From Escherichia phage ECO07P3: a DNA stretch of 64,000 bases. Made by a program: the position numbers and the translations under genes. This document shows positions 1 to 64,000 of this stretch, piece by piece. The notes under the pieces are model-generated. The model worked only from the letters and a program-made list of their open reading frames with translations, did not search any database and was not told the origin of the DNA. The stretch is from the sequence record OP172786. The stretch is one strand, 5' to 3'. How positions within the stretch are numbered: position 1 is the stretch's first letter; the number at the start of each line of letters is the position of its first letter.

Positions 1-499
1 CCTTTTCTAGGACTTCAGAAGCATATTTAGAACCAGCTTTAACATTCCATCCCGAATTATAAGAGGATATTGCCTTTCTTATATCGCCCTTATGTATATT
101 TAACCAATAAGAAAGTTCAATGTACGCCCAGGAAGCTGAATTGGACCGTTTATTCAACATTCTTTTTATTTCAGCATCAGTCATATTATAACCAAGTTCC
201 TTAACTCTTGCTCGCATGGTCGGCAAATAATTTTGGAACATTCCATAGGCATGATGCTTTGGTTTAGATTTTAAATTAACTCCGGCAGAGCTTTCTTGCC
301 ATAAAATAGCAGCCATTATATGACCTAATCCGCTCTTATGGATATTTTTGTGTGTTTTATATTTTCCATCCTTAGAAAATTGTTCCCCGAATTGATACGC
401 GTAACGCATGTTATCGAGTTGGACATTACTGAAAGTATGCTCGGAGCTATGCGCCATCATTGAAATGGCCAATAGACCAGCGAGTAGTGCTTTTCTCAT
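1..499 (-). CDS. Secreted lytic transglycosylase (SLT-domain)-like protein, partial; C-terminus lies beyond the window start
   Basis: Own translation of the minus strand from ATG at 497-499: MRKALLAGLLAISMMAHS (signal-peptide-like) followed by WQESSAG...GMFQ...SYNSG, resembling SLT-domain E-S / GLMQ / AYNAG motifs. Sits where T4 vs.1 would be (inferred from gene order). Not in the ORF track because it runs off the edge. Confidence 0.6.
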   Translation of the reverse strand, partial: MRKALLAGLLAISMMAHSSEHTFSNVQLDNMRYAYQFGEQFSKDGKYKTHKNIHKSGLGHIMAAILWQESSAGVNLKSKPKHHAYGMFQNYLPTMRARVKELGYNMTDAEIKRMLNKRSNSASWAYIELSYWLNIHKGDIRKAISSYNSGWNVKAGSKYASEVLEK

Positions 500-506
500 G
501 CTTACC

Positions 507-968
507 TCATTGAGTTTTAATTACTGCTTTAGAAGCCTTTCCTGGTAAACGACGACTGTTAATAATTGCCATCCTGCATTGAAGCGACGGGTCTTTGAAC
601 TTCGCATTAGGTTTACAAACTGTAAATCCAAGCCAAAGATTTCCATCTGTGATTTCTAAACGCCCAGGACGATATTCAACCCCATCAATAAAATCCTCGT
701 CAATGTCAGGACGCGGAGGCATACTCAGGAATTCATTAACTTCTAAAACATGGTCTTTTATTTTATGGAATAATTCAAAAACATATGTCTCATCAATCTC
801 CCGTTGAATTGCACGATCAAGAAGATGCTGAGAATATTTTAGATGAAACGATGAGACCCCTGCTGCTTTTGATGCCTCACGAATCTCATTGTTAATTTGA
901 CGAAACTCCGACTCAAAGTGACGACGGAGCTTATTTCGACGGATAAAAACTTCTGTGTTGATAGTCAT
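507..968 (-). CDS. regB: RegB sequence-specific endoribonuclease
   Basis: 153 aa ORF beginning MTINTEVFIRRNKLRRHFESEF, matching my recall of T4 RegB in sequence and length; gene order. Confidence 0.9.
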   Translation of the reverse strand: MTINTEVFIRRNKLRRHFESEFRQINNEIREASKAAGVSSFHLKYSQHLLDRAIQREIDETYVFELFHKIKDHVLEVNEFLSMPPRPDIDEDFIDGVEYRPGRLEITDGNLWLGFTVCKPNAKFKDPSLQCRMAIINSRRLPGKASKAVIKTQ

Positions 969-1027
969 GTTATTCTCCTCTTAACTGATAGAAAAATTAT
1001 ACCACAGTCAAGAGGAAAAGTAAACAA

Positions 1028-1306
1028 TTATTCTTTAAATCTAATCAATTTATTCATAGACTTTGAAACTTCTGCACGAACATCATGTAGGTTTTTGAGC
1101 TGTTCAAGACGCTGCTCATAGTAAGCAATTTCATCTTCTTCGAGACAGTCCTGTGAATCTTCTTTAAGATAACGCGCATAGTCCTGGAAAGCTTTACGGA
1201 CTACTTCCTGGAAGTCATCAAGACTTTGAATTTTCTTAGGAGCAACAGATACACGACGAGGGGCAGTATAATACTCATAACCAAACCCTGCGCTTAATTG
1301 AGCCAT
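1028..1306 (-). CDS. Hypothetical small early protein (T4 vs.3 position)
   Basis: ORF-track ORF 1028..1348; the internal Met ([13 protein letters not shown]) abuts the stop of the upstream ORF, so the start is probably 1306. No recognisable domain. Confidence 0.45.
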
Positions 1307-1572
1307 TAATATTTTTCCTCTGGTTGGAACACAGCACGACAAGCCCACATACTGGCTTCTTTGAGTTTCGTTTTAGCAATAGTTAACTGATCGAGGCTTT
1401 CAGCATAATTCTTCGCGAATTCACAGTCTTCACAATTATCTAGTGCTTCCCAGAATTCGTCATATAAAGCATCAAAGATAAGTCCTAAACGAACTTCAGC
1501 ATCTTTGATAGCATTCACTTTACCGATTTTCTCTTCAGTATGTGGTTTATAACCTTTAATGTCTTCAATCAT
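1306..1572 (-). CDS. Hypothetical small early protein
   Basis: 88 aa ORF tightly packed with its neighbours; no recognisable domain. Confidence 0.45.
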
Positions 1573-1786
1573 ATTCTACTTCCTCACCAGTACATAAATC
1601 ATATTCAACTAAACGAATAGGTTCATGAATGCCATATCCTTGAACAGAAATTTCTGTCGTAGGATAAATTCCACTAATATCACCCATGTTCCACGCTTCA
1701 TTAAATTGTTGTTCGCCTGAATTACTAAACCATTCGGCGAAAGCATTTAGCACATCTTTAGAACCTTCAATAATTATTTTTGCCAT
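1565..1786 (-). CDS. Hypothetical small acidic protein
   Basis: 73 aa ORF ([16 protein letters not shown]...), tightly packed. Confidence 0.45.
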   Translation of the reverse strand: MAKIIIEGSKDVLNAFAEWFSNSGEQQFNEAWNMGDISGIYPTTEISVQGYGIHEPIRLVEYDLCTGEEVEYD

Positions 1787-2148
1787 TACAAGCTCTCAGT
1801 AAAGGTACGAGCGATAACGTCGCGCTGCTGTTCCGGAGTCAGAGAGTTAAAGCGAACTGCATAACCGGATACACGGATGGTCAGCTGCGGATATTTTTCC
1901 GGATGCTTAACTGCATCTTCCAGAGTTTCACGACGCAAAACGTTTACGTTCAGGTGTTGACCACCTTCAATTTTAACCGTAGGCTGTGGTTCAATTTCAA
2001 TTTCACGGGCATGCAAACCGTAGAAAATTTCCGGATCTACAAAAGAGTCCTCTTTAAAGGTTTTAGAGACAATAATTCGTGCTTGAATACCATCTTCAAA
2101 ATAAATAGTACCTTTATGTGTGCCTTCAAGAATTTGATATGCTTTCAT
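1786..2148 (-). CDS. Autonomous glycyl-radical cofactor, GrcA/YfiD-like (T4 Y06I-type)
   Basis: 120 aa; C-terminal ~60 aa ([61 protein letters not shown]) carry the RVSGY glycine-radical motif and match my recall of E. coli GrcA almost exactly; the N-terminal half differs. Confidence 0.85.
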
Positions 2149-2154
2149 ATAACC

Positions 2155-2535
2155 TCAATTAGAAAATAAATTTATCCAAGATTGTTCTTTAATTAAAAAT
2201 GGCTCAGAATCATATGCCATTAAACTTTGGGTGATTAGTCCTTTAAAAGGCCCATCAATAAATTCCATGGTAAAATATGGAATTTTATTCATTAATCTTG
2301 CATTAGGAGCAGTGCACAAAACTCTACATCCTTTGAATACGCCTTTTTGTAATTTGTATTGCTTAGGATAAAATTCGCTCAAGACGTTGTTATTTGCCAA
2401 AATTTCAAAATGATTCACCAATTTATTTTTAATAGTTTTTGGCGAAAAATAAAGATATTCGAAAAGTTGCGTATCTGTCATCATTGCATTCCGATTACGA
2501 AAAACTGTGGACGAGTAATACCACCAGTACAGCAT
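2155..2535 (-). CDS. Hypothetical protein
   Basis: 126 aa ORF; no recognisable domain; overlaps the next ORF by ~55 nt in a different frame. Confidence 0.4.
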   Translation of the reverse strand: MLYWWYYSSTVFRNRNAMMTDTQLFEYLYFSPKTIKNKLVNHFEILANNNVLSEFYPKQYKLQKGVFKGCRVLCTAPNARLMNKIPYFTMEFIDGPFKGLITQSLMAYDSEPFLIKEQSWINLFSN

Positions 2536-3020
2536 TTACTATTGCAGCAGTGTTGCACAGTTTCAATATGAATATCGTAAATTTTATCCATATCAGGAGA
2601 TTTAACAGGCTCATCGATTATATACAAAATTCGAGAAAGCGATAAACCTCTGAACTTGCTACCTCTATTACCAACAAAACTACGGACAGAATCGGTAAAT
2701 AAGCGGAATCGAATATCATCGCCAGAATAACGAGAAAATTCTTTTTTAATGTGGCCCGCAGAAATTTTAGCGTAAGCTGAAGTATTAGAAAGAACAATAA
2801 CTGTTCCACCATCATACAGCCAATTAGCAGCAAAGTTAGTCACAACAGTTGATTTACCAGATTGACGTCCACCATCTAGTCGAAGTGTGCAATACTGCTT
2901 AAGTAAGTCTTCAAATGGTGGGATATAATCGTTTTTACAAATTTCTTCTACTCTAGCATCAGAATGGTGTGTAAAAGCATTCATCAGGGATAGATAAGGA
3001 CCAGTTAAAAATGTTCTCAT
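2481..3020 (-). CDS. P-loop NTPase with C-terminal Cys cluster
   Basis: Walker A GGRQSGKST, Walker B-like ILYIIDEP, and C-terminal HCCNSKCC. Probable start is the internal Met (MRTFLTGPYL) preceded by agagagaataaaATG, rather than the ORF-track start at 3068. Confidence 0.55.
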   Translation of the reverse strand: MRTFLTGPYLSLMNAFTHHSDARVEEICKNDYIPPFEDLLKQYCTLRLDGGRQSGKSTVVTNFAANWLYDGGTVIVLSNTSAYAKISAGHIKKEFSRYSGDDIRFRLFTDSVRSFVGNRGSKFRGLSLSRILYIIDEPVKSPDMDKIYDIHIETVQHCCNSKCCTGGITRPQFFVIGMQ

Positions 3021-3195
3021 TTTATTCTCTCTAAATTTGGGCCATTCCATGGCGCATGAATTGTCCATTTCTGTATTTACCCATTACCGCACTTGGGCTC
3101 GACCTTATTACAGGTTGGCGGGAATCCCTCAGAATCATGAGGTCCAGCTTGTTCCCATGTTATTTGAATGTAAATAGGCCTAAGTATAGGCCTTA

Positions 3196-3441
3196 TTAAT
3201 TACCACGGGCTGCATTAGCAACGGCATAAGCGTACTGAACATTAGCGTCCTTAAACGTACCTTTAGAGGTATCTATTTCTGCCTTAAAGCCGCCTTTAGC
3301 CATAACATCAGCAAATTCTTTACGGAAGGCCATTGCATCAAGACCTTTCCATGATGATTTGTGCTTAGCGAATTCAAGACCAGCGTAGTTGACAGCTTTA
3401 GCCAATTTATTATCAATGACCCATTTACCGGCTTTAGGCAC
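3196..3441 (-). CDS. Hypothetical Lys/Ala-rich small protein (GTG start)
   Basis: 81 aa ORF. I checked the start codon: it is GTG (plus cac at 3439-3441). Frame is open upstream to 3576 with no ATG. No resemblance to the DenV C-terminus. Confidence 0.35.
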   Translation of the reverse strand: MPKAGKWVIDNKLAKAVNYAGLEFAKHKSSWKGLDAMAFRKEFADVMAKGGFKAEIDTSKGTFKDANVQYAYAVANAARGN

Positions 3442-3473
3442 AAACTTCGGGCCTTTTTGTTTAGAGAACAGTT

Positions 3474-3710
3474 TTAAATTCCAGCGATTAACTCGATTTG
3501 GCGTAAACGTAAAAATTCGAGTTTGTTGTAAAAGAATGTTACGTGGCCTGTGCCTAAGATAAATGTTGGAGAGATTTTAAAATCCTTTACACGTTTACCG
3601 TTTTGAACATGTTTACGGACTGCACCAAATACGCGTGGTAATTCACGATACTCAGCCATAAGATGTTGGTCGGTCAGTTCGGAAACGAGTGTTAAATTGA
3701 TACGAGTCAT
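3474..3710 (-). CDS. denV: Endonuclease V (DenV, pyrimidine-dimer glycosylase) homolog, truncated at ~78 aa versus 138 aa in T4; possible pseudogene
   Basis: [35 protein letters not shown]...[20 protein letters not shown] then stop. N-terminal catalytic residues (Thr2, Arg3, Arg22, Glu23, Arg26) are present; the C-terminal ~60 residues including the aromatic WYKYY segment are absent. The real start is the internal Met of the ORF-track ORF. Confidence 0.65.
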
Positions 3711-3734
3711 AATTTCCTCCAAGTAGTTGATGAA

Positions 3735-3770
3735 TGTATAGTATCAAAACCCTTGGAGGAAGTAAACAAC
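3735..3770 (-). promoter_or_regulatory. Early promoter upstream of denV
   Basis: Minus strand TTTAC, ~17 nt, TACTAT, then ggaggaaattATG. Confidence 0.4.
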
Positions 3771-4051
3771 TATTTTTCTGAAGCGCCTGAAATATATTTT
3801 TCAAGACGTTGTTTCATCAGCGAGCCGTTCTTAGCGATTTCTTCCGGTTTGTCGCACATACGCAACAAGGCTTCAAGCTTAACGATATCACTGGTGCGCT
3901 CAAATTTGCGAGTATCTATCTTACTAGCAAGTTCAGAAATACGTGCTAATAGACTTTCAGCTTCAACCAAAGCTGCACCTAGCTTAGTTGCAAATGTGTC
4001 AGTAGCTTCGTTAAGAATAGATTCTGATAAAAATTCACTATATGTTTTCAT
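3770..4051 (-). CDS. Phage internal protein (IP) with capsid-targeting sequence, at the ipII/ipIII locus
   Basis: Starts [10 protein letters not shown] from the internal Met, fitting the T-even capsid-targeting sequence consensus MKTYQEFIAE with the gp21 cleavage context L-x-E; lies between denV and e. Confidence 0.7.
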
Positions 4052-4536
4052 ATATACGCTTTCCAAGTTCCTGTTTTAAATGTTGAGATTACGCGTTTAG
4101 CGCGATTAGGTGTCTGACGGTACCATTTAGATTGGGCTAGATTTACTGCCGCTTCGTCCCAGCGTTTCTGTTGAAGCATACGAAGAGAATTAGTAAAACC
4201 AGCGACGCCTGCTACGCCCATTTGGAAGACCATATTGACCAACGCACATCGACGAACTGCATCTAAAGAATCATATACCGGTTTAAGTTTAGCATTACCC
4301 AAGATTCCGCGAACGGCTTTATCAACGTCTTCATTAAATAGCTTTTCAGCCTCATCAAGGGTAATTGTACCGTTGCATTTACGTCCGATCATTCTGTCAA
4401 GTTCAGCTTTAGCTACGGCTAAAGACGGGTTCTTTGTTACTAAATGGCCTATGCCAATCGTCCAAAAGCCTTCAGTGTCTTTGTATAAAGTCAGTCTAAG
4501 ACCTTCATCTATACGCAACATTTCAAATATATTCAT
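4048..4536 (-). CDS. e: Lysozyme (endolysin, T4 e homolog)
   Basis: 162 aa; [21 protein letters not shown]...TIGIGHL and ...RAKRVI..F.TGTW align closely with T4 lysozyme but with many substitutions. Confidence 0.95.
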
Positions 4537-4572
4537 AATACCTCCTAAGTATTTATAGAAGGTATTTATAAA

Positions 4573-5013
4573 TTAAAAGAGGTTGTTCATTATTCGGTAA
4601 AGTGAAGAACCCATCACATATTGCCACTGAGTACGAGGAATAAGAGCAAAAGCATCCATCTCTGGAATCATAACGCCATCTTTATTTTCAAAATAAGACT
4701 CACAATGGCAATTTCTAAACATCTCATGCTCTACTGGAATCGTATAATAAAACAACTGTAAGTCTTTATTACTAGAATATTTAAATACACCTAGGTCTTC
4801 TAGAAGGTCTGGATTATAATTGCTAAAACCGGTCTCTTCTAAGCATTCTCTTCGTGCTGCATCTAGTGCGCTCAAATCAGAATTTTCTACACGGCCTTTT
4901 GGAATATCCCAGCGATGTGCCATCATTCCAGGCTTACGAGAACCAGTAACTCGTCCCATAAATAAATCTTTATCTTCTGTCATAAAGATAATACCAGCTG
5001 ATAGTGTTTTCAT
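4573..5013 (-). CDS. nudE: Nudix hydrolase (T4 NudE / e.1 homolog)
   Basis: Nudix box GRVENSDLSALDAARRECLEETGF; probable start is the second ATG (MKTLSAGIIF) with AGGAA seven nt upstream. Confidence 0.85.
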   Translation of the reverse strand: MKTLSAGIIFMTEDKDLFMGRVTGSRKPGMMAHRWDIPKGRVENSDLSALDAARRECLEETGFSNYNPDLLEDLGVFKYSSNKDLQLFYYTIPVEHEMFRNCHCESYFENKDGVMIPEMDAFALIPRTQWQYVMGSSLYRIMNNLF

Positions 5014-5498
5014 TTTAATTTCCTGCATTCAGTGATAAAGTTATTTAAATTTTGAGCATATTTCTTTTCATCAAAAATCTTTTGCTGCCTACGTAAACGC
5101 CATGGCATTTCAATGAACACGCACCATATTCCTGATAGTACTGCTGCTGTAAAAATATTAACAAGTATGATTAAAAGAATCCAATCTCCCGTTCTGCCTA
5201 CTGGACTTTCTCCAAAGAAGCAAAATACAAATGATGTCACAGGAAAACTAATAATATACCACAGAATCATAATCTTATCTGTGAACCAATCAGCGTTCGT
5301 TAATTTAGCGCGACCATTATGAATACACACGAATTTATCATCTGTTGCAGTAGATGGCTTAACTGGTTGATATCCCATTCTAAACTCCCTAATCAGCAAA
5401 TTTTTCATATCTTCGGAACAGCCATTCCAGTCAACTCTATCAACTGAAATGCCATCGTCCCCATCATCTAAATCATACCAGCGAGTTTTTAAAATCAT
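5010..5498 (-). CDS. Small membrane protein (soluble N-terminus, hydrophobic C-terminal half, C-terminal ...ITECRKLK)
   Basis: 162 aa; hydrophobic segments ILWYIISFPVTSFVFCFF and WILLIILVNIFTAAVLSGIWCVF; ATGA start/stop overlap with the upstream gene. Confidence 0.5.
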   Translation of the reverse strand: MILKTRWYDLDDGDDGISVDRVDWNGCSEDMKNLLIREFRMGYQPVKPSTATDDKFVCIHNGRAKLTNADWFTDKIMILWYIISFPVTSFVFCFFGESPVGRTGDWILLIILVNIFTAAVLSGIWCVFIEMPWRLRRQQKIFDEKKYAQNLNNFITECRKLK

Positions 5499-5869
5499 CT
5501 GATTTTCCTACAATCACTCACAAACTCTTTCATTGATTCATTTTCAATATAAGACATGTAGCTATTATATTCTTTTAATTGTATTTTGTAATCCTTTTTT
5601 CTTTGCCAATTTATTTTAAAATTATCATAATGAAAATATAACATGGTACCAAAGAATGAAAATAATGAAATTGCTATAGTATAACGAAGTTCACTCCAAA
5701 CTTCTATTATATCTACTATACCACTGACATTACTGCGGATGTTTAAAATAATACAATCAATCATTAATCCAATAAGACTACCAGCAAGAGCTGCAGCCAA
5801 CGCCACAGCAAAAATTAAAAATGACTCAGAAAAAGAATATTTAACTTTATTTAGTTTTGGCTTTTGCAT
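5495..5869 (-). CDS. Small membrane protein (two predicted TM helices, C-terminal ...VSDCRKIR)
   Basis: 124 aa; hydrophobic segments FLIFAVALAAALAGSLIGLMI and TIAISLFSFFGTMLYF; AAGGA six nt upstream of the ATG. Confidence 0.5.
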   Translation of the reverse strand: MQKPKLNKVKYSFSESFLIFAVALAAALAGSLIGLMIDCIILNIRSNVSGIVDIIEVWSELRYTIAISLFSFFGTMLYFHYDNFKINWQRKKDYKIQLKEYNSYMSYIENESMKEFVSDCRKIR

Positions 5870-6243
5870 CGTGATTCCTTAACAAATTTCATAATTTCGT
5901 TAAATTCATGCATATCTAATTTAAGCTGGTGTTCCTTTTTAATCTTTTTACACTGAGCTTTCCATTCGCGTACACGTTTACGATAATGTCTTCCTTGATA
6001 CCAATATCCTACCCAATTTACAGGTACCAATAAAAATGGAACTACTAATGGAAGAATTAATACTAACAAAAATATTACGCCAGATTCAATATCAGTCATA
6101 AAGTCTATAACCATTCCAATAATCAATAGAATTACAAATGATATAGCTGTCACAGGACCTATTAATACATCAGTAGGAATTAGCTGGCGCTTTAATTCAT
6201 ACTTCAACGGTTTACTTGGAAGGTATAGTGATGGTTTTGACAT
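5851..6243 (-). CDS. Small membrane protein (two predicted TM helices, C-terminal ...VKESRCKSQN)
   Basis: Hydrophobic segments VTAISFVILLIIGMVIDF and VIFLLVLILPLVVPFLLV. The ORF-track start at 6264 is a TTG; probable start is ATG at 6243 (MSKPSLYLP). Confidence 0.5.
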   Translation of the reverse strand: MSKPSLYLPSKPLKYELKRQLIPTDVLIGPVTAISFVILLIIGMVIDFMTDIESGVIFLLVLILPLVVPFLLVPVNWVGYWYQGRHYRKRVREWKAQCKKIKKEHQLKLDMHEFNEIMKFVKESRCKSQN

Positions 6244-6820
6244 ATTCTCTACATTCCTTAACAAATTTTTCTAGTAATAAATCACTTTCAAAATTAGGAT
6301 TTTCCACTAATTTATCAAAAAGATCATCAACAATATTCAAGATATTTCTTTTACTAAGAATACGTTTATTTTCATGTTTCGTTTCAGAATCAACTATAAG
6401 AGTAAAGAAATATTTCTTTCCCTGAAATTTTACTGTAGTATCAATATAGAATAAATTTGACTTTTGTAAGTTACGTTTAAACCATGCGTCACTTAAACTA
6501 TAAACACCGAGATAATCAAAATCGTCGTTTAAATAACATACTGTCCATTCAGGAGAAATGAAATCAGTAAATTCAACATCAAAATCACACGTCAATGAAT
6601 GAATTGATTCAATACTGTTAATAAGTATTCCAGGGCGTATTAAAGACTTTTTACCTCTAGAAAATCTTCCAGAAAGACTTTCATCAGTTTCATATGAAGA
6701 CCCCCAATAGTAATTACGTCCTTCTGCCATACGTTTAAGAGCATTTAGTAATTGGTCTGGAACATCAACCTGTCTTTGGAACTCTTCAAACATTGAATTG
6801 AAATCACTTTGCATTTTCAT
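6212..6820 (-). CDS. Hypothetical protein (202 aa), first gene of the membrane-protein cluster
   Basis: ORF followed tightly by the three small membrane-protein ORFs; C-terminus ...KFVKECREYVK overlaps the next gene's ribosome-binding site. Confidence 0.5.
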   Translation of the reverse strand: MKMQSDFNSMFEEFQRQVDVPDQLLNALKRMAEGRNYYWGSSYETDESLSGRFSRGKKSLIRPGILINSIESIHSLTCDFDVEFTDFISPEWTVCYLNDDFDYLGVYSLSDAWFKRNLQKSNLFYIDTTVKFQGKKYFFTLIVDSETKHENKRILSKRNILNIVDDLFDKLVENPNFESDLLLEKFVKECREYVKTITIPSK

Positions 6821-6841
6821 TCCTATTTACTCCAAGTAATA

Positions 6842-6855
6842 GGGGCCGAAGCCCC
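6842..6855 (-). terminator. Intercistronic GC stem-loop (ggggcTTCGgcccc); RNA hairpin, possibly terminator or stabiliser
   Basis: Perfect inverted repeat with a UUCG-type tetraloop between two minus-strand genes; no clear U-tract follows. Confidence 0.4.
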
Positions 6856-6861
6856 TTATCA

Positions 6862-7455
6862 TTATTTCAGAGAATTAATGTATTCCTGAACATCGGCAGA
6901 GGTAGTTTCAACCCCAGAAATATTACCATTAAAGGTTTCAACTCGAGCAAGGGTATCTTCAATATCAACCTTAGTCAGTGCTGCAATTTCAACTACATCA
7001 TCAGCAGTACTAATTCCAAGGGCATTTGCCGCACGAGTTTCACGGATATATTCCAATTTAACTGCAAGTTCTTGGCGAGCATCATCTAACTCAACTACTT
7101 TCTTGGCGATTTCAATTCGCATTTCAGCATAACCGTCAGCTTTAGTAGTCAACCGTTCAGCTGTTCGACGATATAGTAAACCGAGTTTAGCATGCATTGT
7201 TACATCTTGACCTTCGGAAAGAAGTTTTCGAATTTCACGCTCTTTTGATTCAGCCTGTCGATTCTTTTCGATAACAAGTTCACGAATACGTTTTTCTTCA
7301 TTAATAGATTTAACAGAAGCAGTTTTTAGATCTTTAATTTTATCAAGCAGTTTTGCTGCTGCAGCAGTATACTGTTCTTCAACAGATAGATTTTTAGCCA
7401 TAGCAGAACCAAGTTTAGTGCGAATAAACTCAACAATTTTCTTCAGTGTGTTCAT
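6862..7455 (-). CDS. Coiled-coil protein; PspA/IM30-like is speculative
   Basis: 197 aa, strongly helical with charged heptad-like composition ([41 protein letters not shown]...). Confidence 0.5.
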
Positions 7456-7498
7456 AGTATTTCCTTAGGTTAATTGAGATTTAAAATCCGTGGGAGTA

Positions 7499-7675
7499 TT
7501 ATACTCCAAAGAGTTTATAAACTATTTCGACATCGCCTTTTGCTGCTTTATAACCTTCAGCCCAGGATACAACCGAATTTTTATCTGAAGATTCAAACTC
7601 TGGCATTGGGCTTTCACCAATATTCACGCAGTATGTTTCTTCATTCTCGTCGAACCAAATAATTAAAGTAGTCAT
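7499..7675 (-). CDS. Small hypothetical protein (58 aa)
   Basis: My own minus-strand translation (MTTLIIWFDENEETYCVNIGESPMPEFESS...); GGAG-containing RBS upstream; below the ORF-track length cutoff. Confidence 0.3.
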   Translation of the reverse strand: MTTLIIWFDENEETYCVNIGESPMPEFESSDKNSVVSWAEGYKAAKGDVEIVYKLFGV

Positions 7676-7749
7676 TTATTTCTCCGTTTCTGTATTTGTT
7701 TTGATAAGTCTATAATAACACCATCCTTGGTGTTTGTACATCATTATTT

Positions 7750-8055
7750 TTAATTTTTCCAACTTAACAACTTGTAGTGTCCTTCATTCATACGTGGTTT
7801 ATCCCAAGAAATACTAATATATGATTCACTGTCAATAGAAGTCGCCGGGTTTTTCTCTACCGTAAGACCTTCACTTTCCAGCCATTCAATAGTATTTGCG
7901 CATAAATCGGAAGAACACCTCATCGGAAACCGGCAAGATTTTTCACCTTTAGATGCAGCGTTATACATCTTTTCTAAAATACGCTTTTGCACGTTTTTAA
8001 AAATAGTTTCAGCGGATTCTTCAGATTTTTTATTCAGTTCAATATAAAGACTCAT
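7750..8055 (-). CDS. Hypothetical protein
   Basis: ORF-track ORF 7750..8082; the first ATG overlaps the promoter -10, so the probable start is the internal Met (MSLYIELNKK) with gagaag upstream. Confidence 0.45.
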   Translation of the reverse strand: MSLYIELNKKSEESAETIFKNVQKRILEKMYNAASKGEKSCRFPMRCSSDLCANTIEWLESEGLTVEKNPATSIDSESYISISWDKPRMNEGHYKLLSWKN

Positions 8056-8077
8056 AACATTCTTCTCATTAATAGGG

Positions 8078-8112
8078 CTCATAATATCTCAATCATGAGC
8101 CTGTGTAAACTT
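8078..8112 (-). promoter_or_regulatory. Early promoter (minus strand)
   Basis: Minus strand TTTACA, 17 nt, TATTAT. Confidence 0.4.
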
Positions 8113-8374
8113 ATTTCATATTATTGAAATATTCTTCTGCGATTTCGTCGTTATCATGGTAAACTTTAGAAGACAGTTTAACATAACCTTCAGCAGTGAA
8201 CATGTTAATCACAACCTTTACAGTATACCACTGACCATCTTCATTACCCATTACTGCATAGGTTTCAAACATCGGATGGTCAGGACCGATAACTTTAATA
8301 TCATTCACTGTACGACCGAAATCTTCTGAAACGCATTTCATAAAGAAGTTGAACAGTTCGCCGTAATTATCCAT
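8111..8374 (-). CDS. Hypothetical protein
   Basis: ORF-track ORF 8111..8437; probable start is the internal Met (MDNYGELFNFF) preceded by ggagaataaaATG. Confidence 0.45.
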   Translation of the reverse strand: MDNYGELFNFFMKCVSEDFGRTVNDIKVIGPDHPMFETYAVMGNEDGQWYTVKVVINMFTAEGYVKLSSKVYHDNDEIAEEYFNNMK

Positions 8375-8414
8375 TTTATTCTCCAAGTTGTTTTCTGTAT
8401 CAGTAGTTGATAGT

Positions 8415-8450
8415 TGTATAGTACCACGGAAGAACATGGATGTAAACAGT
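8415..8450 (-). promoter_or_regulatory. Early promoter (minus strand)
   Basis: Minus strand TTTACA, 17 nt, TACTAT, then ggagaataaaATG. Confidence 0.4.
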
Positions 8451-8580
8451 TTTGTGAAAAAATTTTAAAAAGTTTTAGGGAATTCTAGGGAAGGGATGGG
8501 CAATTAAAGGATAGGATAATATATTATAAAGGGTATAAACTAAATGATGCCTAGAGAGGCGCGGAAAGGCCTAGATACCA

Positions 8581-8605
8581 AAAAGCCCCAACCTTTTGGT
8601 CGGGG
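8581..8605 (-). terminator. Rho-independent terminator (minus strand)
   Basis: Minus-strand reading ccccgacc-aaaa-ggttgggg followed by cttttt. Confidence 0.6.
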
Positions 8606-8614
8606 TTAAGAATG

Positions 8615-8884
8615 TTATTTGATTTGTTTAGCAGACCAAATGCGGTCTTTAATAATTTTTTGGATGTCTTCAACATACTCAAGAGAGTGAACATGTGGAT
8701 TATCTTTGAAACTATAGGCACGGGCTAACTTTTGGCCTTCGGTTTTGATTACTAAAAGCTCTTTAAGGATAGCTTCATACTTAGCGATAATTCCTTTAAC
8801 AATATTTTTTTTCTTGTGTAGCTTTAGGATCTGCTTTAGGAGCAGGTTTACCCGAAGCCTTTGCAAAAGCAGCACCAGTAGCAA
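8615..8884 (-). CDS. Doubtful ORF; overlaps the 3' end of the upstream IP-like gene
   Basis: 89 aa ORF. I found no in-frame ATG/GTG/TTG downstream of the overlap, so the start is unresolved. Confidence 0.25.
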   Translation of the reverse strand: MLLVLLLQRLRVNLLLKQILKLHKKKNIVKGIIAKYEAILKELLVIKTEGQKLARAYSFKDNPHVHSLEYVEDIQKIIKDRIWSAKQIK

Positions 8885-9089
8885 CTAAACTTTTCCAGGC
8901 CATACTAACCGCATTTCCCGTAAATCCTTCGGCTTTCATATCACGAGCAAATTGGAATCGTGATTCATCGGAAGCATCTTTATAGGAATATTTACCCGCG
9001 GCAATGGCAGCTTTTGCAACAGCTTGAATTTCAGTGCTAGATGCTTCATTTAACACCGCTTCATTTAAAAATTGAGCATATGATTTCAT
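8796..9089 (-). CDS. Internal-protein-like gene with capsid-targeting sequence, in the e-to-tRNA region
   Basis: 97 aa; N-terminus MKSYAQFLNEAVLNEA fits the capsid-targeting consensus; Ala/Lys-rich body; flanked by terminator hairpins on both sides. Confidence 0.6.
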   Translation of the reverse strand: MKSYAQFLNEAVLNEASSTEIQAVAKAAIAAGKYSYKDASDESRFQFARDMKAEGFTGNAVSMAWKSLVATGAAFAKASGKPAPKADPKATQEKKYC

Positions 9090-9130
9090 CTTATTTCCTG
9101 TTTTAATTCGTGGTTTTAATATACTTATTT

Positions 9131-9162
9131 ATACTAAAAAGCCCCAACCTTTCGGTCGGGGC
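9131..9162 (-). terminator. Rho-independent terminator (minus strand)
   Basis: Minus-strand reading gccccgacc-gaaa-ggttggggc followed by ttttt; near-duplicate of the hairpin at 8581-8605. Confidence 0.65.
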
Positions 9163-9170
9163 TAAGCCTT

Positions 9171-9470
9171 GCGGCAACCTTGTCGGGGTTCCACCTGCTA
9201 AGGCAAGTGTTTGTACGAAACGCCGGGATTCGAACCCGGTTATTAAGCAGTTGACGCTACTTAATATTTTTAAAAGGCCATATCTCGACCATATCCGAAC
9301 GTTCCGTCAAAAACGCTACTCGGCTTACGGCAAAGATATTTCCTCGAATCGATAATTCTGTGCGCCGTTTCTGCTGTGATGTAAGGGGATATTAATAAAT
9401 CATAAAGATTTATTAAGACCAGTCCTTACACAGGGAACATCAGTCCGACGACTTACCGGTAGCGACCCGG
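9171..9470 (-). ncRNA. Candidate small stable RNA region, comparable to T4 RNA C / RNA D
   Basis: 300 nt with no ORF between the 116-aa ORF and the terminator; contains a tRNA T-arm-like element (minus-strand ccgggTTCGAATcccgg, plus 9223-9239). Inferred, not demonstrated. Confidence 0.3.
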
Positions 9471-9474
9471 TTTC

Positions 9475-9825
9475 TTAATATTCTTTTAAAGCATCAATCT
9501 GTTCACGACGTTTACGCCATAAATCAATTGCTTCATACGCAGATTCAGCATTTCGAATTGGACGGCATTTATATAAAGACTCGTGATTTTGATATTGCGT
9601 AGATAACGTAATTTTATCTAAAAGGTCTTTACGTTCAAAGTATTCGTAACCATCTAAGCCAAATGAACGATTTTTGAGAAATTGCCAATGACCATATTCG
9701 TTTTCGACATAAACATAATCCGCGTGTTGATAAAGCAAATTAATTACACGTTCAGAAATAACAGTGTCATTGTGATTAAAATAAAATGTTAAATCATGAA
9801 CTACTAAATAAACATTACCTTTCAT
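9475..9825 (-). CDS. Hypothetical protein (116 aa)
   Basis: ORF immediately downstream of tRNA-Arg; no recognisable domain. Confidence 0.4.
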   Translation of the reverse strand: MKGNVYLVVHDLTFYFNHNDTVISERVINLLYQHADYVYVENEYGHWQFLKNRSFGLDGYEYFERKDLLDKITLSTQYQNHESLYKCRPIRNAESAYEAIDLWRKRREQIDALKEY

Positions 9826-9841
9826 ATTTTCCTCACTTAAT

Positions 9842-9917
9842 TGGTCGAGGCAGTAGGGATCGAACCTACGACCTAGGACTTAGAAGGTCCTTGCTCTTCC
9901 TTCTGAGCTATGCCCCG
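9842..9917 (-). tRNA. tRNA-Arg (anticodon TCT)
   Basis: Cloverleaf folded by hand from the reverse complement; anticodon loop cTTCTaa; T-loop GGTTCGATCC; CCA encoded. Confidence 0.85.
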
Positions 9918-9921
9918 TAAT

Positions 9922-9997
9922 TGGGGTGACCGATGGGAGTCGAACCCATGACTACGAGAATCACAATCTCGAGTTCTACCAACTGAACTACGGCCAC
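9922..9997 (-). tRNA. tRNA-His (anticodon GTG)
   Basis: Anticodon stem cgaga/tctcg with loop ttGTGat; T-loop GGGTTCGACTCCC. Not part of the T4 set as I recall it. Confidence 0.75.
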
Positions 9998-10111
9998 ATT
10001 AATACCTACTCCAACAATCAAGATGTCTTCACACGAAATTAAGAGAAGAGTGATCAGTTCAACCCCGATAATCGCGTCAAGTAGATATTAATGTGACAAT
10101 TGTCACAAATT

Positions 10112-10186
10112 TGGCGGACGTGATAGGATTCGAACCTATAACCAATCGCTTAACAGGCGATCGCTCTGCCATTGAGCTACACATCC
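10112..10186 (-). tRNA. tRNA-Asn (anticodon GTT)
   Basis: Anticodon stem atcgc/gcgat with loop ctGTTaa; T-loop GGTTCGAATCC; CCA encoded. Confidence 0.8.
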
Positions 10187-10190
10187 AAAT

Positions 10191-10277
10191 TGGTGGGGAG
10201 TGATGGAGTCGAACCACCCGAGTCGCAATGACAATGGATTTACAGTCCACACCGCTACCTCTACGGGATAACTCCCC
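10191..10277 (-). tRNA. tRNA-Tyr (anticodon GTA), long variable arm
   Basis: Anticodon loop ctGTAaa; class II variable arm; T-loop GGTTCGACTCC; CCA encoded. Confidence 0.75.
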
Positions 10278-10290
10278 TTAATTCTTAATT

Positions 10291-10365
10291 TGGTGGCCCT
10301 GGGTGGAATTGAACCACCATCTGGCGATTATGAGTCGCTTGCTTGAACCTTCCAGCTACAGGGCC
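10291..10365 (-). tRNA. tRNA with CAT anticodon (Met, or Ile if lysidine-modified as in T4 tRNA-Ile)
   Basis: Anticodon loop ctCATaa; T-loop GGTTCAATTCC; CCA encoded. Confidence 0.75.
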
Positions 10366-10366
10366 T

Positions 10367-10443
10367 TGGTGCTGATTGACGGAATCGAACCGCCGACATC
10401 CTCATTACAAGTGAGTTGCTCTACCTACTGAGCTAAATCAGCA
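10367..10443 (-). tRNA. tRNA-Thr (anticodon TGT)
   Basis: Anticodon loop cTTGTaa; T-loop GGTTCGATTCC; CCA encoded. Confidence 0.8.
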
Positions 10444-10447
10444 AAAC

Positions 10448-10537
10448 TGGCGGAGGCGATAGGATTTGAACCTATGAGTCGCCGGAGCGACTGCCGGTTT
10501 TCAAGACCGGTGCATTAAACCACTCTGCCACGCCTCC
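10448..10537 (-). tRNA. tRNA-Ser (anticodon TGA), long variable arm
   Basis: Anticodon stem ccggt/accgg with loop cTTGAaa; long variable arm; T-loop GGTTCAAATCC; CCA encoded. Confidence 0.85.
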
Positions 10538-10539
10538 AG

Positions 10540-10613
10540 TCTCCATACAAGGATTTGAACCTTGGGCCTCCTGATCCCAAATCAGGCGCTCTACCAAACT
10601 GAGCTACACGGAG
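10540..10613 (-). tRNA. tRNA-Pro (anticodon TGG)
   Basis: Anticodon stem cctga/tcagg with loop ttTGGga; T-loop GGTTCAAATCC; CCA not encoded. Confidence 0.8.
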
Positions 10614-10623
10614 TAAATTAAAT

Positions 10624-10697
<74 letters not shown>

Positions 10698-10702
10698 AAA
10701 TT

Positions 10703-10789
10703 TGGTGCGAGAAGTGGGACTCGAACCCACAAGGAAATCATTCCGCAGCATTTTAAGTGCTGTGCCTTTACCAATTTGACCATTCTCGC
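10703..10789 (-). tRNA. tRNA-Leu (anticodon TAA), long variable arm
   Basis: Anticodon loop cTTAAaa; long variable arm; T-loop GGGTTCGAGTCCC; CCA encoded. Confidence 0.85.
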
Positions 10790-10790
10790 G

Positions 10791-10863
10791 CTGGGAATAA
10801 AGGACTCGAACCTTTGCATCCTGGAATCAAAATCCAGTGCCTTACCAACTTGGCTAATTCCCA
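10791..10863 (-). tRNA. tRNA-Gln (anticodon TTG)
   Basis: Anticodon stem ctgga/tccag with loop ttTTGat; T-loop GGTTCGAGTCC; first gene of the cluster in transcription order. Confidence 0.85.
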
Positions 10864-10960
10864 ATTATTAACAAAGGCTCTCTAACAAGAACCCTTGATG
10901 ATAGAGGGTATTAATCAGTGCGATATGAGTTAATAATAACAAATAATTCTTAAAGCATAT

Positions 10961-11248
10961 TTACCATTTATGATAATACATATTTACGATGCATTCAAGA
11001 CCCAAAGGATTCTTGAAAATATCATATTCAAGAGGACCTTTTTCTGTTTCAATAAAGAAATCAAAATTTACTGTATTAAATTTACGGTCTTCCTTTACTA
11101 ATTTAACTTGAGAAGATGAACGGTCAATGTAAACCTTTTCAACTTCAAAACATGTTAAAATGCCATAATCATCAATCAAGGCTTTAGCCGCATCTTGATC
11201 ATATTTATATCCATTTTCAATGGACGATACTTTCGCATAAAGAATCAT
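10961..11248 (-). CDS. Hypothetical protein (95 aa)
   Basis: ORF upstream of the tRNA cluster in transcription order; no recognisable domain. Confidence 0.45.
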   Translation of the reverse strand: MILYAKVSSIENGYKYDQDAAKALIDDYGILTCFEVEKVYIDRSSSQVKLVKEDRKFNTVNFDFFIETEKGPLEYDIFKNPLGLECIVNMYYHKW

Positions 11249-11250
11249 TA

Positions 11251-11655
11251 TTAACCTTTATCAACAATAGTATGTGTATGGGCATTTACAATTTGCCACC
11301 AGTCGAAACTATCGCCAAATCGTTTTGATTTATTGTCTTCAATAATTTGGCGTAATTCATCTTCTGTTTCAGCATACGCAATCAAATCATCATATCCACC
11401 GCAAGGATAGTAATTATCGCCTGCGAACAAAAGAAAATTTACTTTAGATGGGTCTACATAATAATGCTCTTTAGGATATTTAGTTCCTTTCCAATCAGTT
11501 ACTTCAACATAACGGTAAGAAAATCCATTTTTACTTTCAACCCAACTCCACGCTTCAAAAGGAGTATTAAAAACTCTATCAGGTATTAAATTACCTTCAA
11601 AATGAGAAGGATTTGCATAATCCCCAGCATAAACATAATATTCGTTAATATTCAT
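11251..11655 (-). CDS. Hypothetical protein (134 aa)
   Basis: ORF tightly packed with neighbours; aromatic-rich; no recognisable domain. Confidence 0.5.
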   Translation of the reverse strand: MNINEYYVYAGDYANPSHFEGNLIPDRVFNTPFEAWSWVESKNGFSYRYVEVTDWKGTKYPKEHYYVDPSKVNFLLFAGDNYYPCGGYDDLIAYAETEDELRQIIEDNKSKRFGDSFDWWQIVNAHTHTIVDKG

Positions 11656-11841
11656 TTATTCACCTTTAGAAATTTTATCCATAACGATAGCAATTAAACC
11701 AATTAAAAATGCTACTACAAGTGAAAAAACATTTTCTGCTGTAGTTAATAATCCGCATATAAATCCAACAAACATTGAAAAACTAAAAGCGGAAGCAGAA
11801 ATTGCAATAGCAACATTTCGAATTAATTCACAACGTTTCAT
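11656..11841 (-). CDS. Small membrane protein (61 aa)
   Basis: Two hydrophobic segments (VAIAISASAFSFSMFVGFICGLL and VFSLVVAFLIGLIAIV). Confidence 0.4.
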   Translation of the reverse strand: MKRCELIRNVAIAISASAFSFSMFVGFICGLLTTAENVFSLVVAFLIGLIAIVMDKISKGE

Positions 11842-11860
11842 TTTATTCTCCTCTGTAGTT

Positions 11861-11905
11861 GATAGGGTAATAGTATCACTACCCCATCTAAAAGTAAACT
11901 GTTTT
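11861..11905 (-). promoter_or_regulatory. Early promoter plus stem-loop cassette
   Basis: Minus strand: TTTAC, 17 nt, TACTAT; embedded inverted repeat gatagggta/taccccatc; followed by gaggagaataaaATG. Confidence 0.45.
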
Positions 11906-11911
11906 TATAAA

Positions 11912-12220
11912 CTATTTTATTCCGCGTGATGCAATTGTGTTCTGCCGTTTAACACCAGTTTGTTTAAAGTCATGATTGTCGATTTGATCGGTACGAGCAA
12001 CACCGAATGATGATTTAATCTTAGCTTTAGATCCTTTAGTTATAGAAATAAACATCTCGGAAGCCCCTTTCTTAAAGTCCGAGGCGATTACTTCAACGCC
12101 GTTCTTAGCAAGTGACCTCAGAATTGCCTCCGCGTACTCATCATCAAGACTCGCCTGAGTATTAATAACGAATGTCTTTGGTGCAGCCGCTTCATTGATA
12201 AATTCTTGATATGTTTTCAT
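11912..12220 (-). CDS. Internal protein with capsid-targeting sequence, at the ipI locus
   Basis: MKTYQEFINEA from the internal Met is a near-consensus capsid-targeting sequence; lies next to 57B where T4 ipI sits. Exact start (12220 or 12232) is uncertain. Confidence 0.7.
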   Translation of the reverse strand: MKTYQEFINEAAAPKTFVINTQASLDDEYAEAILRSLAKNGVEVIASDFKKGASEMFISITKGSKAKIKSSFGVARTDQIDNHDFKQTGVKRQNTIASRGIK

Positions 12221-12249
12221 TTTGATTTCCATTTAGTTTTGTTTTGATA

Positions 12250-12290
12250 GGGTAATAGTATCACAACTAAACCACCGTGTAAACAATTTA
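12250..12290 (-). promoter_or_regulatory. Early promoter (sigma70-like -35 TTTACA / -10 TACTAT)
   Basis: Minus strand GTTTACAC, 17 nt, TACTAT, upstream of the IP gene. Confidence 0.4.
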
Positions 12291-12560
12291 TTTTAAATAA
12301 ATTGCATATTTTTTATAACCAGCCGTCTCGTGACGCAGACCTTTTTCATTAGCAAAGCGTTCAATATTATTAATTTGATTCTGATCAAGTTCTGAAATAT
12401 CAAATACAAAAAAGTTTCGTTTATTTCCTAACGTTACATGATTCGTCAAATCAATGTTATAAAGATGATTTATATTATCAATCATAGTCTTAACAGATTT
12501 GCTAATTTTTACTTCTTCATTAAGAGCAGATTCAACGATAAACTCTTTGAAAGTTTTCAT
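12288..12560 (-). CDS. Second internal-protein-like gene with capsid-targeting sequence
   Basis: 90 aa; N-terminus MKTFKEFIVESALNEE fits the capsid-targeting consensus. Confidence 0.6.
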   Translation of the reverse strand: MKTFKEFIVESALNEEVKISKSVKTMIDNINHLYNIDLTNHVTLGNKRNFFVFDISELDQNQINNIERFANEKGLRHETAGYKKYAIYLK

Positions 12561-12580
12561 TTTATTTTCCTAATTAATTT

Positions 12581-12625
12581 TGATGAGGTAATAGTATCAC
12601 TACCTCATCAACGTGTAAACAACTT
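12581..12625 (-). promoter_or_regulatory. Early promoter plus perfect 10-bp stem-loop cassette
   Basis: Perfect inverted repeat tgatgaggta ... tacctcatca around the TACTAT -10, with -35 TTTACA upstream (minus strand); followed by ggaaaataaaATG. Confidence 0.45.
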
Positions 12626-12632
12626 TGTGAAA

Positions 12633-13329
<697 letters not shown>

Positions 13330-13330
<1 letters not shown>

Positions 13331-14043
13331 TATAGTACCTTTAGTGTATTTTTAATTTTAGAAAAAAGTTCTTCAAGAGAACCATCGTTTGTAATTACTA
13401 AATCGCCATCACGAATTGGCAATCCAGCTTCTGTAATATGAGTATCATTGGATTTTTGACCAGGACGAACTACATGAATTACTGTAGCACCCATCGCCCT
13501 AGCCGCATCCATTTCATGATCTTGACGAGTATCAGGAACGATATAATAATCATAACCTGAGTTAAATTTATCAAGATAATCTAAAGCAAATAATTTTACC
13601 CAATACATGCGGTCGAAGTTATTAACAATCAAATCCGTACCTAGGGCTTGCATCAGACGACGGACTGACCATTGATCTTCAATATTATTTATAACGTCAG
13701 CAATCTTGTTAAATGCTACGAAATTAACTGCGTCATCAAAAATAAACACACCTTTAATTGGGCTTTTACTATTAAGATAGCAAAATGCTTGTTCCATAAT
13801 CGTAATTACTTCTAATTTAGTCAGATTTAAATTAGTCTCACGATCATAGTCAATTCCTTCAAACTCTTTACGAGTTAAACAAGGATAGCCAGTGTTTGCT
13901 GCAAATACACCCCATGCATAAGCCAATGCATCCTTAATAGGACCAGCAAGTTGATATTTAACTGCAGAATAATTATTCATAATAAAATCTGCAGTAGTAT
14001 CTTTTCCACTACGCTTTACACCACTTAAAAAGATTAGTTTCAT
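13330..14043 (-). CDS. 1: Deoxynucleoside monophosphate kinase (gp1)
   Basis: 237 aa; P-loop GVKRSGKDT; gene order. Confidence 0.9.
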
Positions 14044-14092
14044 ATGTTTCTCCTCAAATTTAGTTAAGATTATAACACATGAAACTGAAGCA

Positions 14093-14623
14093 TTAAACTT
14101 CTGCTATAATTTTTCCATCTTTTTCTACTTGAAAATACGTATAAGGAATCGTTGCTGTGCATACTAAGGCTGGGTCTGAATCTTCTGTGTAGCTAAATTC
14201 TACTTCAGACAGGTCAGAAACCCAAGGCTTATAAAAATTTATTGACATCACGATTTCAGTTTTACTGTTATCTAAAATGTAAAGCGTAATGTATTCAGGA
14301 CCTGTTTTTTGGGCAGTATTTTCGCCTGTAAGATAGTTACTAGTTCCTAGCATCCATTCATACATTCCTATCCACGACTTAAGCTCTTCATCAACTATAA
14401 ATCTCACAATGAGTGGGTCGTACTCAAATGTAACTCCTGGACGCTGTGCTCTACCTAGTCCAAACGGCCCAGTCACGGTATCAGTAACAGGTATTCTAAT
14501 TCCCGGAATAGGAACTGACTGAGCATTTAAAGTAAAAGCAGATGTAGTATTACTATGCGGTATTGATACTACAAAGTTAGTTGTATTTGCTTGGTTAAAA
14601 ATTTGTTGTAGTGCTTGCGACAT
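14093..14623 (-). CDS. 3: gp3 tail completion / sheath stabiliser
   Basis: 176 aa from the internal ATG (MSQALQQIFNQ) with GAGGA RBS, matching T4 gp3 length; gene order. Confidence 0.8.
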   Translation of the reverse strand: MSQALQQIFNQANTTNFVVSIPHSNTTSAFTLNAQSVPIPGIRIPVTDTVTGPFGLGRAQRPGVTFEYDPLIVRFIVDEELKSWIGMYEWMLGTSNYLTGENTAQKTGPEYITLYILDNSKTEIVMSINFYKPWVSDLSEVEFSYTEDSDPALVCTATIPYTYFQVEKDGKIIAEV

Positions 14624-14729
14624 ATATTCCTCATAATGCTTCATAAATGTTGGTGGTATAATGGGTCTAAGTCCCTTCCATTCAATTCCAATTAGAACAA
14701 ACAATAGAAAAGAATGGAAGATAATAGAA

Positions 14730-15554
14730 TTAGATATTTGACCAGACTTTGTTTGCAGAGAAACGTTTTCCTTTTGAAACGAACTGCTGAAGTGGCATCA
14801 ACACAACGTTCGCCCAGTCTTTCGGGGCGATTTCAACAAGGCTACCCATAATATTACCAGGTATATATGCCTTAATCATTTGGTCTGCACCCCTAAATCC
14901 TTTCACTTGACTCCAATCAATTTTTAATTTCGTTTTATTAGTAATAGTAGGTGTATTTGAATATTGCTTTAAAAGCTCTTCTAGAAATTGCTGACGAGCT
15001 TTAGGTGGAATATAGTGCAAGTTCAATCCGTACATTAAATTATGTTTACCTAAACCAAGGTAAATTATCAAAGGAAATTTATCCCAGTAAGGAAGAGTTT
15101 CCTTGTGTTTAGCATCATAAGCAAAAGCATATATTCGTCCCGGCTGCGGGCGAACAACTTTATGTCCTTTTACTTGCTTAATAGTTTCAGCAAACCACTT
15201 TCTGGTTTTATTATTAATTGCTGCACCTTCATTACGAATTTTATCACGCAACGTTTGCCTGAATGAATTTATCATAAGCAGTTGTCTTTCTTGCTTATTG
15301 AGTTTATTCATTGGTTTTGATTCAAGCTTTTGAATCTTTTCAGCCGTTTTAATTCCTGAAGCATATTTTGACATTGCCGAAGTAAACGTAGAGTATTTGA
15401 TTCCTCTTTCTTCAGCAAATTGCTTTCCTGTCATTCCTTTTGCTTTGGCCTTTCTGTATTCAAGACCTATCTGAATCCATTTCTTTTCGTTTAATGATTG
15501 CTTAACCTTTGGAACTTGGGGAGTGCTTTCATTAATTATTTGAAAAATAGCCAT
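14730..15554 (-). CDS. 2: gp2 DNA end protector
   Basis: 274 aa, same as T4 gp2; gene order. Confidence 0.85.
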
Positions 15555-16006
15555 TATGCCCCCTTAAAGCCAAGAGCTCGTAATCCATCTTCTGTTAGAA
15601 TTCTAAATTTTATTCCACGCTTTTCAGCTAAAGCTTGAGCTGCTTTCCATTTGTCAGTATTAACGGAATATGTATAAATTTCATTCATAAATCTTTTCTT
15701 CGCTGCAGTTGTTAGATGTGCTGGTTTAACTGGTGGTTGTGTTTCTTTTTTAGGCTTTATTTCAATAAAAAATTCTTGTCCAGAAGAATCTTTCATCCAA
15801 ATATCCATGAAGTATCTACGTTTTTTCCCTTCTGCATTACAAAAATAAGGAATTACTGCTGTTTCACTACCCCATGCAATAATTTCTGGATTTTTATCTA
15901 ACCATTCAAAAAAGAATTTTTCCCAATTTGATCTATACGTAATTTTTTTAGGGTCACCTCTATATTTTGATATATTTTTAGGAACCCATTTTCCAGAATA
16001 TGCCAT
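15554..16006 (-). CDS. 4: gp4 head completion protein
   Basis: 150 aa, same as T4 gp4; gene order. Confidence 0.85.
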
Positions 16007-16017
16007 TGGATTCTCCT

Positions 16018-16025
16018 TATAAATA
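16018..16025 (+). promoter_or_regulatory. Late promoter TATAAATA upstream of gene 53
   Basis: Exact match to the T4 late promoter consensus. Confidence 0.55.
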
Positions 16026-16032
16026 GATAATA

Positions 16033-16040
16033 TATTTATA
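16033..16040 (-). promoter_or_regulatory. Late promoter TATAAATA (minus strand) upstream of gene 4
   Basis: Exact TATAAATA on the minus strand about 27 nt upstream of the gene 4 start. Confidence 0.55.
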
Positions 16041-16053
16041 AACAGGAGGGCCC

Positions 16054-16644
16054 ATGCTCTTTACATTTTTTGATCCGATTGAATATGCGGCCAAAACGGT
16101 GAATAAAAACGCGCCGACTATTCCTATGACAGATATTTTTAGAAACTATAAAGACTATTTTAAACGCGCTCTTGCGGGATACCGCTTACGTACTTATTAT
16201 ATCAAAGGTTCACCACGCCCGGAAGAATTAGCAAATACTATATATGGAAATCCACAGTTGTATTGGGTTTTATTGATGTGTAATGATAATTATGATCCGT
16301 ATTATGGATGGATTACTTCGCAAGAAGCTGCTTATCAAGCATCTATACAAAAATATAAAAATGTAGGTGGAGACCAAATAGTATATCACGTGAATGAGAA
16401 TGGTGAAAAATTTTATAATTTAGTATCATACGATGATAATCCATATGTTTGGTATGACAAAGGCGATAAAGCTAGAAAATATCCTCAATATGAAGGAGCA
16501 CTTGCTGCTGTTAATACGTATGAAGCTGCTGTTCTTGAAAATGAAAAACTTCGTCAAATAAAAATAATAGCAAAATCAGACATCAATTCATTTATGAACG
16601 ACCTTATACGTATAATGGAGAAATCTTATGGAAATGATAAGTAA
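16054..16644 (+). CDS. 53: gp53 baseplate wedge protein
   Basis: 196 aa; AGGAGG RBS; gene order. Confidence 0.9.
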   Translation: MLFTFFDPIEYAAKTVNKNAPTIPMTDIFRNYKDYFKRALAGYRLRTYYIKGSPRPEELANTIYGNPQLYWVLLMCNDNYDPYYGWITSQEAAYQASIQKYKNVGGDQIVYHVNENGEKFYNLVSYDDNPYVWYDKGDKARKYPQYEGALAAVNTYEAAVLENEKLRQIKIIAKSDINSFMNDLIRIMEKSYGNDK

Positions 16645-18355
16645 TAACCTTAATTGGTTTGTTGGTGTTGTTGAAGATAGAATGGACCCATTAAAATTAG
16701 GTCGTGTTCGTGTTCGTGTGGTTGGTCTGCATCCACCACAAAGAGCACAAGGTGATGTAATGGGTATTCCAACTGAAAAATTACCATGGATGTCAGTTAT
16801 TCAACCTATAACTTCTGCAGCAATGTCAGGAATTGGAGGTTCTGTTACTGGACCGGTAGAAGGAACTAGAGTTTATGGTCATTTTTTAGACAAATGGAAA
16901 ACTAACGGAATTGTCCTTGGCACGTATGGTGGAATAGTTCGCGAAAAACCGAATAGACTTGAAGGATTTTCTGACCCAACTGGGCAGTATCCTAGACGTT
17001 TAGGAAATGATACTAACGTATTAAACCAAGGCGGAGAAGTAGGATATGATTCGTCTTCTAATATTATCCAAGATAGCAATCTAGACACTGCGATAAATCC
17101 TGATGATAGACCGCTATCAGAAATTCCAACTGATGATAATCCAAATATGTCAATGGCTGAAATGCTTCGCCGTGATGAAGGATTAAGACTAAAAGTTTAT
17201 TGGGATACTGAAGGATATCCGACAATTGGCATTGGTCATCTTATCATGAAGCAACCAGTTCGTGATATGGCCCAAATTAATAAAGTTTTATCAAAACAAG
17301 TTGGTCGTGAAATTACCGGAAATCCAGGTTCTATTACAATGGAAGAAGCGGTAGCTTTATTTGAACGTGATTTGGCTGATATGCAACGTGACATTAAATC
17401 ACATTCTAAAGTTGGCCCAGTTTGGAAAGCAGTTAATCGTTCTCGTCAAATGGCGTTAGAAAATATGGCATTTCAGATGGGTGTTGGTGGTGTAGCTAAA
17501 TTTAACACAATGTTAACTGCTATGTTAGCAGGAGATTGGGAAAAAGCATATAAAGCTGGTCGTGATTCATTGTGGTATCAACAAACAAAAGGCCGTGCAT
17601 CCCGTGTTACCATGATTATTCTTACGGGAAATTTGGAATCATACGGTGTTGAAGTGAAAACCCCAGCTAGGTCTCTATCAGCAATGGCTGCTACTGTAGC
17701 TAAATCTTCTGACCCGGCTGACCCTCCTATTCCGAATGATTCAAGAATTTTATTCAAAGAACCTGTTTCTTCATATAAAGGTGAATATCCGTATGTTCAC
17801 ACAATGGAAACTGAAAGCGGTCATATTCAAGAATTTGATGATACCCCTGGGCAAGAACGATACAGATTAGTTCATCCGACTGGAACGTATGAGGAAGTAT
17901 CACCGTCAGGAAGAAGAACAAGAAAAACTGTTGATAATTTGTATGATATAACAAATGCTGATGGTAATTTTTTGGTAGCTGGCGATAAAAAGACTAATGT
18001 CGGTGGATCAGAAATTTATTACAACATGGATAATCGTCTTCACCAAATAGATGGAAGCAATACGATATTTGTGCGTGGCGATGAAACTAAGACAGTTGAA
18101 GGTAATGGAACTATCCTAGTCAAAGGTAATGTTACTATTGTAGTTGAAGGTAATGCTGACATTACAGTTAAAGGAGATGCTACCACTTTAGTTGAAGGAA
18201 ATCAGACTAATACAGTAAATGGAAATCTTTCTTGGAAAGTTGCTGGGACAGTTGATTGGGACGTTGGTGGTGATTGGACAGAAAAAATGGCATCTATGAG
18301 TTCTATTTCATCTGGTCAATACACAATTGATGGATCGAGGATTGACATTGGCTAA
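16628..18355 (+). CDS. 5: gp5 baseplate hub and tail lysozyme (cell-puncturing device)
   Basis: 575 aa; internal lysozyme domain (MAEMLRRDEGLRLKVYWDTEGYPTIGIGHL) and C-terminal 8-residue beta-helix repeats (VEGNGTIL VKGNVTIV VEGNADIT ...). Confidence 0.95.
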   Translation: MEMISNNLNWFVGVVEDRMDPLKLGRVRVRVVGLHPPQRAQGDVMGIPTEKLPWMSVIQPITSAAMSGIGGSVTGPVEGTRVYGHFLDKWKTNGIVLGTYGGIVREKPNRLEGFSDPTGQYPRRLGNDTNVLNQGGEVGYDSSSNIIQDSNLDTAINPDDRPLSEIPTDDNPNMSMAEMLRRDEGLRLKVYWDTEGYPTIGIGHLIMKQPVRDMAQINKVLSKQVGREITGNPGSITMEEAVALFERDLADMQRDIKSHSKVGPVWKAVNRSRQMALENMAFQMGVGGVAKFNTMLTAMLAGDWEKAYKAGRDSLWYQQTKGRASRVTMIILTGNLESYGVEVKTPARSLSAMAATVAKSSDPADPPIPNDSRILFKEPVSSYKGEYPYVHTMETESGHIQEFDDTPGQERYRLVHPTGTYEEVSPSGRRTRKTVDNLYDITNADGNFLVAGDKKTNVGGSEIYYNMDNRLHQIDGSNTIFVRGDETKTVEGNGTILVKGNVTIVVEGNADITVKGDATTLVEGNQTNTVNGNLSWKVAGTVDWDVGGDWTEKMASMSSISSGQYTIDGSRIDIG

Positions 18356-18389
18356 TATACTTCCAATGAGCGCTGATTTAGGAGAATCC

Positions 18390-18884
18390 ATGGAAGGTTC
18401 TTCTATCGACGTCACCTTTACCGCTCAATTAGAAACAGGTGAAACGTTAGTATCTATAAATATAACTAGTTACGAAGAAACTCCTGGGGTTTTAGTAGAA
18501 GAAAATCGTTTATATGGAACGTATGAATCTGTATTTGGATTTGGAAATGATGCGTTGAAATATCGTTTAGATAATGAATTTAAAACTGCTGCTTCATGGG
18601 AAGACCTTCCAACTGATTCTAATACTCAATTATATTTATGGAAAGCTCCTCAAAACCTCCAGAAGACATTCACTTACGAAGTAACATTAATATATGACTA
18701 CCAAGAACAAAGTGAATCCGGAGGTTCTGACAGTAATTCTAGGTCATCTTCTGATACTACTGAACCAACGAATCCTCCAGCTCCAATAAGAAAAACTCTT
18801 GTTAAAAATTACACAAAAACTATAGTTGGAAATTGGAGTCGTTGGGCTAATAAATTGAGAAGCTATGTGTATGAGAGGCCATAA
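18390..18884 (+). CDS. gp5.1-like protein
   Basis: Probable start is ATG at 18390 with AGGAG five nt upstream; the ORF-track start at 18327 overlaps gene 5. Confidence 0.6.
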
Positions 18885-19178
18885 ATGTCAGGATTAAGTT
18901 ATGATAAGTGTGTTACTGCCGGCCATGAAGCATGGCCTCCAACGGTTGTGAATGCTACACAAAGTAAAGTATTCACCGGAGGAATTGCTGTTCTTGTAGC
19001 AGGCGATCCAATTACAGAACATACAGAAATTAAAAAGCCATATGAAACACATGGCGGAGTGACACAACCTAGAACTTCTAAGGTATATGTCACTGGAAAG
19101 AAAGCTGTTCAAATGGCTGATCCAATATCATGCGGTGATACTGTGGCTCAGGCATCATCTAAAGTATTCATTAAATAG
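18885..19178 (+). CDS. 5.4: gp5.4 PAAR-like spike tip protein
   Basis: 97 aa, same size and position as T4 gp5.4. Confidence 0.8.
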
Positions 19179-19186
19179 GATTTAAA

Positions 19187-21169
19187 ATGGCAAATACCCC
19201 TGTAAATTATCAATTAACAAGAACAGCAAATGCTATTCCCGAGATATTCGTCGGGGGCACATTTGCTGAAATAAAACAAAACCTCATTGAATGGCTTAAT
19301 GGCCAAAATGAATTTTTGGATTATGATTTTGAAGGCTCAAGATTAAACGTTCTGTGTGACCTTTTGGCTTATAATACGCTGTACATTCAGCAGTTTGGTA
19401 ATGCTGCCTTGTATGAAAGCTTTATGCGTACTGCTAACTTACGTAGTTCAGTAGTTCAAGCTGCACAAGATAATGGATATTTACCTACTTCAAAATCAGC
19501 TGCTCAAACTGAAATTATGCTAACTTGTACAGATGCATTGAATAGAAATTACATTACTATTCCTCGTGGTACTCGCTTTTTAGCATATGCAAAGGATACT
19601 TCCGTTAATCCTTACAACTTTGTATCTACCGAAGATGTTATTGCTATTCGCGATAAAAATAACCAATATTTTCCACGTTTAAAATTGGCCCAGGGACGTA
19701 TAGTAAGAACTGAAATCATTTATGATAAATTAACACCTATTATCATTTATGACAAAAATATTGATAGAAACCAGGTTAAATTATATGTTGATGGAGCGGA
19801 ATGGATTAACTGGACAAGAAAGTCAATGGTTCATGCTGGTTCTACATCAACAATTTACTACATGCGTGAAACTATTGATGGAAATACTGAGTTTTATTTT
19901 GGTGAAGGTGAGATTTCTGTTAATGCGGCAGAAGGAGCATTGACTGCTAATTATATTGGGGGTCTTAAACCTACCCAGAACTCTACGATTGTTATTGAGT
20001 ACATCAGTACTAACGGCGCAGATGCGAATGGCGCAGTCGGATTTTCATATGCAGATACATTGACAAATATAACTGTCATCAACATTAATGAAAATCCAAA
20101 CGATGACCCAGATTTTGTTGGGGCAGATGGCGGCGGCGATCCAGAAGATATTGAACGTATTCGCGAATTGGGTACTATTAAACGCGAAACCCAGCAACGC
20201 TGCGTAACTGCGACTGACTATGATACATTCGTTTCAGAGAGATTTGGTTCTATTATTCAAGCCGTTCAGACTTTCACTGATTCTACTAAACCTGGTTATG
20301 CATTTATTGCTGCTAAACCTAAATCAGGATTGTATTTAACTACTGTACAGCGCGAAGATATTAAAAATTATCTCAAAGACTATAATTTAGCTCCTATTAC
20401 GCCATCAATTATTTCTCCTAATTATCTTTTTATTAAGACTAATTTAAAAGTCACATATGCTTTAAATAAGCTACAAGAATCCGAACAGTGGCTTGAAGGT
20501 CAAATAATTGATAAAATTGACCGCTATTATACTGAAGATGTAGAAATTTTTAACTCGTCTTTTGCCAAGTCTAAGATGTTAACTTATGTAGATGATGCAG
20601 ATCATTCTATCATTGGTTCATCAGCGACTATTCAAATGGTTCGTGAAGTACAAAACTTCTATAAAACGCCTGAAGCAGGTATTAAATACAATAATCAAAT
20701 AAAAGATCGTTCTATGGAATCTAATACGTTTTCATTTAATTCTGGACGAAAGGTTGTGAATCCTGATACTGGTTTAGAAGAAGATGTATTATATGACGTT
20801 CGCATAGTATCAACAGACCGAGATTCTAAAGGAATTGGTAAAGTTATTATTGGTCCATTTGCTTCTGGCGATGTTACAGAAAATGAAAACATTCAGCCGT
20901 ATACAGGCAACGATTTTAACAAATTAGCAAATTCTGATGGACGCGACAAATACTATGTTATCGGTGAAATAAATTATCCAGCTGATGTGATTTATTGGAA
21001 TATCGCTAAAATTAATTTAACATCTGAAAAATTTGAAGTTCAGACCATCGAATTATATTCTGACCCAACCGATGATGTTATCTTTACTCGCGATGGTTCA
21101 CTGATTGTATTTGAAAATGACTTACGTCCACAATACTTAACTATCGATTTGGAGCCTATATCACAATGA
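19187..21169 (+). CDS. 6: gp6 baseplate wedge protein
   Basis: 660 aa; gene order. Confidence 0.9.
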   Translation: MANTPVNYQLTRTANAIPEIFVGGTFAEIKQNLIEWLNGQNEFLDYDFEGSRLNVLCDLLAYNTLYIQQFGNAALYESFMRTANLRSSVVQAAQDNGYLPTSKSAAQTEIMLTCTDALNRNYITIPRGTRFLAYAKDTSVNPYNFVSTEDVIAIRDKNNQYFPRLKLAQGRIVRTEIIYDKLTPIIIYDKNIDRNQVKLYVDGAEWINWTRKSMVHAGSTSTIYYMRETIDGNTEFYFGEGEISVNAAEGALTANYIGGLKPTQNSTIVIEYISTNGADANGAVGFSYADTLTNITVININENPNDDPDFVGADGGGDPEDIERIRELGTIKRETQQRCVTATDYDTFVSERFGSIIQAVQTFTDSTKPGYAFIAAKPKSGLYLTTVQREDIKNYLKDYNLAPITPSIISPNYLFIKTNLKVTYALNKLQESEQWLEGQIIDKIDRYYTEDVEIFNSSFAKSKMLTYVDDADHSIIGSSATIQMVREVQNFYKTPEAGIKYNNQIKDRSMESNTFSFNSGRKVVNPDTGLEEDVLYDVRIVSTDRDSKGIGKVIIGPFASGDVTENENIQPYTGNDFNKLANSDGRDKYYVIGEINYPADVIYWNIAKINLTSEKFEVQTIELYSDPTDDVIFTRDGSLIVFENDLRPQYLTIDLEPISQ

Positions 21170-24100
21170 CAGTAAAAGCACCTTCAGTCACTAGTCTCAG
21201 AATTTCCAAGTTATCCGCAAATCAGGTGCAAGTACGCTGGGATGACGTTGGTGCTAATTTCTACTATTTTGTAGAAATCGCTGAGACAAAAACAAACTCG
21301 GGGGAAAATCTCCCGAGTAATCAATACAGATGGATTAACTTAGGATATACTGCAAATAACAGCTTCTTTTTTGATGATGCTGACCCGTTGACATCATACA
21401 TTATCAGAGTAGCTACTGCTGCGCAAGATTTTGAGCAGTCTGATTGGATTTATACCGAAGAGTTTGAAACTTTTGCTACAAATGCTTATACATTTCAAAA
21501 CATGATTGAAATGCAATTAGCTAATAAATTCATTCAGGAAAAATTTACTCTTAATAATTCTGATTATGTCAATTTTAATAATGACACTATAATGGCTGCA
21601 TTGATGAATGAATCATTTCAGTTCAGCCCATCATATGTTGACGTTTCATCAATAAGCAATTTTATTATTGGTGAAAATGAGTATCATGAAATACAAGGTT
21701 CTATTCAGCAAGTATGTAAGGATATTAACCGAGTTTATTTGATGGAATCAGAAGGGATTCTATACCTTTTTGAGCGTTATCAACCTGTAGTTAAAGTATC
21801 CAATGATAAAGGACAAACTTGGAAAGCTGTAAAGCTCTTCAATGACCGCGTAGGATATCCTTTATCTAAGACAGTATATTACCAATCTGCGAACACAACA
21901 TACGTTCTAGGATACGACAAGATTTTCTATGGCCGCAAATCGACTGATGTTAGATGGTCAGCTGATGATGTCAGATTTAGTTCTCAGGATATTACATTCG
22001 CTAAACTTGGCGACCAATTACATTTAGGATTTGATGTAGAAATTTTTGCCACTTACGCAACTTTGCCAGCGAATGTATACCGTATTGCAGAAGCTATTAC
22101 TTGCACCGATGATTACATTTATGTTGTCGCCAGAGACAAAGTTAGATACATAAAAACAAGCAATGCACCCATAGATTCTGATCCATTATCTCCAACATAT
22201 TCGGAAAGGCTTTTTGAACCTGATACAATGACTATAACCGGAAATCCTAAAGCAGTATGCTATAAAATGGATTCTATCGGTGATAAAGTTTTTGCTCTTA
22301 TTATTGGTGAAGTTGAAACATTAAATGCTAATCCTAGAACATCAAAAATAATTGATTCTGCTGATAAAGGAATATATGTTTTAAATCATGACACAAAAAC
22401 ATGGAAAAGAGTTTTTGGCAACACTGAAGAAGAAAGAAGACGTATTCAACCAGGGTATGCGAATATGTCAACTGATGGTAAATTAGTTTCTCTATCATCG
22501 AGCAATTTTAAATTTTTAAGTGATAATGTTGTTAATGACCCTGAAACTGCAGTAAAATATCAGTTAATCGGTGCTGTTAAATATGAATTTCCTCGTGAAT
22601 GGTTAGCTGATAAGCATTATCATATGATGGCATTTATAGCAGATGAAAAGTCTGATTGGGAAACTTTTACTCCTCAGCCGATGAAATACTATGCAGAACC
22701 ATTCTTTAACTGGTCTAAAAAATCTAACACACGTTGTTGGATAAACAACTCTGATAGGGTTGTAGTAGTTTATGCTGATTTAAAATATACTAAAGTTATA
22801 GAAAATATTCCGGAAACATCACCAGATAGATTAGTTCATGAATATTGGGATGATGGCGATTGTACTATAGTAATGCCAAATGTTAAATTCACTGGATTTA
22901 AAAAATATGCATCTGGGATGCTTTTCTATAAAGCCTCTGGCGAAATAATTTCTTACTATGATTTTAACTATCGTGTTAGAGACACTGTCGAAATTATTTG
23001 GAAGCCAACTGAAGTATTTTTAAAAGCATTTTTACAAAACCAAGAGCATGAAACTCCTTGGTCGCCCGAAGAAGAGCGTGGATTAGCTGACCCTGATTTA
23101 AGACCATTGATTGGCACAATGATGCCTGATTCTTATTTGTTACAGGATTCGAATTTTGAGGCATTTTGCGAAGCATATATTCAGTATCTTTCTGATGGAT
23201 ATGGAACCCAGTATAATAATTTACGAAATTTAATTCGTAACAAATATCCACGAGAAGAGCATGCATGGGAATATTTGTGGTCAGAGATATATAAAAGAAA
23301 CATTTATTTAAATGCTGACAAACGCGATGCTGTTGCAAGATTTTTCGAATCACGTAGCTATGATTTTTATTCTACTAAAGGAATTGAAGCATCATACAAA
23401 TTTCTTTTTAAAGTTCTTTATAATGAAGAGGTTGAAATTGAAATTGAATCTGGGGCTGGTACTGAATATGATATAATCGTTCAATCTGATTCTTTGACTG
23501 AAGACTTAGTAGGACAAACGATTTATACAGCCACAGGAAGATGTAATGTTACTTATATAGAAAGAAGCTATTCTAATGGTAAATTGCAATGGACCGTAAC
23601 TATTCATAATCTTTTGGGAAGATTGATTGCCGGTCAAGAAGTTAAAGCAGAAAGACTTCCTAGTTTTGAAGGCGAAATTATTCGTGGCGTTAAAGGAAAG
23701 GATTTGCTTCAAAACAATATAGACTATATTAATAGAAGTAGATCATACTATGTAATGAAAATTAAATCCAATTTACCTTCTTCCCGCTGGAAATCTGACG
23801 TTATTCGTTTTGTTCATCCAGTAGGATTTGGATTTATAGCAATTACCCTTTTAACAATGTTTATTAATGTTGGTTTAACTCTTAAACACACAGAGACTAT
23901 AATTAATAAATACAAAAACTATAAATGGGATTCTGGATTGCCTACTGAATACGCTGATAGAGTAGCTAAATTGACTCCAACTGGAGAAATTGAGCATGAT
24001 TCAGTAACAGGCGAAGCAATTTATGAGCCTGGCCCAATGGCTGGCGTAAAATATCCTCTTCCTGATGACTATAATGCTGAAAATAATAATTCAATATTTC

Positions 24101-24264
24101 AAGGTCAATTGCCGTCTGAACGACGTAAATTAATGAGTCCTTTATTTGATGCATCTGGAACAACATTTGCACAATTTAGGGATTTAGTTAATAAACGTCT
24201 AAAAGATAATATAGGAAATCCAAGAGACCCTGAAAATCCAACACAGGTTAAAATAGATGAATGA
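21166..24264 (+). CDS. 7: gp7 baseplate wedge protein
   Basis: 1032 aa; gene order. Confidence 0.9.
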   Translation: MTVKAPSVTSLRISKLSANQVQVRWDDVGANFYYFVEIAETKTNSGENLPSNQYRWINLGYTANNSFFFDDADPLTSYIIRVATAAQDFEQSDWIYTEEFETFATNAYTFQNMIEMQLANKFIQEKFTLNNSDYVNFNNDTIMAALMNESFQFSPSYVDVSSISNFIIGENEYHEIQGSIQQVCKDINRVYLMESEGILYLFERYQPVVKVSNDKGQTWKAVKLFNDRVGYPLSKTVYYQSANTTYVLGYDKIFYGRKSTDVRWSADDVRFSSQDITFAKLGDQLHLGFDVEIFATYATLPANVYRIAEAITCTDDYIYVVARDKVRYIKTSNAPIDSDPLSPTYSERLFEPDTMTITGNPKAVCYKMDSIGDKVFALIIGEVETLNANPRTSKIIDSADKGIYVLNHDTKTWKRVFGNTEEERRRIQPGYANMSTDGKLVSLSSSNFKFLSDNVVNDPETAVKYQLIGAVKYEFPREWLADKHYHMMAFIADEKSDWETFTPQPMKYYAEPFFNWSKKSNTRCWINNSDRVVVVYADLKYTKVIENIPETSPDRLVHEYWDDGDCTIVMPNVKFTGFKKYASGMLFYKASGEIISYYDFNYRVRDTVEIIWKPTEVFLKAFLQNQEHETPWSPEEERGLADPDLRPLIGTMMPDSYLLQDSNFEAFCEAYIQYLSDGYGTQYNNLRNLIRNKYPREEHAWEYLWSEIYKRNIYLNADKRDAVARFFESRSYDFYSTKGIEASYKFLFKVLYNEEVEIEIESGAGTEYDIIVQSDSLTEDLVGQTIYTATGRCNVTYIERSYSNGKLQWTVTIHNLLGRLIAGQEVKAERLPSFEGEIIRGVKGKDLLQNNIDYINRSRSYYVMKIKSNLPSSRWKSDVIRFVHPVGFGFIAITLLTMFINVGLTLKHTETIINKYKNYKWDSGLPTEYADRVAKLTPTGEIEHDSVTGEAIYEPGPMAGVKYPLPDDYNAENNNSIFQGQLPSERRKLMSPLFDASGTTFAQFRDLVNKRLKDNIGNPRDPENPTQVKIDE

Positions 24265-25261
24265 TTCAAGTGTTATCTATCGTGCGATAGTTACTTCAAA
24301 ATTTAGAACAGAAAAAATGTTGAATTTTTATAATTCAATTGGAAGTGGTCCGGATAAAAACACTATCTTTATCACATTTGGAAGATCAGAACCATGGTCA
24401 TCAAATGAAAATGAGGCGGGCTTTGCCCCGCCTTATCCCACTGATTCTGTATTAGGTGTAACTGATATGTGGACACATATGATGGGAACAGTAAAGGTTC
24501 TTCCATCAATGCTTGATGCTGTTATTCCTCGCAGAGATTGGGGAGATACTAGATATCCGGATCCATACACATTTAGAATTAACGATATTGTAGTGTGTAA
24601 CTCAGCTCCTTACAATGCTACTGAATCAGGCGCAGGCTGGCTAGTATATCGTTGTTTAGATGTTCCTGATACTGGAATGTGTTCAATAACATCTTTAACT
24701 GATAAGGATGAATGCCTCAAATTAGGTGGAAAATGGACTCCTTCTGCTAGGTCAATGACTCCTCCTGAAGGTCGAGGAGACGCGGAAGGAACAATCGAAC
24801 CCGGCGACGGATATGTTTGGGAATATCTTTTTGAGATTCCGCCTGATGTATCTATAAATAGATGCACGAATGAATATATCGTGGTTCCTTGGCCTGAGGA
24901 ATTAAAAGAAGACCCGGCCAGATGGGGGTATGAAGATAATCTCACTTGGCAACAAGATGATTTTGGATTAATTTACCGTGTTAAGGCAAATACTATCCGT
25001 TTTAAAGCATATTTAGATTCAGTTTATTTTCCTGAAGCTGCATTGCCGGGAAATAAAGGATTTAGACAAATATCAATAATCACGAATCCTCTTGAAGCTA
25101 AAGCTAATCCAAATGACCCAAACGTTAAAGCTGAAAAGGATTATTATGATCCGGAAGATTTAATGAGGCATTCGGGCGAAATGATTTATATGGAAAATAG
25201 GCCACCTATTATCATGGCAATGGATCAAACAGAAGAAATCAATATTCTGTTTACATTTTAA
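24257..25261 (+). CDS. 8: gp8 baseplate wedge protein
   Basis: 334 aa; gene order. Confidence 0.9.
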   Translation: MNDSSVIYRAIVTSKFRTEKMLNFYNSIGSGPDKNTIFITFGRSEPWSSNENEAGFAPPYPTDSVLGVTDMWTHMMGTVKVLPSMLDAVIPRRDWGDTRYPDPYTFRINDIVVCNSAPYNATESGAGWLVYRCLDVPDTGMCSITSLTDKDECLKLGGKWTPSARSMTPPEGRGDAEGTIEPGDGYVWEYLFEIPPDVSINRCTNEYIVVPWPEELKEDPARWGYEDNLTWQQDDFGLIYRVKANTIRFKAYLDSVYFPEAALPGNKGFRQISIITNPLEAKANPNDPNVKAEKDYYDPEDLMRHSGEMIYMENRPPIIMAMDQTEEINILFTF

Positions 25262-25266
25262 CTTAA

Positions 25267-25290
25267 GGGAGCCCATGGGCTCCCTTTTTC
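25267..25290 (+). terminator. Rho-independent terminator after gene 8
   Basis: gggagcccatgggctccc hairpin followed by tttttc. Confidence 0.6.
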
Positions 25291-25292
25291 TT

Positions 25293-25300
25293 TATAAATA
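25293..25300 (+). promoter_or_regulatory. Late promoter TATAAATA upstream of gene 9
   Basis: Exact consensus match. Confidence 0.55.
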
Positions 25301-25324
25301 CTATAAACTCATAAGGAAACCGCT

Positions 25325-26191
25325 ATGTTCATTCAAGAACCAAAGAAATTGATTGATACCGGCGAAATTGGTAACGCTTCTACTGGTGATATCTTATTCG
25401 ACGGTGGTAATAAAATTAATAGTGATTTTAACGCAATTTATAATGCGTTTGGCGATCAACGCAAAATGGCAGTAGCAAATGGCACTGGAGCAGATGGCCA
25501 AATTATCCATGCTACTGGATATTATCAAAAACACTCTATTACAGAGTACGCAACTCCAGTAAAAGTTGGCACTAGGCATGATATTGATACCTCTACTGTA
25601 GGTGTTAAAGTTATCATTGAAAGAGGCGAACTCGGCGATTGTGTTGAATTCATTAACTCAAATGGATCAATATCAGTTACTAATCCTTTAACAATTCAAG
25701 CTATTGATTCAATTAAAGGTGTTTCGGGTAATTTAGTAGTAACTAGTCCATATAGTAAAGTTACTTTACGCTGTATTTCATCTGATAATTCTACATCGGT
25801 TTGGAACTATTCTATTGAAAGTATGTTTGGGCAAAAGGAATCACCAACTGAAGATACATGGAATATTTCTACAACCGGATCAGTTGATATTCCACTATTT
25901 CATCGCACTGAATACAATATGGCTAAATTGTTAGTTACATGCCAATCAGTAGATGGAAGAAAAATTAAAACAGCAGAAATAAATATTCTTGTGGATACTG
26001 TTAATTCAGAGGTAATTTCTTCTGAATATGCTGTCATGCGAGTTGGTAATGAAACCGAAGAAGACGAAATCGCTAATATTGCATTTAGTATTAAAGAAAA
26101 TTATGTAACGGCGACTATAAGTTCTTCAACTGTCGGTATGAGAGCAGCAGTTAAAGTTATCGCTACGCAGAAAATCGGGGTGGCTCAATAA
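25325..26191 (+). CDS. 9: gp9 baseplate protein (long tail fibre socket)
   Basis: 288 aa; gene order. Confidence 0.9.
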   Translation: MFIQEPKKLIDTGEIGNASTGDILFDGGNKINSDFNAIYNAFGDQRKMAVANGTGADGQIIHATGYYQKHSITEYATPVKVGTRHDIDTSTVGVKVIIERGELGDCVEFINSNGSISVTNPLTIQAIDSIKGVSGNLVVTSPYSKVTLRCISSDNSTSVWNYSIESMFGQKESPTEDTWNISTTGSVDIPLFHRTEYNMAKLLVTCQSVDGRKIKTAEINILVDTVNSEVISSEYAVMRVGNETEEDEIANIAFSIKENYVTATISSSTVGMRAAVKVIATQKIGVAQ

Positions 26192-27999
26192 TGAAACAAA
26201 ATATTAATATCGGTAATGTTGTAGATGATGGTACCGGTGACTACCTGCGTAAAGGTGGTATAAAAATAAATGAAAACTTTGATGAGCTTTATTATGAACT
26301 CGGTGATGGTGATGTTCCATATTCAGCCGGTGCCTGGAAAACTTATGATGCTTCATCAGGACAAACATTAACAGCAGAATGGGGAAAATCATACGCTATT
26401 AATACATCTTCTGGAAGAGTGACTATAAATCTTCCAAAGGGTACAGTTAATGATTACAACAAGGTAATTAGAGCCAGAGACGTATTTGCTACATGGAACG
26501 TTAATCCAGTTGCACTAGTAGCTGCTTCCGGTGATACGATTAAAGGGTCTGCAGTACCAGTTGAAATTAATGTTCAATTCAGTGATTTAGAACTAGTGTA
26601 TTGTGCCCCAGGACGTTGGGAATATGTCAAAAATAAACAAATTGACAAAATTACCAGTTCAGACATTAGTAATGTAGCTCGCAAAGAATTTTTAGTTGAA
26701 GTTCAAGGACAAACGGACTTTTTAGATGTTTTCCGTGGAACTAGTTATAATGTAAATAACATCAGAGTAAAACATCGCGGTAACGAATTGTATTACGGTG
26801 ATGTATTTAGCGAAAACAGCGATTTTGGCTCTCCGGGCGAAAATGAAGGTGAATTAGTTCCTCTTGATGGATTTAATATTCGATTAAGACAGCCTTGTAA
26901 TATTGGTGACACTGTTCAAATCGAAACATTTATGGATGGTGTATCGCAGTGGAGAAGTTCATATACAAGACGTCAAATTAGATTGTTAGATTCAAAATTA
27001 ACGTCAAAAACTTCTCTAGAAGGAAGTATTTACGTTACTGATTTATCAACAATGAAATCAATTCCATTTTCTGCTTTTGGATTAATTCCAGGAGAACCTA
27101 TTAATCCTAACTCTCTTGAAGTTCGTTTTAATGGAATTTTGCAGGAATTGGCTGGCACAGCTGGAATGCCATTATTTCATTGTGTTGGTGCCGATTCAGA
27201 CGATGAAGTAGAATGCTCTGTTTTAGGTGGAACTTGGGAACAATCTCATACCGATTATTCAGTTGAAACTGATGAAAACGGCATACCGGAAATTTTACAT
27301 TTCGATAGAGTATTTGAGCATGGTGACATTATCAATATCACCTGGTTTAATAATGATTTGGGTACATTATTAACAAAAGATGAGATTATTGATGAAACCG
27401 ATAATCTCTATGTATCGCAAGGGCCGGGAGTAGATATTTCTGGTGATGTAAATTTAACAGACTTCGATAAAATTGGTTGGCCAAATGTAGAAGCAGTTCA
27501 ATCTTATCAACGCGAATTTAATGCTGTTTCAAATATCTTTGATACGATTTATCCTATTGGAACTATATATGAAAACGCTGTTAATCCAAACAACCCTGTT
27601 ACATATATGGGATTCGGCTCATGGAAATTATTTGGGCAAGGAAAAGTTTTAGTTGGATGGAATGAAGATATTTCGGACCCTAACTTTGCTCTAAATAACA
27701 ATGATTTAGATTCTGGTGGAAATCCTTCGCATACTGCAGGTGGAACAGGTGGTTCTACTTCTGTTACATTGGAAAATGCTAATCTTCCTGCAACTGAAAC
27801 AGATGAAGAAGTTCTAATAGTTGATGAAAATGGATCAGTCATTGTTGGTGGGTGTCAATACGATCCAGATGAATCCGGTCCAATTTACACTAAATACCGT
27901 GAAGCTAAAGCATCTACTAACTCTACTCACACTCCGCCAACATCAATAACTAACATTCAACCATATATTACAGTTTATCGTTGGATAAGGATTGCATAA
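26191..27999 (+). CDS. 10: gp10 baseplate wedge protein
   Basis: 602 aa; gene order. Confidence 0.9.
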
Positions 28000-28658
28000 T
28001 GAGTTTACTTAATAATAAAGCGGGAGTTATTTCCCGCTTAGCAGATTTTCTTGGTTTTAGACCTAAAGCTGGTAATATAGACGTAATGAATCGTCAATCA
28101 GTTGGGTCAGTGACAATTTCTCAATTAGCGAAAGGATTTTATGAACCTAACGTAGAATCAGCTATTAATGATGTTCATAATTTTTCTATAAAAGACGTTG
28201 GTACAATTATTACTAATAAAACTGGTGTTTCTCCTGAGGGTGTTTCTCAAACTGATTATTGGGCATTTTCAGGAACTGTGACAGATGATTCGCTTCCTCC
28301 TGGTTCTCCTGTTACTGTATTAGTATTTGGTCTTCCAGTTTCAGCAACAACCGGAATGACAGCTATCGAGTTTGTTGCCAAAGTTCGCGTTGCACTGCAA
28401 GAAGCTATTGCGTCATTTACTGCTATCAACTCATATAAAGACCATCCAACAGATGGTAGTAAATTAGAAGTTACTTATTTAGATAATCAAAAACATGTAT
28501 TAAGCACATATTCTACATATGGAATAACTATTTCGCAGGAAATTATTTCTGAGTCTAAACCTGGCTATGGTACATGGAATTTATTAGGCGCACAAACTGT
28601 AACTTTAGATAATCAGCAGACTCCTACAGTATTTTATCATTTTGAGAGAACAGCATGA
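27999..28658 (+). CDS. 11: gp11 baseplate wedge / short tail fibre attachment
   Basis: 219 aa from ATG at 27999, which overlaps the gene 10 stop (TAATG); gene order. Confidence 0.85.
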
Positions 28659-30238
28659 GTAATAATACATATCAACACGTTTCTAATGAATCTCGTTATG
28701 TAAAATTTGATCCTACCGATACAAATTTTCCACCAGAGATTACTGATGTCCAGGCTGCTATAGCAGCCATTTCTCCTGCTGGCGTAAATGGAGTTCCTGA
28801 TGCATCGTCAACAACAAAGGGAATTTTATTTCTTGCCACTGAACAGGAAGTTATAGATGGAACTAATAATACCAAAGCAGTTACACCAGCAACGTTGGCA
28901 ACAAGATTATCATATCCAAACGCAACTGAAACTGTTTACGGATTAACAAGATATTCAACCGATGATGAAGCCATTGCTGGAGTTAATAATGAATCTTCTA
29001 TAACTCCTGCTAAATTTACTGTCGCCCTTAATAATGCCTTTGAAACTCGTGTTTCAACTGAATCATCAAATGGGGTTATTAAAATTTCATCTCTACCACA
29101 AGCATTAGCTGGTGCAGATGATACTACTGCAATGACTCCATTAAAAACACAACAGTTAGCTGTTAAATTGATTGCGCAAATTGCTCCTTCTAAAAATGCT
29201 GCTACAGAATCTGAACAAGGCATAATTCAGTTAGCTACAGTAGCACAGGCTCGTCAGGGAACTTTAAGAGAAGGATACGCAATTTCTCCTTATACGTTTA
29301 TGAATTCTACTGCTACTGAAGAATATAAAGGCGTAATTAAATTAGGAACACAGTCAGAAGTTAACTCGAATAATGCTTCTGTTGCGGTTACTGGCGCAAC
29401 TCTGAATGGTCGTGGTTCTACGACGTCAATGAGAGGCGTAGTTAAATTAACTACAACCGCCGGTTCACAGAGTGGAGGCGATGCTTCATCAGCCTTAGCT
29501 TGGAATGCTGACGTTATCCACCAAAGAGGCGGTCAAACTATTAATGGAACACTTCGCATTAATAACACACTTACAATAGCTTCAGGCGGAGCAAATATTA
29601 CCGGAACAGTTAACATGACCGGTGGTTATATTCAAGGTAAGCGTGTTGTAACGCAGAATGAAATAGATAGAACTATTCCTGTCGGAGCTATTATGATGTG
29701 GGCCGCTGATAGTCTTCCTAGTGATGCTTGGCGTTTTTGCCACGGTGGAACTGTTTCAGCGTCAGATTGTCCATTATATGCTTCTAGAATTGGAACAAGA
29801 TATGGCGGAAGCTCATCAAATCCCGGATTACCTGACATGCGTGGTCTTTTTGTTCGTGGTTCTGGTCGTGGCTCTCACTTAACAAATCCAAATGTTAATG
29901 GTAATGACCAATTTGGTAAGCCTAGATTAGGTGTAGGTTGTACCGGCGGATATGTTGGCGAAGTACAAAAACAGCAGATGTCTTATCATAAACATGCTGG
30001 CGGATTTGGTGAATGGGATGATGCTGGAGCATTTGGTAATACCCGCAGATCAAATTTTGTCGGTACACGCAAAGGACTTGACTGGGATAACCGTTCATAC
30101 TTCACTAATGACGGATATGAAATTGACCCAGCATCACAACGAAATTCCAGATATACATTAAATCGTCCCGAATTAATTGGAAATGAAACACGTCCATGGA
30201 ACATTTCTTTAAACTACATAATTAAGGTAAAAGAATGA
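28655..30238 (+). CDS. 12: gp12 short tail fibre
   Basis: 527 aa; gene order. Confidence 0.9.
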
Positions 30239-31698
30239 CAGATATTGTACTGAATGACTTACCATTCGTTGACGGCCCTCCTGCAGAGGGCCAGAGCCGC
30301 ATTTCCTGGATTAAAAACGGCGAAGAAATATTAGGAGCTGACACACAATATGGAAGTGAAGGCTCAATGAATAGACCTACAGTTTCTGTACTAAGAAATG
30401 TTGAAGTTCTTGATAAAAACATTGGAATACTTAAAACATCTTTAGAAACCGCAAATAGTGATATTAAAACAATTCAGGGCATCTTAGATGTATCTGGTGA
30501 TATTGAAGCTTTGGCCCAAATAAGTATCAATAAAAAGGATATTTCTGACCTCAAAACGCTAACCAGTGAACACACAGAAATATTAAATGGAACTAATAAT
30601 ACGGTTGACAGTATTCTTGCCGATATTGGTCCATTTAACTCCGAGGCCAACTCTGTATACAGAACAATCAGAAATGATTTACTGTGGATAAAGCGTGAAC
30701 TTGGACAATACACTGGTCAAGATATTAATGGTCTTCCTGTTGTAGGAAATCCTAGTAGTGGAATGAAGCATCGCATTATTAATAATACCGATGTCATTAC
30801 TTCACAGGGAATACGTTTAAGCGAATTAGAAACAAAATTTATTGAATCTGATGTAGGTTCTTTGACTATTGAAGTTGGTAATCTCCGTGAAGAGCTTGGA
30901 CCTAAACCACCGTCATTTTCACAAAACGTTTATAGCCGCTTAAATGAAATTGACACTAAACAGACAACAGTTGAGTCTGACATTAGCGCTATTAAGACCT
31001 CAATAGGATATCCAGGAAATAATTCGATTATCACGAGTGTTAATACAAACACTGATAATATTGCATCTATTAATTTAGAGCTAAATCAAAGTGGAGGTAT
31101 TAAACAGCGTTTAACCGTTATTGAAACTTCTATTGGTTCAGATGATATTCCTTCGAGTATTAAAGGTCAAATCAAAGATAATACAACTTCAATCGAAGCT
31201 CTAAATGGAATCGTCGGTGAAAACACTTCATCTGGTTTAAGAGCGAATGTTTCGTGGTTAAACCAAATTGTTGGAACTGATTCTAACGGTGGACAACCTT
31301 CTCCTCCTGGGTCTCTTTTAAACCGAGTTTCTACAATTGAAACTTCTGTTTCAAGCTTGAACAACGATGTTCAGAACCTACAAGTAGAGATTGGTAATAA
31401 CAGCACAGGAATTAAAGGGCAAGTTGTAGCATTAAATACTTTAGTAAATGGAACTAATCCAAACGGTTCAACTGTCGAAGAACGTGGATTAACCAATTCA
31501 ATAAAAGCTAACGAAACCAACATCGCATCAGTTACACAAGAAGTGAATACAGCCAAAGGTAGTATATCTTCTCTGCAAGGTGATGTTCAAGCTCTACAAG
31601 AAGCAGGTTATATTCCTGAAGCTCCAAAAGATGGTCAAGCTTACGTTCGTAAAGACGGCGAATGGGTATTACTTTCTACCTTTTTATCACCAGCATAA
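30235..31698 (+). CDS. wac: Fibritin (whisker antigen control)
   Basis: 487 aa coiled-coil protein ending in a foldon-like [27 protein letters not shown]. Confidence 0.95.
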
Positions 31699-31701
31699 CA
31701 T

Positions 31702-31717
31702 GGGGCCGCAAGGCCCC
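31702..31717 (+). terminator. Intercistronic stem-loop (ggggccGCAAggcccc)
   Basis: Perfect GC stem with tetraloop after wac. Confidence 0.4.
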
Positions 31718-31730
31718 AAAGGATTTTTAA

Positions 31731-33432
<1,702 letters not shown>

Positions 33433-33473
33433 TAAATATTATAAACTAATTAAAGCCCAGATTAGGAGAAATC

Positions 33474-36614
<3,141 letters not shown>

Positions 36615-36642
36615 TATTAAAGCATATTAAAGAGGATTAAAA

Positions 36643-38622
36643 ATGACTTTATTATCTCCGGGCATTGAGCTCAAAGAAACTACGGTTCAAAGCACCGTGG
36701 TTAATAACTCTACTGGTACAGCAGCTCTGGCCGGTAAATTCCAGTGGGGTCCTGCTTTTCAGATCAAACAGGTTACAAATGAAGTAGATTTAGTTAATAC
36801 TTTTGGTCAACCTACAGCTGAAACTGCTGACTATTTTATGTCTGCAATGAATTTCTTACAATATGGAAATGATTTGCGAGTTGTGCGTGCTGTCGATAGA
36901 GATACCGCTAAAAACTCATCTCCGATTGCTGGTAATATTGAATACACAATTTCTACCCCAGGTAGTAACTATGCGGTTGGAGATAAAATCACGGTCAAAT
37001 ATGTTTCAGATGATATTGAAACTGAAGGTAAAATTACTGAAGTAGACGCAGATGGAAAAATTAAGAAAATTAATATTCCTACTGCAAAAATTATCGCTAA
37101 AGCGAAAGAAGTAGGCGAATATCCAACACTAGGTTCTAACTGGACTGCGGAAATTTCTTCATCTTCCTCTGGTTTAGCTGCAGTAATAACTCTTGGAAAA
37201 ATTATTACTGATTCTGGTATTTTATTAGCTGAAATTGAAAATGCTGAAGCTGCTATGACAGCTGTTGATTTTCAGGAAAATCTTAAAAAATATGGAATTC
37301 CAGGAGTAGTAGCTCTTTATCCAGGCGAGTTGGGCGATAAAATCGAAATTGAAATCGTATCTAAAGCTGACTACGCAAAAGGGGCTTCTGCATTACTTCC
37401 AATTTATCCAGGTGGCGGAACGCGCGCATCTACTGCCAAAGCAGTGTTTGGATATGGACCACAAACTGATTCACAGTACGCTATTATAGTTCGTCGCAAT
37501 GATGCTATTGTTCAAAGCGTTGTTCTTTCAACGAAGCGTGGTGAAAAAGATATTTACGATAGTAACATTTATATTGATGACTTTTTCGCAAAAGGTGGTT
37601 CAGAATATATTTTCGCAACTGCACAAAACTGGCCAGAAGGCTTCTCTGGAATTTTAACTCTGTCTGGCGGATTATCATCAAATGCTGAAGTAACAGCAGG
37701 AGATTTGATGGAAGCTTGGGACTTCTTTGCTGACCGCGAATCTGTTGATGTTCAGTTGTTTATTGCGGGTTCTTGCGCCGGCGAATCTTTAGAAACAGCA
37801 TCTACTGTCCAAAAACACGTCGTTTCAATTGGTGATGCTCGCCAAGATTGCTTAGTATTGTGTTCACCGCCGCGCGAAACTGTAGTTGGAATTCCTGTAA
37901 CTCGTGCAGTTGATAATCTGGTTGATTGGCGTACTGCATCAGGTTCATACACTGATAATAACTTTAATATCAGTTCAACCTATGCGGCAATTGATGGTAA
38001 CTATAAGTATCAGTATGACAAATATAATGATGTGAATCGTTGGGTTCCATTAGCAGCTGATATTGCTGGTTTATGCGCAAGAACTGATAACGTTTCTCAT
38101 ACTTGGATGTCTCCGGCTGGTTATAATCGTGGCCAGATTCTTAACGTTATTAAACTTGCTATTGAAACTCGTCAAGCTCAGCGCGACCGTTTATACCAAG
38201 AAGCTATCAACCCGGTAACCGGTACAGGTGGTGATGGTTACGTATTGTATGGTGATAAAACAGCTACTTCTGTTCCTTCTCCATTTGATCGTATTAACGT
38301 TCGTCGTCTGTTTAATATGTTGAAAACGAATATCGGACGTAGTTCAAAATATCGTTTGTTCGAATTAAACAACGCGTTTACTCGTTCATCATTCCGCACA
38401 GAAACTGCCCAATACTTACAGGGAATTAAAGCTCTCGGTGGAATTTATGAATATCGTGTAGTTTGCGATACAACAAATAACACTCCGTCAGTAATTGATA
38501 GAAATGAGTTTGTTGCAACATTCTACATCCAACCGGCGCGCAGTATAAATTATATTACTTTGAATTTCGTCGCAACTGCTACTGGTGCAGATTTCGATGA
38601 GTTAACTGGTCTTGCAGGTTAA
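36643..38622 (+). CDS. 18: gp18 tail sheath protein
   Basis: 659 aa; gene order. Confidence 0.95.
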   Translation: MTLLSPGIELKETTVQSTVVNNSTGTAALAGKFQWGPAFQIKQVTNEVDLVNTFGQPTAETADYFMSAMNFLQYGNDLRVVRAVDRDTAKNSSPIAGNIEYTISTPGSNYAVGDKITVKYVSDDIETEGKITEVDADGKIKKINIPTAKIIAKAKEVGEYPTLGSNWTAEISSSSSGLAAVITLGKIITDSGILLAEIENAEAAMTAVDFQENLKKYGIPGVVALYPGELGDKIEIEIVSKADYAKGASALLPIYPGGGTRASTAKAVFGYGPQTDSQYAIIVRRNDAIVQSVVLSTKRGEKDIYDSNIYIDDFFAKGGSEYIFATAQNWPEGFSGILTLSGGLSSNAEVTAGDLMEAWDFFADRESVDVQLFIAGSCAGESLETASTVQKHVVSIGDARQDCLVLCSPPRETVVGIPVTRAVDNLVDWRTASGSYTDNNFNISSTYAAIDGNYKYQYDKYNDVNRWVPLAADIAGLCARTDNVSHTWMSPAGYNRGQILNVIKLAIETRQAQRDRLYQEAINPVTGTGGDGYVLYGDKTATSVPSPFDRINVRRLFNMLKTNIGRSSKYRLFELNNAFTRSSFRTETAQYLQGIKALGGIYEYRVVCDTTNNTPSVIDRNEFVATFYIQPARSINYITLNFVATATGADFDELTGLAG

Positions 38623-38629
38623 TTGATAA

Positions 38630-38643
38630 GGGGCTTCGGCCCC
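38630..38643 (+). terminator. Stem-loop (ggggcTTCGgcccc) after gene 18
   Basis: Perfect GC stem with UUCG tetraloop. Confidence 0.45.
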
Positions 38644-38660
38644 TGTTCTCGAGGAATCAA

Positions 38661-39278
38661 GTGATTATTTCTAAATTCATTAAAGTAAAAATTGTACCAT
38701 CAAATTTTAAACATTATCAGTCAAAGGGATATAAATTAACACCTCTTGGAGCGGTTAAACACGGATTTAAGTATTATGAAATTGATGTTAAAGTTGAAGA
38801 CATTAAAGGTAGTACTGCGTATGTAAAATGTCGTTGCGATAAATGTGGAATTGAATATAATCAACGCATTGGAAGAAACACTGATATTTGTTGTGATTGC
38901 CGTCATAAAGATAAAATGCATAATAATTCATATGGTTCAGCGAATAAAGGAAAAACCGTAGAATGTATGCATGGCGTAAATCATCCAAGATGGAACCCAA
39001 ATAAATCTGAAATGCGTGAATATATTTCATCGGTATATAGAGAAACTCGTAAGCATAAGAAAATTTGGTCAAAATGGCCAAATGCTGATAAGATAGGAGT
39101 GTGTGGTACAGAAGGTGCTTACCAACTTGATCATAAGGTATCTATCAAATACGGTTTTGATAATTTAATTCCTGCTAAAATAATTGGCGGTATTAATAAT
39201 TTAGAAATAATCACTTGGGAATCTAACCGAGAAAAGTCAAAAAGAAATAGCGTAGATCTTTGGGATTTACTAGAATGA
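38661..39278 (+). CDS. Free-standing HNH-family homing endonuclease (GTG start), inserted between genes 18 and 19
   Basis: 205 aa; Cys clusters CRCDKCG and CCDCRH; HNH-like core YQLDHKVSIKYGFDNL...NLEIITWESNREKS. I do not recall a gene at this position in T4. Confidence 0.6.
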   Translation: MIISKFIKVKIVPSNFKHYQSKGYKLTPLGAVKHGFKYYEIDVKVEDIKGSTAYVKCRCDKCGIEYNQRIGRNTDICCDCRHKDKMHNNSYGSANKGKTVECMHGVNHPRWNPNKSEMREYISSVYRETRKHKKIWSKWPNADKIGVCGTEGAYQLDHKVSIKYGFDNLIPAKIIGGINNLEIITWESNREKSKRNSVDLWDLLE

Positions 39279-39285
39279 TTCTAAA

Positions 39286-39303
39286 GGCCTGTTTCGGCAG
39301 GCC
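39286..39303 (+). terminator. Stem-loop (ggcctgTTTCGGcaggcc)
   Basis: Inverted repeat downstream of the HNH ORF. Confidence 0.35.
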
Positions 39304-39304
39304 A

Positions 39305-39312
39305 TATAAATA
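39305..39312 (+). promoter_or_regulatory. Late promoter TATAAATA (first of two upstream of gene 19)
   Basis: Exact consensus. Confidence 0.5.
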
Positions 39313-39363
39313 CACTATATCCTTAATTCTTTAATTCTATATGCCCTAGGTTAAACATAGGGA

Positions 39364-39371
39364 TATAAATA
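39364..39371 (+). promoter_or_regulatory. Late promoter TATAAATA (second, proximal to gene 19)
   Basis: Exact consensus. Confidence 0.55.
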
Positions 39372-39385
39372 CTACAGAGGCTAAT

Positions 39386-39877
39386 ATGTTTGTAGATGAT
39401 GTAACACGAGCGTTTGAATCTGGTGATTTTGCTCGACCTAACTTATTCCAAGTAGAAATTTCTTATCTTGGACAAAATTTTACGTTTCAATGTAAAGCCA
39501 CTGCTTTACCAGCTGGTATTGTAGAAAAAATTCCAGTCGGATTTATGAACCGTAAAATTAACGTAGCAGGCGATCGTACATTCGATGACTGGACTGTTAC
39601 AGTAATGAACGATGAGGCACATGATGCTCGCCAGAAGTTTGTTGACTGGCAAAGCATTGCTGCTGGGCAAGGGAACGAAATTACTGGTGGAAAACCAGCA
39701 GAGTATAAAAAGAGCGCTGTTGTTCGCCAATATGCTCGTGACGCTAAAACCGTAACAAAAGAAGTCGAAATTAAAGGCCTGTGGCCTACTAACGTGGGTG
39801 AACTTCAATTAGATTGGGATTCAAACAATGAAATCCAAACCTTTGAAGTAACTCTCGCTCTCGATTATTGGGAATAA
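39386..39877 (+). CDS. 19: gp19 tail tube protein
   Basis: 163 aa; gene order. Confidence 0.95.
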   Translation: MFVDDVTRAFESGDFARPNLFQVEISYLGQNFTFQCKATALPAGIVEKIPVGFMNRKINVAGDRTFDDWTVTVMNDEAHDARQKFVDWQSIAAGQGNEITGGKPAEYKKSAVVRQYARDAKTVTKEVEIKGLWPTNVGELQLDWDSNNEIQTFEVTLALDYWE

Positions 39878-39884
39878 AATGAAT

Positions 39885-39898
39885 GGGGAGAAATCCCC
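39885..39898 (+). terminator. Stem-loop (ggggaGAAAtcccc) after gene 19
   Basis: Perfect stem with GAAA tetraloop. Confidence 0.4.
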
Positions 39899-39909
39899 AT
39901 CCTGCTTAA

Positions 39910-41534
<1,625 letters not shown>

Positions 41535-41535
<1 letters not shown>

Positions 41536-41777
41536 TGGAAGGTTTAATTGAAGCTATTAAATCAAACGACCTCGTAGCCGCTCGTAAATTATTTGCTGAA
41601 GCCATGGCTGCAAGAACGATTGATTTAATTAAAGAAGAAAAAATCGCTATCGCTCGTAATTTCTTAATCGAAGGTGAAGAACCTGAAGACGAGGATGATG
41701 ACGAAGACAGTGATGATAAAGACGACAAAAAAGACAAAGACTCTGACGAAGATGACGAAGACGAGGATGATGAATAA
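41535..41777 (+). CDS. 67: gp67 prohead core protein
   Basis: 80 aa with extreme acidic C-terminus ([14 protein letters not shown]...); gene order. Confidence 0.85.
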
Positions 41778-42202
41778 TGCTTCTGATCCCTGAAACTCAT
41801 GAATTAGTTCTCGAGAATGTCGAAGCACTTATTCCTGAAGCACAGGGTCGCTTTGACGAATTGTCTTCTGCTTTAAATAAAGACGATATAAATACAATTG
41901 TCGAGAATATGCTTGATGATGAAACTGATTTAGCAGTTGCATTAGCTTCTATTAATGAAAATATGCCGTTAAATGAATTCATTGTTAAGCACGTTTCAGC
42001 TCGTGGTGAAATTACACGTACTAAAGACCGCAAAACACGCGAACGTAATGCATTTCAAACCACTGGGCTGTCTAAAGCAAAACGTAGACAAATTGCTCGC
42101 AAAGCTACCAAAACGAAGATTGCCAATCCAGCAGGTCAATCTCGTGCTCAGCGTAAGCGTAAAAAAGCTCTTAAACGCCGTAAAGCATTAGGATTAAGCT
42201 AA
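41777..42202 (+). CDS. 68: gp68 prohead core protein
   Basis: 141 aa; gene order. Confidence 0.85.
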
Positions 42203-42840
42203 TGAATGAACCCCAATTATTAATTGAAACTTGGGGTCAACCTGGCGAAATTATTGATGGTGTGCCAATGCTTGAATCCCACGATGGAAAAGACCTAGGT
42301 TTAAAACCGGGTTTATACATTGAAGGAATATTCATGCAAGCGGAAGTCGTCAATAGAAATAAACGTCTTTATCCAAAACGCATATTAGAAAAAGCGGTAA
42401 AAGACTATATCAATGAGCAAGTTTTAACTAAACAAGCTCTCGGAGAATTAAATCATCCTCCACGCGCTAATGTTGACCCGATGCAAGCCGCTATCATTAT
42501 AGAAGATATGTGGTGGAAAGGAAATGACGTATACGGACGAGCTCGTGTTATTGAAGGTGACCATGGTCCTGGAGATAAATTAGCAGCTAATATTCGTGCC
42601 GGATGGATTCCAGGAGTTTCTTCTCGTGGATTAGGTTCATTGACTGACACAAATAAAGGTTATCGTATCGTAAACGAAGGATTCAAATTAACTGTAGGTG
42701 TTGATGCAGTATGGGGTCCAAGTGCTCCAGATGCATGGGTAACTCCTAAGGAAATTACCGAATCACAGACGGCGGAAGCCGATACAAGTGCCGATGACGC
42801 CTATATGGCTCTCGCAGAGGCCATGAAAAAAGCGTTATAA
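42202..42840 (+). CDS. 21: gp21 prohead core protease
   Basis: 212 aa; gene order. Confidence 0.9.
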   Translation: MNEPQLLIETWGQPGEIIDGVPMLESHDGKDLGLKPGLYIEGIFMQAEVVNRNKRLYPKRILEKAVKDYINEQVLTKQALGELNHPPRANVDPMQAAIIIEDMWWKGNDVYGRARVIEGDHGPGDKLAANIRAGWIPGVSSRGLGSLTDTNKGYRIVNEGFKLTVGVDAVWGPSAPDAWVTPKEITESQTAEADTSADDAYMALAEAMKKAL

Positions 42841-42843
42841 ATA
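42836..42843 (+). promoter_or_regulatory. Late promoter TATAAATA upstream of gene 22
   Basis: Exact consensus, overlapping the gene 21 stop. Confidence 0.55.
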
Positions 42844-42870
42844 TTATTATCTAAACAACAGGACTACAAA

Positions 42871-43680
42871 ATGCTTAAAGAACAACTGATTGCCGAAGCG
42901 CAGAAAATTGATGCTTCCGTTGCTCTTGATAGTATTTTCGAATCAGTTAATATTTCTCCGGAAGCAAAAGAAACTTTCGGCACTGTATTCGAAGCTACCG
43001 TCAAGCAGCACGCCGTTAAATTAGCTGAATCTCATATCGCTAAAATTGCTGAAAAAGCAGAAGAAGAAGTAGAAAAAAATAAAGAAGAAGCCGAAGAAAA
43101 AGCTGAGAAGAAAATCGCTGAGCAAGCTTCTAAATTCATCGACCATCTTGCGAAAGAATGGCTCGCTGAAAATAAATTAGCAGTTGATAAAGGCATCAAA
43201 GCCGAACTGTTTGAATCCATGCTTGGTGGATTAAAAGAGCTCTTTGTTGAACACAACGTTGTTGTTCCAGAAGAATCAGTTGATGTTGTAGCTGAAATGG
43301 AAGAAGAGCTGCAAGAACATAAAGAAGAATCAGCTCGTCTGTTCGAAGAACTCAATAAGCGTGACGCATATATCAATTATGTGCAGCGTGAAGTGGCATT
43401 GAGCGAAAGTACTAAAGATCTGACTGAGTCTCAAAAAGAAAAAGTCTCTGCTCTGGTCGAAGGTATGGATTATTCAGATGAATTCTCAAGTAAATTGAGT
43501 GCCATCGTAGAAATGGTGAAGAAGTCTAATAAAGATGAAAGCACTATTACTGAGGGTATAAATACTCCTGATACTGAAGCAGCCGGACTGAATTTCGTCA
43601 CTGAAGCTGTAGAAGATAAAGCTGCACCTGGTGCAGAAGATATTGTAAGTGTATATGCGAAAGTCGCATCTCGTTTCTAA
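42871..43680 (+). CDS. 22: gp22 prohead core scaffold protein
   Basis: 269 aa, Glu/Lys-rich coiled coil; gene order. Confidence 0.9.
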   Translation: MLKEQLIAEAQKIDASVALDSIFESVNISPEAKETFGTVFEATVKQHAVKLAESHIAKIAEKAEEEVEKNKEEAEEKAEKKIAEQASKFIDHLAKEWLAENKLAVDKGIKAELFESMLGGLKELFVEHNVVVPEESVDVVAEMEEELQEHKEESARLFEELNKRDAYINYVQREVALSESTKDLTESQKEKVSALVEGMDYSDEFSSKLSAIVEMVKKSNKDESTITEGINTPDTEAAGLNFVTEAVEDKAAPGAEDIVSVYAKVASRF

Positions 43681-43698
43681 TTTTAAAGGTTAACACAA

Positions 43699-45264
43699 AT
43701 GACTATCAAAACTAAAGCTGAACTTTTGAACAAATGGAAGCCATTACTGGAAGGTGAAGGTTTACCGGAAATTGCTAATAGCAAACAAGCGATTATCGCT
43801 AAAATCTTTGAAAACCAGGAAAAAGATTTCCAGACAGCTCCGGAATATAAAGACGAAAAAATTGCTCAGGCATTTGGTTCTTTCTTAACAGAAGCTGAAA
43901 TCGGTGGTGACCACGGTTACAATGCTACTAACATCGCTGCAGGTCAGACTTCTGGCGCAGTAACTCAGATTGGCCCGGCTGTTATGGGTATGGTACGTCG
44001 TGCTATTCCTAACCTGATTGCTTTCGATATTTGCGGTGTTCAACCAATGAGCAGCCCAACCGGTCAGGTATTCGCACTGCGCGCAGTATATGGTAAAGAT
44101 CCGATCGCTGCCGATGCTAAAGAAGCATTCCACCCAATGTATGGTCCAGACGCAATGTTCTCTGGTCAGGGTGCTGCTAAGAAATTCCCAGCTCTGGCTG
44201 CTAGCACACAAACCGTTGTAGGTGATATCTATACTCACTTCTTCCAGGAAACTGGTACTGTGTATCTACAAGCTTCCGCTGTAGTAACAATCGATGCTGG
44301 TGCGACTGATGCTGCTAAATTAGATGCTGAAATTAAGAAACAAATGGAAGCTGGTGTACTGGTAGAAATCGCTGAAGGTATGGCTACTTCTATCGCTGAA
44401 CTCCAGGAAGGTTTCAACGGTTCTACCGATAACCCATGGAATGAAATGGGCTTCCGTATCGATAAGCAAGTTATCGAAGCTAAATCTCGCCAGCTGAAAG
44501 CTGCTTACTCTATCGAATTAGCACAAGACCTCCGCGCTGTTCACGGTATGGATGCTGATGCTGAACTGTCTGGTATTCTGGCTACCGAAATCATGCTGGA
44601 AATCAACCGTGAAATTGTTGATTGGATTAACTACTCCGCACAGGTTGGTAAATCTGGTATGACCCTGACTCCGGGTTCTAAAGCTGGTGTATTTGACTTC
44701 CAGGACCCAATCGATATTCGTGGTGCTCGCTGGGCAGGTGAATCCTTTAAAGCTCTGTTGTTCCAGATTGACAAAGAAGCAGTTGAAATTGCTCGTCAGA
44801 CCGGTCGTGGTGAAGGTAACTTCATTATCGCTTCCCGTAACGTAGTTAACGTTCTGGCTTCAGTTGATACTGGCATTTCTTATGCTGCACAGGGTCTGGC
44901 TACCGGCTTTAACACTGATACTACCAAGTCAGTATTTGCTGGTGTTCTGGGTGGTAAATACCGTGTATATATCGACCAGTATGCTAAACAGGATTATTTC
45001 ACTGTAGGTTATAAAGGTCCGAACGAAATGGATGCTGGTATTTACTATGCTCCATATGTAGCTCTGACTCCGCTGCGTGGTTCCGATCCGAAGAACTTCC
45101 AACCAGTAATGGGATTCAAAACTCGTTACGGTATCGGTATCAACCCATTTGCAGAATCCGCTGCTCAGGCTCCGGCTTCTCGCATCCAGAGCGGTATGCC
45201 TTCTATTCTGAATAGCCTTGGTAAAAACGCTTACTTCCGCCGTGTATATGTTAAAGGTATCTAA
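43699..45264 (+). CDS. 23: gp23 major capsid protein
   Basis: 521 aa; MTIKTKAELLNKWKPLLEGEGLPEIANSKQAIIAKIFENQEKDF... matches my recall of T4 gp23 almost exactly. Confidence 0.98.
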   Translation: MTIKTKAELLNKWKPLLEGEGLPEIANSKQAIIAKIFENQEKDFQTAPEYKDEKIAQAFGSFLTEAEIGGDHGYNATNIAAGQTSGAVTQIGPAVMGMVRRAIPNLIAFDICGVQPMSSPTGQVFALRAVYGKDPIAADAKEAFHPMYGPDAMFSGQGAAKKFPALAASTQTVVGDIYTHFFQETGTVYLQASAVVTIDAGATDAAKLDAEIKKQMEAGVLVEIAEGMATSIAELQEGFNGSTDNPWNEMGFRIDKQVIEAKSRQLKAAYSIELAQDLRAVHGMDADAELSGILATEIMLEINREIVDWINYSAQVGKSGMTLTPGSKAGVFDFQDPIDIRGARWAGESFKALLFQIDKEAVEIARQTGRGEGNFIIASRNVVNVLASVDTGISYAAQGLATGFNTDTTKSVFAGVLGGKYRVYIDQYAKQDYFTVGYKGPNEMDAGIYYAPYVALTPLRGSDPKNFQPVMGFKTRYGIGINPFAESAAQAPASRIQSGMPSILNSLGKNAYFRRVYVKGI

Positions 45265-45279
45265 TCTTTGACGATTTAA

Positions 45280-45308
45280 GGGACCTTCGGGTCCCTTTAG
45301 TTGTTTTT
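45280..45308 (+). terminator. Rho-independent terminator after gene 23
   Basis: gggaccTTCGggtccc followed by a T-rich tract (tttagttgttttt). Confidence 0.6.
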
Positions 45309-45312
45309 ATGG

Positions 45313-45320
45313 TATAAATA
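45313..45320 (+). promoter_or_regulatory. Late promoter TATAAATA upstream of gene 24
   Basis: Exact consensus. Confidence 0.55.
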
Positions 45321-45347
45321 AATCATATAAACCAAAAGGAAAGCGCA

Positions 45348-46631
45348 ATGGCTAAAATCAACGAACTTCTGCGCGAATCAACCACAACGAATAGCAACTC
45401 AATCGGTCGCCCAAATCTCGTTGCTTTGACTCGCGCTACCACTAAATTAATATATTCTGACATTGTAGCAACGCAAAGAACTAATCAACCTGTTGCTGCT
45501 TTTTATGGTATCAAATACCTTAACCCAGATAACGAATTTACGTTTAAAACTGGTGCTACTTACGCTGGAGAAGCTGGATATGTAGACCGAGAACAAATCA
45601 CAGAATTAACAGAAGAGTCTAAATTAACTCTCAATAAAGGCGATTTATTCAAATATAATAACATCGTTTATAAAGTATTAGAAGATACACCATTTGCTGA
45701 TATTGAAGAAAGCGATTTAGAATTAGCTCTTCAGATTGCAATCGTTCTTTTAAAGGTTCGTCTATTTTCTGATGCTGCAGTAACAAGCAAATTTGAAAGC
45801 TCTGATAGCGAAATTGCTGATGCTAGATTCCAGATTAATAAATGGCAAACCGCAGTTAAATCTCGTAAACTTAAAACTGGCATCACGGTTGAATTAGCAC
45901 AAGATTTAGAAGCAAATGGATTCGATGCTCCTAATTTCTTGGAAGATTTGCTTGCAACTGAAATGGCAGATGAAATTAATAAAGATATTCTACAGTCTTT
46001 GATTACAGTGTCAAAACGCTATAAAGTTACAGGAATTACTGATACTGGATTCATTGATTTGAGTTATGCATCTGCACCTGAAGCTGGTCGTTCATTATAC
46101 CGAATGGTGTGTGAAATGGTTTCGCATATCCAAAAAGAATCAACTTATACTGCAACGTTCTGTGTTGCTTCAGCTCGTGCCGCTGCGATTCTTGCTGCAT
46201 CAGGTTGGTTAAAACATAAACCAGAAGATGACAAATATCTTTCACAAAATGCCTACGGGTTCTTAGCTAATGGTTTACCGCTTTATTGCGATACTAACAG
46301 CCCATTAGATTATGTAATCGTTGGTGTAGTAGAAAATATCGGTGAAAAAGAAATCGTCGGATCAATTTTCTATGCTCCGTATACAGAAGGTCTTGACTTA
46401 GATGACCCTGAACATGTAGGTGCATTTAAAGTTGTAGTCGATCCAGAAAGTTTGCAGCCATCTATCGGTTTATTAGTTAGATATGCTTTATCTGCAAATC
46501 CTTACACTGTAGCAAAAGATGAAAAAGAAGCAAGAATAATTGATGGTGGAGACATGGATAAAATGGCGGGTCGTTCAGATTTGTCTGTTTTATTAGGTGT
46601 TAAACTGCCAAAAATTATCGTTGATGAATAA
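45348..46631 (+). CDS. 24: gp24 capsid vertex protein
   Basis: 427 aa; gene order. Confidence 0.95.
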   Translation: MAKINELLRESTTTNSNSIGRPNLVALTRATTKLIYSDIVATQRTNQPVAAFYGIKYLNPDNEFTFKTGATYAGEAGYVDREQITELTEESKLTLNKGDLFKYNNIVYKVLEDTPFADIEESDLELALQIAIVLLKVRLFSDAAVTSKFESSDSEIADARFQINKWQTAVKSRKLKTGITVELAQDLEANGFDAPNFLEDLLATEMADEINKDILQSLITVSKRYKVTGITDTGFIDLSYASAPEAGRSLYRMVCEMVSHIQKESTYTATFCVASARAAAILAASGWLKHKPEDDKYLSQNAYGFLANGLPLYCDTNSPLDYVIVGVVENIGEKEIVGSIFYAPYTEGLDLDDPEHVGAFKVVVDPESLQPSIGLLVRYALSANPYTVAKDEKEARIIDGGDMDKMAGRSDLSVLLGVKLPKIIVDE

Positions 46632-46660
46632 AACAAAGGGACCGAAAGGTCCCTTTTTAT
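46631..46660. terminator. Bidirectional rho-independent terminator between gene 24 and rnlB
   Basis: gggaccGAAAggtccc flanked by an A-tract upstream and T-tract downstream. Confidence 0.65.
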
Positions 46661-47665
46661 TTAACTTACCAATTCAATCCAAGCCGGACGAAGCACATCT
46701 TGTACCATTTTAACTAATTCCTTTTTAATCAAAGAAGGATTATCTGCTTGAGTTAGAGTAATACCTTCACGAGAAGTTTCTTCCAAAATATCTTGAACAG
46801 TTAGCCCCATCACCTTTCCAAAATCTTTTGGACCAATTTCGCCAATTTTAGAAATAACGTTATTTACTCGGTTCAGTGTAACGTAGCAAGCTAAAATTCC
46901 CAGCAATTTATTATCAGCTTCTGACAGCTCAACTTTAGCTTTAATAGGCTTATCAGACTTTTTCTTTTCGCTAAATTTAGAGTTCTTGCATTTGATGGCT
47001 ACGCGATTGCCATTAGGCATCCAAGAAGGATAACAAGGTTTCAATACATATCCTTCAGCAGTAAATACTTCGCCTTTTGCTTCTGCATTCCAAACGCATT
47101 TATTTGCATCAACTAATCCAGCATGGTCTACTGTAAAATTATAATCCTGGACAACAGAATCTAAATCGTTTGGCAATTTAATAAGCTCTTCAAATTTACC
47201 GCGACCTAAAAGTGGAGCCATTTTAAATTTAAATGTATTGCAGAATGATTCCATCATATAATCATCGACATAAGTTACATCACCACTTTCTGTAGTAACA
47301 ATAATGTCAAATACATAAAAATCTTTATCACCATAATCAACATTCTTCTGAATGCCAGGTCCAGCGAATTCGCCGAAGACTTGATAAGATACAACTGCCG
47401 AAGTTTCCATAATATCTTGTACAGCTTTAATGGAATCAGCGTAATTCTTTAGAATAATTTCATACCCAAAGAAATCTTCAGCAGGAAGAATAGGACCAGT
47501 ACGTTTAGCACAAGTTACTTTATCACGCTCAATAATCAATGAAAAGTTTGTACCATGAATCTTTTCACGAGCTACCCATTCGCCGCCAGTCAATCCTAAA
47601 CTGTAGAGTTTTTCAATGAATTTAGAATTGTAATGATTTTCAAGACTGCTATACTTTTTAAACAT
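46661..47665 (-). CDS. rnlB: RNA ligase 2 (Rnl2)
   Basis: 334 aa; nucleotidyltransferase motif I KIHGTN; same length as T4 Rnl2. Confidence 0.9.
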
Positions 47666-47674
47666 AATTAATCC

Positions 47675-47953
47675 TCAAAATGTAATTTCTAACCAATCAC
47701 CATCACGCTGATCACTATTGACTTTAAAGCTAAATCCTTCTTTTCTCAGCCAATCACCAATTTCTTCAGTAATCAATTTATCGCGAGCAGTACAATAATA
47801 ACTAAAATATGTTTTACCTTGTTCAGCTGCTTTATTAGCAAGTTCCGAAAAATCTTTAATAAAACACTCTAGTTTAAACTGTTTACTTTTAAGTGCTTTT
47901 TCGCGTAATTGATTAGCAAAAGATTCATTTTCATAAAGATCATACTGTTCCAT
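47675..47953 (-). CDS. Hypothetical protein (92 aa)
   Basis: ORF between hoc and rnlB; no recognisable domain. Confidence 0.45.
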   Translation of the reverse strand: MEQYDLYENESFANQLREKALKSKQFKLECFIKDFSELANKAAEQGKTYFSYYCTARDKLITEEIGDWLRKEGFSFKVNSDQRDGDWLEITF

Positions 47954-48155
47954 TTTTCACCTTTTTATTAATATGTCTTTTTCTATAGACAACTTTTTCT
48001 CGAGTCTCAAATTTATTCTTAGCAGTCATAGCTCGAGCCCACAATACAGCCACTTCTTTCGCCTGCAAGTTCAATTCACGAGCAATTTCAATGAATGACT
48101 TTCCAGACTCATGAAGAGTAAACACCACAACCTCAGTTCTCATAATCAATCTCAT
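47940..48155 (-). CDS. Small helix-turn-helix protein (71 aa)
   Basis: HTH-like segment SGKSFIEIARELNLQAKEV. Confidence 0.45.
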   Translation of the reverse strand: MRLIMRTEVVVFTLHESGKSFIEIARELNLQAKEVAVLWARAMTAKNKFETREKVVYRKRHINKKVKNGTV

Positions 48156-48223
48156 GTTATCGAGTTGATGCCATTATATACAACGTTTTCTGATTGTGTT
48201 TTGCGTGCTTTCAAAATGAAGAA

Positions 48224-48239
48224 AGGGGCCGAAGCCCCT
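48224..48239 (-). terminator. Stem-loop/terminator downstream of hoc (aggggccGAAgcccct)
   Basis: Perfect GC hairpin just 3' of the hoc stop on the minus strand. Confidence 0.5.
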
Positions 48240-48244
48240 TATGA

Positions 48245-49375
48245 TTATGGATAGGTATAGATGATACCAGTTTCTAAAGCAGTTTTATGAATGATGTATC
48301 CATTACGTGATTCTTGAACATCAACTTCTGGATAGTCTTTCATCATCTTCTGAAGAGTGTAACGATGCAAGTAGTACTTACTATCTGGGTCGTCAGTTTT
48401 CCAATCTTTACCTTCTTCAGTCATTTTTTGGATTTCATCCATAACCCACCAACCACACCAGATGTAAGCTGAAGTGCGATGTGGAAGAGGATGAACATAA
48501 GGTAATTCACCTTCTGGTTCCGGAGCAACTTTATCAGTCACTTGAACTTGACCTTCTGCTGTAATAGTTTTGCTATCATAATCAGTAGCGGTAACAGTTG
48601 CAGTAACTTCAATAGTTTGACTTCCAATAGATGATGTATCAACGGTGTATACGTTAGTTGACCCTTCTACAGGAGAAGAATCTTTCTTCCATGAATATTC
48701 GATTTGCGCTTCTTCAGGAGCATCAGTGACATTAGCAGTAAATGTAGCCGAAGCATCTTGCTGAACATTAATAGAAGGAGGAGTCAATGTAACCTGTGGA
48801 TTCATTGTCTTCTTATTAACAGTCAGTGATACTTCATTAGAAGTAACTTCCTTTGCATCATAATCTGTCGCTGTTACTTGAGCTACGCATTTAATTCTTT
48901 TTACTCCACTTGTAGTTGGAGTATAGCTAAATGTAGCGGAAGTTGCTTCACTAACAGGAGAATCATCTACATACCACTGATACGTAGCAGACGCTCCAAC
49001 TGGTTGAGAAGCTAAAGCAGCAGTAAATTCAACAGGAGTTCCAATCACTCCAGCAGCAGGACTATCAGGAGTTACAGCTAAGGTAGTCGTTTGTGTCTTA
49101 TTTTGAACTGTGATAGTTGTAGTAGCTTCTGCTGTTTCAGCTTCAGCTTCTGGAACTGTATTTGTTGCAACTACTTTAATAGTCTTTTGACCGGCAGGTC
49201 CTTTTAGTACATAACTAAAAGTTGCTTCAGCTCCATCTTGTGGAACATCATCTACAGTCCAAGCATAGGTAATAGTTCCGCCTCCAGTTTCACCACTGGG
49301 TGTAGCAGTAAACTGCTGAGTCTGATCTATAACTCCAGTAGGTGTTTTAGGAGTTATATCAACTGTAAAAGCCAT
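48245..49375 (-). CDS. hoc: Hoc (highly immunogenic outer capsid protein)
   Basis: 376 aa, same as T4 Hoc; repeated Thr/Val-rich Ig-like modules. Confidence 0.9.
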   Translation of the reverse strand: MAFTVDITPKTPTGVIDQTQQFTATPSGETGGGTITYAWTVDDVPQDGAEATFSYVLKGPAGQKTIKVVATNTVPEAEAETAEATTTITVQNKTQTTTLAVTPDSPAAGVIGTPVEFTAALASQPVGASATYQWYVDDSPVSEATSATFSYTPTTSGVKRIKCVAQVTATDYDAKEVTSNEVSLTVNKKTMNPQVTLTPPSINVQQDASATFTANVTDAPEEAQIEYSWKKDSSPVEGSTNVYTVDTSSIGSQTIEVTATVTATDYDSKTITAEGQVQVTDKVAPEPEGELPYVHPLPHRTSAYIWCGWWVMDEIQKMTEEGKDWKTDDPDSKYYLHRYTLQKMMKDYPEVDVQESRNGYIIHKTALETGIIYTYP

Positions 49376-49384
49376 AAGTTATCC

Positions 49385-50065
49385 TTATTTTAATGTCACG
49401 AAAGAAGAGTTGCGTGTTTCACGAATTAAAACTGATCCGTCACGGTTAATGTAATAAATTAAGCTAAATAAAGTTTGGTGTGCTGACGCGTGTTCAAAAC
49501 TAGTTGGGTGAGATTTCCAATCCGGAGTTTCAGCAATCCATTGATAAATCCACCAAGGAACAGTACAGAATCCTGGATTTTTTCCAATCAGCTGAAGATT
49601 CGGACTAAAGTTTTCCGGAAGAGTAAATACAGACGGCTTTTCAGATTCAATAATCTCAGCTACGGCCTGCTCGAATTTTTCTTCAACAAAAGGAGTATCT
49701 TCAATCAAAACATCAGTATTTTCAGGAATTTTATCCTTTTCTACTACTTCAATTTTAATGTCAGATTTAACCGGAGAATCAATCAGAAGTGCTGCTTCTG
49801 GATTGACTTCTTCATCGTCATATTTTAATCCTTCTGCAGCATCAGCAGCATTGATTAAGTCTTTAATAGATAACCCATCAGTCTCTGGCATAGGTTCGCT
49901 AGCGAGCTTCTGGAGGGCTTCTTCAATATCAACAACGATATTATCAAAAGATTTATTCTTTTTGACCTTTATACCAAACTGTTCAGCATATTCAGCTAAT
50001 TTAGCCTTAGCTTCTTTATTATCATCAAGAGCCTTCAGCTCTGCAATATAATCTTTATCTATCAT
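49385..50065 (-). CDS. inh: Inh (inhibitor of prohead protease gp21)
   Basis: 226 aa; position between hoc and uvsW as in T4. Confidence 0.8.
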   Translation of the reverse strand: MIDKDYIAELKALDDNKEAKAKLAEYAEQFGIKVKKNKSFDNIVVDIEEALQKLASEPMPETDGLSIKDLINAADAAEGLKYDDEEVNPEAALLIDSPVKSDIKIEVVEKDKIPENTDVLIEDTPFVEEKFEQAVAEIIESEKPSVFTLPENFSPNLQLIGKNPGFCTVPWWIYQWIAETPDWKSHPTSFEHASAHQTLFSLIYYINRDGSVLIRETRNSSFVTLK

Positions 50066-50078
50066 AATATTTCCTCAG

Positions 50079-50086
50079 TATAAATA
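50079..50086 (+). promoter_or_regulatory. Late promoter TATAAATA upstream of uvsW
   Basis: Exact consensus about 30 nt upstream of the uvsW ATG. Confidence 0.5.
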
Positions 50087-50115
50087 TAGATATATTTATT
50101 ACATGGTATTTAGAC

Positions 50116-51627
50116 ATGACTGACATTAAAGTACATTTTTATGATTTTAGTCACGTGAGAATTGATTGTGAAGAAAGTGCATTTCATGAACTCCGTGATT
50201 TCTTTAGCTTTGAAGCTGATGGGTATCGTTTTAATCCGAAGTACAAATATGGTCATTGGGATGGGCGAATCCGTCTTTTAGATTATAATCGACTTCTTCC
50301 ATTCGGCTTAGTCGGGCAAATTAAAAAGTTCTGTGATAACTTTGGCTATAAAGCCTGGATTGACCCGCAGATTAACGAAAAAGAAGAATTATCAAGAAAA
50401 GATTTTGATGAATGGCTTTCTAAATTAGAAATCTATTCAGGAAATAAAAGAATTGAACCGCACTGGTATCAAAAAGATGCAGTGTTCGAAGGATTAGTTA
50501 ATCGTCGTAGAATTCTTAATCTTCCAACATCCGCAGGTAAATCTTTAATTCAAGCTTTGCTTGCACGTTATTATTTGGAAAATTATGAAGGTAAAATTCT
50601 TATCATTGTTCCAACAACTGCTCTGACAACTCAGATGGCTGATGACTTTGTTGACTATCGTTTATTCAGTCATGCAATGATAAAGAAAATCGGTGGTGGA
50701 GCATCAAAAGATGATAAATATAAAAATGATGCACCAGTCGTTGTTGGTACATGGCAAACTGTAGTAAAACAACCGAAAGAATGGTTCTCACAGTTTGGAA
50801 TGATGATGAATGATGAATGCCATCTTGCTACAGGAAAAAGTATTTCATCTATCATATCAGGTTTAAATAACTGTATGTTTAAATTTGGTTTGTCCGGTTC
50901 ATTGCGCGATGGCAAAGCTAATATCATGCAGTATGTTGGAATGTTTGGTGAAATATTTAAGCCAGTAACGACTTCTAAATTAATGGAAGATGGACAAGTA
51001 ACTGAGTTAAAAATTAATAGTATTTTTCTTCGCTATCCTGATGAGTTCACTACTAAATTAAAGGGAAAAACTTACCAAGAAGAAATAAAAATTATTACTG
51101 GGCTCAGTAAAAGAAATAAATGGATCGCTAAATTAGCTATTAAACTTGCACAAAAAGATGAAAACGCTTTTGTCATGTTTAAACACGTATCGCACGGTAA
51201 AGCTATTTTCGATTTAATTAAAAATGAATACGATAAAGTTTATTACGTATCAGGGGAAGTTGATACCGAAACACGCAACGTAATGAAAACCCTAGCTGAA
51301 AACGGTAAAGGAATAATTATAGTAGCTAGTTATGGTGTATTTTCTACTGGTATTTCAGTTAAAAATCTGCATCACGTTGTTTTAGCGCACGGTGTTAAAT
51401 CTAAAATTATTGTATTGCAAACAATAGGTCGCGTATTACGTAAGCATGGTTCTAAAACAATCGCAACAGTCTGGGACCTCATAGATGATTGCGGTGTTAA
51501 GCCAAAATCTGCTAATACGAAAAAGAAATACGTTCATTTGAACTATCTTTTAAAACATGGCATTGATCGTATTCAGCGCTACGCAGATGAAAAATTTAAT
51601 TACGTAATGAAAACAGTTAATTTATAA
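50116..51627 (+). CDS. uvsW: UvsW SF2 DNA/RNA helicase
   Basis: 503 aa; Walker A PTSAGKS, DEAD-box-like MMNDECH; gene order. Confidence 0.9.
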   Translation: MTDIKVHFYDFSHVRIDCEESAFHELRDFFSFEADGYRFNPKYKYGHWDGRIRLLDYNRLLPFGLVGQIKKFCDNFGYKAWIDPQINEKEELSRKDFDEWLSKLEIYSGNKRIEPHWYQKDAVFEGLVNRRRILNLPTSAGKSLIQALLARYYLENYEGKILIIVPTTALTTQMADDFVDYRLFSHAMIKKIGGGASKDDKYKNDAPVVVGTWQTVVKQPKEWFSQFGMMMNDECHLATGKSISSIISGLNNCMFKFGLSGSLRDGKANIMQYVGMFGEIFKPVTTSKLMEDGQVTELKINSIFLRYPDEFTTKLKGKTYQEEIKIITGLSKRNKWIAKLAIKLAQKDENAFVMFKHVSHGKAIFDLIKNEYDKVYYVSGEVDTETRNVMKTLAENGKGIIIVASYGVFSTGISVKNLHHVVLAHGVKSKIIVLQTIGRVLRKHGSKTIATVWDLIDDCGVKPKSANTKKKYVHLNYLLKHGIDRIQRYADEKFNYVMKTVNL

Positions 51628-51639
51628 GGGCTTCGGCCC
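51628..51639 (+). terminator. Stem-loop (gggcTTCGgccc) between uvsW and uvsW.1
   Basis: Perfect GC stem with UUCG tetraloop. Confidence 0.35.
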
Positions 51640-51640
51640 T

Positions 51641-51883
51641 TTGGAGAAAAAGATGTTACTAGAATTTAAACAATTTCTTTATGAAGCTTCTATTGATGAA
51701 TTTATGGGTAAAATTGCCTCTTGTCAAACATTAGAAGGTTTAGAAGAACTTGAAGCTTATTACAAGAAAAGAGTTAAAGAAACTGAATTAAAAGATACTG
51801 ATGACATCTCTGTGAGAGATGCTTTGGCAGGAAAAAGAGCTGAATTAGAAGATTCAGACGATGAAGTAGAAGAAAGCTTTTAA
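51641..51883 (+). CDS. uvsW.1: UvsW.1 small acidic protein
   Basis: 80 aa ORF immediately downstream of uvsW, as in T4. Confidence 0.75.
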   Translation: MEKKMLLEFKQFLYEASIDEFMGKIASCQTLEGLEELEAYYKKRVKETELKDTDDISVRDALAGKRAELEDSDDEVEESF

Positions 51884-51938
51884 ATTAAAAAAGGCCCAAC
51901 CAAAAAGGAAGGGCCAAAACTATAGACTAAAGGTCACA

Positions 51939-52106
51939 CTATAGCAAAAGTTGTGTTTCATTTAATTGTTCTTCCGAACTTTCTGAAACTGGTAGTTCTT
52001 TAATGTAATTATAACAAGGCCCAGGATGTACAGGACCTTTGTCTGTTTCAACAACCAATGCAGAATCGATTGGAGTTTTACAGACAACACAAATCTTATC
52101 TGACAT
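51939..52106 (-). CDS. Small Cys-containing protein (possible zinc ribbon; uvsY.-2 position)
   Basis: My own translation MSDKICVVCKTPIDSALVVETDKGPVHPGPCYNY...; GAGGAG RBS upstream; below the ORF-track cutoff; end coordinate approximate. Confidence 0.35.
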   Translation of the reverse strand: MSDKICVVCKTPIDSALVVETDKGPVHPGPCYNYIKELPVSESSEEQLNETQLLL

Positions 52107-52134
52107 GATTGTCTCCTCTAAATTATATATCTAT

Positions 52135-52362
52135 TTATATAACTCTCATATGCATATCAATGCCCATATCTTTAGAATAAAAATATTCATCAAGATATCC
52201 GGCAAATTTTCCTTTAACATAAAGTACATCTTCACCGCATGGATGGTCGGCCAGGATACGAATATCCTGACGCTTGAGATTATACTTTTTCATTAAGAAT
52301 TGAATTTCCGTTTCGAATTCTTCTTCTTCATAATTAAAAGCATCATCAATGCTATATTTCAT
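52135..52362 (-). CDS. Small acidic protein (uvsY.-1 position)
   Basis: 75 aa ORF directly downstream of uvsY. Confidence 0.55.
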   Translation of the reverse strand: MKYSIDDAFNYEEEEFETEIQFLMKKYNLKRQDIRILADHPCGEDVLYVKGKFAGYLDEYFYSKDMGIDMHMRVI

Positions 52363-52775
52363 TATTTTCCAGCCTCAAATGCTCGCATGTCTTGAATATG
52401 CTTAATAGCAAATCCACGTGATTTAATAGCATCAAGAGCTCCGCTACAAAAATCCAATAAAATTCCCCAATATTGTAATGAAGTATCAACTTTTAAAACA
52501 TCCTTATCAGCTGATAGAACTGTCTTCATTTCTGATTTCTCATAACGATCCATACTAAATTCATCACCATCTCCTCGTCCCGAGTAGTAGTCTAATTTAG
52601 CTTTAAGAGCAACTTTTTTCTGTGCGTCAATTCTAAGCATTTCCTTTTTAATACTTGAATGCTTATTAAGCCATTTACTATATAACATCACATTATTAGC
52701 TGCTTCATACTGTAATTTAGTCGAATCTATAAACACATCTTTCTTCAATTCTTCTTGAAGATCTTCTAATTTCAT
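52362..52775 (-). CDS. uvsY: UvsY recombination mediator
   Basis: 137 aa, same as T4 UvsY; gene order. Confidence 0.9.
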   Translation of the reverse strand: MKLEDLQEELKKDVFIDSTKLQYEAANNVMLYSKWLNKHSSIKKEMLRIDAQKKVALKAKLDYYSGRGDGDEFSMDRYEKSEMKTVLSADKDVLKVDTSLQYWGILLDFCSGALDAIKSRGFAIKHIQDMRAFEAGK

Positions 52776-52841
52776 ATTGTTCTCTATTCAATTGTTATTG
52801 GATGGACTTAGATTCATTATACCACGTTTATACGTGAAGCA

Positions 52842-53240
52842 TTATACTCTGTTACTGGAAGCCAGTTGCAATTTTATCTGCTCAATATCATCAGGGTTAT
52901 CGATGACCGAAAAGCGTATTTCTACTATCAGAGTATAATCATCATAAACCGGTATTACATTAACTGCTAATTTATCAATACGTGGCTCGTAGTTTCTTAC
53001 TGCGCTTTCAATGTTACGCTCAACAGTATCAGCAGTAAGAGGAGTCATATTCTCAAAAAGCTGATCAGATAAATCACATCCAAATTCCGGGTCAAATGGT
53101 CTCGACCCTTTTCTGGTTGTAATAATTCCTAAAAGGCTATTTTTAATTGACCTTAATCCAAGAGATCTAGAAACATCTTTGTCCCAATCCATTTTCATTT
53201 CTGGGTCAATGTCAGAATAAAGCTTATTAATATTTGCCAT
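52842..53240 (-). CDS. 25: gp25 baseplate wedge protein
   Basis: 132 aa; gene order. Confidence 0.9.
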   Translation of the reverse strand: MANINKLYSDIDPEMKMDWDKDVSRSLGLRSIKNSLLGIITTRKGSRPFDPEFGCDLSDQLFENMTPLTADTVERNIESAVRNYEPRIDKLAVNVIPVYDDYTLIVEIRFSVIDNPDDIEQIKLQLASSNRV

Positions 53241-53866
53241 TACAATAGCTCAAAGAATTCTTTGAGTCCTCTTATTACATGAGCGTGAGATTTTCCACAC
53301 TCTGGACATTTAATCGGAACAGCCAAATAAACAGTAGGCTTTAAAAGCATATCTTTTATAGCTACAATATCTGACTCTGTGATGATAGAATATAAATCTT
53401 CCAACTCTTTTTCATTCAAGTCTTCAATTGGAATGCTTTCACCGTTAGCATGAATCGTTTCTATACATGATACTATCATGTGGGCTATATTTTTATCATC
53501 AAAAATTTTAGGGTAATGGAACTTAATTTTAATGTCACCCAGTGTATACCAGAGGTCTTCTGGTGCATCTATTTGCGTATGTAATAGATTTATATGGGTT
53601 GGTATTTCAGTTCCACAGGTGCACTTCCAGGAGTTTTCGTGATTAACTTCTCCAAGAGAATGCGCCCATAAATGAATCAACAGTAGCTCTGATTCTTGAC
53701 GGTTTAAATCTTTTGCATTTGTACAGTCTTTAATTAGCTTTTTAACGATCTCTTCTACTGAACCGTTCTTTTTAGCAGTAATAAGTTCTAGATATTCTTT
53801 AAGAGTAAATGCACGACAGTTGATTATTTTAGAACCAACTCTCACGTCAAATTTGTATTCATACAT
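53240..53866 (-). CDS. 26: gp26 baseplate hub protein
   Basis: 208 aa; gene order. Confidence 0.85.
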
Positions 53867-53887
53867 ATTTAGCTCCTTTATTTATCA

Positions 53888-53895
53888 TATTTATA
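53888..53895 (-). promoter_or_regulatory. Late promoter TATAAATA (minus strand) for genes 26-25
   Basis: Exact consensus on the minus strand, overlapping the divergent plus-strand late promoter. Confidence 0.5.
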
Positions 53896-53899
53896 AATA
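53892..53899 (+). promoter_or_regulatory. Late promoter TATAAATA for gene 51
   Basis: Exact consensus. Confidence 0.55.
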
Positions 53900-53916
53900 G
53901 AATAAAAGGAGCATCT

Positions 53917-54666
53917 ATGGCAAACATTATTCGTTGTAAATTACCAGATGGTGTTCATCGTTTTAAACCATTTACGGTAGAAGATTATCGAGATTTTTTG
54001 TTAGTTCGAAACGATATAGAACATCGATCACCACAAGAACAAAAAGAAATAATTGCTGATTTAATTGCTGATTATTTTGGAGACTATCCGAAGACTTGGC
54101 AACCATTTATATTTTTGCAGGTATTTGTAGGGTCAATAGGTAAAACTAAAGTACCAGTCACATTTGTGTGTCCAAAATGTAAAAAAGAAAAGACAGTTCC
54201 ATTTGAAATATATCAAAAAGAATTAAAGGAACCTGTTTTTGATGTAGCTAATGTTAAAATTAAATTAAAGTTTCCTTCTGAGTTTTATGAAAATAAAGCA
54301 AAGATGATTACTGAAAATATTCATTCTGTTCAAGTAGATGAAACATGGTATGATTGGAAGGAAATTAGCGAGTCCAGTCAAATAGAACTAGTTGACGCCA
54401 TCGAGATAGAAACACTAGAAAAAATTCTCGATGCAATGAATCCTATTAATTTAACATTGCATATGTCGTGTTGTAATAAGTATGTAAAAAAATACACTGA
54501 TATAGTAGATGTGTTTAAGCTATTAGTTAACCCAGATGAAATATTTACTTTTTATCAAATTAATCACACGCTCGTAAAAAGTAATTATAGCTTAAATTCA
54601 ATAATGAAAATGATTCCTGCCGAGCGCGGATTCGTATTAAAACTGATTGAGAAGGATAAACAATAA
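53917..54666 (+). CDS. 51: gp51 baseplate hub assembly catalyst
   Basis: 249 aa; gene order. Confidence 0.9.
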
Positions 54667-55841
54667 TGAGTATGCTGCAACGCCCAGGATATCCAAATCT
54701 CAGCGTTAAATTGTTTGATAGTTACGACGCTTGGAGTAATAATAGATTTGTTGAATTAGCTGCTACTATTACCACATTAACTATGCGGGATTCTCTTTAT
54801 GGCCGAAATGAAGGAATGCTGCAGTTTTATGATTCTAAAAATATCCATACAAAAATGGATGGAAATGAAATAATTCAGATTTCTGTAGCTAATGCAAACG
54901 ATATTAATAATGTTAAAACACGAATTTATGGATGTAAGCATTTTTCCGTGTCAGTAGATTCAAAGGGTGATAACATCATTGCTATTGAATTGGGAACTAT
55001 TCATTCTATAGAAAATCTTAAATTTGGCAGACCGTTTTTCCCTGATGCAGGTGAATCTATAAAGGAAATGCTTGGCGTCATTTATCAAGACCGCACATTA
55101 TTAACTCCAGCAATAAATGCTATAAATGCTTATGTTCCTGATATTCCATGGACTAGTACATTTGAAAATTATTTGTCCTATGTAAGAGAAGTTGGTCTAG
55201 CTGTAGGAAGCGACAAATTTGTATTTGTGTGGCAAGACATCATGGGAGTTAACATGATGGACTATGATATGATGATAAATCAAGAACCATATCCAATGAT
55301 TGTCGGTGAACCATCTTTAATAGGTCAATTCATCCAAGAATTAAAATATCCATTAGCATATGATTTTGTTTGGTTGACTAAATCGAATCCTCACAAACGT
55401 GACCCAATGAAAAACGCTACTATCTATGCGCATTCATTTTTAGATTCTTCAATACCAATGATTACTACAGGAAAGGGTGAAAACTCTATTGTAGTGTCAA
55501 GGTCAGGTGCTTATTCTGAAATGACTTATAGGAATGGATATGAAGAAGCTATTCGTCTTCAAACTATGGCACAATACGATGGCTATGCTAAATGTTCTAC
55601 TGTCGGTAATTTTAACTTGACTCCTGGCGTTAAAATTATTTTTAATGATAGTAAAAACCAATTTAAAACAGAATTTTACGTTGATGAAGTTATCCACGAA
55701 TTATCCAATAATAATTCAGTAACACATCTATATATGTTCACTAATGCAACGAAACTGGAAACAATAGACCCAGTTAAGGTTAAAAATGAATTTAAATCTG
55801 ATACTACCACTGAAGAAAGTAGTTCTTCCAATAAGCAATAA
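54666..55841 (+). CDS. 27: gp27 baseplate hub protein
   Basis: 391 aa; gene order. Confidence 0.9.
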
Positions 55842-56319
55842 AGAAGTTTCTATTCCTAAAATGGGTCTTAAACATTATAACATTTTAAAAGATGTTAAAG
55901 GTCCTGATGAAAATTTAAAACTTCTTATTGATTCTATTTGTCCGAATTTATCACCGGCAGAAGTTGATTTCGTTTCCATTCATTTATTGGAATTTAATGG
56001 AAAGATTAAATCTCGTAAAGAAATAGATGGTTATACTTATGACATTAATGATGTTTATGTATGCCAAAGATTAGAATTTCAATACCAAGGAAATACATTT
56101 TATTTTAGACCTCCTGGAAAATTTGAACAATTTTTAACTGTGAGCGATATGTTATCCAAATGCTTGCTTAAGGTCAATGATGAAGTTAAAGAAATTAATT
56201 TTCTTGAGATGCCAGCATTCGTTTTAAAATGGGCAAATGATATTTTTACAACTTTAGCAATTCCTGGCCCTAATGGTCCAATAACCGGAATTGGCAATAT
56301 TATTGGATTATTTGAATGA
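55786..56319 (+). CDS. 28: gp28 baseplate hub distal protein
   Basis: 177 aa; gene order. Confidence 0.85.
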
Positions 56320-58088
56320 AAAAGCCACAAGAAATGCAAACGATGCGTAGAAAAGTTATTTCAGATAATAAACCAACACAGGAAGCGGCTAAATCCGCTT
56401 CTAACACTTTATCTGGACTTAACGATATATCTACGAAATTGGATGATGCTCAAGCTGCTTCTGAATTAATAGCTCAAACTGTCGAAGAAAAATCGAATGA
56501 AATAATTGGAGCAATTGACAGTGTAGAAAGCGCAGTGAGTGATACTACTGCTGGTTCTGAGTTAATTGCTGAAACTGTCGAAATTGGCAATAATATTAAT
56601 AAAGAAATCGGTGAATCACTCGGGAGCAAATTAGATAAATTAACAAGTTTACTAGAGCAAAAAATTCAGACAGCCGGAATTCAACAAACAGGAACTAGTT
56701 TAGCCACAGTTGAAAGCGCTATTCCTGTTAAAGTTGTTGAGGACGATACAGCTGAATCTGTGGGTCCTTTATTACCGGCTCCTGAAGCAGTTAATAATGA
56801 TCCTGATGCTGATTTTTTCCCTACCCCTCAGCCAGTTGAACCTAAACAAGAATCGCCAGAAGAAAAACAGAAAAAAGACGCATTTAACTTAAAATTATCT
56901 CAAGCTTTAGATAAATTAACAAAGACTGTTGATTTTGGATTTAAGAAATCCATTTCAATTACTGATAAAATATCAAGCATGTTATTTAAGTATACCGTCA
57001 GTGCTGCTATTGAAGCTGCTAAAATGACAGCAATGATATTGGCTGTTGTTGTTGGAATAGATCTGCTGATGGTTCACTTTAAATATTGGTCAGATAAATT
57101 TTCGCAGGCTTGGGATTTGTTTAGTTCAAACTTTACTAAATTCTCTAGCGAAACCGGAACATGGGGTCCTTTATTACAGAGCATCTTTAGTTCTATTGAT
57201 GAAATTAAAAAATTCTGGGAAGAGGGAGATTGGGGCGGTTTGACGGTAGCTATTGTAGAAGGGCTTGGAAAGGTTCTTTATAATTTAGGAGAACTTATTC
57301 AGCTTGGAATGGCTAAATTATCTGCTGCGATTCTTCGAGTCATTCCTGGTATGAAAGATACTGCTGATGAAGTAGAAGGAAGAGCACTAGAAAATTTCCA
57401 AAATTCTACTGGAGCATCTCTCAATAAAGAAGACCAAGAAAAAGTTGCAAATTATCAAGATAAACGAATGAACGGAGACCTTGGTCCGATAGCAAAAGGA
57501 TTAGATAAAATTGCTAATTGGAAAACTCGTGCATCTAATTGGATTCGCGGTGTTGATAATAAAGAAGCACTAACTACCGACGAAGAACGTGCAGCAGAAG
57601 AAGAAAAATTAAAGCAGCTTTCACCTGAAGAAAGAAAAAATGCTTTAATGAAGGCTAATGAAGCACGTGCCGCGATGATTCGTTTTGAAAAATATGCTGA
57701 TTCAGCTGATATGAGTAAAGACTCAACGGTTAAATCTGTTGAATCTGCCTATGAAGACCTTAAAAAACGGATGGATGACCCGGATTTAAACAATTCACCA
57801 GCAGTTAAAAAAGAACTTGCTGCTAGATTTTCTAAAATTGATGCTACTTATCAAGAGCTCAAGAAAAATCAGCCTAATGCCAAACCTGAAACTTCTGCTA
57901 AATCACCGGAAGCGAAACAGGTTCAGGTGATTGAAAAGAACAAAGCACAGCAAGCTCCTGTTCAACAAGCATCTCCTTCAATCAATAATACTAATAATGT
58001 TATTAAGAAAAATACTGTCGTTCATAATATGACACCCGTAACGAGTACGACTGCTCCTGGTGTATTTGATGCGACTGGAGTTAATTAA
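56316..58088 (+). CDS. 29: gp29 tail length tape-measure / baseplate hub protein
   Basis: 590 aa; gene order. Confidence 0.9.
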   Translation: MKKPQEMQTMRRKVISDNKPTQEAAKSASNTLSGLNDISTKLDDAQAASELIAQTVEEKSNEIIGAIDSVESAVSDTTAGSELIAETVEIGNNINKEIGESLGSKLDKLTSLLEQKIQTAGIQQTGTSLATVESAIPVKVVEDDTAESVGPLLPAPEAVNNDPDADFFPTPQPVEPKQESPEEKQKKDAFNLKLSQALDKLTKTVDFGFKKSISITDKISSMLFKYTVSAAIEAAKMTAMILAVVVGIDLLMVHFKYWSDKFSQAWDLFSSNFTKFSSETGTWGPLLQSIFSSIDEIKKFWEEGDWGGLTVAIVEGLGKVLYNLGELIQLGMAKLSAAILRVIPGMKDTADEVEGRALENFQNSTGASLNKEDQEKVANYQDKRMNGDLGPIAKGLDKIANWKTRASNWIRGVDNKEALTTDEERAAEEEKLKQLSPEERKNALMKANEARAAMIRFEKYADSADMSKDSTVKSVESAYEDLKKRMDDPDLNNSPAVKKELAARFSKIDATYQELKKNQPNAKPETSAKSPEAKQVQVIEKNKAQQAPVQQASPSINNTNNVIKKNTVVHNMTPVTSTTAPGVFDATGVN

Positions 58089-58096
58089 GGAATAAT

Positions 58097-59191
58097 ATGG
58101 CAATTGTTAAAGAAATAACTGCTGATTTAATTAAAAAATCCGGTGAGACAATTTCAGCCGGACAAAGCACTAAATCAGAAGTAGGAATTAAAACATACAC
58201 AGCCCAGTTTCCAACTGGGCGTGCTAGTGGTAATGACACTACAGGGGACTTCCAGGTAACAGATCTATATAAGAATGGATTATTATTTACTGCATACAAT
58301 ATGTCATCTAGGGATTCTGGAAGTCTTAGATCGATGAGATCTAACTACTCTTCTTCATCTTCGAGTATTTTACGTACAGCCAGAAACACTATCAGTAATA
58401 CAGTATCAAAACTGTCAAATGGATTAATATCAGATAATAATTCAGGAACAATAAGTAAAGCCCCTGTTGCAAATATTCTTTTACCAAGATCTAAATCCGA
58501 TGTTGATACATCATCACATAGATTTAATGATGTTCAAGAAAGTCTTATCAGCAGAGGCGGAGGTACTGCTACTGGTGTGTTAAGTAATATTGCTTCAACT
58601 GCAGTATTTGGGGCACTGGAAAGTATAACACAGGGTATAATGGCTGATAATAATGAACAGATTTATACTACAGCCAGAAGTATGTATGGCGGTGCTGAGA
58701 ATAGAACTAAAGTGTTTACATGGGATTTGACGCCACGTTCAACAGAAGATTTAATGGCTATTATTAATATCTATCAATATTTTAACTATTTTTCTTATGG
58801 TGAAACGGGTAAATCTCAATATGCCGCTGAAATAAAGGGGTATTTAGATGATTGGTATCGTTCTACGTTAATTGAACCTTTATCTCCGGAAGACGCGGCT
58901 AAAAATAAAACACTATTTGAGAAAATGACATCGAGTTTAACTAACGTTCTAGTAGTTTCAAACCCGACGATTTGGATGGTGAAAAACTTTGGTGCAACAT
59001 CTAAGTTTGATGGAAAAACGGAAATATTTGGTCCATGCCAAATACAGAGCATCAGATTTGATAAAACACCTAACGGTAACTTTAACGGATTAGCTATTGC
59101 ACCAAATCTCCCTAGTACATTTACTCTCGAGATTACTATGAGAGAAATTATTACGTTAAACCGTGCTTCTTTATATGCGGGGACTTTTTAA
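58097..59191 (+). CDS. 48: gp48 baseplate-tail tube junction protein
   Basis: 364 aa; gene order. Confidence 0.9.
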   Translation: MAIVKEITADLIKKSGETISAGQSTKSEVGIKTYTAQFPTGRASGNDTTGDFQVTDLYKNGLLFTAYNMSSRDSGSLRSMRSNYSSSSSSILRTARNTISNTVSKLSNGLISDNNSGTISKAPVANILLPRSKSDVDTSSHRFNDVQESLISRGGGTATGVLSNIASTAVFGALESITQGIMADNNEQIYTTARSMYGGAENRTKVFTWDLTPRSTEDLMAIINIYQYFNYFSYGETGKSQYAAEIKGYLDDWYRSTLIEPLSPEDAAKNKTLFEKMTSSLTNVLVVSNPTIWMVKNFGATSKFDGKTEIFGPCQIQSIRFDKTPNGNFNGLAIAPNLPSTFTLEITMREIITLNRASLYAGTF

Positions 59192-60156
59192 TGTATTCTT
59201 TAGAGGAATTTAATAATCAAGCAATAAACGCAGATTTTCAACGTAATAATATGTTTAGCTGCGTTTTTGCGACAACTCCATCAACTAAAAGCTCTTCGTT
59301 GATAAGTTCAATTAGCAACTTTTCTTATAATAACTTGGGTCTAAATTCAGATTGGTTAGGATTAACCCAAGGCGATATTAATCAGGGAATTACAACGTTA
59401 ATTACTGCTGGAACACAAAAACTGACAAGAAAATCAGGAGTCAGTAAATATCTAATTGGTGCAATGAGTCAACGTACAGTTCAAAGTTTATTAGGCTCAT
59501 TTACAGTTGGTACATATTTAATTGACTTCTTTAACATGGCATATAACTCATCTGGATTGATGATATACTCTGTAAAAATGCCAGAGAATAGATTATCTTA
59601 TGAAACTGACTGGAACTATAATTCTCCTAATATTCGCATAACCGGGAGAGAATTAGACCCTTTGGTTATTTCATTTAGAATGGATTCAGAGTCGTGTAAT
59701 TATCGTGCAATGCAAGACTGGGTCAATGCTGTTCAAGACCCAGTAACTGGATTACGTGCTCTGCCGCAAGATGTCGAGGCGGATATCCAAGTTAATCTTC
59801 ATTCTCGCAATGGATTGCCTCATACTGCGGTGATGTTCACCGGATGCATTCCAGTGTCAGTGAGCGCTCCTGAGTTATCATATGATGGAGATAACCAAAT
59901 AACTACATTTGATGTTACTTTTGCGTATAGAGTCATGCAGGCTGGAGCAGTTGATAGACAAGCTGCGCTTGAATGGCTTGAATCTGCTGCTATAAATGGT
60001 ATTCAAAGCTCTTCTGGAAATAATGGAGGTGTTACTGAACTATCTAGTTCGCTTTCACGACTTAGTAGATTAGGTGGAACTGCAGGAAGCATTTCAAACA
60101 TTAATACTATGACAGGGATTGTCAATTCGCAGAGTAAAATATTAGGAGCAATATAA
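59191..60156 (+). CDS. 54: gp54 baseplate-tail tube initiator
   Basis: 321 aa; gene order. Confidence 0.9.
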   Translation: MYSLEEFNNQAINADFQRNNMFSCVFATTPSTKSSSLISSISNFSYNNLGLNSDWLGLTQGDINQGITTLITAGTQKLTRKSGVSKYLIGAMSQRTVQSLLGSFTVGTYLIDFFNMAYNSSGLMIYSVKMPENRLSYETDWNYNSPNIRITGRELDPLVISFRMDSESCNYRAMQDWVNAVQDPVTGLRALPQDVEADIQVNLHSRNGLPHTAVMFTGCIPVSVSAPELSYDGDNQITTFDVTFAYRVMQAGAVDRQAALEWLESAAINGIQSSSGNNGGVTELSSSLSRLSRLGGTAGSISNINTMTGIVNSQSKILGAI

Positions 60157-60160
60157 CAAT

Positions 60161-60190
60161 GGGGACCTTTCGGTCCCCATGTTTTTATTT
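60161..60190. terminator. Rho-independent terminator between gene 54 and the alt region
   Basis: ggggaccTTTCggtcccc followed by atgtttttattt. Confidence 0.6.
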
Positions 60191-60475
60191 ACGGAATGAA
60201 ATGAAAGCAGCAACTGAAGCAACTAAACTGTCTTCAATATAAACTTCAATTTTTACCGGAGCTTCTGACTCAAATTTACCTGTTACCACACCCTGAAAAA
60301 TACTTTCAGTCTGTTCTGGCTTTGAAAAATTTTCAGAAGGAAAAATTCCGAACTTTTTATCTGTTCCAAAAATTTTGATAAATTCATCGTAAACTGCTTC
60401 ATTAAAAGCGTTATCAGCAGGAATAACGCCTTCAACTACAAGTTCTTGACCTAAAAAGCGCAAAGAAGATTTCAT
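60185..60475 (-). CDS. Hypothetical protein (96 aa) downstream of alt
   Basis: ORF only; no recognisable domain. Confidence 0.45.
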   Translation of the reverse strand: MKSSLRFLGQELVVEGVIPADNAFNEAVYDEFIKIFGTDKKFGIFPSENFSKPEQTESIFQGVVTGKFESEAPVKIEVYIEDSLVASVAAFISFRK

Positions 60476-60535
60476 TTTGTGTTCCTCATGTTATGTCAGT
60501 AAGACTACTATAACACAACATGAGGAACTTGTAAA

Positions 60536-62593
60536 CTACATTTTGAACTTTTTAGACATTCCGTTAATGTTAACCAAAGAAGCTAAGATTTGAGAAACTT
60601 CGTTTTCCTCTTCTTTTGATTCTTCTACAAGGAATTGATTAAATCCAGCCATTGGACGAACTTCGCCAGTTTCCATTAGATGGTCGCCATCATATACCGA
60701 TTCCTCTAATTGTTCAGAAGGAGGAACGATTGTACCTTCTATTAGATACTTGTTATAAGCAGTTTCTTTCATAAAGTACGTACTTACTTTATTAATCTTC
60801 AGTAAAATTCCGCGCGGTAGAATAACTTCAGCTTCTGATGGAAATCCTGATAAATGACCTGGAACGATAACTTTGATTCGCTCAGCCCCTTTAATTACCA
60901 TACCCACGCTAGTTTCAGCATCTTCATTCGCGTAAGCAGAGTGACTGCCCATATGCATTAAATCTTCAGCATCAACTGAACCTTCTCCTTCACCAGAAAA
61001 TACTGCACCAGAATCATCTAGGGCCATATAGTTTTTACCATACTCACCGAAGATATTTGGTTTAAGCGATGTTGATACGAAGTTCTTGAAATAGAACATT
61101 TTATTTTCAATATTATGGCGTAAAGTTTTAAAAGTAACTTCTTGTCCACGATAAAGCGTAGTTCCTGGAGGAAGAACTGATCCTTTGGCGAATGCAGAAT
61201 CCAGCGTCTCGATGTGTTTAATAGCTCGTTCCATGTATTCTTCACGGGTAGAATCTGGTTTACCCAAGAGGAACGAGTTCATTTCAACATATGAATCTGC
61301 ACAATAATCTTCAATTACATCAGACTCAGCCTGAGTTAATCCTTTTGGGGGTACTTCGGTACTTGCATATTCATACGCTTGAGAAGCAGACTCATTAATC
61401 AATTTATAAATGCCATTCATGACAAATTGAACAATAGCTATCTTTTCGTCTGGCGTGGCTTTAGAACCTTTAACTAAATCATTGACGATTTTCTTAATAA
61501 CATCAAAGCTATTAGAAATATTAATGTCAGCAAGATCGCTTAAAATTTTATCAGTTTTATAATCAAAAAATTCTTTATTCTTTAAATATTCCTGAGAACC
61601 TTGATATGTTATATCGCTCTGTAACTTGATAGATGGATCACGTAAACGCGCATGAGCCAATGCAATATGATTTCGGAAGTTTTCTAGTTCATAATCGCTA
61701 GATTTAAAACGAGAAGCACTTCTCATACCACCGATAGCTCCTTTGCTGAAGTTTGAACCAATCTGAATAACGCCAGAGTTCATTGGTCCTTCTGCTTTAT
61801 ATACCGGAACTTTAGATTCAAACTCTTGATATTTCTTGGCAGCGAAGCTATCACCCTGAAGCGAAGCATCTACAGTAGAATATTGAGCTTGCGCTGCTAA
61901 TCGACGACTAATTTTAGTTTTCTGAATAACAGCTTGATCCGTGCGCTTATCATTTTCTAAAGCAATAGAAGCAGCAACAGCAACAGCTTTAGGAACAGCA
62001 TTACCTGTTTTAACATCTACATAAACATCACCAACCTTTGATTCAACTTTTGTGAATAACTCAGTTGAAATAGGAGGTACACCTGGAATGTCTTCTAAAT
62101 TGGCATTTTTACGGTAAACCATAATATATGCATACTTTTTATCATAATCCCAGATTTCCTTTAAAAGAACATATCGACCTGCTCCTTTAGTACGTACTAA
62201 ACGGTCAGCAATAACTTGCATTTGACGAGCTGCGCCATTTGTTTTACTTTTTAGTACGCGGAATAGGCATGCGTCAATTTTATACTGTTTCATTGTTTGA
62301 AGAGCAGTATCAAAAACCGCATTAATAACACCAATTGGATTTCCACCCAAGTTTTTAAGTTTAACTAATGATAATTTCTCATTAACACCTATCATTACGA
62401 TATGCATCATTTTATCGCCTGGCTTAACGTTTTTATTTGTATCACCGCCAGAGGTGTATGTACAAAATCTAAATCCAGGAAGCACACTTTCTTCACCGGC
62501 TTGAATAGCGAAAATTTGAGGTATTTTATGCTTAGGATTTAAGTTAACAACCGGCGCCGAAGCGCCGTCAAATAATTCTGTAATAAGTTCCAT
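60536..62593 (-). CDS. alt: Alt ADP-ribosyltransferase (packaged, injected)
   Basis: 685 aa; C-terminal R-S-E type catalytic region (TLYRGQ ... FVSTSL ... EAEVILPRG); position after gene 54. Confidence 0.85.
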   Translation of the reverse strand: MELITELFDGASAPVVNLNPKHKIPQIFAIQAGEESVLPGFRFCTYTSGGDTNKNVKPGDKMMHIVMIGVNEKLSLVKLKNLGGNPIGVINAVFDTALQTMKQYKIDACLFRVLKSKTNGAARQMQVIADRLVRTKGAGRYVLLKEIWDYDKKYAYIMVYRKNANLEDIPGVPPISTELFTKVESKVGDVYVDVKTGNAVPKAVAVAASIALENDKRTDQAVIQKTKISRRLAAQAQYSTVDASLQGDSFAAKKYQEFESKVPVYKAEGPMNSGVIQIGSNFSKGAIGGMRSASRFKSSDYELENFRNHIALAHARLRDPSIKLQSDITYQGSQEYLKNKEFFDYKTDKILSDLADINISNSFDVIKKIVNDLVKGSKATPDEKIAIVQFVMNGIYKLINESASQAYEYASTEVPPKGLTQAESDVIEDYCADSYVEMNSFLLGKPDSTREEYMERAIKHIETLDSAFAKGSVLPPGTTLYRGQEVTFKTLRHNIENKMFYFKNFVSTSLKPNIFGEYGKNYMALDDSGAVFSGEGEGSVDAEDLMHMGSHSAYANEDAETSVGMVIKGAERIKVIVPGHLSGFPSEAEVILPRGILLKINKVSTYFMKETAYNKYLIEGTIVPPSEQLEESVYDGDHLMETGEVRPMAGFNQFLVEESKEEENEVSQILASLVNINGMSKKFKM

Positions 62594-62596
62594 GAT

Positions 62597-64000
62597 TTAT
62601 CCTTGAACGAACTTGTAAGGCATGTTTGTAATATCTATGCAAGACGCAATAATTCCAAGAGATGATTCTACTTTTTGTTTAACATTTGATGAAACAAATG
62701 ATGCAAAGTCAACTCTGTCTTCTATTTCAATATCACCTGTCATTGCAACTACTTCACCAGTTTCCATTAGACGGTCACCGTCATAAATGACTGATTCGGT
62801 GAGTTCTTCCGTAGTCATAACTTCAGCTTGAATGAGTTTTGTATTATTAGATGTTGTTCCGTCGTTATTAGAAGCATCAGTTATTTTATTAACTTTGACC
62901 ATCAATCCGCGTGGTAGAATAACTTCAGCTTCTGTTGCTATTCCGAGACTTCCTGGATATACAACATTAACTTTATGAGCTCCATCAATTGCCCATCCTA
63001 TTTGAACTTTAACGTATTCAGGATTTTCTTTATACGCTCTTATTTCGTTTGGATTAATAGTTATTCCTTCTTCATTTTTATCAACTGTTAATTCATTACG
63101 AGCTTCTGGTTCTAAAAGACCAATACCAGCATGTGTAATTCCAAAACGCCCAAAAATGATAGGAGTTAAAGAAGTAGATACAAAATTTCTGAAATAGAAC
63201 ACTTTATTTTTAACTAGTGCTTCGTATATAGGAGCAGTCATACTTTGTGCACGATAAACTGTAATGCCTTCCGGTATACGGTCACCATTTTCAAAAGCTG
63301 AATCTAAGTTATTTATAGCAGATTCAATTTCTTTTTCACTCATTACATCATATCGTTCTGGATTGTAGCGTCCTAAAAGAAGATTATTGATGTCAGTATA
63401 TCCTGAACCACAATACTCTCTAATGCCGCGCTTTTGTGATGGAGTATATTTAGAACCATCACGGGCAATAGTAATATCAATCATTGGACCTGCACCAATT
63501 CCAGAAAAGCTATAAATCATTCGTTTGAGGAATTTAGTTTTTGCTGCGTTCCAGGAATTTTTAGTTATTTCTTCCCAGACTTCATCTGGCTGTCCTTTAC
63601 GGGTTTTATTATGTTTATCAAGCCAAGTATCTTTATATTCTTCAAAGAATTTATTAATAGCTGCTGCATACTTCTCTAAACATTTTATTGAAGTAGTCGG
63701 TTCATTTTTGATCGCGTTAAAAATTACATCTTTAATTTTTTCAGAAACTTCATTAACCTCACTTTTTGAAAAGAATTTATAATCATAGTGAAGTTCATCT
63801 GCAGTTCCTTCAGCAATAATTTTTGCTGCCTTAGTTTTAGAAGCCAATGAATTAATTCCAAGTTTCATTTCTTCTGCTTCGGGAATTAAAGGAGCGGTAG
63901 CAGGTTTATTGAAATTAGCTGCGGTAGATTCATACTTCTGGAATAATTCGCTTTCAAATCTAGAAGATTCTAATGATTGACTTTGTGCAATTGCTCTACG
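62597..64000 (-). CDS. Second Alt-like ADP-ribosyltransferase (paralog); N-terminus lies beyond the window end
   Basis: ORF-track ORF starts at 63868 but the frame stays open to the window edge. I translated 63869-64000 in frame (RRAIAQSQSLESSRFESELFQKYESTAANFNK...), which resembles Alt residues RRLAAQAQYSTVDASLQGDSFAAKKYQEFESK. C-terminal catalytic region VYRAQ ... FVSTSL ... EAEVILPRG is paralogous to Alt. Confidence 0.75.
   Translation of the reverse strand, partial: RRAIAQSQSLESSRFESELFQKYESTAANFNKPATAPLIPEAEEMKLGINSLASKTKAAKIIAEGTADELHYDYKFFSKSEVNEVSEKIKDVIFNAIKNEPTTSIKCLEKYAAAINKFFEEYKDTWLDKHNKTRKGQPDEVWEEITKNSWNAAKTKFLKRMIYSFSGIGAGPMIDITIARDGSKYTPSQKRGIREYCGSGYTDINNLLLGRYNPERYDVMSEKEIESAINNLDSAFENGDRIPEGITVYRAQSMTAPIYEALVKNKVFYFRNFVSTSLTPIIFGRFGITHAGIGLLEPEARNELTVDKNEEGITINPNEIRAYKENPEYVKVQIGWAIDGAHKVNVVYPGSLGIATEAEVILPRGLMVKVNKITDASNNDGTTSNNTKLIQAEVMTTEELTESVIYDGDRLMETGEVVAMTGDIEIEDRVDFASFVSSNVKQKVESSLGIIASCIDITNMPYKFVQG

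Follow-up and report, generated by a model that had tools for sequence, protein, structure and literature searches.

Results

Genes and features of the denV locus

The window (the whole 64-kb stretch of DNA analysed) carries a minus-strand locus in which remnants of denV and ipIII lie between two flanking genes. In the direction of transcription, its features are the following.

4048..4536, minus strand: gene e (T4-type lysozyme), the upstream flank of the locus
3770..4051, minus strand: intact gene for a 93-aa internal head protein, between e and denV, with an N-terminal capsid-targeting-type sequence
3738..3767, minus strand: T4-early-type promoter upstream of denV (GTTTAC-N18-TACTAT), retained
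3474..3710, minus strand: truncated denV (pyrimidine-dimer glycosylase / endonuclease V), with its ATG at 3710 and its TAA stop at 3476..3474
3482..3487, minus strand: proposed deletion junction, the single retained TCGCTG copy of a 6-bp direct repeat
3196..3486, minus strand: ipIII 3' remnant (internal protein III), codons R97-N192 and the stop
3196..3441, minus strand: 81-aa ORF with a GTG start, equal to IPIII residues 112-192 (GenBank WAX13405.1, 'internal protein III', phage ECO07P3)
3176..3193, minus strand: terminator-like hairpin directly after the ipIII stop codon, retained
2481..3068, minus strand: gene at the T4 vs.8 position (195 aa; assigned by position only), the downstream flank

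The minus-strand ORF 3722..3474 contains denV, whose 78-aa product reads MTRINL...RQIELIAGI and then stops. An exact-sequence lookup identified this protein as GenBank WAX13406.1, "endonuclease V" of Escherichia phage ECO07P3 (166,565 bp). With the 81-aa ORF also matching exactly, this phage is the probable source of the window, which is from a Tequatrovirus. The fragment scores 40.3 bits with the Pfam profile PF03013 (Pyr_excise; cut-off 23), the match taking in positions 1-65 of the 81 in the profile. The fragment also aligns one to one with residues 1-76 of T4 endonuclease V (PDB 2END and 1VAS; 138 and 137 aa; E = 3e-42), and 70 of these 76 residues (92%, counted from the alignment) are identical. 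Authentic DenV sequence thus comprises codons 1-76 (3710..3483), and codons 77-78 (GGA ATT, Gly-Ile) and the TAA stop derive from ipIII, read in another frame. An earlier reading of the locus from sequence alone had described a denV truncated at ~78 residues with its N-terminal catalytic residues kept. Both points agree with the alignment, in which Thr2, Arg3, Arg22, Glu23 and Arg26 are all retained in invariant columns. The alpha-amino group of Thr2 is the DenV nucleophile, and Glu23 is a catalytic residue. Compared with the close relatives GRNsp7 and Lutter, the remnant carries a single amino-acid change, D62N (codon at 3525-3527, minus strand); residue 62 is D in both of these phages and in T4.

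A complete DenV domain is expected to comprise ~137-138 aa. Here residues 77-137/138, ~45% of the protein, are gone. As the sequence-only reading had held, no frame encodes a DenV-like C-terminus: three-frame translation did not reveal the C-terminal half near the locus, and a search did not find it elsewhere in the 64-kb window. That reading had also suggested a tblastn check in related phages, and a 137-aa DenV query matched 1118 phage records, in 1093 of which the match extends over at least 80% of the query. An ~80-aa form is therefore not a trait of the family, and a naturally short isoform can be ruled out.

T4 endonuclease V is a small, single, compact three-helix domain, with its third helix and a C-terminal aromatic WYKYY segment lying beyond residue 76. 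Since the enzyme is a single domain and both of these elements are missing, a protein without residues 77-138 should be inactive. denV is thus best read as a pseudogene, so that DenV-dependent repair of UV dimers should be lost and the phage would be without DenV activity. The early-type promoter upstream was positioned by alignment with its counterpart in Lutter, which is annotated as a promoter (L001 1832..1861); a sigma-70 consensus scan made no call for it.

The downstream ORF had been described as unrelated to its surroundings, a description that an alignment of the IPIII proteins of T4 (193 aa), GRNsp7 (192 aa) and ECO07P2 with the frame in the window overturns. The frame from 3483 to 3199 encodes IPIII residues 98-192, with the in-frame remnant beginning at R97/W98 (tblastn E = 6e-60). 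Over these residues it does not differ from GRNsp7 IPIII, and residues 97-192 of the remnant are ~96% identical to T4 IPIII (NP_049735). Unlike T4 IPIII, the remnant is without a promoter, a ribosome-binding site, a start codon, the first 96 residues and the N-terminal capsid-targeting sequence. T4 internal proteins are packaged by means of this N-terminal sequence (PMC9391042). The motif, MKTYxEFIAEA, is absent from the remnant, and similar sequences occur in the window only in other internal protein (IP) genes. Because targeting sequence, promoter and start are all missing, the IPIII remnant should be unable to serve as a virion protein or to be packaged and injected in the manner of IPIII.

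The 81-aa ORF starting with GTG at 3441 is a by-product of ORF calling, this GTG being the first start in the ipIII frame that a caller would accept. The frame does remain open upstream into denV, as had been noted, extending ~30 codons to about 3566. This is a consequence of the out-of-frame join, the stretch being open by chance. The GTG is preceded, at 10 nt, by no more than a weak AAGG, so its translation is probably poor. The denV promoter would drive one transcript across both remnants. Pfam holds no model for IP proteins. In the depositor's annotation both fragments are correctly named by family (endonuclease V and internal protein III).

A programmed frameshift producing a DenV-IPIII fusion was also considered, the ipIII frame being -1 relative to denV, but inspection of the sequence ahead of the stop revealed no slippery heptamer of the form X XXY YYZ, and this candidate was rejected.

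Comparison with related phages

In a megablast search of 50,697 phage records, window positions 3000-4100 are fully covered by many Tequatroviruses, always as two or three pieces. The matching pieces span ~1.8-2.4 kb in these phages (~1.9 kb in the closest), compared with 1.1 kb in the window. The closest phages at the locus are GRNsp7 and Lutter (~98.5% DNA identity), onto which the region maps as two pieces in the same order at 98-99% identity. Both share the order nudE - e - IP(93 aa) - denV(137 aa) - ipII-like(84 aa) - ipIII(192 aa) - gene at the vs.8 position, with ipIII on the same strand as denV and 331 bp downstream of it. Neither the place in the gene order nor the orientation of the 2481..3068 gene differs from that in GRNsp7, Lutter and ECO07P2.

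Between the flanks, the window is missing 808 bp relative to GRNsp7 (positions 52,481-53,288 of that phage) and 809 bp relative to Lutter. What is missing is 185 nt of denV (codons 77-137 plus the stop codon), all of the ipII-like gene (255 nt, 84 aa), an intergenic region, and 293 nt of ipIII (codons 1-96, including the capsid-targeting sequence). The intergenic region contains the homologue of the ipIII promoter and ribosome site (L002 2570-2635; the promoter is annotated in Lutter at L001 2574..2603). The segment was not found to have been relocated: neither the missing DNA nor what it encodes (the C-terminal part of DenV, the ipII-like protein and the N-terminal part of IPIII) was detected elsewhere in the 64-kb window. 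The sole matches were weak ones, at ~12.2 and 12.5 kb, where other IP genes have their promoter and capsid-targeting regions.

The difference between 809 and 808 bp is due to a 1-nt indel in Lutter that splits the ipII-like gene. The Lutter annotation divides this gene (L001 2315-2570) into two short CDS that overlap (gp126 and gp125), and that of GRNsp7 gives one 84-aa CDS. The Lutter indel appears to have frameshifted this accessory gene in a separate event.

The order of e, denV and the IP genes varies among Tequatroviruses, T4 having e-ipIII-ipII-denV-vs.8. In ECO07P2 (L004 10396-12826) the order is e-IP93-104 aa ORF-ipIII-157 aa ORF, and the annotation shows no denV in the interval from e to ipIII. 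This sibling phage is the closest relative in backbone, at 99.3% identity over window positions 1-3158, but reaches only 92% in the ipIII remnant. Since its layout also differs here, the locus is assigned to the GRNsp7/Lutter type.

The junction

A deletion between short direct repeats is expected to leave flanks in the order and orientation of an undeleted relative, with the repeat present at both breakpoints of that relative and one copy at the join. All of these features were observed. In GRNsp7, TCGCTG occurs at L002 2112-2117 (denV codons 75-76) and at L002 2920-2925 (ipIII codons 96-98). A base-by-base display against GRNsp7 revealed one TCGCTG copy at the join in the window and no extra or novel bases. 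By pairwise BLAST, the window flanks match L002 1501-2117 (98.9%; 7 mismatches in 617 nt) and L002 2920-3407 (98.2%; 9 mismatches in 488 nt), and the two matches overlap by six query bases. Given the local base composition, microhomology of at least 6 bp is expected at a random junction with a chance of ~0.002. The reading frame is not preserved across the join, since 808 = 3 x 269 + 1.

TCGCTG is found five times in the 1.3-kb denV-ipIII stretch of GRNsp7 (L002 2112, 2331, 2655, 2806 and 2920). In addition, the 9-mer formed by the denV I-A-E codons (ATCGCTGAA) recurs in the ipII-like gene and in ipIII, within the codons for EFIAEA of the capsid-targeting sequence. Thus, longer microhomologies for other deletions exist at this locus, yet they were not used here.

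A single 808-bp deletion accounts for every feature of the locus. We consider it very probable, reading from the deposited sequence, that a recent, lineage-specific deletion at microhomology left the two gene fragments. The ancestral Tequatrovirus locus would have been e - IP(93 aa) - denV - ipII-like - ipIII. A single event between two TCGCTG copies, either replication slippage or illegitimate recombination, would then have removed 808 bp. With the join out of frame, DenV would run to residue 76 and then close with Gly-Ile and a stop, and the 3' half of ipIII would be left as a fragment with neither promoter nor start. That both remnants are undecayed suggests that the event was recent. Some points weigh against this interpretation: the best comparators are only ~98.5% identical at the locus, the backbone relative ECO07P2 is laid out differently, and repeats longer than TCGCTG were available and were not used.

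Alternative explanations

An artefact of assembly or consensus calling would imply that the phage stock holds the intact locus, or a mixture, and that the deletion arose in the assembler or from a sub-population. The rarity of the junction is consistent with this: a junction-centred 200-nt query was covered over at least 80% of its length by 0 of the 50,697 phage records, and exact searches for the junction string gave no hit in IMG/VR, JGI metagenome contigs or GTDB contigs (one genome per species). However, a 6-bp repeat is far too short for an assembler to collapse 808 bp, and the single remaining repeat copy with clean, same-order flanks has the appearance of real T4 deletions (PMC9391042). 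A true deletion carried by a sub-population would, moreover, still be a real biological event. As 6-bp repeats do not collapse assemblies, we regard an artefact as improbable. A sequencing error that restores a 138-aa frame, which the sequence-only reading had named as the result that would overturn its view of a truncated gene, does not apply either, since no single-base error could do so.

The same reading had explained the locus by recombinational replacement of the denV 3' half, leaving either a pseudogene or a chimeric region. Replacement by foreign or unrelated DNA draws some support from the mosaic nature of the locus, which is ordered differently in T4, GRNsp7/Lutter and ECO07P2, and from the change in the best relative of the window around it. 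Beyond the junction, however, the sequence is that of ipIII, and the very relatives that match both flanks at 98-99% have this gene just downstream of denV; the join contains no novel bases. Replacement is thus extremely unlikely, and in its form with an unrelated ORF it is refuted by the identity of that ORF; the deletion between TCGCTG repeats fits instead. Intergenomic illegitimate recombination at the same 6-mer would be indistinguishable from an intragenomic deletion and equal in outcome. Of the two outcomes that had been offered, the pseudogene stands as the best reading of denV and the chimera does not, since nothing foreign is inserted.

It is also conceivable that the remnants act in the cytoplasm, either as the 78-aa DenV peptide or as a truncated IPIII expressed from the denV promoter and GTG 3441. 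In favour of this, the promoter of denV and the catalytic residues of its product are kept, neither remnant has decayed, and IPIII expressed in the host cytoplasm is active without its capsid-targeting sequence (PMC9391042). The loss from IPIII, however, extends well beyond the ~10-residue targeting sequence to 96 of 192 residues, and the GTG has little in the way of a ribosome-binding site. The DenV peptide is missing the third helix and the WYKYY segment of the known structure. An undecayed state is equally expected after a recent deletion, and functional remnants are therefore hardly credible.

Discussion

Spontaneous deletions of 0.7-6 kb with microhomology at their flanks have been described in experimentally evolved T4, where the amplifications that accompanied them had measured microhomologies of 6-10 bp at their borders (PMC9391042). 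In the same study, ipIII was lost in 3 of 5 evolved lines at the cost of no longer infecting E. coli ECOR17, and a viable genome-reduced T4 without vs.3-denV and ipIII has been reported elsewhere (PMC9825161). The event proposed here resembles the spontaneous T4 deletions (Srikant, Guegler and Laub 2022, PMC9391042) in its sub-kb to kb size and in the one short repeat copy left behind. As in the T4 cases (PMC9391042, PMC9825161), it affects ipIII and denV, two genes that are not needed for growth on laboratory hosts. It differs in that it is found in the deposited genome of an environmental isolate rather than in an evolution experiment, and in that no compensating segmental duplication or amplification was detected within the 64-kb window. 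Because the gene order is unlike that of T4, one small deletion disables denV, the ipII-like gene and ipIII together. The junction itself and this three-gene hit are specific to this genome; the gene families and the class of event are already known.

The truncated denV allele retains a sequence close to that of T4 endonuclease V over residues 1-76 and an early-type promoter as annotated in Lutter, and it differs in having Gly-Ile-stop in place of residues 77-137/138. Sensitivity to UV is predicted to be increased, as in denV-minus T4. Virions are predicted to be without the IPII-like protein and without IPIII, and the phage may possibly fail to plate on IPIII-requiring hosts, such as E. coli ECOR17 in the case of T4. 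The phage should remain viable, since the lost genes are dispensable in T4; their dispensability is taken entirely from the T4 literature (PMC9825161, PMC9391042). For annotation, both short CDS are best treated as fragments of one deletion event and flagged as such, not listed as an intact "endonuclease V" and an intact "internal protein III".

The locus is a case of ordinary loss of dispensable genes, with no new gene formed, and provides a natural and clean example of accessory-gene loss by microhomology like that seen in T4 experimental evolution. It is very unlikely that the deletion is adaptive, or that the C-terminal half of IPIII, made from the denV-promoter transcript, keeps a cytoplasmic anti-defence activity. 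If the deletion were adaptive, loss of the IPII-like protein, IPIII or DenV would have been selected on the isolation host, for example through escape from a defence triggered by an injected internal protein or through restoration of headful size after a gain elsewhere.

Other features of the window

Outside the denV locus, the window is also mosaic relative to ECO07P2 (L004), in a comparison that covered window positions 1-25000. Identity is 94.7% over 5495-7749, and positions 5031-5495 and 7749-8111 have no match in that phage. A minus-strand cluster of 11 tRNA genes is located at 9842-10863 (Arg, His, Asn, Tyr, Met(CAT), Thr, Ser, Pro, Gly, Leu and Gln), and ECO07P2 has the same set of 11.

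Direct repeats are present in two further regions. A 61-nt family with 60-77% identity occurs at 8407-8467, 11859-11919, 12244-12304 and 12580-12640; its members contain, on the minus strand, motifs resembling T4 early promoters, and two of the copies are situated a short distance upstream of further IP-type genes with capsid-targeting-like N-termini, near 12220 and 12560. Two pairs of direct repeats (50-64 nt, 78-80% identity) are found ~2.09 kb apart, at 60645-60847 and 62736-62944, which suggests two diverged paralogous genes in tandem.

Follow-up and report, generated by a model that had tools for sequence, protein, structure and literature searches.

The neighboring genes e.5, e.4, e.3, and e.2 of a T4-type phage all finish in a common peptide roughly 10 residues long, Phi-x-x-F-[IV]-x-[ED]-C/x-[RK]. 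This shared tail is real and, apparently, so far undescribed. Selection works on it as protein, and the signals that start translation of the gene that follows occupy the free positions of the motif. The explanation that we favor, with a probability of roughly 60%, is that the tail is a cytoplasmic C-terminal helix module common to e.5 through e.2, which would have been spread by duplications that included the gene junctions and which also codes for coupling signals.

Results

Four overlapping genes of the e.6-nudE region

The window, by which we mean the whole 64,000-nt stretch of DNA that was analyzed, comes from a Tequatrovirus (T4-type phage). A chain of overlapping genes runs along its minus strand in the order e.5, e.4, e.3, e.2, and nudE, with the following features:

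6841..6856 (minus): hairpin GGGGCTTCGGCCCC, between e.6 and e.5; upstream limit of the overlapping chain
6212..6820 (minus): e.5 orthologue, 202 aa, soluble, Pfam Phage_T4_Y06P; C-terminal helix with LLLEKFVKECREYVK
5851..6243 (minus): e.4 orthologue, 130 aa, Pfam Phage_T4_Y06O; transmembrane (TM) helices at aa 28-46 and 55-77
within 5851..6243 (minus): C-terminal end of e.4, a basic cytoplasmic tail with last residues IMKFVKESRCKSQN
5495..5869 (minus): e.3 orthologue, 124 aa; TM1 at aa 17-42, weaker hydrophobic segment at aa 61-80; tail end SMKEFVSDCRKIR
5010..5498 (minus): e.2 orthologue, 162 aa, Pfam Phage_T4_Y06M; N-terminal soluble domain, TM1 at aa 74-95
within 5010..5498 (minus): C-terminal part of e.2, a single long helix at aa 103-161 comprising TM2 and the cytoplasmic tail, end NLNNFITECRKLK
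4573..5013 (minus): nudE (Nudix hydrolase), final gene of the overlapping chain, without the motif

The length of e.4 is counted from the conserved ATG; the 137 aa given earlier correspond to an upstream TTG start. All four proteins matched a PHROG over their full length: e.5, PHROG 2607 (E = 3.7e-109); e.4, PHROG 2604 (E = 4.5e-71); e.3, PHROG 2330 (E = 2.6e-62); and e.2, PHROG 2203 (E = 1.8e-79). Close homologues carry precomputed Pfam matches to Y06P, Y06O, and Y06M. The position between e.6 and nudE/e is conserved, and the gene order is that of RB51 and T4 (in T4: e.6, e.5, e.4, e.3, e.2, nudE, e). T4 e.5, e.4, e.3, and e.2 (UniProt Y06P, Y06O, Y06N, and Y06M) are direct orthologues with 85 to 99% protein identity, and databases list them under four distinct families with no assigned function (Pfam PF26876 for Y06P, PF26873 for Y06O, and PF26896 for Y06M). 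T4 itself has a truncated e.2 of 102 aa, whereas in the window the gene is complete, at 162 aa. A promoter and terminator scan gave nothing above the shuffled expectation except the e.6/e.5 hairpin.

The shared tail is specific to e.5, e.4, e.3, and e.2

The ORFs, peptides, and junction strings quoted in the initial annotation are all present on the minus strand of the window. In a six-frame search of the 64-kb window, the strict motif F[VI].[ED]C[RK] occurred three times, each time in one of these genes, compared to 0.19 expected from shuffles; a loose form occurred five times, with four occurrences lying at most 17 residues from the stops of e.5, e.4, e.3, and e.2. When the C-terminal 18 residues of 80 ORFs in the window were compared all against all (3,160 pairs), four of the five top pairs were among these same four proteins. 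The complete related genome ES21 (166.8 kb) carries the strict motif only in e.5, e.3, and e.2. Moreover, a scan of IMG/VR with the pattern F-I-x-E-C-[RS]-K-TGA yielded, as real ORFs, only T4-type e.2 and e.3. The remaining matches lay in open frames of 4 to 73 codons unrelated to the e.2-e.5 genes, and since they fit the approximately 20 estimated by chance, the tail is seemingly absent from other phage groups. Full-text literature searching by gene names returned nothing relevant, and no description of a shared tail was found.

The motif codons carry the start signals of the next gene

The successive overlaps e.5/e.4, e.4/e.3, e.3/e.2, and e.2/nudE measure 32, 19, 4, and 4 nt, and AAGGA or AGGA stands 6 to 11 nt ahead of each downstream ATG. 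The junctions are laid out as follows:

6248..6265 (minus): e.5 motif codons FVKECR; AAGGA at 6255-6259, e.4 ATG at 6241-6243
5869..5886 (minus): e.4 motif codons FVKESR; AAGGA at 5876-5880, e.3 ATG at 5867-5869
5507..5524 (minus): e.3 motif codons FVSDCR; AGGA at 5506-5509, e.2 ATG at 5496-5498, overlapping the e.3 stop (ATGA)
5022..5039 (minus): e.2 motif codons FITECR; AGGA at 5021-5024, nudE ATG at 5011-5013, overlapping the e.2 stop (ATGA)

The E-C codons of the e.2 motif create another nudE ATG in frame, at 5026-5028. The repeated junction to which the initial annotation ascribed translational coupling was recovered: the Shine-Dalgarno sequence and start codon of each following gene fall within the motif codons or directly behind them, and the head-to-tail overlaps from e.5 to nudE are compatible with such coupling. 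A structured RNA coupling element was rejected as a candidate: folding of the junction RNA was no better than that of shuffled controls at all four junctions (z = 0.43, -0.26, -0.60, and 1.10).

Classic examples of coupling are trpE-trpD and trpB-trpA of Escherichia coli, and coupling is common in T4. As in systems with overlapping ATGA stop and start codons, the Shine-Dalgarno sequence here lies in the last codons of the upstream gene; unlike in those systems, the signal-bearing codons also encode a peptide that is conserved as protein and common to nonhomologous neighbors.

The tail is conserved as protein

Across the tails, synonymous codons replace one another while the residues stay: Arg is encoded by AGA, AGG, CGA, CGT, or CGC, Cys by TGT or TGC, and Val by GTT or GTG, and both codons of Cys, Val, Ile, Phe, and Glu are in use. 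Motif position x is variable (K, M, A, T, S, I, or E), and the codons that form the Shine-Dalgarno sequence differ by junction, with K-E giving AAGGA, R-K giving AGGA, and E-E giving GAGGA. In e.5 of SP18 (Gaprivervirus), the motif is intact with no Shine-Dalgarno sequence inside, and the start of e.4 lies 24 nt downstream behind its own AAAGGGG; Gaprivervirus e.5-like genes with Lys at position x use the codon AAA, which yields no Shine-Dalgarno sequence. Thus, the earlier view that the RBS and start of the next gene encode the peptide stands insofar as these signals lie in or directly behind the motif; the peptide itself is more than a translated RBS.

The motif persists in three genera at 19 to 55% identity. 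Mosigvirus tails read QFIMECREYVK (e.5), EFVKEIRCKS (e.4), and NFIKECRK (e.3); those of Gaprivervirus read RFIAECREYAK (e.5-like), EFIKEVR (e.4), and TFIKECKS (e.3-like); and unlinked e.2-like genes end in EFIKECRK or SFIEECRK. The nine tail columns are usually identical at five to seven positions, compared to 19 to 55% for the rest of each protein. Across nonhomologous families, e.2 LNEFIKECRK and e.5-like LNRFIKECRE agree at 8 of 10 positions. The motif is also degenerate, with Cys replaced by S, I, or V in e.4 and Arg by Lys in Gaprivervirus e.3-like genes. Arg codons tend to agree within a genome, Mosigvirus using AGA three times and Gaprivervirus CGT, which could reflect gene conversion between junctions instead of independent purifying selection, and since the lineages number only three or four, independent evolutionary replicates are few.

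Membrane topology and relationships among the four proteins

The three small proteins e.4, e.3, and e.2 had been described as membrane proteins, with topology prediction proposed as the check, and hydropathy upholds that description. There are two strong hydrophobic segments each in e.4 and e.2, one strong and one weaker segment in e.3 (KD19 of 2.47 and 1.31), and none in e.5. Hydropathy, charge, and an AlphaFold2 (AF2) model of e.2 agree on a common topology for the three, a hairpin of two TM segments followed by a basic C-terminal tail in the cytoplasm, in which TM2 of e.3 is marginal; they are probably inner-membrane hairpins with both termini inside. In the AF2 models, e.2 forms a continuous helix over residues 103 to 161 with the motif at its tip, and the tail of e.5 is a helix at residues 181 to 196.

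The initial annotation had further suggested a possible paralogous membrane-protein family, which is weakly supported for e.3 and e.4, with no detectable signal for e.2. An hhalign comparison of e.3 with e.4 gave a collinear match of 117 columns (E = 1.8e-5); 100 collinear columns were left after the tail had been removed (E = 1.8e-3; reversed control, ~0.2). With the tail removed, e.3/e.2 and e.4/e.2 comparisons were no better than controls, and e.5 and e.2 have only a tail of 16 to 25 residues in common with the other members, with nothing detectable beyond it. Pairwise BLASTP among e.4, e.3, and e.2 gave nonsignificant or tail-only matches. An exhaustive HMMER search of 1.84 billion proteins with an e.3 profile revealed no link to e.4 or e.2; of its seven hits, five were e.3 itself, as an orthologue or a fragment, and the other two were weak, partial, and to unrelated proteins. 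The N terminus M-x-K-P-x-L is common to e.4 and e.3 (MSKPSL and MQKPKL), and two junctions are identical over 16 nt, AAATTTGTTAAGGAAT. A 10-nt sequence in TM1, TCCTGTGACA, is common to e.4 and e.2; it was set aside as evidence of paralogy, as chance alone would give an estimated 0.2 matches of this kind and the profiles are empty there.

Gene loss at the junctions

In phages without e.2, e.3 is intact, ends in a hybrid tail, ...DCRK|LK, and is fused directly to nudE. This hybrid tail was found on two different e.3 backgrounds, and the crossover lies inside a 9-nt repeat, TGCAGGAAA. The repeated junction DNA is also a deletion site, serving as microhomology for the in-frame loss of e.2. As the two best-sampled genomes without e.2 are each other's closest relatives, independent losses may be few. 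Of the Tequatrovirus records, about 13% are missing 20% or more of the block from e.5 to e.2, and five genomes carry an e.4/e.2 chimera joined at TCCTGTGACA. Often e.2 has been lost, is truncated, or sits at another genomic site, which makes an obligate complex of all four proteins unlikely.

Discussion

Three other explanations of the tail were weighed. One places everything at the RNA level: a favored translation-initiation region (U-rich stretch, AAGGA, spacer, and ATG) would be reused, and the likeness of the peptides would be a by-product. TTT-ATT-AAG-GAA does set a T4-type Shine-Dalgarno sequence 6 to 11 nt before the ATG at many junctions, and in the window the motif is always 5 to 14 nt upstream of the next start. 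Yet identical residues are kept by differing codons, and a bare Shine-Dalgarno sequence could be read in three frames, while the frame used here is always the same. Moreover, at the K-E position e.3 and e.2 of Tequatrovirus have S-D and T-E, with no Shine-Dalgarno sequence at that place, and still the acidic residue, the Cys, and the Arg persist; in SP18 e.5 the motif is free of a Shine-Dalgarno sequence, and e.4 starts 24 nt downstream with its own. We regard a purely RNA-level origin as improbable. Much the same low standing is given to the tail and junction serving mainly as a homology box, a linker for in-frame insertion, exchange, and excision of cassettes in hyperplastic regions. The crossover within TGCAGGAAA, the partial loss of the block in ~13% of records, and the chimera at TCCTGTGACA are in line with that role, but microhomologies of 9 to 10 nt drive illegitimate deletions anywhere, the events possibly being few, with close relatives supplying the two best-sampled cases; a DNA homology box, moreover, needs no amino-acid conservation across synonymous changes.

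Alternatively, e.4, e.3, and the hairpin of e.2 could be tandem paralogues whose tail is the best-preserved remnant of duplication, possibly gene-converted and functionless. The hairpin-plus-basic-tail architecture of all three, the collinearity of e.3 and e.4 with and without the tail, their related N termini together with the 16-nt identity at two junctions, and the correlation of Arg codons with the genome all speak for such a relic. Against it, soluble e.5 has only the tail in common with the others, the signal between e.2 and either e.3 or e.4 is gone after tail removal, and the e.3 HMMER profile misses both e.4 and e.2. A neutral remnant, furthermore, would not stay the most conserved segment at 19 to 30% identity, nor would it do so in an unlinked copy of e.2. 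We consider a functionless relic unlikely.

In the favored explanation, a shared helix module, e.5, e.4, e.3, and e.2 are cotranscribed early genes of a T-even phage for one soluble protein and three inner-membrane hairpins. The translation signals of the following genes are written into the module where its sequence allows: Lys at position x followed by Glu supplies AAGGA, Arg-Lys spelled AGG-AAA supplies AGGA, and the last Lys with the stop codon supplies ATGA. The module probably spread through local duplications of units that included the junction, which would account for the common M-x-K-P-x-L N terminus of e.4 and e.3 and for the same tail on soluble e.5. Its retention may reflect a docking role on the cytoplasmic side of the membrane, where the proteins would bind a shared partner or one another. 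More tentatively, the tail could be a short linear motif, so far unrecognized, by which one soluble and three inner-membrane early proteins of T-even phages engage the same target, of host or phage origin, or assemble with one another via the conserved Cys, for example through a shared metal site or a disulfide.

Scans of Pfam, PHROGs, NCBIfam, and PADLOC, together with a sequence search of the PDB, assigned none of the four proteins to a characterized family. The superinfection-exclusion proteins Imm and Sp of T4 are likewise small, early, and inner-membrane; with respect to membership in the Imm/Sp family, e.5 to e.2 gave no Pfam or PHROG match at E ≤ 0.1 and none in NCBIfam or PADLOC. Clamp (gp45)-binding C termini occur on T4 gp43, gp33, and gp55, which are otherwise unrelated. 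They offer a likeness, a short conserved C-terminal peptide on several nonhomologous proteins of one phage; however, the e.5-e.2 tail is dissimilar to the clamp-binding motif in sequence, and three of its four carriers are membrane proteins. Small paralogues also form tandem arrays in the hyperplastic regions of T4-type genomes. One of these, the W-V-S-S-S-x-x-C* array beside e.3 in Mosigvirus and Gaprivervirus, likewise consists of adjacent small genes with conserved C termini followed by a conserved TAAGGAA-N-ATG junction. Its members are paralogous over their whole length, whereas among e.5 to e.2 a weak full-length likeness exists only between e.3 and e.4.

Should the tail be without a function of its own, it would be a mere annotation curiosity of a well-known phage. 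If the linear-motif reading is true, the four "ORFan" genes would amount to one functional system, and its coupling signals would have coevolved in the free positions of the motif. Selection on the peptide and selection on the ribosome-binding site of the next gene are met within the same 20 nucleotides, and the repeated junction also permits clean in-frame gene loss. A large part of the T4 gene set, e.2 to e.5 included, has no known function; a tail common to four adjacent proteins and conserved as protein provides a concrete experimental handle and suggests studying the four genes as a unit.

Gene order and identity

Genes in the window were assigned by synteny and annotation, as follows.

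6862-7455, minus strand, e.6
6212-6820, minus strand, e.5
5851-6243, minus strand, e.4
5495-5869, minus strand, e.3
5010-5498, minus strand, e.2
4573-5013, minus strand, nudE
4048-4536, minus strand, e (lysozyme)

Several hundred Tequatrovirus genomes, Aplg8 and RB51 among them, match the 3-kb stretch around e.5 to e.2 at 93-97% identity. All four proteins fall, full length, in separate PHROGs of unknown function; no model in the local Pfam copy matched any of them, and precomputed matches on close homologues supply the names Phage_T4_Y06P for e.5, Y06O for e.4, and Y06M for e.2. These memberships identify e.5, e.4, e.3, and e.2 as already-known, uncharacterised T4 genes. Neither Pfam, PHROGs, NCBIfam, PADLOC, and a PDB sequence search nor the literature searched on them yielded a functional lead. 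Names given in public records are "sulfurtransferase" or "DNA primase" for e.3 or e.4, "host specificity protein" for e.6, and "phosphoserine phosphatase" for e.5; our profile searches returned no match backing these names.

The overlapping chain is preceded, between e.6 and e.5, by a hairpin with a UUCG loop (GGGGCTTCGGCCCC, 6841-6856). No T-run follows it on the coding strand, and its role is probably in RNA stability or processing, or in weak termination. The denV (endonuclease V) frame (3474-3722, minus strand) stops after about 78 residues (MTRINLTL...ELIAGI), versus 138 aa in T4, and is followed by an unrelated 81-aa ORF (3196-3441); thus, denV looks truncated or replaced in ECO07P3. Two small minus-strand ORFs (3770-4051 and 8796-9089), one beginning MKSYAQFLNEA..., are probably variable Ip genes, since they start much like T4 internal proteins, whose N-termini direct them to the capsid.

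A shared C-terminal motif

All peptides and junction strings quoted in the initial annotation were found in the window sequence. Successive genes overlap by 32 nt (e.5/e.4), 19 nt (e.4/e.3), and 4 nt (ATGA, at both e.3/e.2 and e.2/nudE). Six-frame translation of the 64-kb window yields three instances of the strict motif F[VI].[ED]C[RK], where shuffled sequences give an expectation of 0.19; a loose form yields five, four of them at the C-termini of e.5, e.4, e.3, and e.2. An all-against-all comparison of the C-terminal 18 residues of 80 ORFs in the window (3,160 pairs) placed four pairs of these proteins in the top five, and in the related phage ES21, whose complete genome is 166.8 kb, only e.5, e.3, and e.2 contain the strict motif. 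The shared tail is real and non-random. The pair ranked sixth of the 3,160 joins e.6 (6862-7455, EYINSLK-stop) to ORF 8111-8437 (EYFNNMK-stop), both on the minus strand; this likeness may be chance.

Divergent relatives, gathered by tblastn and from IMG/VR, carry the following tails.

Mosigvirus (about 45% identity to the window): e.5, QFIMECREYVK; e.4, EFVKEIRCKS; e.3, NFIKECRK-stop
Gaprivervirus (about 20-30% identity): e.5 position, RFIAECREYAK; e.4, EFIKEVRNGTA; e.3-like, TFIKECKS-stop

In Gaprivervirus-type phages, an e.2-like gene ending EFIKECRK-stop or SFIEECRK-stop lies at another locus, followed by an unrelated 78-aa gene. Identity in the tail columns is usually 5-7 of 9, versus 19-55% over the remainder of each protein. 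BLAST aligns window e.5 with the protein at the e.5 position in Gaprivervirus in the tail only, and hhalign adds a weak collinear core match (79% probability). Tails of nonhomologous families agree at up to 8 of 10 positions (LNEFIKECRK and LNRFIKECRE). Downstream of e.3, Mosigvirus and Gaprivervirus carry a tandem array of three to four small soluble paralogues (comparison loci L004, 2784-3578, and L005, 2746-3771), all ending W-V-S-S-S-x-x-C-stop and followed by TAAGGAA-N-ATG, a second case of a conserved C-terminus combined with a conserved junction.

Selection on the peptide and the ribosome-binding site

The initial annotation read the motif as coinciding with the ribosome-binding site of the next gene. 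This holds at many junctions, where the Shine-Dalgarno sequence lies within motif codons, but it is incomplete: the residues are kept across different codons, and in SP18 an intact FIAECREY motif lacks a Shine-Dalgarno sequence, which stands 24 nt downstream. Our key result is the codon table: the motif Arg is encoded by AGA, AGG, CGA, CGT, or CGC, Cys by TGT or TGC, Val by GTT or GTG, Ile by ATT or ATC, Phe by TTT or TTC, and Glu by GAA or GAG, while the free position accepts K, M, A, T, S, I, or E. The place of the Shine-Dalgarno sequence in the motif also varies: the K-E codons supply AAGGA at many junctions, the R-K codons AGGA in e.3 and e.2 of Tequatrovirus (with S-D or T-E at the K-E position), and the E-E codons GAGGA in the e.2-like gene of Yersinia phage P8. 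RNA structure at the junctions did not exceed shuffled controls. From the divergent tails, codon variation, shifting Shine-Dalgarno, and unstructured junctions, we conclude that protein-level selection maintains F, I/V, E/D, C, and R/K and that the translation signals have been fitted into free or synonymous positions of the motif.

Junctions of one genome tend to use the same motif Arg codon (AGA at three of them in Mosigvirus; CGT in e.5, e.4, and e.2-like of Gaprivervirus); in these few lineages, the pattern may reflect gene conversion between junctions. The T4 annotation starts nudE (151 aa) at an ATG (5026-5028, minus strand) that arises from the Glu-Cys codons of the e.2 motif (GA-ATG-C) and lacks a Shine-Dalgarno sequence; the ATG 15 nt downstream (5011-5013, minus strand), the start in the RB51 annotation (146 aa), has a suitably spaced AGGA.

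Topology and paralogy

The hydrophobic helices first described are borne out by hydropathy for e.4 and e.2, with two clear transmembrane (TM) segments each, and partly for e.3, with one strong and one marginal; e.5 has none. Basic residues of the membrane proteins are concentrated at the N- and C-terminal flanks, suggesting a hairpin with both termini inside (N-in/C-in) and a tail of 35-50 residues in the cytoplasm. In the AF2 model of e.2 (pLDDT 71), TM1 spans residues 74-95 and one continuous helix (103-161) comprises TM2 and a cytoplasmic extension that carries the motif at its end. For e.5, the model is of low quality (pLDDT 56) but renders the tail as a helix (181-196). The hydrophobic spacing in the motif (-3, 0, +1, +4) is compatible with one face of an amphipathic helix.

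A single membrane-protein family, also raised initially as a possibility, is only partly supported. Pairwise BLASTP of e.4, e.3, and e.2 gave nothing significant. By hhalign, e.3 and e.4 align over 117 collinear columns (E = 1.8e-5), and over 100 without the tail (E = 1.8e-3; reversed-profile control, E of about 0.2); they also have the N-terminus M-[SQ]-K-P-x-L in common, and the e.5/e.4 and e.4/e.3 junctions of the window share 16 identical nt, AAATTTGTTAAGGAAT. Taken together, these sequence matches point to e.3 and e.4 as probable tandem paralogues of old origin. The e.3/e.2 match is the tail only (16-25 columns), as are e.5/e.2 and e.5/e.3, where no match is left after tail trimming, and e.4/e.2 did not rise above controls. 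Thus, e.2 has the architecture and tail in common, and e.5 the tail alone. An exhaustive HMMER search of 1.84 billion proteins with the e.3 profile gave seven matches: five to e.3 orthologues or fragments of them, and two, weak and partial, to unrelated proteins.

Junction repeats as deletion sites

T4_ev151 and the IMG/VR genome L009 lack e.2, and their e.3 ends ...DCRK-LK (e.3 body with the e.2 ending) and overlaps nudE by ATGA; the crossover falls inside the 9-nt TGCAGGAAA, found at both junctions in T4. The same hybrid tail directly precedes nudE on another e.3 background (124-aa type; protein P0015, locus L047). Five genomes, phage UFV05 (L017, 2501-2821) and four others, encode a 106-aa chimera of e.4 residues 1-32 and e.2 from TM1 onward, joined at a shared 10-nt TCCTGTGACA in TM1 (window 6148-6157 and 5235-5244), with the remaining e.4, whole e.3, and the e.2 N-terminal domain deleted. 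In T4 itself, e.2 is truncated to 102 aa (L003, 3153-3461), and in about 13% of Tequatrovirus records 20% or more of the e.5-to-e.2 block is missing. The losses, truncation, and chimera show that phages can do without e.2 and that the repeats serve as microhomology. In several other phages (proteins P0120-P0126), e.2 is shortened too, either by truncation to 102 aa or, from the N-terminal side, to 122 aa. In Tequatrovirus, selection on the gene appears to be relaxed.

Proposed mechanism and meaning

In our preferred mechanism, the four proteins would dock, either with one another or with a partner common to all, through a shared cytoplasmic C-terminal helix module whose free positions also hold the signals for translational coupling. 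Conservation of the module is well supported; docking is inferred. The module would have originated in duplications that took in the junction: a duplication unit starting within the upstream gene's tail would place the same ending on a soluble protein and its membrane neighbours. The feature is not a new kind of system. The shared tail is apparently an undescribed property of known T4 genes, one that offers a handle on four ORFans and an example of dual coding.

Follow-up and report, generated by a model that had tools for sequence, protein, structure and literature searches.

The DNA analysed here, a window of 64 kb from Escherichia phage ECO07P3 that comprises the whole stretch under study, is a genome segment of a Tequatrovirus, that is, a T4-like phage. 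The minus-strand order begins with gp1, 57A, 57B, two ip genes, trna.4, trna.3, trna.2, and eleven tRNAs, and it continues through a 116-aa ORF, a homologue of rnaD/rnaC, the cassette that is the subject of this report, and e.8 through e.6, on to e. The cassette lies between the stable RNA gene rnaC and e.8, which places it outside both classical ip loci, ipI and ipII/ipIII, as the original prediction had it. The 1 kb around the cassette is 94–97% identical to hundreds of T-even phage records. The features of the cassette and its flanks are listed in Table 1.

Table 1. Features of the rnaC–e.8 interval, in window coordinates.
Feature	Coordinates	Strand	Basis
rnaD/rnaC homologue (T4 stable RNAs), upstream of the cassette	9167..9470	-	Comparison with the T4 record; the match carries an rnaC/rnaD annotation in RB3 and RB55
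Upstream 36-nt repeat copy with terminator hairpin R (stem-loop 9140-9163, then U5)	9131..9166	-	Repeat search, RNA fold
T4-type late-promoter motif TATAAATA, 2 nt past the repeat, 37 nt before the ATG	9126..9133	-	Motif match
Ribosome-binding site AGGAAA	9094..9099	-	Sequence
ORF97 (N-terminal part of a phrog_2280 protein: leader, three-helix domain, Lys/Pro-rich linker; ends ...QEKKYC*)	8796..9089	-	ORF translation, profile match
Capsid-targeting-type leader, codons 1-15, MKSYAQFLNE/AVLNE	9045..9089	-	Pattern; Y4, F7, L/I8, E10 per PMC9026906
A8 homopolymer (A7 in intact genes, CAA GAA AAA AAT, or GAGAAAAA)	8805..8812	-	Alignment with intact genes
Stranded C-terminal frame, 63 codons plus stop, NIVKGII...RIWSAKQIK, no start of its own	8615..8806	-	Open frame; purifying selection; model
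Downstream 36-nt repeat copy with terminator hairpin L (stem-loop 8586-8605, then U5)	8575..8610	-	Repeat search, RNA fold
e.8 early promoter (TTTACA, 17 nt, TACTAT, with TG)	8418..8446	-	One of a repeated early-promoter family

Several features of the neighbourhood are worth recording. The 116-aa ORF (9475–9825, minus strand), between tRNA-Arg and the rnaD homologue, matches phrog_3355, a family of unknown function. The adjoining region, 9842–10863, has 11 tRNA genes (His, Asn, Tyr, and Met among them) versus eight in T4, and the cluster is without the segB homing-endonuclease gene that the clusters of T4 and G28 carry. An Rfam scan of the cassette region returned tRNAs only. The early promoter of e.8, some 140 nt beyond the downstream hairpin, belongs to an early-promoter block of about 61 nt that is present in four copies, at 8407–8467, 11859–11919, 12244–12304, and 12580–12640. 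The copies are 64–100% identical to the reference copy and lie ahead of e.8, trna.4, and the two genes of the ipI locus. Repeated blocks of this kind have been proposed to mediate the shuffling of ip genes.

The cassette is bracketed by a direct repeat. Alignment of the hairpin flanks gives two copies of a 36-nt sequence, identical at 33 of the 36 positions and 556 nt apart. Each copy contains a hairpin with U5 after the stem, so that the claim of two near-identical terminator hairpins flanking the gene holds. Hairpin R folds as RNA at −20.3 kcal/mol, with a 10-bp stem, a GAAA loop, and the U5 tract; hairpin L folds at −15.1 kcal/mol, with an 8-bp stem, an AAAA loop, and U5. Both look like intrinsic terminators. 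Hairpin R, which is the same hairpin as the single one of T4 and is annotated as a terminator in the records of G28 and fPS-65, is predicted to end the tRNA/rnaD/rnaC transcription unit. A hairpin family spread through the window was considered and rejected: a search with the 28-nt hairpin sequence, with up to three mismatches allowed, finds minus-strand matches at 9136–9163 and 8580–8607 only in the 64 kb, where none is expected (100 shuffles).

The upstream hairpin is followed by TATAAATA, the T4-type late-promoter motif, which occurs 23 times in the window against nine expected. The exact motif stands after the hairpin in close relatives and in the contigs L008 and L011, and AATAAATA takes its place in L009 and L010. 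The motif or a one-mismatch variant of it follows the hairpin in every locus examined that has the window's type of gene (type 1), divergent lineages with other surrounding bases included. The fPS-65 record labels it "predicted late promoter", and we read it likewise, as a predicted late promoter that has been conserved. Two copies of the motif, 13 nt apart, also lie just upstream of the lysozyme gene e (4550–4570, minus strand).

The reading frame in the cassette, ORF97, encodes 97 amino acid residues from an ATG, with AGGA 7–10 nt before it, and begins MKSYAQFLNEAVLNEASS. The original prediction was that its N-terminus fits the capsid-targeting consensus of the T4 internal proteins (IPs). 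In T4, the capsid-targeting sequence consists of the first 10 residues of IPIII, MKTYQEFIAE, and these suffice for packaging, foreign proteins included (PMC9026906, PMC3012670). Residues 4 and 7 act in targeting, and residues 8 and 10 in processing (PMC9026906), with gp21 cutting after L/I-x-E (PMC9026906, PMC3012670). The leader of ORF97, MKSYAQFLNE, matches the four experimentally defined positions: Y4 and F7 are present, and L8-N9-E10 supplies the gp21 motif. A second L-N-E, L13-N14-E15, stands in tandem with the first, and the two are candidate gp21 cleavage sites, at either of which the protein may be cut. Gene 21 itself lies outside the window.

The leader is specific within the window and conserved beyond it. 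We searched candidate starts of at least 40 codons with the strict pattern MK[ST][YF]x[EQ]F[LI]xE, using 20 codon-shuffled windows as a control. The pattern matched four of the 1102 candidate starts in the 64 kb and none across the shuffled windows. The four are exactly the ORFs for which a leader had been claimed, and the other three match phrog_7673, phrog_2667, and phrog_3499, all labelled "internal head protein". The ribosome-binding site and leader DNA of ORF97 is 70–76% identical to the 5′ ends of the two ipI-locus genes (12185–12230 and 12525–12570). In relatives whose mature parts are only 40–55% identical, the leader is retained, as MKTYNEFL.., MLEYSEFLKE, MKFKEFLAE, or MLKFNEFLAE, and it is conserved throughout the protein family to which ORF97 belongs, including a 187-aa paralogue described below. 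The mature product is basic and Lys-rich, with a pI of 9.3–9.6. With the four critical positions kept and the leader conserved across the family, the predicted leader is, by its sequence, a genuine capsid-targeting-type one.

Does the leader act in packaging? The intact orthologue of the Yersinia phage fD1, Gp140, was detected by LC-MS/MS of purified virions at a strict threshold (PMC8309999, Table S3). The "particle-associated" list that flags Gp140 is unspecific, as it holds 113 of the 277 phage proteins, with enzymes such as DenV and NudE and also lysozyme e among them, along with 672 host proteins; the list therefore shows production more than incorporation. The fD1 proteome shows that Gp140 is made, and it is compatible with packaging without establishing it. 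One may then suppose that the leader is a likeness with no packaging role, that the family consists of ordinary late or accessory proteins of the cytoplasm, and that detection in fD1 particles reflects carry-over. The family is called an internal protein in no database, and a looser form of the leader pattern also matches the UvsW.1 homologue, which fits such a proposal. The retention of all four critical positions and of the L-x-E motif at low overall identity and in the paralogue speaks against it, as do the nucleotide-level similarity to the ip genes, the lack of strict-pattern matches in shuffled sequence, the conserved predicted late promoter, and the IP-like composition. We consider a leader without a packaging role unlikely. 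The UvsW.1 homologue itself (51653–51883, plus strand) is a protein of 76 aa that adjoins uvsW and starts MLLEFKQFLYEAS. It is not known as a head component, and its leader likeness is either chance or an unexplored resemblance.

ORF97 belongs to phrog_2280, a profile of 178 positions with the label "unknown function". Its members are proteins of about 155–190 aa encoded at the tRNA/rnaC–e.8 locus. They share the T4-type leader, a small three-helix domain, a linker rich in Lys and Pro, and a strongly conserved helical hairpin, and the gene and its 187-aa paralogue are found in at least 511 sequenced phages. In database records, the family members are always annotated as hypothetical, and in none as an internal protein. 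Pfam gives no significant match to the intact or the truncated protein, nor to the paralogue, and ORF97 falls in phrog_2280 instead of the annotated IP families (Pfam IPI_T4; PHROG "internal head protein"). Since IP families share only the leader, a missing IP-family match is no argument against the mechanism considered below. An AlphaFold2 model of the intact protein (pLDDT 73.8) has a leader helix, a three-helix domain at residues 19–78, a disordered linker at 80–87, and a long helical hairpin at 88–154. Foldseek found only the protein's own orthologue in BFVD and nothing with E < 0.8 in the PDB. Without a Pfam match or a significant structural neighbour, no activity can be inferred from the fold. 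The only distant hits of an exhaustive HMMER search (P0017–19) were rejected as spurious: they are Ig-like repeat proteins with an "AAGSYSYKAF" motif and repetition-inflated scores.

The match of ORF97 to the profile is partial. It covers positions 1–90 (E = 7e-37), and the profile reaches about 85 positions past the end of the ORF; an intact orthologue of 157 aa matches positions 1–172 (E = 2e-60). The missing part is encoded in the window in a shifted frame, 8806..8615. In CHD2BS1 and fD1, the equivalent start codon opens a 157-aa ORF that ends at the equivalent of window position 8615. The sole disruptive difference between the window and the intact genes is one extra A in a homopolymer, A8 in place of A7, at codon 94/95. 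In the window, G28, and T4_ev240, the A8 allele ends the protein at ...QEKKYC*, and ORF97 is thus the front 60% of a 157-residue gene. An evenly spaced sample was drawn from the 511 phage records with the gene, giving 55 T-even records. The 157-aa protein is matched in one piece in 50 of the 55 and in two pieces in the other five; that is, about 90% encode the 157 aa in one frame, and about 9% are frameshifted.

The stranded frame downstream of the A tract is open, and its translation is identical to that of intact alleles; it shows no decay in any frameshifted allele. Across the family, the C-terminal part has a pS of 0.63 and a pN of 0.046, a pN/pS ratio of about 0.07, compared with a pS of 0.65 and a pN of 0.175 for the N-terminal part, where the constraint is weaker. 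By these values, the C-terminal frame is under strong purifying selection. A separate start for the C-terminal domain was considered and rejected, as there is no in-frame ATG, GTG, or TTG with a ribosome-binding site downstream of the A run. It follows from the alignments that ORF97 is a frameshift-truncated allele of a conserved 157-aa gene, cut by a +1 frameshift in the A8 tract. According to the model, what the frameshift removes is the C-terminal helical hairpin.

The original prediction treated ORF 8796–9089 as a whole gene, and this part of it does not stand. A complete, separate internal-protein gene of 97 aa would have what ORF97 has, namely, an ATG, a ribosome-binding site, a leader, and a stop codon, and the records of G28 and T4_ev240 annotate an identical product of 97 aa. 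Yet the comparative data already contradict such a gene: most sampled genomes read on in one frame to 157 aa, the difference is a single A in a homopolymer, and the downstream frame, open and without a start, is better conserved than the N-terminal part. A complete gene at this position is therefore extremely improbable.

A homopolymer is a common site of sequencing error, and the remainder of the gene is undamaged; so one might ask whether the extra A is an error of assembly or sequencing, with the phage really carrying an intact 157-aa gene. The exact 97-aa product is found on nine contigs, from G28, T4_ev240, a further NCBI accession, and Logan/ENA assemblies. Occurrence in several independent sources makes an assembly error in the window unlikely, and the A8 tract is also found on different flanking haplotypes. 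We regard the error explanation as very improbable.

The same tract has been hit repeatedly. The window and G28 have the tract in common and an identical C-terminal part but are set apart by 10 synonymous changes further upstream. In T4_ev240, A8 stands on another C-terminal haplotype, and P0008, from a lineage only about 67% identical, has A8 too. An A9 allele is present in fPS-65, a +2 shift of the A9 type is deduced from the protein ends of ECO4, SfPhi01, and P0014, and P0006 is also counted as A9-type. Recurrence on different haplotypes and in divergent lineages, together with an undecayed C-terminal frame in all frameshifted alleles, could mean that the tract is functional, either as an on/off switch among A7, A8, and A9 or as a site where polymerase or ribosome slippage yields short and full-length isoforms. 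If tRNA-Lys slipped by +1 on A AAA AAA, the sequence ...QEKNIV... would be restored exactly. There is a precedent in tssM, where transcriptional slippage on an A11 run rescues the product (PMC4256274). The cassette gene resembles Citrobacter rodentium tssM1 in being interrupted at an A run with the downstream frame intact and in having a short product that lacks the C-terminal domain. Unlike tssM1, however, the window's run is only A8, shorter than runs documented as efficient slippage sites, and most relatives are in frame with A7.

Other observations also weigh against a functional tract. The run is broken by a synonymous GAG (GAG AAA AAT) in CHD2BS1 and fD1, so that neither the tract nor the out-of-frame layout is conserved among relatives as in a recoding site. 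The A9 allele of fPS-65 is otherwise identical within the gene to the intact A7 allele, and its frameshift must therefore be very recent. Neighbouring paralogues are broken by ordinary lesions: that of RB69 has lost one nucleotide outside any run, and that of KpV477 is fragmented. Such damage fits the simple decay of a dispensable gene. We judge it quite improbable that the tract has a function. Because the tract is not conserved and most genomes are in frame, we read it as a replication-slippage hot spot in a dispensable gene rather than a programmed recoding site. A bolder version, to which we give a slim chance, is that the rnaC–e.8 gap is a third IP locus in which A7 acts as a contingency switch or slippage site yielding either a two-domain form or a form with the N-terminal domain only. 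If that were true, the A7 switch would tune, per population or within a single infection, an anti-defence effector that is possibly costly or host-triggering.

The rnaC–e.8 interval exists in four states, distinguished by the spacing between the 3′ end of rnaC and the ATG of e.8. In T4 the interval is empty (266 nt). In the window, fD1, and CHD2BS1 it holds the type-1 gene only (about 821 nt); in G3F7 and RB69, a 187-aa gene only (about 953 nt); and in fPS-65 and two IMG/VR contigs, both genes in tandem (about 1500 nt). The 187-aa gene starts MKTYAEFLTEAAK and has a targeting-type leader; as it also matches phrog_2280, it is a paralogue of the ORF97 gene. At exactly the cassette point, T4 has a single hairpin and nothing inserted. 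The T4 hairpin shares its left flank with the downstream hairpin of the window and its right flank with the upstream one. T6, RB3, and RB55 are like T4, matching the flanks of the query only.

A cassette bounded by repeats, together with an empty T4 site that has one hairpin, is what recombination between repeats leaves behind when it inserts or deletes a segment. The synteny comparison with other T4-like genomes thus upholds the first half of the proposal that the gene was acquired by recombination between repeated elements. The direction is another matter. The gene or its paralogue adjoins the tRNA cluster in Tequatrovirus, in the Mosigvirus RB69, in the Jiaodavirus KpV477, where a fragmented copy follows the cluster, and in fHe-Yen9-01, where both paralogues stand in tandem after a tRNA gene. 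With the locus kept next to tRNA genes in other genera, a loss in the lineages of T4, T6, RB3, and RB55 is the simpler reading, and a gain is disfavoured. The rnaC–e.8 locus looks ancestral to the Tevenvirinae on this distribution. T4 is probably a derived deletion between the hairpins, the cassette having been lost by T4 rather than gained by ECO07P3.

Genes at this locus are often broken. In the paralogue copy of RB69 (L014, 516–1078), the loss of one nucleotide relative to L013 504–1067, at a site that is no homopolymer, has left two frames, ORF149c and ORF148c, and the copy of KpV477 (L017, 2841–3231) is fragmented too. In a divergent contig (L008, ~1450–2700), two mutually identical hairpins, both with the stem variant GGCCC...GGGCC relative to other phages, enclose the type-1 gene together with an unrelated ORF of 191 aa. 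The identity of the two suggests that the hairpin was duplicated on insertion or that the flanking copies underwent gene conversion.

In T4-type phages, recombination between repeated stem-loop/promoter elements is known to delete and swap genes (PMC4122927), and the cassette resembles the PeSL/PmSL cassettes (Arbiol 2010, PMC2839356; Comeau 2014, PMC4122927) in several ways. Its gene is bracketed by stem-loop direct repeats, the presence/absence breakpoints between close relatives lie inside the element, as the 36-nt repeat and the empty T4 site demonstrate, and alternative or tandem genes occupy the same site. In a PeSL, the stem-loop directly precedes an early promoter of the sigma-70 type with its SD and start codon, and PeSL/PmSL elements have the stem-loop fused to an early or middle promoter. 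In contrast, the repeated unit in the window is a terminator hairpin of 36 nt, after which comes the late motif; the nearest early promoter, that of e.8, stands some 140 nt past the downstream hairpin. By its sequence arrangement, then, the cassette is a late-promoter analogue and not a canonical PeSL.

The comparison with T4 IPI, IPII, and IPIII is likewise one of resemblances and differences. The phrog_2280 protein has their leader, MK[ST]Yx[EQ]F[LI]xE with Y4, F7, L/I8, and E10 and then Ala/Ser, and it is small, basic, and Lys-rich. Its gene is non-essential, patchy in distribution, and flanked by repeated regulatory sequences, as theirs are, and its ribosome-binding site and leader DNA are similar to those of the window's own ip genes. 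The differences are as follows. The gene occupies a third locus; in sequence, the mature part of its product resembles none of the annotated IP families; and two all-helical domains are predicted, where IPI* has an alpha/beta fold. The window's ipI-locus genes have an early promoter upstream, whereas the ORF97 gene has a predicted late promoter. Finally, the T4 IPs are packaged, whereas for the phrog_2280 protein packaging is predicted from the leader sequence. The ip genes of other T-even phages are the subject of Repoila et al. 1994, as cited in PMC12373910. Taken by its sequence features, the ORF97 gene is of a kind already known from phages, though unannotated, and occupies a variable, IP-type third locus.

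The best explanation of the locus, and one that we hold to be rather probable, is a one-gene late cassette that encodes a capsid-targeted protein of the phrog_2280 family, truncated here by a frameshift, with the hairpin repeats as the recombination substrate. The cassette would run from terminator hairpin to late promoter, ribosome-binding site, gene, and second terminator hairpin. We propose that the family gene is transcribed late, from TATAAATA, and that the 10-residue leader docks the protein onto the scaffolding core of the prohead. The prohead protease gp21 would cut after L-N-E10, and possibly also after L-N-E15, and the basic mature protein (pI about 9.5) would stay in the head with the DNA. 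It would be injected into the next host, where it would most likely disarm a host defence, as do Ip1–3, injected inhibitors that each block one distinct GmrSD-type restriction enzyme (PMC12373910). The anti-defence role for the family is our best guess, drawn solely by analogy with Ip1–3. The flanking hairpin repeats would serve in deleting or inserting the cassette, T4 being the deleted state. A point against the cassette model is that repeats of 36 nt are short for efficient homologous recombination.

In the window, one extra A in the A7 run, a frameshift of the slippage type, stops translation at codon 97. The truncated product keeps the leader, the N-terminal domain, and the linker and loses the conserved C-terminal hairpin, and slippage of polymerase or ribosome on the A run might yield full-length protein at a level of a few percent at most. 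The truncated protein is probably still packageable because the leader alone suffices in T4. Its activity is probably lost, wholly or in part, and it is possible that the allele is just a dead gene.

Targeting leaders, shuffling at repeated regulatory elements, and homopolymer frameshifts are all established biology, and the value of the finding is therefore incremental. All three T4 IPs have been shown to be injected GmrSD-type inhibitors (PMC12373910), which makes families with the same leader effector candidates; any further such family is a ready candidate anti-defence effector. Many carriers of this family and its paralogue are candidates for phage therapy, and the annotation of both is "hypothetical" only. 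Recognising the rnaC–e.8 locus gives a testable list of effectors and explains one of the indels between T4 and its relatives. It also carries a warning for annotation, namely, that products of 97, 108, and 111 aa come from frameshift alleles of a single gene.

A separate observation concerns the classical ipII/ipIII locus. At 3196–3722 (junction at about 3441–3483), the window is without some 0.8 kb that its closest relatives, Lutter and GRNsp7, possess, the flanks being 98% identical. The deletion is in none of the 12 best-matching records. It leaves denV stopping after about 78 codons, the ipII-like gene gone, and ORF 3196–3441 as the C-terminal part of an ipIII-like protein whose targeting leader is missing. 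It follows that IP genes, and DenV too, have been lost at this locus.

Follow-up and report, generated by a model that had tools for sequence, protein, structure and literature searches.

The region at positions 11861-12625 of the window (the whole 64,000-nt stretch of Escherichia phage ECO07P3, sequence record OP172786, that was analysed) is almost certainly the ipI-type variable locus of a Tequatrovirus, and the two genes that it carries are Ip9 and Ip7. Taken as a whole, the account that we consider likely is that of an ipI-type locus whose two products are packaged in the head and injected as anti-defence proteins, and whose genes are shuffled by means of a repeated promoter cassette, with the target left open. 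A literature that goes back to 1994 and the RefSeq annotation already cover the locus, its capsid targeting sequence (CTS), both genes and the promoter repeats that flank them; given the PHROG matches described below, the existing Ip7 and Ip9 annotations and the published repeats of the IP loci, the finding is a correct re-discovery of a described locus.

Over positions 11500-13200, the window and Escherichia phage ECO07P2 (Tequatrovirus) share 99.2% identity. This interval is matched by 798 phage records, only 36 of which reach a query coverage of at least 80%, so that the flanks of the ip locus are conserved and its middle is variable. The genes on the minus strand run in the order gene 1, 57A, 57B, Ip9, Ip7, tRNA.4, tRNA.3, tRNA.2 and an 11-gene tRNA cluster, and those at and around the locus are as follows:

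13330-14043, minus strand: gene 1, in the neighbourhood of the ip locus
13088-13330, minus strand: 57A, also in the neighbourhood of the ip locus
12633-13088, minus strand: gene 57B (anti-CBASS acb1), the conserved left flank, in the position of T4 57B (Pfam PF23474 Acb1, E = 2.6e-60)
12288-12560, minus strand: Ip9, 90 aa (phrog_7673, E = 9.4e-56, residues 1-90 of 90)
11912-12220, minus strand: Ip7, 102 aa (phrog_2667, E = 2.7e-42, residues 1-102 against positions 1-101 of the 101 in the profile)
11656-11841, minus strand: tRNA.4, the conserved right flank, in the same position as in T4 and RB32 (phrog_1692, E = 6e-35); its hydrophobic product of 61 aa is probably a membrane protein

The T-even phages have two IP loci, one between 57B and tRNA.4 and one next to e/denV. 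Ip9 and Ip7 sit in the first of these, syntenic with T4 ipI: T4 has the same order of gene 1, 57A, 57B, the ip slot, tRNA.4, tRNA.3, tRNA.2 and the tRNA cluster, with the single gene ipI in the variable slot. RB15 and RB32 share with the window the genes themselves, the 57B-tRNA.4 locus, the order Ip9 then Ip7 and the flanking direct repeat, and differ from it in the number of ip genes at the locus, which is four in RB15 (ip5, ip9, ip7 and ip8), three in RB32 and two in the window. We surveyed 34 loci, namely 29 from IMG/VR (with 57B as the bait), those of four phage records and that of the window; across them the gap between 57B and tRNA.4 ranges from 83 to 1667 bp and holds from none to six ORFs, which fall into at least 12 cargo clusters. 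A preliminary description, made from the letters of the sequence, had called the region an ipI-type hypervariable locus, and both halves of that claim are borne out, the first by the synteny with T4 and the named genes and the second by the survey.

That description had also placed two minus-strand ORFs at 12288-12560 and 11912-12220, beginning with MKTFKEFIVE and MKTYQEFINEA, and both are present there; for Ip7 a mechanical start call falls on the upstream ATG at 12232, whereas its homologues all begin at 12220. The family search that it had proposed as a check returned the full-length matches to phrog_7673 and phrog_2667 listed above, both of which are annotated as “internal head protein.” The homology is likewise full-length to the named proteins Ip9 (RB15 CAA84463) and Ip7 (RB15 CAA84464), with Ip9 being 79% identical to its RB15 counterpart, 80% to that of RB32 and 100% to that of ECO07P2, and Ip7 being 97% identical to RB15 Ip7. 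By tblastn, homologues of Ip7 were found in 283 phage records and homologues of Ip9 in 174, many of them annotated as Ip7, Ip9 or internal head protein.

Past the CTS the two proteins go separate ways, as the preliminary description had held for their bodies: when the mature parts were compared by BLASTP with each other and with T4 IPI, IPII and IPIII, all E values exceeded 0.08 in what was a seven-sequence database, and neither protein showed similarity to IPI* in sequence or in fold. In Ip9 the CTS occupies residues 1-10 (12531-12560), a second L-x-E motif (LNE) lies at residues 13-15 and the cargo runs from about residue 17 to residue 90; the LNE is nearly invariant and stands near the point at which homologues without a CTS start to align. 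Structure prediction, which had also been proposed, gave an AlphaFold2 model of alpha-beta-beta-alpha-beta-beta topology for Ip9 (pLDDT 78) and one with a ferredoxin-like core for Ip7 (about residues 15-72; pLDDT 66); in the latter, residues 74-102 form a basic tail that is highly conserved and predicted to be disordered. The mature proteins have masses of 9.3-9.9 kDa, with a pI of 9.7 for Ip7 and of 8.0-9.0 for Ip9. No Pfam family scored above threshold for either protein, and a sequence search of the PDB with both gave nothing meaningful. Foldseek against the BFVD viral models returned for Ip9 one significant match (a 535-aa unnamed protein, 29% identity) and otherwise noise. The PADLOC defence models yielded nothing beyond a weak, sub-significant match of Ip7 to Csn2 (E = 0.006), which we discounted. 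Judging from the models, Ip7 and Ip9 would be small alpha+beta domains without a matched enzyme family.

What the two proteins do share is the CTS, MKTFKEFIVE in Ip9 and MKTYQEFINE in Ip7, with an aromatic residue at position 4, Phe at 7, Ile at 8 and Glu at 10. The near-consensus targeting sequence that had been noted on both ORFs was thus recovered in full, by a regular expression as well as by its key residues; run on every ATG in the six frames of the 64 kb, the same expression matched only four ORFs (Ip9, Ip7, 8796-9089 and 3770-4051), all of which keep residues 4 (Y/F), 7 (F), 8 (I/L) and 10 (E). Mutational work on IPIII has tied positions 4 and 7 to targeting and positions 8 and 10 to processing, and the first 10 residues of IPIII suffice to package foreign proteins (PMC9026906). 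The CTS of T4 Ip2 and Ip3 is almost identical to that of Ip7 (MKTYQEFIAE vs MKTYQEFINE). The same genome also encodes a T4-type prohead core together with the gp21 protease: Pfam recognises, at 39949-45264, gp20 (Portal_T4), gp67 (GP67), gp21, the scaffold gp22 (T4_CASP) and the capsid protein gp23 (Gp23), while the ORF in the position of gp68 (41777-42202) had no Pfam match. The enzyme expected to remove the CTS is the following:

42202-42840, plus strand: gene 21 prohead protease (Pfam Peptidase_S77, E = 1.5e-111)

By analogy with T4 IPI, IPII and IPIII, Ip7 and Ip9 would attach by their CTS to the prohead's scaffolding core and then be cut by the gp21 protease after Glu10 (in Ip9 maybe also after Glu15), and the mature basic proteins would remain in the head and later be injected with the DNA. 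Reasoning in this way, we regard CTS-directed packaging and cleavage of both proteins as very likely. Searches of the available literature that paired either name with internal head protein gave no report of processed virion forms or of injection.

Each of the two genes, as well as tRNA.4, is preceded by a copy of the same cassette:

12580-12640, minus strand: cassette copy 1, upstream of Ip9 (-35 TTTACA at 12614-12619; TG-extended -10 TACTAT at 12591-12596)
12244-12304, minus strand: cassette copy 2, upstream of Ip7 (-35 TTTACA at 12278-12283; -10 TACTAT at 12255-12260)
11859-11919, minus strand: cassette copy 3, upstream of tRNA.4 (-35 TTTACT at 11893-11898; -10 TACTAT at 11870-11875)

The T4 early promoter pattern GTTTAC-N14-GTGATACTATTACC occurs in three exact copies (no mismatches) in the 64 kb, against 0.01 expected by chance, and all three matches (12587-12620, 12251-12284 and 11866-11899) are on the minus strand. 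For both ip genes a consensus scan returned a -35 of TTTACA, a 17-nt spacer and a TG-extended -10 of TACTAT, in agreement with the boxes that the preliminary description had read before each gene; the third copy, before tRNA.4, was absent from it. Copy 1 has an A/T-rich upstream part and differs very little from the element that precedes T4 ipI and RB32 ip5; the cassette found in T4 upstream of both ipI and trna.4 is the same element as that of the window, and the RB32 record notes a “43 bp direct repeat” flanking Ip9 and Ip7.

The two genes had also been said to share an inverted repeat in this element, with a perfect 10-bp stem at 12581-12610. Before Ip9 the repeat is real, and the stem is one pair longer than described (11 bp, perfect, 12580-12590 / 12601-12611); it encloses the -10 and as RNA would fold into a 14-pair hairpin of -21.2 kcal/mol (z = -4.95). 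Before Ip7 the claim does not hold, as the 5' arm of copy 2 is degenerate and forms no comparable inverted repeat (z = -1.8, with 12 of 200 shuffles folding as well). Copy 3 has a 12-pair hairpin at 11861-11888 (z = -2.7). We rejected the hairpin as an intrinsic terminator because the -10 hexamer lies inside it and no U-run follows. Nor did its conservation as an RNA or DNA structure find support: among 29 different versions of the cassette, pairing was kept in 61% of cells, a level reached by 127 of 500 column shuffles, and the covariation score fell below the shuffle mean. Since neither measure was better than in the shuffles, the stem-loop was dropped as a selected feature; conservation lies in the promoter boxes and in the sequence of the 3' arm, not in the pairing. 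Rfam returned only tRNAs and no family for the cassette.

In T4, the internal proteins are produced in quantity both early and late (PMC6071114), and an early promoter before each gene fits the early part of this synthesis. By the same analogy, Ip9 and Ip7 would be made at both times. The nearest late promoter motif on this strand is the following:

13686-13693, minus strand: T4 late-promoter motif TATAAATA, inside gene 1

No such motif was found between 57B and tRNA.4, nor directly before Ip9 or Ip7, so that late synthesis of the two proteins would need read-through, for which the motif at 13686-13693 is a possible source, giving a transcript that would cover 57A-57B-Ip9-Ip7.

The repeated cassette also appears to be the device by which the locus changes its content. 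In the survey, Ip9 and Ip7 occur together in five loci and in reversed order in one (L010), and each is also found alone (Ip9 in L009, Ip7 in L037). Those loci that are of the T-even type, with a match to the cassette expression on both flanks, have n genes and n+1 cassettes (1 and 2 in T4, 2 and 3 in the window, 3 and 4 in RB32), because the cassette also precedes the conserved tRNA.4. When the window was aligned with the locus that has Ip7 only (L037), the two flanking alignments overlapped by about 104 bp, a stretch that takes in the cassette, the ribosome-binding site and some 12 initial codons. In a four-way alignment, the window follows the 57B-to-ip5 sequence of RB32 from the end of 57B through ATGAAAACTTTCAAAGAGTTT (codons 1-7, MKTFKEF), and after CTS codon 7 it switches to RB32 Ip9. 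This alignment makes the Ip9 of the window a recombinant whose crossover lies at CTS codon 7/8. This Ip9 carries the first-position cassette and CTS codons 1-7 of the T4 ipI / RB32 ip5 type, an arrangement to be expected if recombination inside the CTS had removed the ip5 cargo. Relative to RB15, the CTS variants Y-Q and F-K are swapped between Ip7 and Ip9.

Taken together, the crossover in the CTS and the overlap point to the promoter cassette plus the CTS as the unit of recombination and to the cargo as the unit of exchange. A module of this kind consists of an early-promoter cassette of about 60 nt, a ribosome-binding site with some 10 CTS codons, and an unrelated cargo of about 9-10 kDa; the repeated cassette plus CTS (about 100 nt) doubles as recombination homology, allowing cargoes to be inserted, deleted and swapped between phages. 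The boundary at CTS codon 7/8 could be of use in experiments, as it permits a clean exchange of cargoes.

The number of known IP variants exceeds 30 (PMC2839356), and a comparable arrangement has been described in RB49/phi1 and other T4-like phages, where repeated promoter elements (PeSL) likewise surround small accessory genes in hyperplastic regions (PMC2839356; PMC4122927). PeSL cassettes have been proposed to mediate modular shuffling via homologous recombination (Arbiol et al., 2010, PMC2839356; Comeau et al., 2014, PMC4122927). Repoila et al., as cited in PMC2839356, saw PeSL-like sequences at both variable IP loci, and Arbiol et al. regard the elements associated with T-even IP genes as analogues of PeSLs and not homologues, with weaker, A/T-rich stem-loops and T4 early promoters (PMC2839356). 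The window fits this distinction: a PeSL consists of an early promoter of sigma-70 consensus followed by a G+C-rich stem-loop, the two being repeated around ORFans, whereas the cassette of the window has a T4 early promoter, an A/T-rich stem that encloses the -10 and a homology unit that reaches into the CTS. None of the three cassettes of the window has the PeSL layout of a sigma-70 promoter and then a G+C-rich stem-loop.

IPI*, the processed form of T4 IPI, is injected and inhibits the GmrSD type IV restriction enzyme found in E. coli CT596, and T4 IPI resembles the genes of the window in its genomic slot, in the promoter cassette on both sides, in its CTS and in its mature size and charge. 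T4 Ip2 and Ip3 are non-essential injected accessory proteins, and Ip7 and Ip9 would resemble them in being injected; Ip2 and Ip3 differ in coming from the second IP locus, beside e and denV, in having unrelated cargo and in having experimentally defined targets, which are GmrSD-ECOR21 and GmrSD-ECOR17 (Silas et al., 2025, PMC12373910; Srikant et al., 2022, PMC9391042). Ip1, Ip2 and Ip3 of T4 each inhibit one distinct GmrSD type IV enzyme, without cross-protection, and the two Ip loci have been proposed to be given over entirely to GmrSD variants (Silas et al., 2025, PMC12373910). For the Ip genes as a whole, the field currently works with the hypothesis of an anti-defence role (PMC12373910), and the preliminary description, which had put forward the two proteins as candidate injected anti-defence effectors, agrees with it. 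On these analogies we lean towards an anti-defence role for Ip7 and Ip9 as well. Three further points fit it: 57B next door is the anti-CBASS gene acb1, IPIII is active in the host even when it lacks the CTS (PMC9391042), and the two models show small alpha+beta domains with no match to an enzyme family. Inside the host Ip7 and Ip9 would most likely bind and block a defence protein, and our best guess for this protein, a leading candidate that we hold tentatively and at somewhat short of an even chance, is a variant of the type IV nucleases. Only Ip1-3 have known targets.

The two proteins might instead be general basic head-filling proteins that neutralise the charge of the DNA or aid head assembly and have no specific host target. 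Mature Ip7 and Ip9 are basic and of about 9-10 kDa, like IPI* and IPII*; a T4 head contains about 360 copies of the IPs, which bind DNA at low salt, and heads assemble more slowly when IPIII is missing (PMC9026906); and ip4-10 have come out of the GmrSD tests without a target (PMC12373910). However, non-homologous cargoes are gained and lost between near-identical phages, which is a better fit to an arms race, specific targets now exist for all three T4 Ips (PMC12373910), siphoviruses, which have no T4-type head system, also encode the Ip9 cargo on its own in a small gene with no CTS, and Ip9 would be close to neutral after a cut at residue 10 (pI 8.0), all of which makes a pure filling role unlikely in our estimate. 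Less probable again, and hardly to be expected, is that the N-terminus and the cassette are kept only as recombination homology or as a context for translation initiation, with Ip7 and Ip9 acting early in the cytoplasm, unpackaged. It is true that each gene has its own early promoter and that T4 IPs are abundant early (PMC6071114), that IPIII without its CTS still works when expressed from a plasmid in the host (PMC9391042) and that Ip9 homologues without a CTS exist. Yet the CTS codons of Ip9 and Ip7 differ synonymously (ACT/ACA, GAG/GAA) while the amino acids are conserved, the conservation falls precisely on the residues needed for targeting and cleavage, the corresponding ten residues of IPIII are by themselves sufficient for packaging (PMC9026906), and two distant Ip9 homologues (P0032 and P0036) keep the CTS at a cargo identity of 35-56%.

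Granted an anti-defence role, the choice of target is less clear-cut. In plaque assays against active GmrSD variants, ip4-10 gave no reproducible inhibition, and an apparent ip7/CLS_011 signal failed to reproduce (PMC12373910, Supplementary Fig. 9), which means that the most obvious target class has already been tried, for the variants tested. This result favours the possibility, to which we would give a real but minor share, that the defence inhibited by Ip7 and Ip9, whether they act on injection or as early products, is not of the GmrSD type but another modification-dependent nuclease, a DNA glycosylase or a system unrelated to modification. The gene that adjoins the ip locus, 57B, is the anti-CBASS acb1 and acts on a signalling defence, and the Ip9 cargo is common to Kagunavirus, Seuratvirus and Ackermannviridae phages, both of which point the same way. 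Some phages of these three groups have a DNA chemistry other than glucosyl-hmC, which also counts in favour of a target of this kind. Against it, only part of the GmrSD diversity was covered by the tests (15 groups, 8 of them active), all three of the characterised Ips hit GmrSD, and the authors see both loci as dedicated to it (PMC12373910). A type IV nuclease variant is kept as the leading candidate.

The occurrence of the Ip9 cargo outside T4-like phages is a side result that is possibly new. An exhaustive HMMER search with the cargo returned only nine cluster representatives, so the family is small. In a Kagunavirus, a 72-aa ORF without a CTS (L005 3007-3225) is 48% identical to the Ip9 cargo over the tblastn match, and in the Seuratvirus KS_A3 a cargo gene, again without a CTS, lies within an array of small genes. 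In Ackermannviridae, the domain is found inside large proteins (ChubbyThor gp130 of 683 aa, a ZQ1 protein of 1096 aa and P0037 of 861 aa). The N-terminal 100 or so residues of these proteins are 92-97% identical to LIMEstone1 ORF082, and at the C-terminal end of the ZQ1 protein some 130 residues share 82% identity with LIMEstone1 ORF081; both LIMEstone1 ORFs are annotated as “confirmed structural protein.” The sequences suggest that in Ackermannviridae the same cargo may be loaded into virions by a different device.

The use of the cargo without a CTS in unrelated phages has two consequences: the target of Ip9 is probably not specific to T-even DNA chemistry, and the cargo can be tested by plain expression in the host. 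We would go further only speculatively, in suggesting that the Ip9 cargo (about 72 aa) is a mobile effector module that is spread over four phage groups and three delivery routes. The routes, on that doubtful reading, would be CTS packaging in T4-like phages, a small free-standing gene, set among arrays of other small uncharacterised genes, in Kagunavirus and Seuratvirus, and an insert in the large Ackermannviridae proteins, where it would occupy a variable middle between conserved termini. If this is true, the target is a host factor that is relevant to very different phages, beyond those with glucosyl-hmC DNA, and Ackermannviridae would have a previously undescribed system for loading variable cargo into virions. 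Metagenomic sequences add three more homologues of the cargo that have no CTS (P0033, P0034 and P0038), and the distant homologues of T4 type that keep it begin with MKFNEFLTEA (P0032) and MKSFKEYLTES (P0036).

Gene 57B, which directly adjoins the ip genes and is still named "RNA ligase" in several RefSeq records, encodes the anti-CBASS phosphodiesterase Acb1 (PF23474, E = 2.6e-60), and the ip locus therefore lies within a small anti-defence neighbourhood. The features considered here, in and around this locus, are as follows (window coordinates unless another genome is named; CTS, capsid targeting sequence).

Features of the window
3196-3722, minus strand: second IP locus, shortened relative to ~98%-identical phages
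3770-4051, minus strand: fourth CTS ORF, 93 aa
8407-8467, minus strand: weaker fourth element related to the cassette, GTTTAC...GTGGTACTAT, upstream of ORF 8111-8437
8615-9089, minus strand: third CTS gene, MKSYAQFLNEAVLNEA, adjoining the tRNA cluster
9842-10863, minus strand: tRNA cluster, 11 genes
11912-11999, minus strand: C-terminal tail of Ip7, residues 74-102 (29 residues)
12291-12512: Ip9 cargo; homologous regions in a Kagunavirus (L005, 3007-3225), Seuratvirus KS_A3 (L045, 2492-2716) and the Ackermannviridae phages ChubbyThor (gp130, 683 aa; L043, 2192-4243) and ZQ1 (1096-aa protein; L044, 310-3600)
12633-13088, minus strand: gene 57B, Acb1

The cargo domain of Ip9 also occurs outside the T4-like phages: as a small free-standing gene without a CTS in the Kagunavirus and Seuratvirus, and at an internal or C-terminal position within large proteins of the Ackermannviridae. 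The conserved termini of these Ackermannviridae proteins match ORF082 and ORF081 of LIMEstone1, each of which is annotated as a "confirmed structural protein."

The tail of Ip7 is strongly basic (pI 10.3) and predicted to be disordered (pLDDT < 50 in the structure model), and it ranks among the best-conserved regions of the family, with invariant H83, F85, Q87, T88, G89, K91, Q93 and N94; the tail could be a binding motif. Both the Ip7 and the Ip9 queries match one further protein (P0031), the 77-aa "ip7 protein" of Escherichia phage OLB35. Judged from its sequence, it looks like a chimera in which residues ~28-72 of Ip7 are fused to residues ~58-90 of Ip9, and it could have arisen by genuine recombination inside the two reading frames or be an artefact of assembly or annotation.

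The promoter part of the cassette is a member of a wider early-promoter family in this genome; the relative at 8407-8467 is 64% identical to the reference copy and has no hairpin.

Two more CTS-bearing reading frames were found. One is next to the tRNA cluster and belongs to neither of the classical IP loci; immediately upstream of it is a late-promoter motif, TATAAATA (9126-9133). It encodes 97 aa, as opposed to 157 aa in the close relative ECO07P2, due to one additional base in a homopolymer run of the coding strand (A8 rather than A7), and this extra A may be either a real frameshift or a sequencing error. The adjoining cluster (Arg, His, Asn, Tyr, Met, Thr, Ser, Pro, Gly, Leu and Gln) has 11 tRNA genes compared with the 8 annotated in T4, whose cluster is interrupted by the homing endonuclease gene segB; segB is not apparent here. 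The other frame overlaps by 4 nt the lysozyme gene e (4048-4536), which precedes it. It lacks a dedicated cassette, so co-transcription or translational coupling with e is probable. Three of the window's four CTS ORFs have in common an extended leader of 15 residues that contains a second cleavage-type motif, LNE.

At the second IP locus, ~0.8 kb is missing relative to ~98%-identical phages such as Lutter (L047). Here denV is truncated and encodes just 82 aa (3474-3722), an IPIII homologue is reduced to its C-terminal ~80 aa (3196-3441, without a CTS), and the small IP ORFs annotated between these two genes in Lutter are absent; from the sequence, neither endonuclease V nor IpIII is likely to be functional in ECO07P3.

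Follow-up and report, generated by a model that had tools for sequence, protein, structure and literature searches.

The window analysed here is a stretch of 64,000 nucleotides from Escherichia phage ECO07P3 (sequence record OP172786), a segment of a Tequatrovirus (T4-like) genome. Between its tail sheath and tail tube genes lies an inserted open reading frame (ORF) that is probably an intact and active gene of a free-standing HNH homing endonuclease, whose putative product would combine a zinc-ribbon N-terminal domain with an HNH C-terminal domain. A previous inspection of the letters, termed here the sequence-only reading, had proposed a mobile gene at an insertion hotspot. This proposal is supported by comparison of the junctions, by a presence/absence polymorphism in three genera, by the existence of two alleles and by patches of foreign sequence in the flanks.

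A precisely inserted cassette between genes 18 and 19

The elements of the junction are as follows.

36607 to 36614: late promoter TATAAATA before gene 18 (promoter match)
36643 to 38622, + strand: gene 18, tail sheath, the upstream neighbour (98–99% identity to T4 gp18)
38623 to 39278, + strand: inserted cassette, composed of hairpin, ribosome-binding site and ORF (alignment of 15 junctions)
38630 to 38643, + strand: UUCG-loop hairpin GGGGCUUCGGCCCC at the 5' end of the cassette, directly after the gene 18 stop (sequence and fold)
38651 to 38655, + strand: Shine–Dalgarno GAGGA, 5 nt 5' of the GTG (read from the sequence)
38661 to 39278, + strand: ORF19.1-type gene, allele A, putative free-standing HNH homing endonuclease (205 aa, GTG start)
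39286 to 39303, + strand: native T4 intergenic hairpin GGCCUGUUUCGGCAGGCC, outside the insert (identical in T4 and all empty-site genomes)
39305 to 39312, + strand: native late promoter TATAAATA, upstream member of the pair preceding gene 19 (identical in empty-site genomes)
39364 to 39371, + strand: native late promoter TATAAATA, downstream member of the pair preceding gene 19 (identical in empty-site genomes)
39386 to 39877, + strand: gene 19, tail tube, the downstream neighbour (about 99% identity to T4 gp19)

The ORF spans 38661–39278, encodes 205 residues and opens with GTG, exactly as the sequence-only reading had it. This GTG is the earliest in-frame start codon, and it is favoured as the start because the N-terminus MIISK is kept in all 30 aligned homologs, most of which use ATG. 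The spacer between genes 18 and 19 measures 763 nt in the window against 116 nt in T4. Alignment of 15 junctions revealed that both borders are exact, with a 656-bp cassette standing where the T4 spacer has the 8 bp ACGGTGCA; the position is thus empty in T4, as the sequence-only reading had it. The hairpin at the 5' end of the cassette is found in both the minimum-energy and the centroid structures, has no U-run, and is common to the two alleles described below. The window cassette is 100% identical to that of phage W143, and the segment 38000–39900 shares 99.4% identity with Escherichia phage ECO07P1.

The hairpin and the two late promoters that follow the ORF had been taken as a sign that the insertion preserved gene 19 expression. 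They do follow the ORF; they are native T4 sequence, however, because they are identical in genomes that lack the ORF, and the cassette simply lies upstream of them. Exact matches to TATAAATA number 23 in the whole window against 9 expected by chance, including those before genes 18, 19 and 20, and this number fits the expectation for a T4 late region.

Two peculiarities of the public records were met at this locus. The gene 19 product is called 'tail fibers protein' in many of them. GenBank MG010123.1, a 32-kb entry under the name 'Staphylococcus phage SAJK-IND', shares 97% identity with Tequatrovirus from the sheath gene through the ORF to the tube gene, and is, judged by this identity, probably mislabelled or contaminated.

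A zinc ribbon joined to a putative HNH nuclease domain

Within the ORF, three features of the predicted protein can be delineated.

38835 to 38900, + strand: Cys4 zinc ribbon C59, C62, C77 and C80 in the N-terminal domain, the presumed DNA-binding module (Cys conservation and weak domain matches)
38958 to 39275, + strand: putative C-terminal nuclease domain, residues 100–205
39129 to 39236, + strand: HNH core D157-H158, N180, N189 and K192 (invariance and secondary structure)

Both Cys clusters that had been recognised earlier are present, C57/C59/C62 and C77/C78/C80. They are not separate units but the two halves of one Cys4 zinc ribbon, since C59, C62 and C77 are invariant in the family and C80 is mostly conserved (Cys in most members and His in one subgroup, among 30 aligned homologs). 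Weak matches to zinc-binding models, namely the DUF4379 treble-clef in eight and zinc ribbons in four of 30 homologs, were also recorded.

The proposed DH...N...N core proved to be the best conserved part of the protein. Across 50 diverse C-terminal domains, no columns are invariant other than D157, H158, N180 and N189; in the 30-homolog alignment these four and K192 are all invariant. In the AlphaFold model (pLDDT of 87 for the full protein; pLDDT of 93 and pTM of 0.80 for the domain alone), residues 154–158 and 181–185 form strands and residues 186–192 a helix. D157-H158 sits at the end of strand 1, N180 precedes strand 2, and N189 and K192 lie on the following helix. The model thereby displays the two antiparallel strands and the helix of the beta-beta-alpha-metal fold, together with the His-Me finger pattern (a general-base His, usually within DH, closing strand 1; a structural Asn ahead of strand 2; and a metal-binding Asn or His on the helix), the residues of which are intact in the window. 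As read from the alignments, DH...N...N is the residue pattern of HNH nucleases. The best structural matches are Gme HNH (PDB 4h9d, a nicking enzyme) and phage GVE2 HNH (PDB 5h0o), both small stand-alone HNH endonucleases; a Foldseek search of the full model against the PDB returned nothing below E 3.6. We conclude from these comparisons that the protein comprises a zinc-ribbon domain joined to a putative HNH-type (beta-beta-alpha-metal) nuclease, of a family that has no curated model.

The databases agree with this placement to different degrees. In PHROGs, residues 1–204 match phrog_5104 at E 1e-90, a family whose function is not known there; this match along its whole length, together with its location between the sheath and tube genes, assigns the protein to the ORF19.1 family. 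To extend beyond this family, 50 C-terminal domains were scanned one by one against PHROGs. Phrog_1035 ('endonuclease VII') was matched by 22 of them (best E 4.5e-6) and phrog_6050 ('HNH endonuclease') by eight, and others matched phrog_144 and phrog_589 ('HNH endonuclease'). These HNH and endonuclease VII matches range from E 5e-6 to 4e-3 and span the whole domain, in PHROG families that are uncurated. Pfam, NCBIfam and PADLOC gave no match to the window protein, the first two thus yielding no significant hit to a curated HNH model and the last none to its defence-system models. Scans of the protein and 30 homologs against curated models returned weak zinc-ribbon matches and no nuclease, and single family members reach Pfam HNH_4 at E 0.078 and HNH_5 at E 0.22. 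The profile search that had been recommended as a check on the HNH assignment is therefore divided: Pfam offers no support, whereas PHROG HNH and endonuclease VII families are matched by members of the family.

Against PDB sequences, the full-length profile gave zinc-finger noise only. Leucine-rich-repeat matches of the C-domain profile were rejected as spurious, since the stretch IGxIxNLxxLxxxxN mimics the repeat unit. With hhalign, the HNH domain of Cas9 was aligned at 27% probability over the YxxDH stretch only, which includes the DH.

A homolog search yielded 44 clusters, none with a Pfam domain. Searching the family profile against 1.84 billion representatives retrieved 6,598 cluster representatives at E<=0.001, each relative being a cluster at 50% identity. 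Some longer relatives (P0180, P0183, P0126, P0127 and P0150; 316–451 aa) carry Pfam DUF7487 directly before the nuclease domain. This domain of unknown function may supply these endonucleases with an additional means of binding DNA.

The literature searched contained no paper on ORF19.1 and no cleavage or homing experiment on any member. ORF19.1 is said to have been first described, in phage T6, by Repoila et al. in EMBO J in 1994. Nearly all database records label the gene 'hypothetical protein'; single homolog records are labelled 'holin', 'putative head morphogenesis protein' or 'type II restriction endonuclease'.

Patchy presence and two mosaic alleles at one site

The cassette is present in 117 phage records, 47 of them of type A, and flanks at least 95% identical are found in about 513 records. 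T4 and about three quarters of the close relatives do not have it. This gene is therefore not a universally conserved structural gene, the finding that would have told against the sequence-only reading. Occupied junctions are identical in all ten genomes compared, and the empty site is identical in 16 empty genomes except for one G-to-A change in L027. Furthermore, empty and occupied sites coexist in three genera. Among Gelderlandvirus-like phages, STP4-a is occupied and L014 and L015 are empty, and the VR26 group likewise shows both states (L018 versus L017, L019 and L034). Such precise presence or absence at one site among close relatives is characteristic of homing genes.

Two alleles occupy these identical junctions: type A, found in the window and in RB3, and type B, the ORF19.1 of T6. 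They are mosaic and 49% identical, sharing the leader and the last ~230 nt, with a central ~400 nt that is 40–55% identical. Comparison of T6 with the window gives 98.8% identity for gp18 and 49% for the ORF; for STP4-a the corresponding values are 77.6% and 63%. The versions found in Klebsiella, Salmonella and Enterobacter phages resemble allele A more (62–66%) than allele B does. ORF identity is thus incongruent with gp18 identity, which, combined with the mosaic alleles and the short flank patches, indicates lateral transfer.

Within each allele the dN/dS ratio is 0.02–0.11, a mark of purifying selection, and the ORF is full length in all ten copies examined. Given these ratios and the 6,598 matches of the family profile, the ORF is more than a chance reading frame.

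Close relatives, inspected one by one, all lie between sheath and tube genes. The contexts inspected include those of T6, a Klebsiella phage, Salmonella STP4-a, Acinetobacter AbTZA1, Bp7, Sinorhizobium phiM7 and three metagenomic contigs; in phiM7 the relative occupies the same junction beside a sheath that is 44% identical. Among 80 IMG/VR loci retrieved by the family profile, 47 are at the sheath/tube junction, two of these on the opposite strand, and they include all 36 best-scoring ones. In several phages the gap from the ORF to the tube gene is only 1–13 nt.

Some of the IMG/VR junctions deviate in detail. In L062 and L121 the family member lies between the tube and sheath genes on the strand opposite to both. 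L079–L081 have about 500 nt extra between ORF and tube gene, and L089 has gaps of 566 and 260 nt; further inserted ORFs may reside at these junctions.

The remaining 33 of the 80 loci are more distant, share mainly the nuclease domain and are situated elsewhere in the genome; five of the 33 contexts were sampled. Distant relatives adjoin gp23-like major capsid genes (L119 and L127), follow a DnaB-like helicase gene (L118) or stand beside a GIY-YIG/NUMOD3 ORF (L113). In L115 and L117 (~1096–3784), two ribonucleotide reductase fragments enclose a distant relative of the nuclease domain; an Intein_splicing match is present in the upstream one, and the ORF downstream contains ...SHN/TSAQIS. The arrangement has the appearance of a split ('fractured') gene whose halves flank a free-standing endonuclease gene. 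Capsid, helicase, split-reductase and GIY-YIG neighbourhoods are classic homing endonuclease contexts.

The next junction downstream, between genes 19 and 20, also deserves mention. In Bp7 (L007; 3769–4350 and 4408–5630), an ORF annotated 'HNH endonuclease' lies between the tube gene and a portal gene annotated in two pieces; it has only a weak Pfam SegE GIY-YIG match (E 0.0046), and its label may be wrong. In the metagenomic T4-like contig L055, which also bears an ORF19.1 relative, a 206-aa ORF with a faint NUMOD3 match (4608–5228) separates the tube gene from the portal gene. The 19/20 junction, too, seems to be a site of insertion.

Cassette-linked patches in the flanking genes

Three stretches of the flanking genes differ between occupied and empty genomes.

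38539 to 38571, + strand: clustered synonymous changes where gene 18 encodes the invariant motif SINYITLNFVA, a cassette-linked candidate target region
38544 to 38551, + strand: TATAAATT, a 7-of-8 match to the T4 late promoter inside gene 18 (T4 has CATTAACT there)
39727 to 39778, + strand: gene 19 nt 342–393, including I127V, cassette-linked (phi 0.5–0.72)

The first cluster corresponds to positions -84 to -52, counted back from where the gene 18 stop codon ends. In a sample of 25 non-identical Tequatrovirus genomes, 10 of them occupied, the linked sheath alleles are present in all ten cassette-bearing genomes and in 2–4 of the 15 with an empty site (phi 0.72–0.85, p 5e-4 to 2e-5). The linkage peaks at -58/-52 (phi 0.85, p 2e-5), and none is seen beyond -94. 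The cluster could represent either a co-converted donor flank or immunity changes in the target.

Patches of the same kind were found outside Tequatrovirus. VR26, compared with three empty-site relatives, shows 13 changes in the sheath bin -90 to -61, where controls have 0–1, and eight within the 30 nt that open the tube gene, against none in controls. Between STP4-a and the otherwise near-identical L014, the final 120 nt of the sheath gene hold 30 changes, and the 900 nt that begin with the tube gene hold only three scattered ones, of which one falls within the initial 30 nt. Short foreign patches abutting the cassette are the expected trace of double-strand-break repair from a diverged donor. 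Their distribution suggests that the break falls within the conserved sheath motif, ~90–120 nt ahead of the insertion. The patches record recombination with diverged donors, with the window protein as a candidate for the maker of the break. This reading is limited by HY01 and Ozark, which have an empty site and yet a full cassette-type flank patch; flank and cassette can therefore separate.

The gene 19 stretch (nt 342–393) is read as a hitch-hiking or co-converted haplotype, which would not amount to obligatory immunity changes. A target in gene 19 nt 288–393 with immunity through I112V and I127V fitted the first 15 genomes perfectly and then broke down: in JoYop a T4-type allele accompanies the cassette, and in Shfl2 and ime09 a cassette-type allele stands beside an empty site. 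The genomes added in this comparison were chosen from matches to the cassette-type allele, which biases them towards exceptions. A family-wide codon signature, ATA-AAT, in the sheath motif was also discarded, its link to the cassette being not significant (13 of 34 versus 3 of 16 distinct haplotypes, p 0.21), and this too limits the case for a break in that motif.

Taken together, the patchy presence, mosaic alleles, incongruent history, purifying selection and flank patches support the view that the gene behaves like a homing endonuclease gene.

Expression and a putative homing cycle

Before the ORF, no promoter of its own was found, sigma-70-like matches being at chance level; nor was a terminator-like site found in the cassette. 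An RNA hairpin masking the ribosome-binding site, as in mobE, was dismissed: the fold is weak, missing from the centroid structure and has a z-score of -1.24. The near-promoter TATAAATT arises through the cassette-linked synonymous changes in gene 18, and the AbTZA1 and Bp7 homologs have a perfect TATAAATA just upstream of the ORF. It is plausible that in the window the ORF is expressed late, from the gene 18 promoter at 36607 through the UUCG hairpin.

For the ORF19.1-type gene, we infer expression timing, cleavage, target position and homing along the following lines. Late in infection, the ORF would be read as a passenger on gene 18 late transcripts that cross the UUCG hairpin. The N-terminal Cys4 zinc-ribbon domain is presumed to recognise DNA. 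Upon co-infection with a relative whose junction is empty, the enzyme would nick or cut that genome near the 18/19 junction. The cut would most likely fall in the last ~120 nt of the sheath gene, which encode the invariant motif PARSINYITLNFVAT, or at the junction itself (TAA-TACGGTGCA-TTCTAAAGG). Afterwards, T4-type recombination-dependent repair would mend the broken genome with a copy of the cassette and a short piece of adjoining donor flank.

A wider reading is conceivable but rather doubtful: a single HNH lineage may have kept to the sheath/tube junction across the whole T4 superfamily, Tequatrovirus, Acinetobacter phages and phiM7 included, by targeting the DNA that encodes PARSINYITLNFVAT, and may have stayed active by swapping its zinc-ribbon recognition domain, as alleles A and B would illustrate. 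If so, the gene would be the founding, datable example of a large HNH family of 6,598 clusters that has no curated model and is also seen at capsid, helicase and split-reductase loci.

Alternative explanations

The alternative that survives best, though unlikely, is an accessory nuclease that serves the phage by excluding competing phages, cutting host DNA or countering defence, in a cassette that spreads by ordinary homologous recombination through the sheath and tube genes. Strong purifying selection on a polymorphic gene, the keeping of one position over very large evolutionary distances, and the empty sites of HY01 and Ozark with their full cassette-type flanks would all suit such a role. 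However, no defence-system model is matched, and the distant relatives occupy classic homing contexts, including a split reductase with intein remnants. The flank patches, moreover, are short and abut the cassette, as break repair predicts. Exclusion by site-specific cutting beside the nuclease's own gene would in any case be intronless homing mechanistically.

Could the ORF instead be an ancient resident of the late tail operon, inherited vertically, repeatedly lost (in T4 among others) and now immobile? In favour, all close members examined are at the sheath/tube junction, including the 36 best of the 80 IMG/VR loci and phiM7, and in several phages the ORF comes within 1–13 nt of the tube gene. 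The alleles, in contrast, are 49% identical despite flanks that are 98–99% identical, and allele A is nearer to the Klebsiella, Salmonella and Enterobacter phage versions (62–66%) than to allele B. Near-isogenic pairs differ by the cassette and a short foreign patch, and the empty sites are identical and clean. Vertical residence is accordingly quite improbable.

That the gene is a decaying or inactive relic, no longer cutting, is very improbable. Many T-even homing endonuclease genes are defective, and T4 I-TevIII is annotated so; the catalytic and zinc-binding residues of the window protein are nevertheless all intact, and the ten copies examined are full length with dN/dS of 0.02–0.11.

Least credible of all is an HNH helper of the DNA-packaging terminase, as found beside terminase genes in HK97-like phages: the best structural matches are small stand-alone HNH endonucleases, of which GVE2 HNH at least is presumably terminase-associated, and the ORF list places the gene two genes downstream of the large terminase gene, but T4 and about three quarters of its close relatives lack the gene and package normally, T4 packages by the headful and needs no cos-site cutting, and both the zinc-ribbon N-terminal domain and the mosaic alleles speak for recognition of a sequence.

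The probable homing endonuclease and its significance

Assignment of the ORF as a homing endonuclease gene would give a function to a family with thousands of members and no curated model, and would explain a recurrent length polymorphism in the conserved tail module. It would also provide a natural system for studying persistence, in which two mosaic alleles compete for one site and near-isogenic empty and occupied pairs are available in three genera. In addition, annotators of therapeutic T4-like phages could drop the labels holin, head morphogenesis protein and restriction enzyme.

Comparison with known systems

Free-standing homing endonucleases have their reference system in the T-even phages. 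The nearest counterpart, ORF19.1 of T6, belongs to the same family and has the same junctions, leader hairpin and first seven codons as the window ORF, as well as a near-identical C-terminal ~70 residues. It differs in its 49% overall identity and in the central ~400 nt (zinc ribbon and linker; 40–55%), which are of a different lineage. Its records assign no function.

Like the window ORF, T4 MobA–MobE are small HNH genes located between conserved T-even genes and variably present; MobE, the characterised Mob, reportedly acts on a conserved gene next to its own (PMC2988022 Table 1; PMC2790892). MobE matches Pfam HNH PF01844, whereas the window protein has no PF01844 match. The latter is set apart by its DH-N-N core with a separate Cys4 ribbon and by its late structural region. 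Aligned by hhalign as single sequences with the family profile, T4 MobE, the one Mob protein compared, and the T4 I-TevIII remnant scored a probability of ~0.15%, which gives no sign of sequence similarity to the Mob proteins.

RB3 has both I-TevIII and allele A of the ORF. The I-TevIII of RB3 presumably carries a zinc finger too. I-TevIII is an HNH nuclease active in RB3 (PMC2988022). Unlike the free-standing ORF, it is intron-encoded, in nrdB, and similarity is undetectable against the T4 remnant, which was compared in place of the full RB3 protein. The T4 table of a 2010 review has no entry at the 18/19 junction (PMC2988022), and a survey of T4 relatives credits RB3 with no 'other HNH' gene (PMC2993671).

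The T-even Mob (HNH) and Seg (GIY-YIG) endonucleases home without an intron and co-convert flanking markers (PMC2988022, PMC2993671). In the case of SegF and SegG (T4 against T2), a free-standing endonuclease gene lies beside its target gene and flanking markers are co-converted; the flank patches and linked markers of the window fit this intronless homing model. SegF and SegG are GIY-YIG enzymes with mapped cleavage sites, whereas the window protein is HNH-like and known from sequence. Thus, the putative homing cycle of the ORF is reminiscent of established T-even systems, and what is unusual for such elements is its strict, very old tie to one junction and its mosaic pair of alleles.

Follow-up and report, generated by a model that had tools for sequence, protein, structure and literature searches.

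Among the closest described relatives of the genes analysed here is alt of bacteriophage T4, which encodes an NAD-arginine ADP-ribosyltransferase (NP_049811) that is packaged into the head in about 40 copies, is injected into the host, and acts on RNA polymerase alpha (Arg265), on MazF (Arg84) and on 27 or more host proteins. T4 Alt is trimmed at ITE-6 and at LTE-619, whereby it loses 63 C-terminal residues (PMC5694885). Directly downstream of alt, T4 carries alt.-1 and alt.-2 (NP_049810 and NP_049809), whose annotation describes them as an old duplication of the initial part of alt. The duplication was described earlier in a note to the T4 GenBank record, by Nolan et al. 2006 (PMC1524935) and in many RefSeq annotations, and a 2026 study (PMC13600099) reported paralogs with 43% identity in phage 6phi13 / SHFML-11, proposing that they have diverged in function and act on an expanded range. 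In the literature we found no experimental work on alt.-2 or a second Alt, and no proteomic or biochemical paper on the second gene, or on the T2-type form of the first gene, of the pair considered below.

Gene order and transcription signals

The window analysed is a 64,000-nucleotide stretch of Escherichia phage ECO07P3 (OP172786), which is a 100% match to Escherichia phage ECO07P1 (Tequatrovirus; OP172784.1), and the latter was used as parent genome. A sequence-only reading of the window had pointed to two adjacent minus-strand genes at its end, and both open reading frames are indeed present, one at 60536-62593 (685 aa; gene B) and the other at 62597-63868 when read from an internal ATG (gene A); all coordinates below refer to the minus strand. 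The frame of A is open beyond 63868 up to base 64000, and the parent genome adds 230 codons up to an ATG located 690 nt past the window edge, giving a protein of 697 aa (complete gene at L001:8498-10591 of the parent genome). The window thus holds residues 231-697 and the stop codon of A (62597..64000). The possibility that the frame might close just beyond the window, with no Alt-like N-terminus, did not materialise, as residues 1-238 of A are those of T4 Alt at 237 of 238 positions.

The gene order, gp29-gp48-gp54 / alt.-3 / B / A / alt.1 / ligase, is that of T4. Both genes lie between gene 54 / alt.-3 and alt.1 / gene 30, on the strand opposite to the baseplate genes, which is the position of the Alt family; A occupies the place of T4 alt itself, between alt.1 and the 54-proximal genes, and B that of alt.-1/alt.-2. 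The region is the ordinary alt locus found in T2-type members of Tequatrovirus, with two paralogous Alt-family genes. In the ECO07P1 record both genes are labelled 'hypothetical protein'.

A and B are co-oriented and separated by a spacer of 3 nt (TAA-ATC-ATG). In the parent genome, outside the window, a terminator hairpin is followed by a late promoter TATAAATA, placed 24 nt ahead of the A start codon. The same T4 late-promoter consensus, TATAAATA, recurs within gene A (63310..63317), about 720 nt before B begins; this internal copy may be a coding coincidence, since it shares its letters with the codons for Ala-Ile-Asn-Asn. In SA20RB it carries a promoter annotation, which is pattern-based only.

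The same pair occurs in about 390 phage records including T2, in which B is an intact 685-codon frame, and it is often annotated as "Alt-like RNA polymerase ADP-ribosyltransferase (x2)"; the RB9 annotation for the counterpart of B is alt.-2. The pairs of T2, EC121, IME340 and others, as well as of 6phi13 / SHFML-11, consist of the same two genes in the same order with 97-99% protein identity, and we find no substantive difference between them and the present locus. The gene pair is therefore real, ordinary and already known, and the idea of diverged paralogs is not new; as a discovery its value is small, the pair sitting correctly named in hundreds of deposited genomes.

Protein architecture and active sites

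By profile, alignment and motif content, A and B are both full-length members of the Alt family of ADP-ribosyltransferases, by prediction of the arginine-specific mono type, and paralogs of one another. The PHROG 802 profile ('Alt-like RNA polymerase ADP-ribosyltransferase') covers residues 1-696 of A (E=3e-272) and residues 1-685 of B (E=2e-255), and PF03496 is found in A at 129.2 bits and in B at 72.2 bits (cut-off 23.4). Over the full length, identity to T4 Alt is 70% for A and 41% for B, and both proteins match T4 Alt in length, in domain order, in the Arg / Ser-Thr-Ser / Glu-x-Glu residues and in both gp21 cleavage motifs. A PDB sequence search gave no match for B and only weak matches for A, to CDTa and iota Ia, spanning the Y-R and E-x-E segments; a search of NCBIfam gave no match. 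The C3, iota Ia, CDTa, VIP2 and Vis toxin transferases show 14-23% identity, and their delivery modules differ from the Alt N-terminal domain.

Each protein consists of the same five parts, a predicted 6-residue N-terminal propeptide, a conserved N-domain found only in this family, a variable helical middle, a C3/VIP2-like catalytic domain and a predicted C-terminal propeptide of about 55-65 residues. In B, the predicted N-terminal propeptide MELITE (62576..62593) ends in the prohead-protease motif I-T-E(6) and is identical to the T4 Alt site. It is followed by the conserved N-terminal domain, residues 7-238 (61880..62575; PF26846 Tevenvirinae_ADPRT, precomputed in Pfam), with 68% identity to that of T4 Alt, and by a central variable region, residues 239-412 (61358..61879), that is mostly helical by prediction (all-helical in the model) and in a MAFFT alignment has 20% identity to A and 10% to T4 Alt. 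The ADP-ribosyltransferase domain of B, residues 413-631 (60701..61357), ends at a cleavage-type motif, L-E-E(631), and the predicted C-terminal propeptide, residues 632-685 (60539..60700), aligns to the C-terminal segment of T4 Alt. Both predicted propeptides of B have pLDDT <50, and they are the only long low-confidence segments in the predicted structure.

In A, the N-domain lies almost wholly outside the window and is 99.6% identical to that of T4 Alt. The central variable region, residues 239-412 (63455..63976), and the ADP-ribosyltransferase domain, residues 413-632 (62795..63454; placed by PF03496, alignment and codon check), which ends at L-T-E(632), precede a predicted C-terminal propeptide, residues 633-697 (62600..62794), with 94% identity to the T4 Alt segment cleaved off at LTE-619. 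The aligned cleavage motifs are thus ITE-6 and LTE-632 in A, and ITE-6 and LEE-631 in B.

The catalytic R-S-E signature that had been claimed for both genes is intact by codon check. It comprises R480 (63251-63253), S505-T-S507 (63170-63178) and E587-A-E589 (62924-62932) in A; in B it comprises Arg482 in the motif L-Y-R-G-Q (61148..61150), Ser507-Thr508-Ser509 (61067..61075) and Glu587-Ala-Glu589, the Glu-x-Glu of arginine-specific transferases (60827..60835). In the alignment, the Arg and Glu-x-Glu columns are invariant among A, B, T4 Alt, ModA (R72 and E163-Q-E165) and ModB. For the serine, a review places that of ModA at S109 and our alignment gives S96-A-S98, a conflict at 15% identity that leaves the Ser column uncertain between the Alt and the Mod proteins. 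No such doubt attaches to the Ser-Thr-Ser motif inside the Alt family.

Across 59 family representatives, with pairwise identities of at most 50%, the Arg and Glu-x-Glu residues, S507 and S509, and the cleavage glutamates Glu6 and Glu631 (B numbering) are all at least 90% conserved, and PF03496 is found in 57 of the 59. PF26846 and PF03496 are precomputed for a cluster representative with 98% identity, and PF26846 also for A::B hybrids (see below). We considered whether the N-domain might be a delivery module with varied cargo and rejected this, as an exhaustive search returned only 69 clusters, nearly all of 600-710 aa, and 57 of the 59 long members share the same transferase domain, with no other Pfam family. 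A GNAT acetyltransferase fold for the N-terminal domain was likewise set aside, no specific structural match being obtained, and structural comparison of the Alt N-terminal domain gave no convincing relative.

Divergence, selection and loss of the second copy

The two proteins align with a BLASTP E-value of 2e-158, a similarity that greatly exceeds chance expectation, and their description as tandem Alt-type paralogs is borne out. The accompanying statement that they are diverged in both the N-terminal and the central regions holds for the central region (20% identity) and fails for the N-terminal one, which with 68% identity over about 238 residues is the most conserved part, the N-terminus of A lying outside the window; the catalytic domains share 35% identity. 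At the codon level, A-B dN is 0.29 in the N-domain versus 1.0 in the middle, with values of about 0.7-1.0 across the central and catalytic regions, and dS reaches about 1.1-1.26 in each of the three large modules, against 0.82 for the short C-terminal propeptide. We rejected recent gene conversion as the source of the likeness between the N-domains, the A-B dS there being about 1.26, and these substitution rates indicate an old duplication.

A is the positional counterpart of T4 alt in the form of a 'T2-type' allele. It differs from T4 Alt in the central region (31% identity) and the catalytic domain (67%), and dS between the two genes exceeds 1 in both of these, versus 0.1-0.2 in the flanks; relative to T4, A is a different, recombined allele in this part. 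The T2-type central allele occurs in 317 phage records (at least 90% identity), versus 174 for the T4 allele, and in the centre the two alleles share only about 30% identity.

B, in turn, is the intact version of a gene of which T4 retains no more than the alt.-1/alt.-2 remnant. The remnant DNA is almost the same as that of B over B's first ~345 nt and final ~20 nt; the gene is dead in T4 and intact here. In the remnant, an A-run near codon 54 has suffered a 1-nt deletion, and a second deletion, of 1699 nt, has occurred between two copies of the 9-nt direct repeat CTAAAAAGT, the first of which (B nt 340-348; 62246..62254) marks the left edge of the T4 deletion and the second (B nt 2039-2047; 60547..60555) its right edge. 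An 81-nt probe spanning the deletion junction finds a full match in 91 phage records. T4 is the one that lost B, by deletion, and most members of Tequatrovirus have the pair, so that a lineage-specific expansion is not what the distribution shows.

In a few isolates the pair has collapsed into a single hybrid gene, in which the effector part of B is retained and that of A is lost; in the cultured isolates ECML-134 and PST, a hybrid of the A N-domain and the B effector is the sole Alt-family gene at the locus. The crossovers fall in the most similar A/B stretches, which raises the suspicion of assembly artefacts. We rejected this explanation, as the longest exact match between A and B is at most 30 nt and the same lone hybrid gene is seen in cultured ECML-134 and PST, and we accept the A::B hybrids as real.

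One could read these losses as the mark of a redundant duplicate, decaying towards loss and with no function of its own: the 91 T4-type records with a frameshifted remnant lacking 1.7 kb come from fully viable phages, B is broken into two frames in Shigella phage sb1, and the hybrids merge the pair into one gene. We regard this as very improbable, given that B is intact in the ~390 records mentioned above, that every catalytic and cleavage residue is retained, that the hybrids keep the effector of B and drop that of A, and that B dN/dS is 0.03-0.08 (9 orthologues) at dS up to 0.23. With dN/dS of 0.015-0.11 for A, and dS in the range 0.09-0.23 for A and B, the substitution patterns indicate that both are working genes under strong purifying selection. 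A scan of IMG/VR gave only 5 loci, so the selection analysis is based on GenBank phage records.

Predicted function of the pair

[quoted passage not shown] The kept cleavage motifs and the late promoter are consistent with packaging and injection of both proteins. T4 does, however, provide a precedent for transferases that are not packaged, ModA and ModB, which fall in the same transferase clade as A and B, with the Arg and Glu-x-Glu columns aligning, but are early proteins of about 200 aa without N-domain, propeptides or packaging, and only 15-16% identical to the A and B catalytic domains. It is thus conceivable that B is active but unpackaged and acts in the producing cell in the manner of ModA/ModB, for instance late in infection, the more so as we found no virion proteomics for B in the literature. 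We consider this highly unlikely, since A (697 aa) and B (685 aa) have an N-domain and propeptides and lie behind a late promoter, B having the whole Alt architecture rather than the 200-aa Mod type. B shares the MELITE propeptide, the conserved N-domain and the C-terminal L-x-E motif, it begins 3 nt downstream of A, and in ECML-134 and PST its effector is joined to the A N-domain in the only Alt-family gene at the locus.

If both proteins are injected, they may still act on one main target, Arg265 of RNA polymerase alpha, the pair serving to raise the injected dose or to modify both alpha subunits. T4 requires Alt and then ModA to modify both alpha subunits, and the arginine-specific Glu-x-Glu site is kept in both paralogs; the low identity between A and B in the central (20%) and catalytic (35%) parts, with dN of about 0.7-1.0, and the presence of two A alleles with about 30% identity in the centre form a pattern more typical of diversifying targets, and we find a shared main target rather unlikely. 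Divergence in the middle and catalytic parts has reached saturation, so the target sets of the two enzymes probably differ, perhaps with some overlap. Any role of B would be conditional, given that T4 grows well without it and that T4 alt is itself non-essential.

Alt has been studied in T4 alone, a phage that lacks B and whose A has another central and catalytic cassette. T4 is atypical in both respects, so that the knowledge of Alt targets gained with it may not hold for T2-type phages, many of them components of therapy cocktails. B is a convenient candidate for a second injected host-modifying enzyme. One could speculate, as a tentative possibility to which we give somewhat less than an even chance, that most Tequatroviruses including T2 inject two transferases with host targets unlike those of T4 Alt, that one or both may put a component of host defence or of a toxin-antitoxin system out of action, in the way T4 Alt acts on MazF, and that the swapping of A cassettes and the A::B hybrids would be the traces of an arms race.

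The tandem alt locus and its two genes

Across bases 60100-64000 the window is 100% identical to Escherichia phage ECO07P1 (OP172784.1, Tequatrovirus); 541 further T4-like phage records match with lower identity. The gene order is that of T4. The plus strand carries gp27, gp28, gp29, gp48 and gp54, and the minus strand has a 96-aa gene, two ~2.1-kb genes (B and A), a 62-aa gene and then DNA ligase. The minus-strand genes are all labelled "hypothetical protein" in the ECO07P1 record; in the RefSeq records of close relatives, A and B are named "Alt-like RNA polymerase ADP-ribosyltransferase (x2)". Gene B (60536-62593, minus strand) is a complete ORF of 685 aa and is the counterpart of T4 alt.-1 and alt.-2, and gene A (62597 to the edge, minus strand) corresponds by position to T4 alt. 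The start listed for A is an internal ATG at 63868, with the frame open up to base 64000. The sequence-only reading considered this upstream frame Alt-like, and indeed it continues for another 230 codons in the parent genome, giving a 697-aa gene A of which residues 231-697 lie inside the window.

The two proteins are 41% identical end to end (E=2e-158), and both match PF03496 far over the Pfam threshold and PHROG 802 across their entire length. The R-S-E signature noticed earlier is found in each of them, and its codons were verified: the catalytic Arg (R480 in A, R482 in B), Ser-Thr-Ser (S505-T-S507 and S507-T-S509) and Glu-x-Glu (E587-A-E589 in both). When the catalytic domain is aligned with T4 Alt, ModA and ModB, the invariant columns are the Arg, one Ser and both Glu. 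While the published ModA residues R72 and E165 coincide with the Arg and Glu columns, the Ser column lands on S96 rather than on the listed S109, and the Mod alignment was therefore not relied on for the Ser. Inside the Alt family the Ser-Thr-Ser motif is clear; R482, S507, S509, E587 and E589 of B are at least 90% conserved among 59 family representatives with mutual identity of at most 50%.

Divergence between A and B

The expectation of diverged central regions was borne out (20% identity between A and B). The N-terminal regions had also been described as diverged, and this part of the earlier observation, alone among its elements, did not hold: with 68% identity they are the most conserved module, the A N-terminus lying beyond the window edge. 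The catalytic domain and the C-terminal segment are 35% and 42% identical. Comparing A with B gives a dS of ~1.1-1.26 for the three large modules and of 0.82 for the short C-terminal propeptide, so the duplication is old; dN is 0.29 in the N-domain versus ~1.0 in the centre. Recent gene conversion was considered as the source of the N-domain similarity and rejected, dS being ~1.26 in that module. The likeness of the two N-domains is instead maintained by selection, and the middle has been free to diverge.

Purifying selection acts strongly on each gene: dN/dS is 0.03-0.08 for B (at dS 0.09-0.23; nine pairs of orthologues drawn from isolates and metagenomes) and 0.015-0.11 for A, one locus with an A of different length being left out. 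The N-domain, already in Pfam as PF26846 (Tevenvirinae_ADPRT), is confined to the Alt family, a search of 1.8 billion representatives giving 69 clusters. It is always N-terminal, in proteins nearly all of 600-710 aa, and in 57 of its 59 long members it is followed by this same transferase domain and by no other Pfam family.

Recombination and gene loss at the locus

T4 Alt is near-identical to A in the N-domain (237/238) and the C-terminal propeptide (94%), but not in the central (31%) and catalytic (67%) parts. Between A (62597-64000 within the window) and T4 alt (L003:5455-7503), dS is 0.11 in the N-domain and 0.22 in the C-terminal propeptide, and exceeds 1 across the middle 1.1 kb. With such low values in the flanks around a divergent middle, gene A is a mosaic whose effector part was swapped through recombination. 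There are two main alleles of the A central region, a T2 type in 317 records (at least 90% identity) and a T4 type in 174.

Several proteins (P0003, P0004, P0005, P0007) are clean single-crossover hybrids joining an A N-domain to the remainder of B, with four switch points, at B residues 43-54, 102-110, 174-192 and 218-224. Hybrid loci lie at L017:4001-6055, L018:2501-4561 (ECML-134) and L019:2501-4561 (Yersinia phage PST). The longest exact match between A and B is at most 30 nt, which makes it unlikely that they are assembly artefacts. The hybrid is the sole member of the Alt family at this locus in a 65-kb contig and in two isolates, ECML-134 and Yersinia phage PST; the pair can thus collapse via recombination inside the shared N-domain.

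In T4, B survives as a remnant (L003:5034-5454); according to the GenBank record, the initial part of alt was duplicated long ago and the copy has a stop codon. The DNA alignment reveals two lesions in it: an A-run at ~codon 54 has lost 1 nt, and there is a 1699-nt deletion bounded by two copies of the 9-nt direct repeat CTAAAAAGT, the first at 62246-62254 (B nt 340, window 62254) and the second at 60547-60555 (B nt 2039, window 60555). An 81-nt probe spanning the deletion junction matches fully in 91 records and by half in ~390, in agreement with the 396 records that encode B at 95% identity or more. By these counts the tandem pair is the common state, T2 included, and T4 is derived. In Shigella phage sb1 (L010:2401-4458), B is broken into two ORFs of 534 and 1248 nt, either by independent decay or through sequencing errors, and A is the T4-type allele; the allele type of A and the presence of B thus assort independently. 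The locus exists in at least three states, namely the tandem pair, A with a B remnant, and a single A::B hybrid.

Expression, processing and function

T4 Alt is a late product and part of the prohead core, at ~40 copies. The prohead protease gp21 trims it, and it enters the host together with the injected DNA. There it ADP-ribosylates RNA polymerase (Arg265 of one alpha subunit), MazF (Arg84) and at least 27 host proteins. Its cleavage sites, after ITE-6 and LTE-619, were mapped by mass spectrometry (PMC5694885). A carries the same motifs at ITE-6 and LTE-632, and B carries ITE-6 and LEE-631, exactly aligned with the T4 positions; throughout the family, each of the two glutamates at the cuts is conserved to at least 90%. 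The AlphaFold model of B (pLDDT 76.5) has just two long stretches of low confidence, residues 1-10 and 629-685, and these are the two predicted propeptides. Beyond the window, a terminator hairpin is followed by the T4 late-promoter consensus TATAAATA, 24 nt upstream of the start codon of A, and B starts 3 nt past the A stop codon. Taken together, the motifs, glutamates, propeptides, promoter and short spacer suggest that A and B take the T4 Alt route: by analogy, both would be late products, packaged into the head, trimmed at each end and injected, and would modify different sets of host arginines.

A second TATAAATA consensus is located within gene A (63310-63317, minus strand), ~720 nt upstream of B, where Ala-Ile-Asn-Asn codons coincide with it, so that it may be due to chance. 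The internal site is annotated as a promoter in phage SA20RB, by pattern only. Downstream of B, alt.-3 (60185-60475, minus strand; 96 aa, Pfam DUF5498) has a promoter-like site that begins directly past the B stop codon (60507-60535, minus strand), a strong sigma-70/T4-early-type match (TTTACA-17-TATAGT with TG, 10/12), and a two-way terminator hairpin (60159-60180) separates alt.-3 from gene 54. C-terminal extensions of T4 Alt.-3 allow escape from CmdTAC defence (PMC11618068).

The duplication was noted by Nolan et al. 2006 (PMC1524935), who also found alt duplicated at full length in Aeromonas phage 44RR, and it is annotated in T2, RB9 (as alt.-2), EC121, IME340 and many more. [quoted passage not shown] This proposal equals the earlier interpretation of diverged paralogs with an expanded repertoire. 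The pair is real and already known, and that interpretation, while partly supported, is not new. Our literature search found no experimental work on B or the T2-type A. As a tentative suggestion, which we consider somewhat doubtful, B and the T2-type A cassette may act on other targets than T4 Alt does, possibly in host defence.
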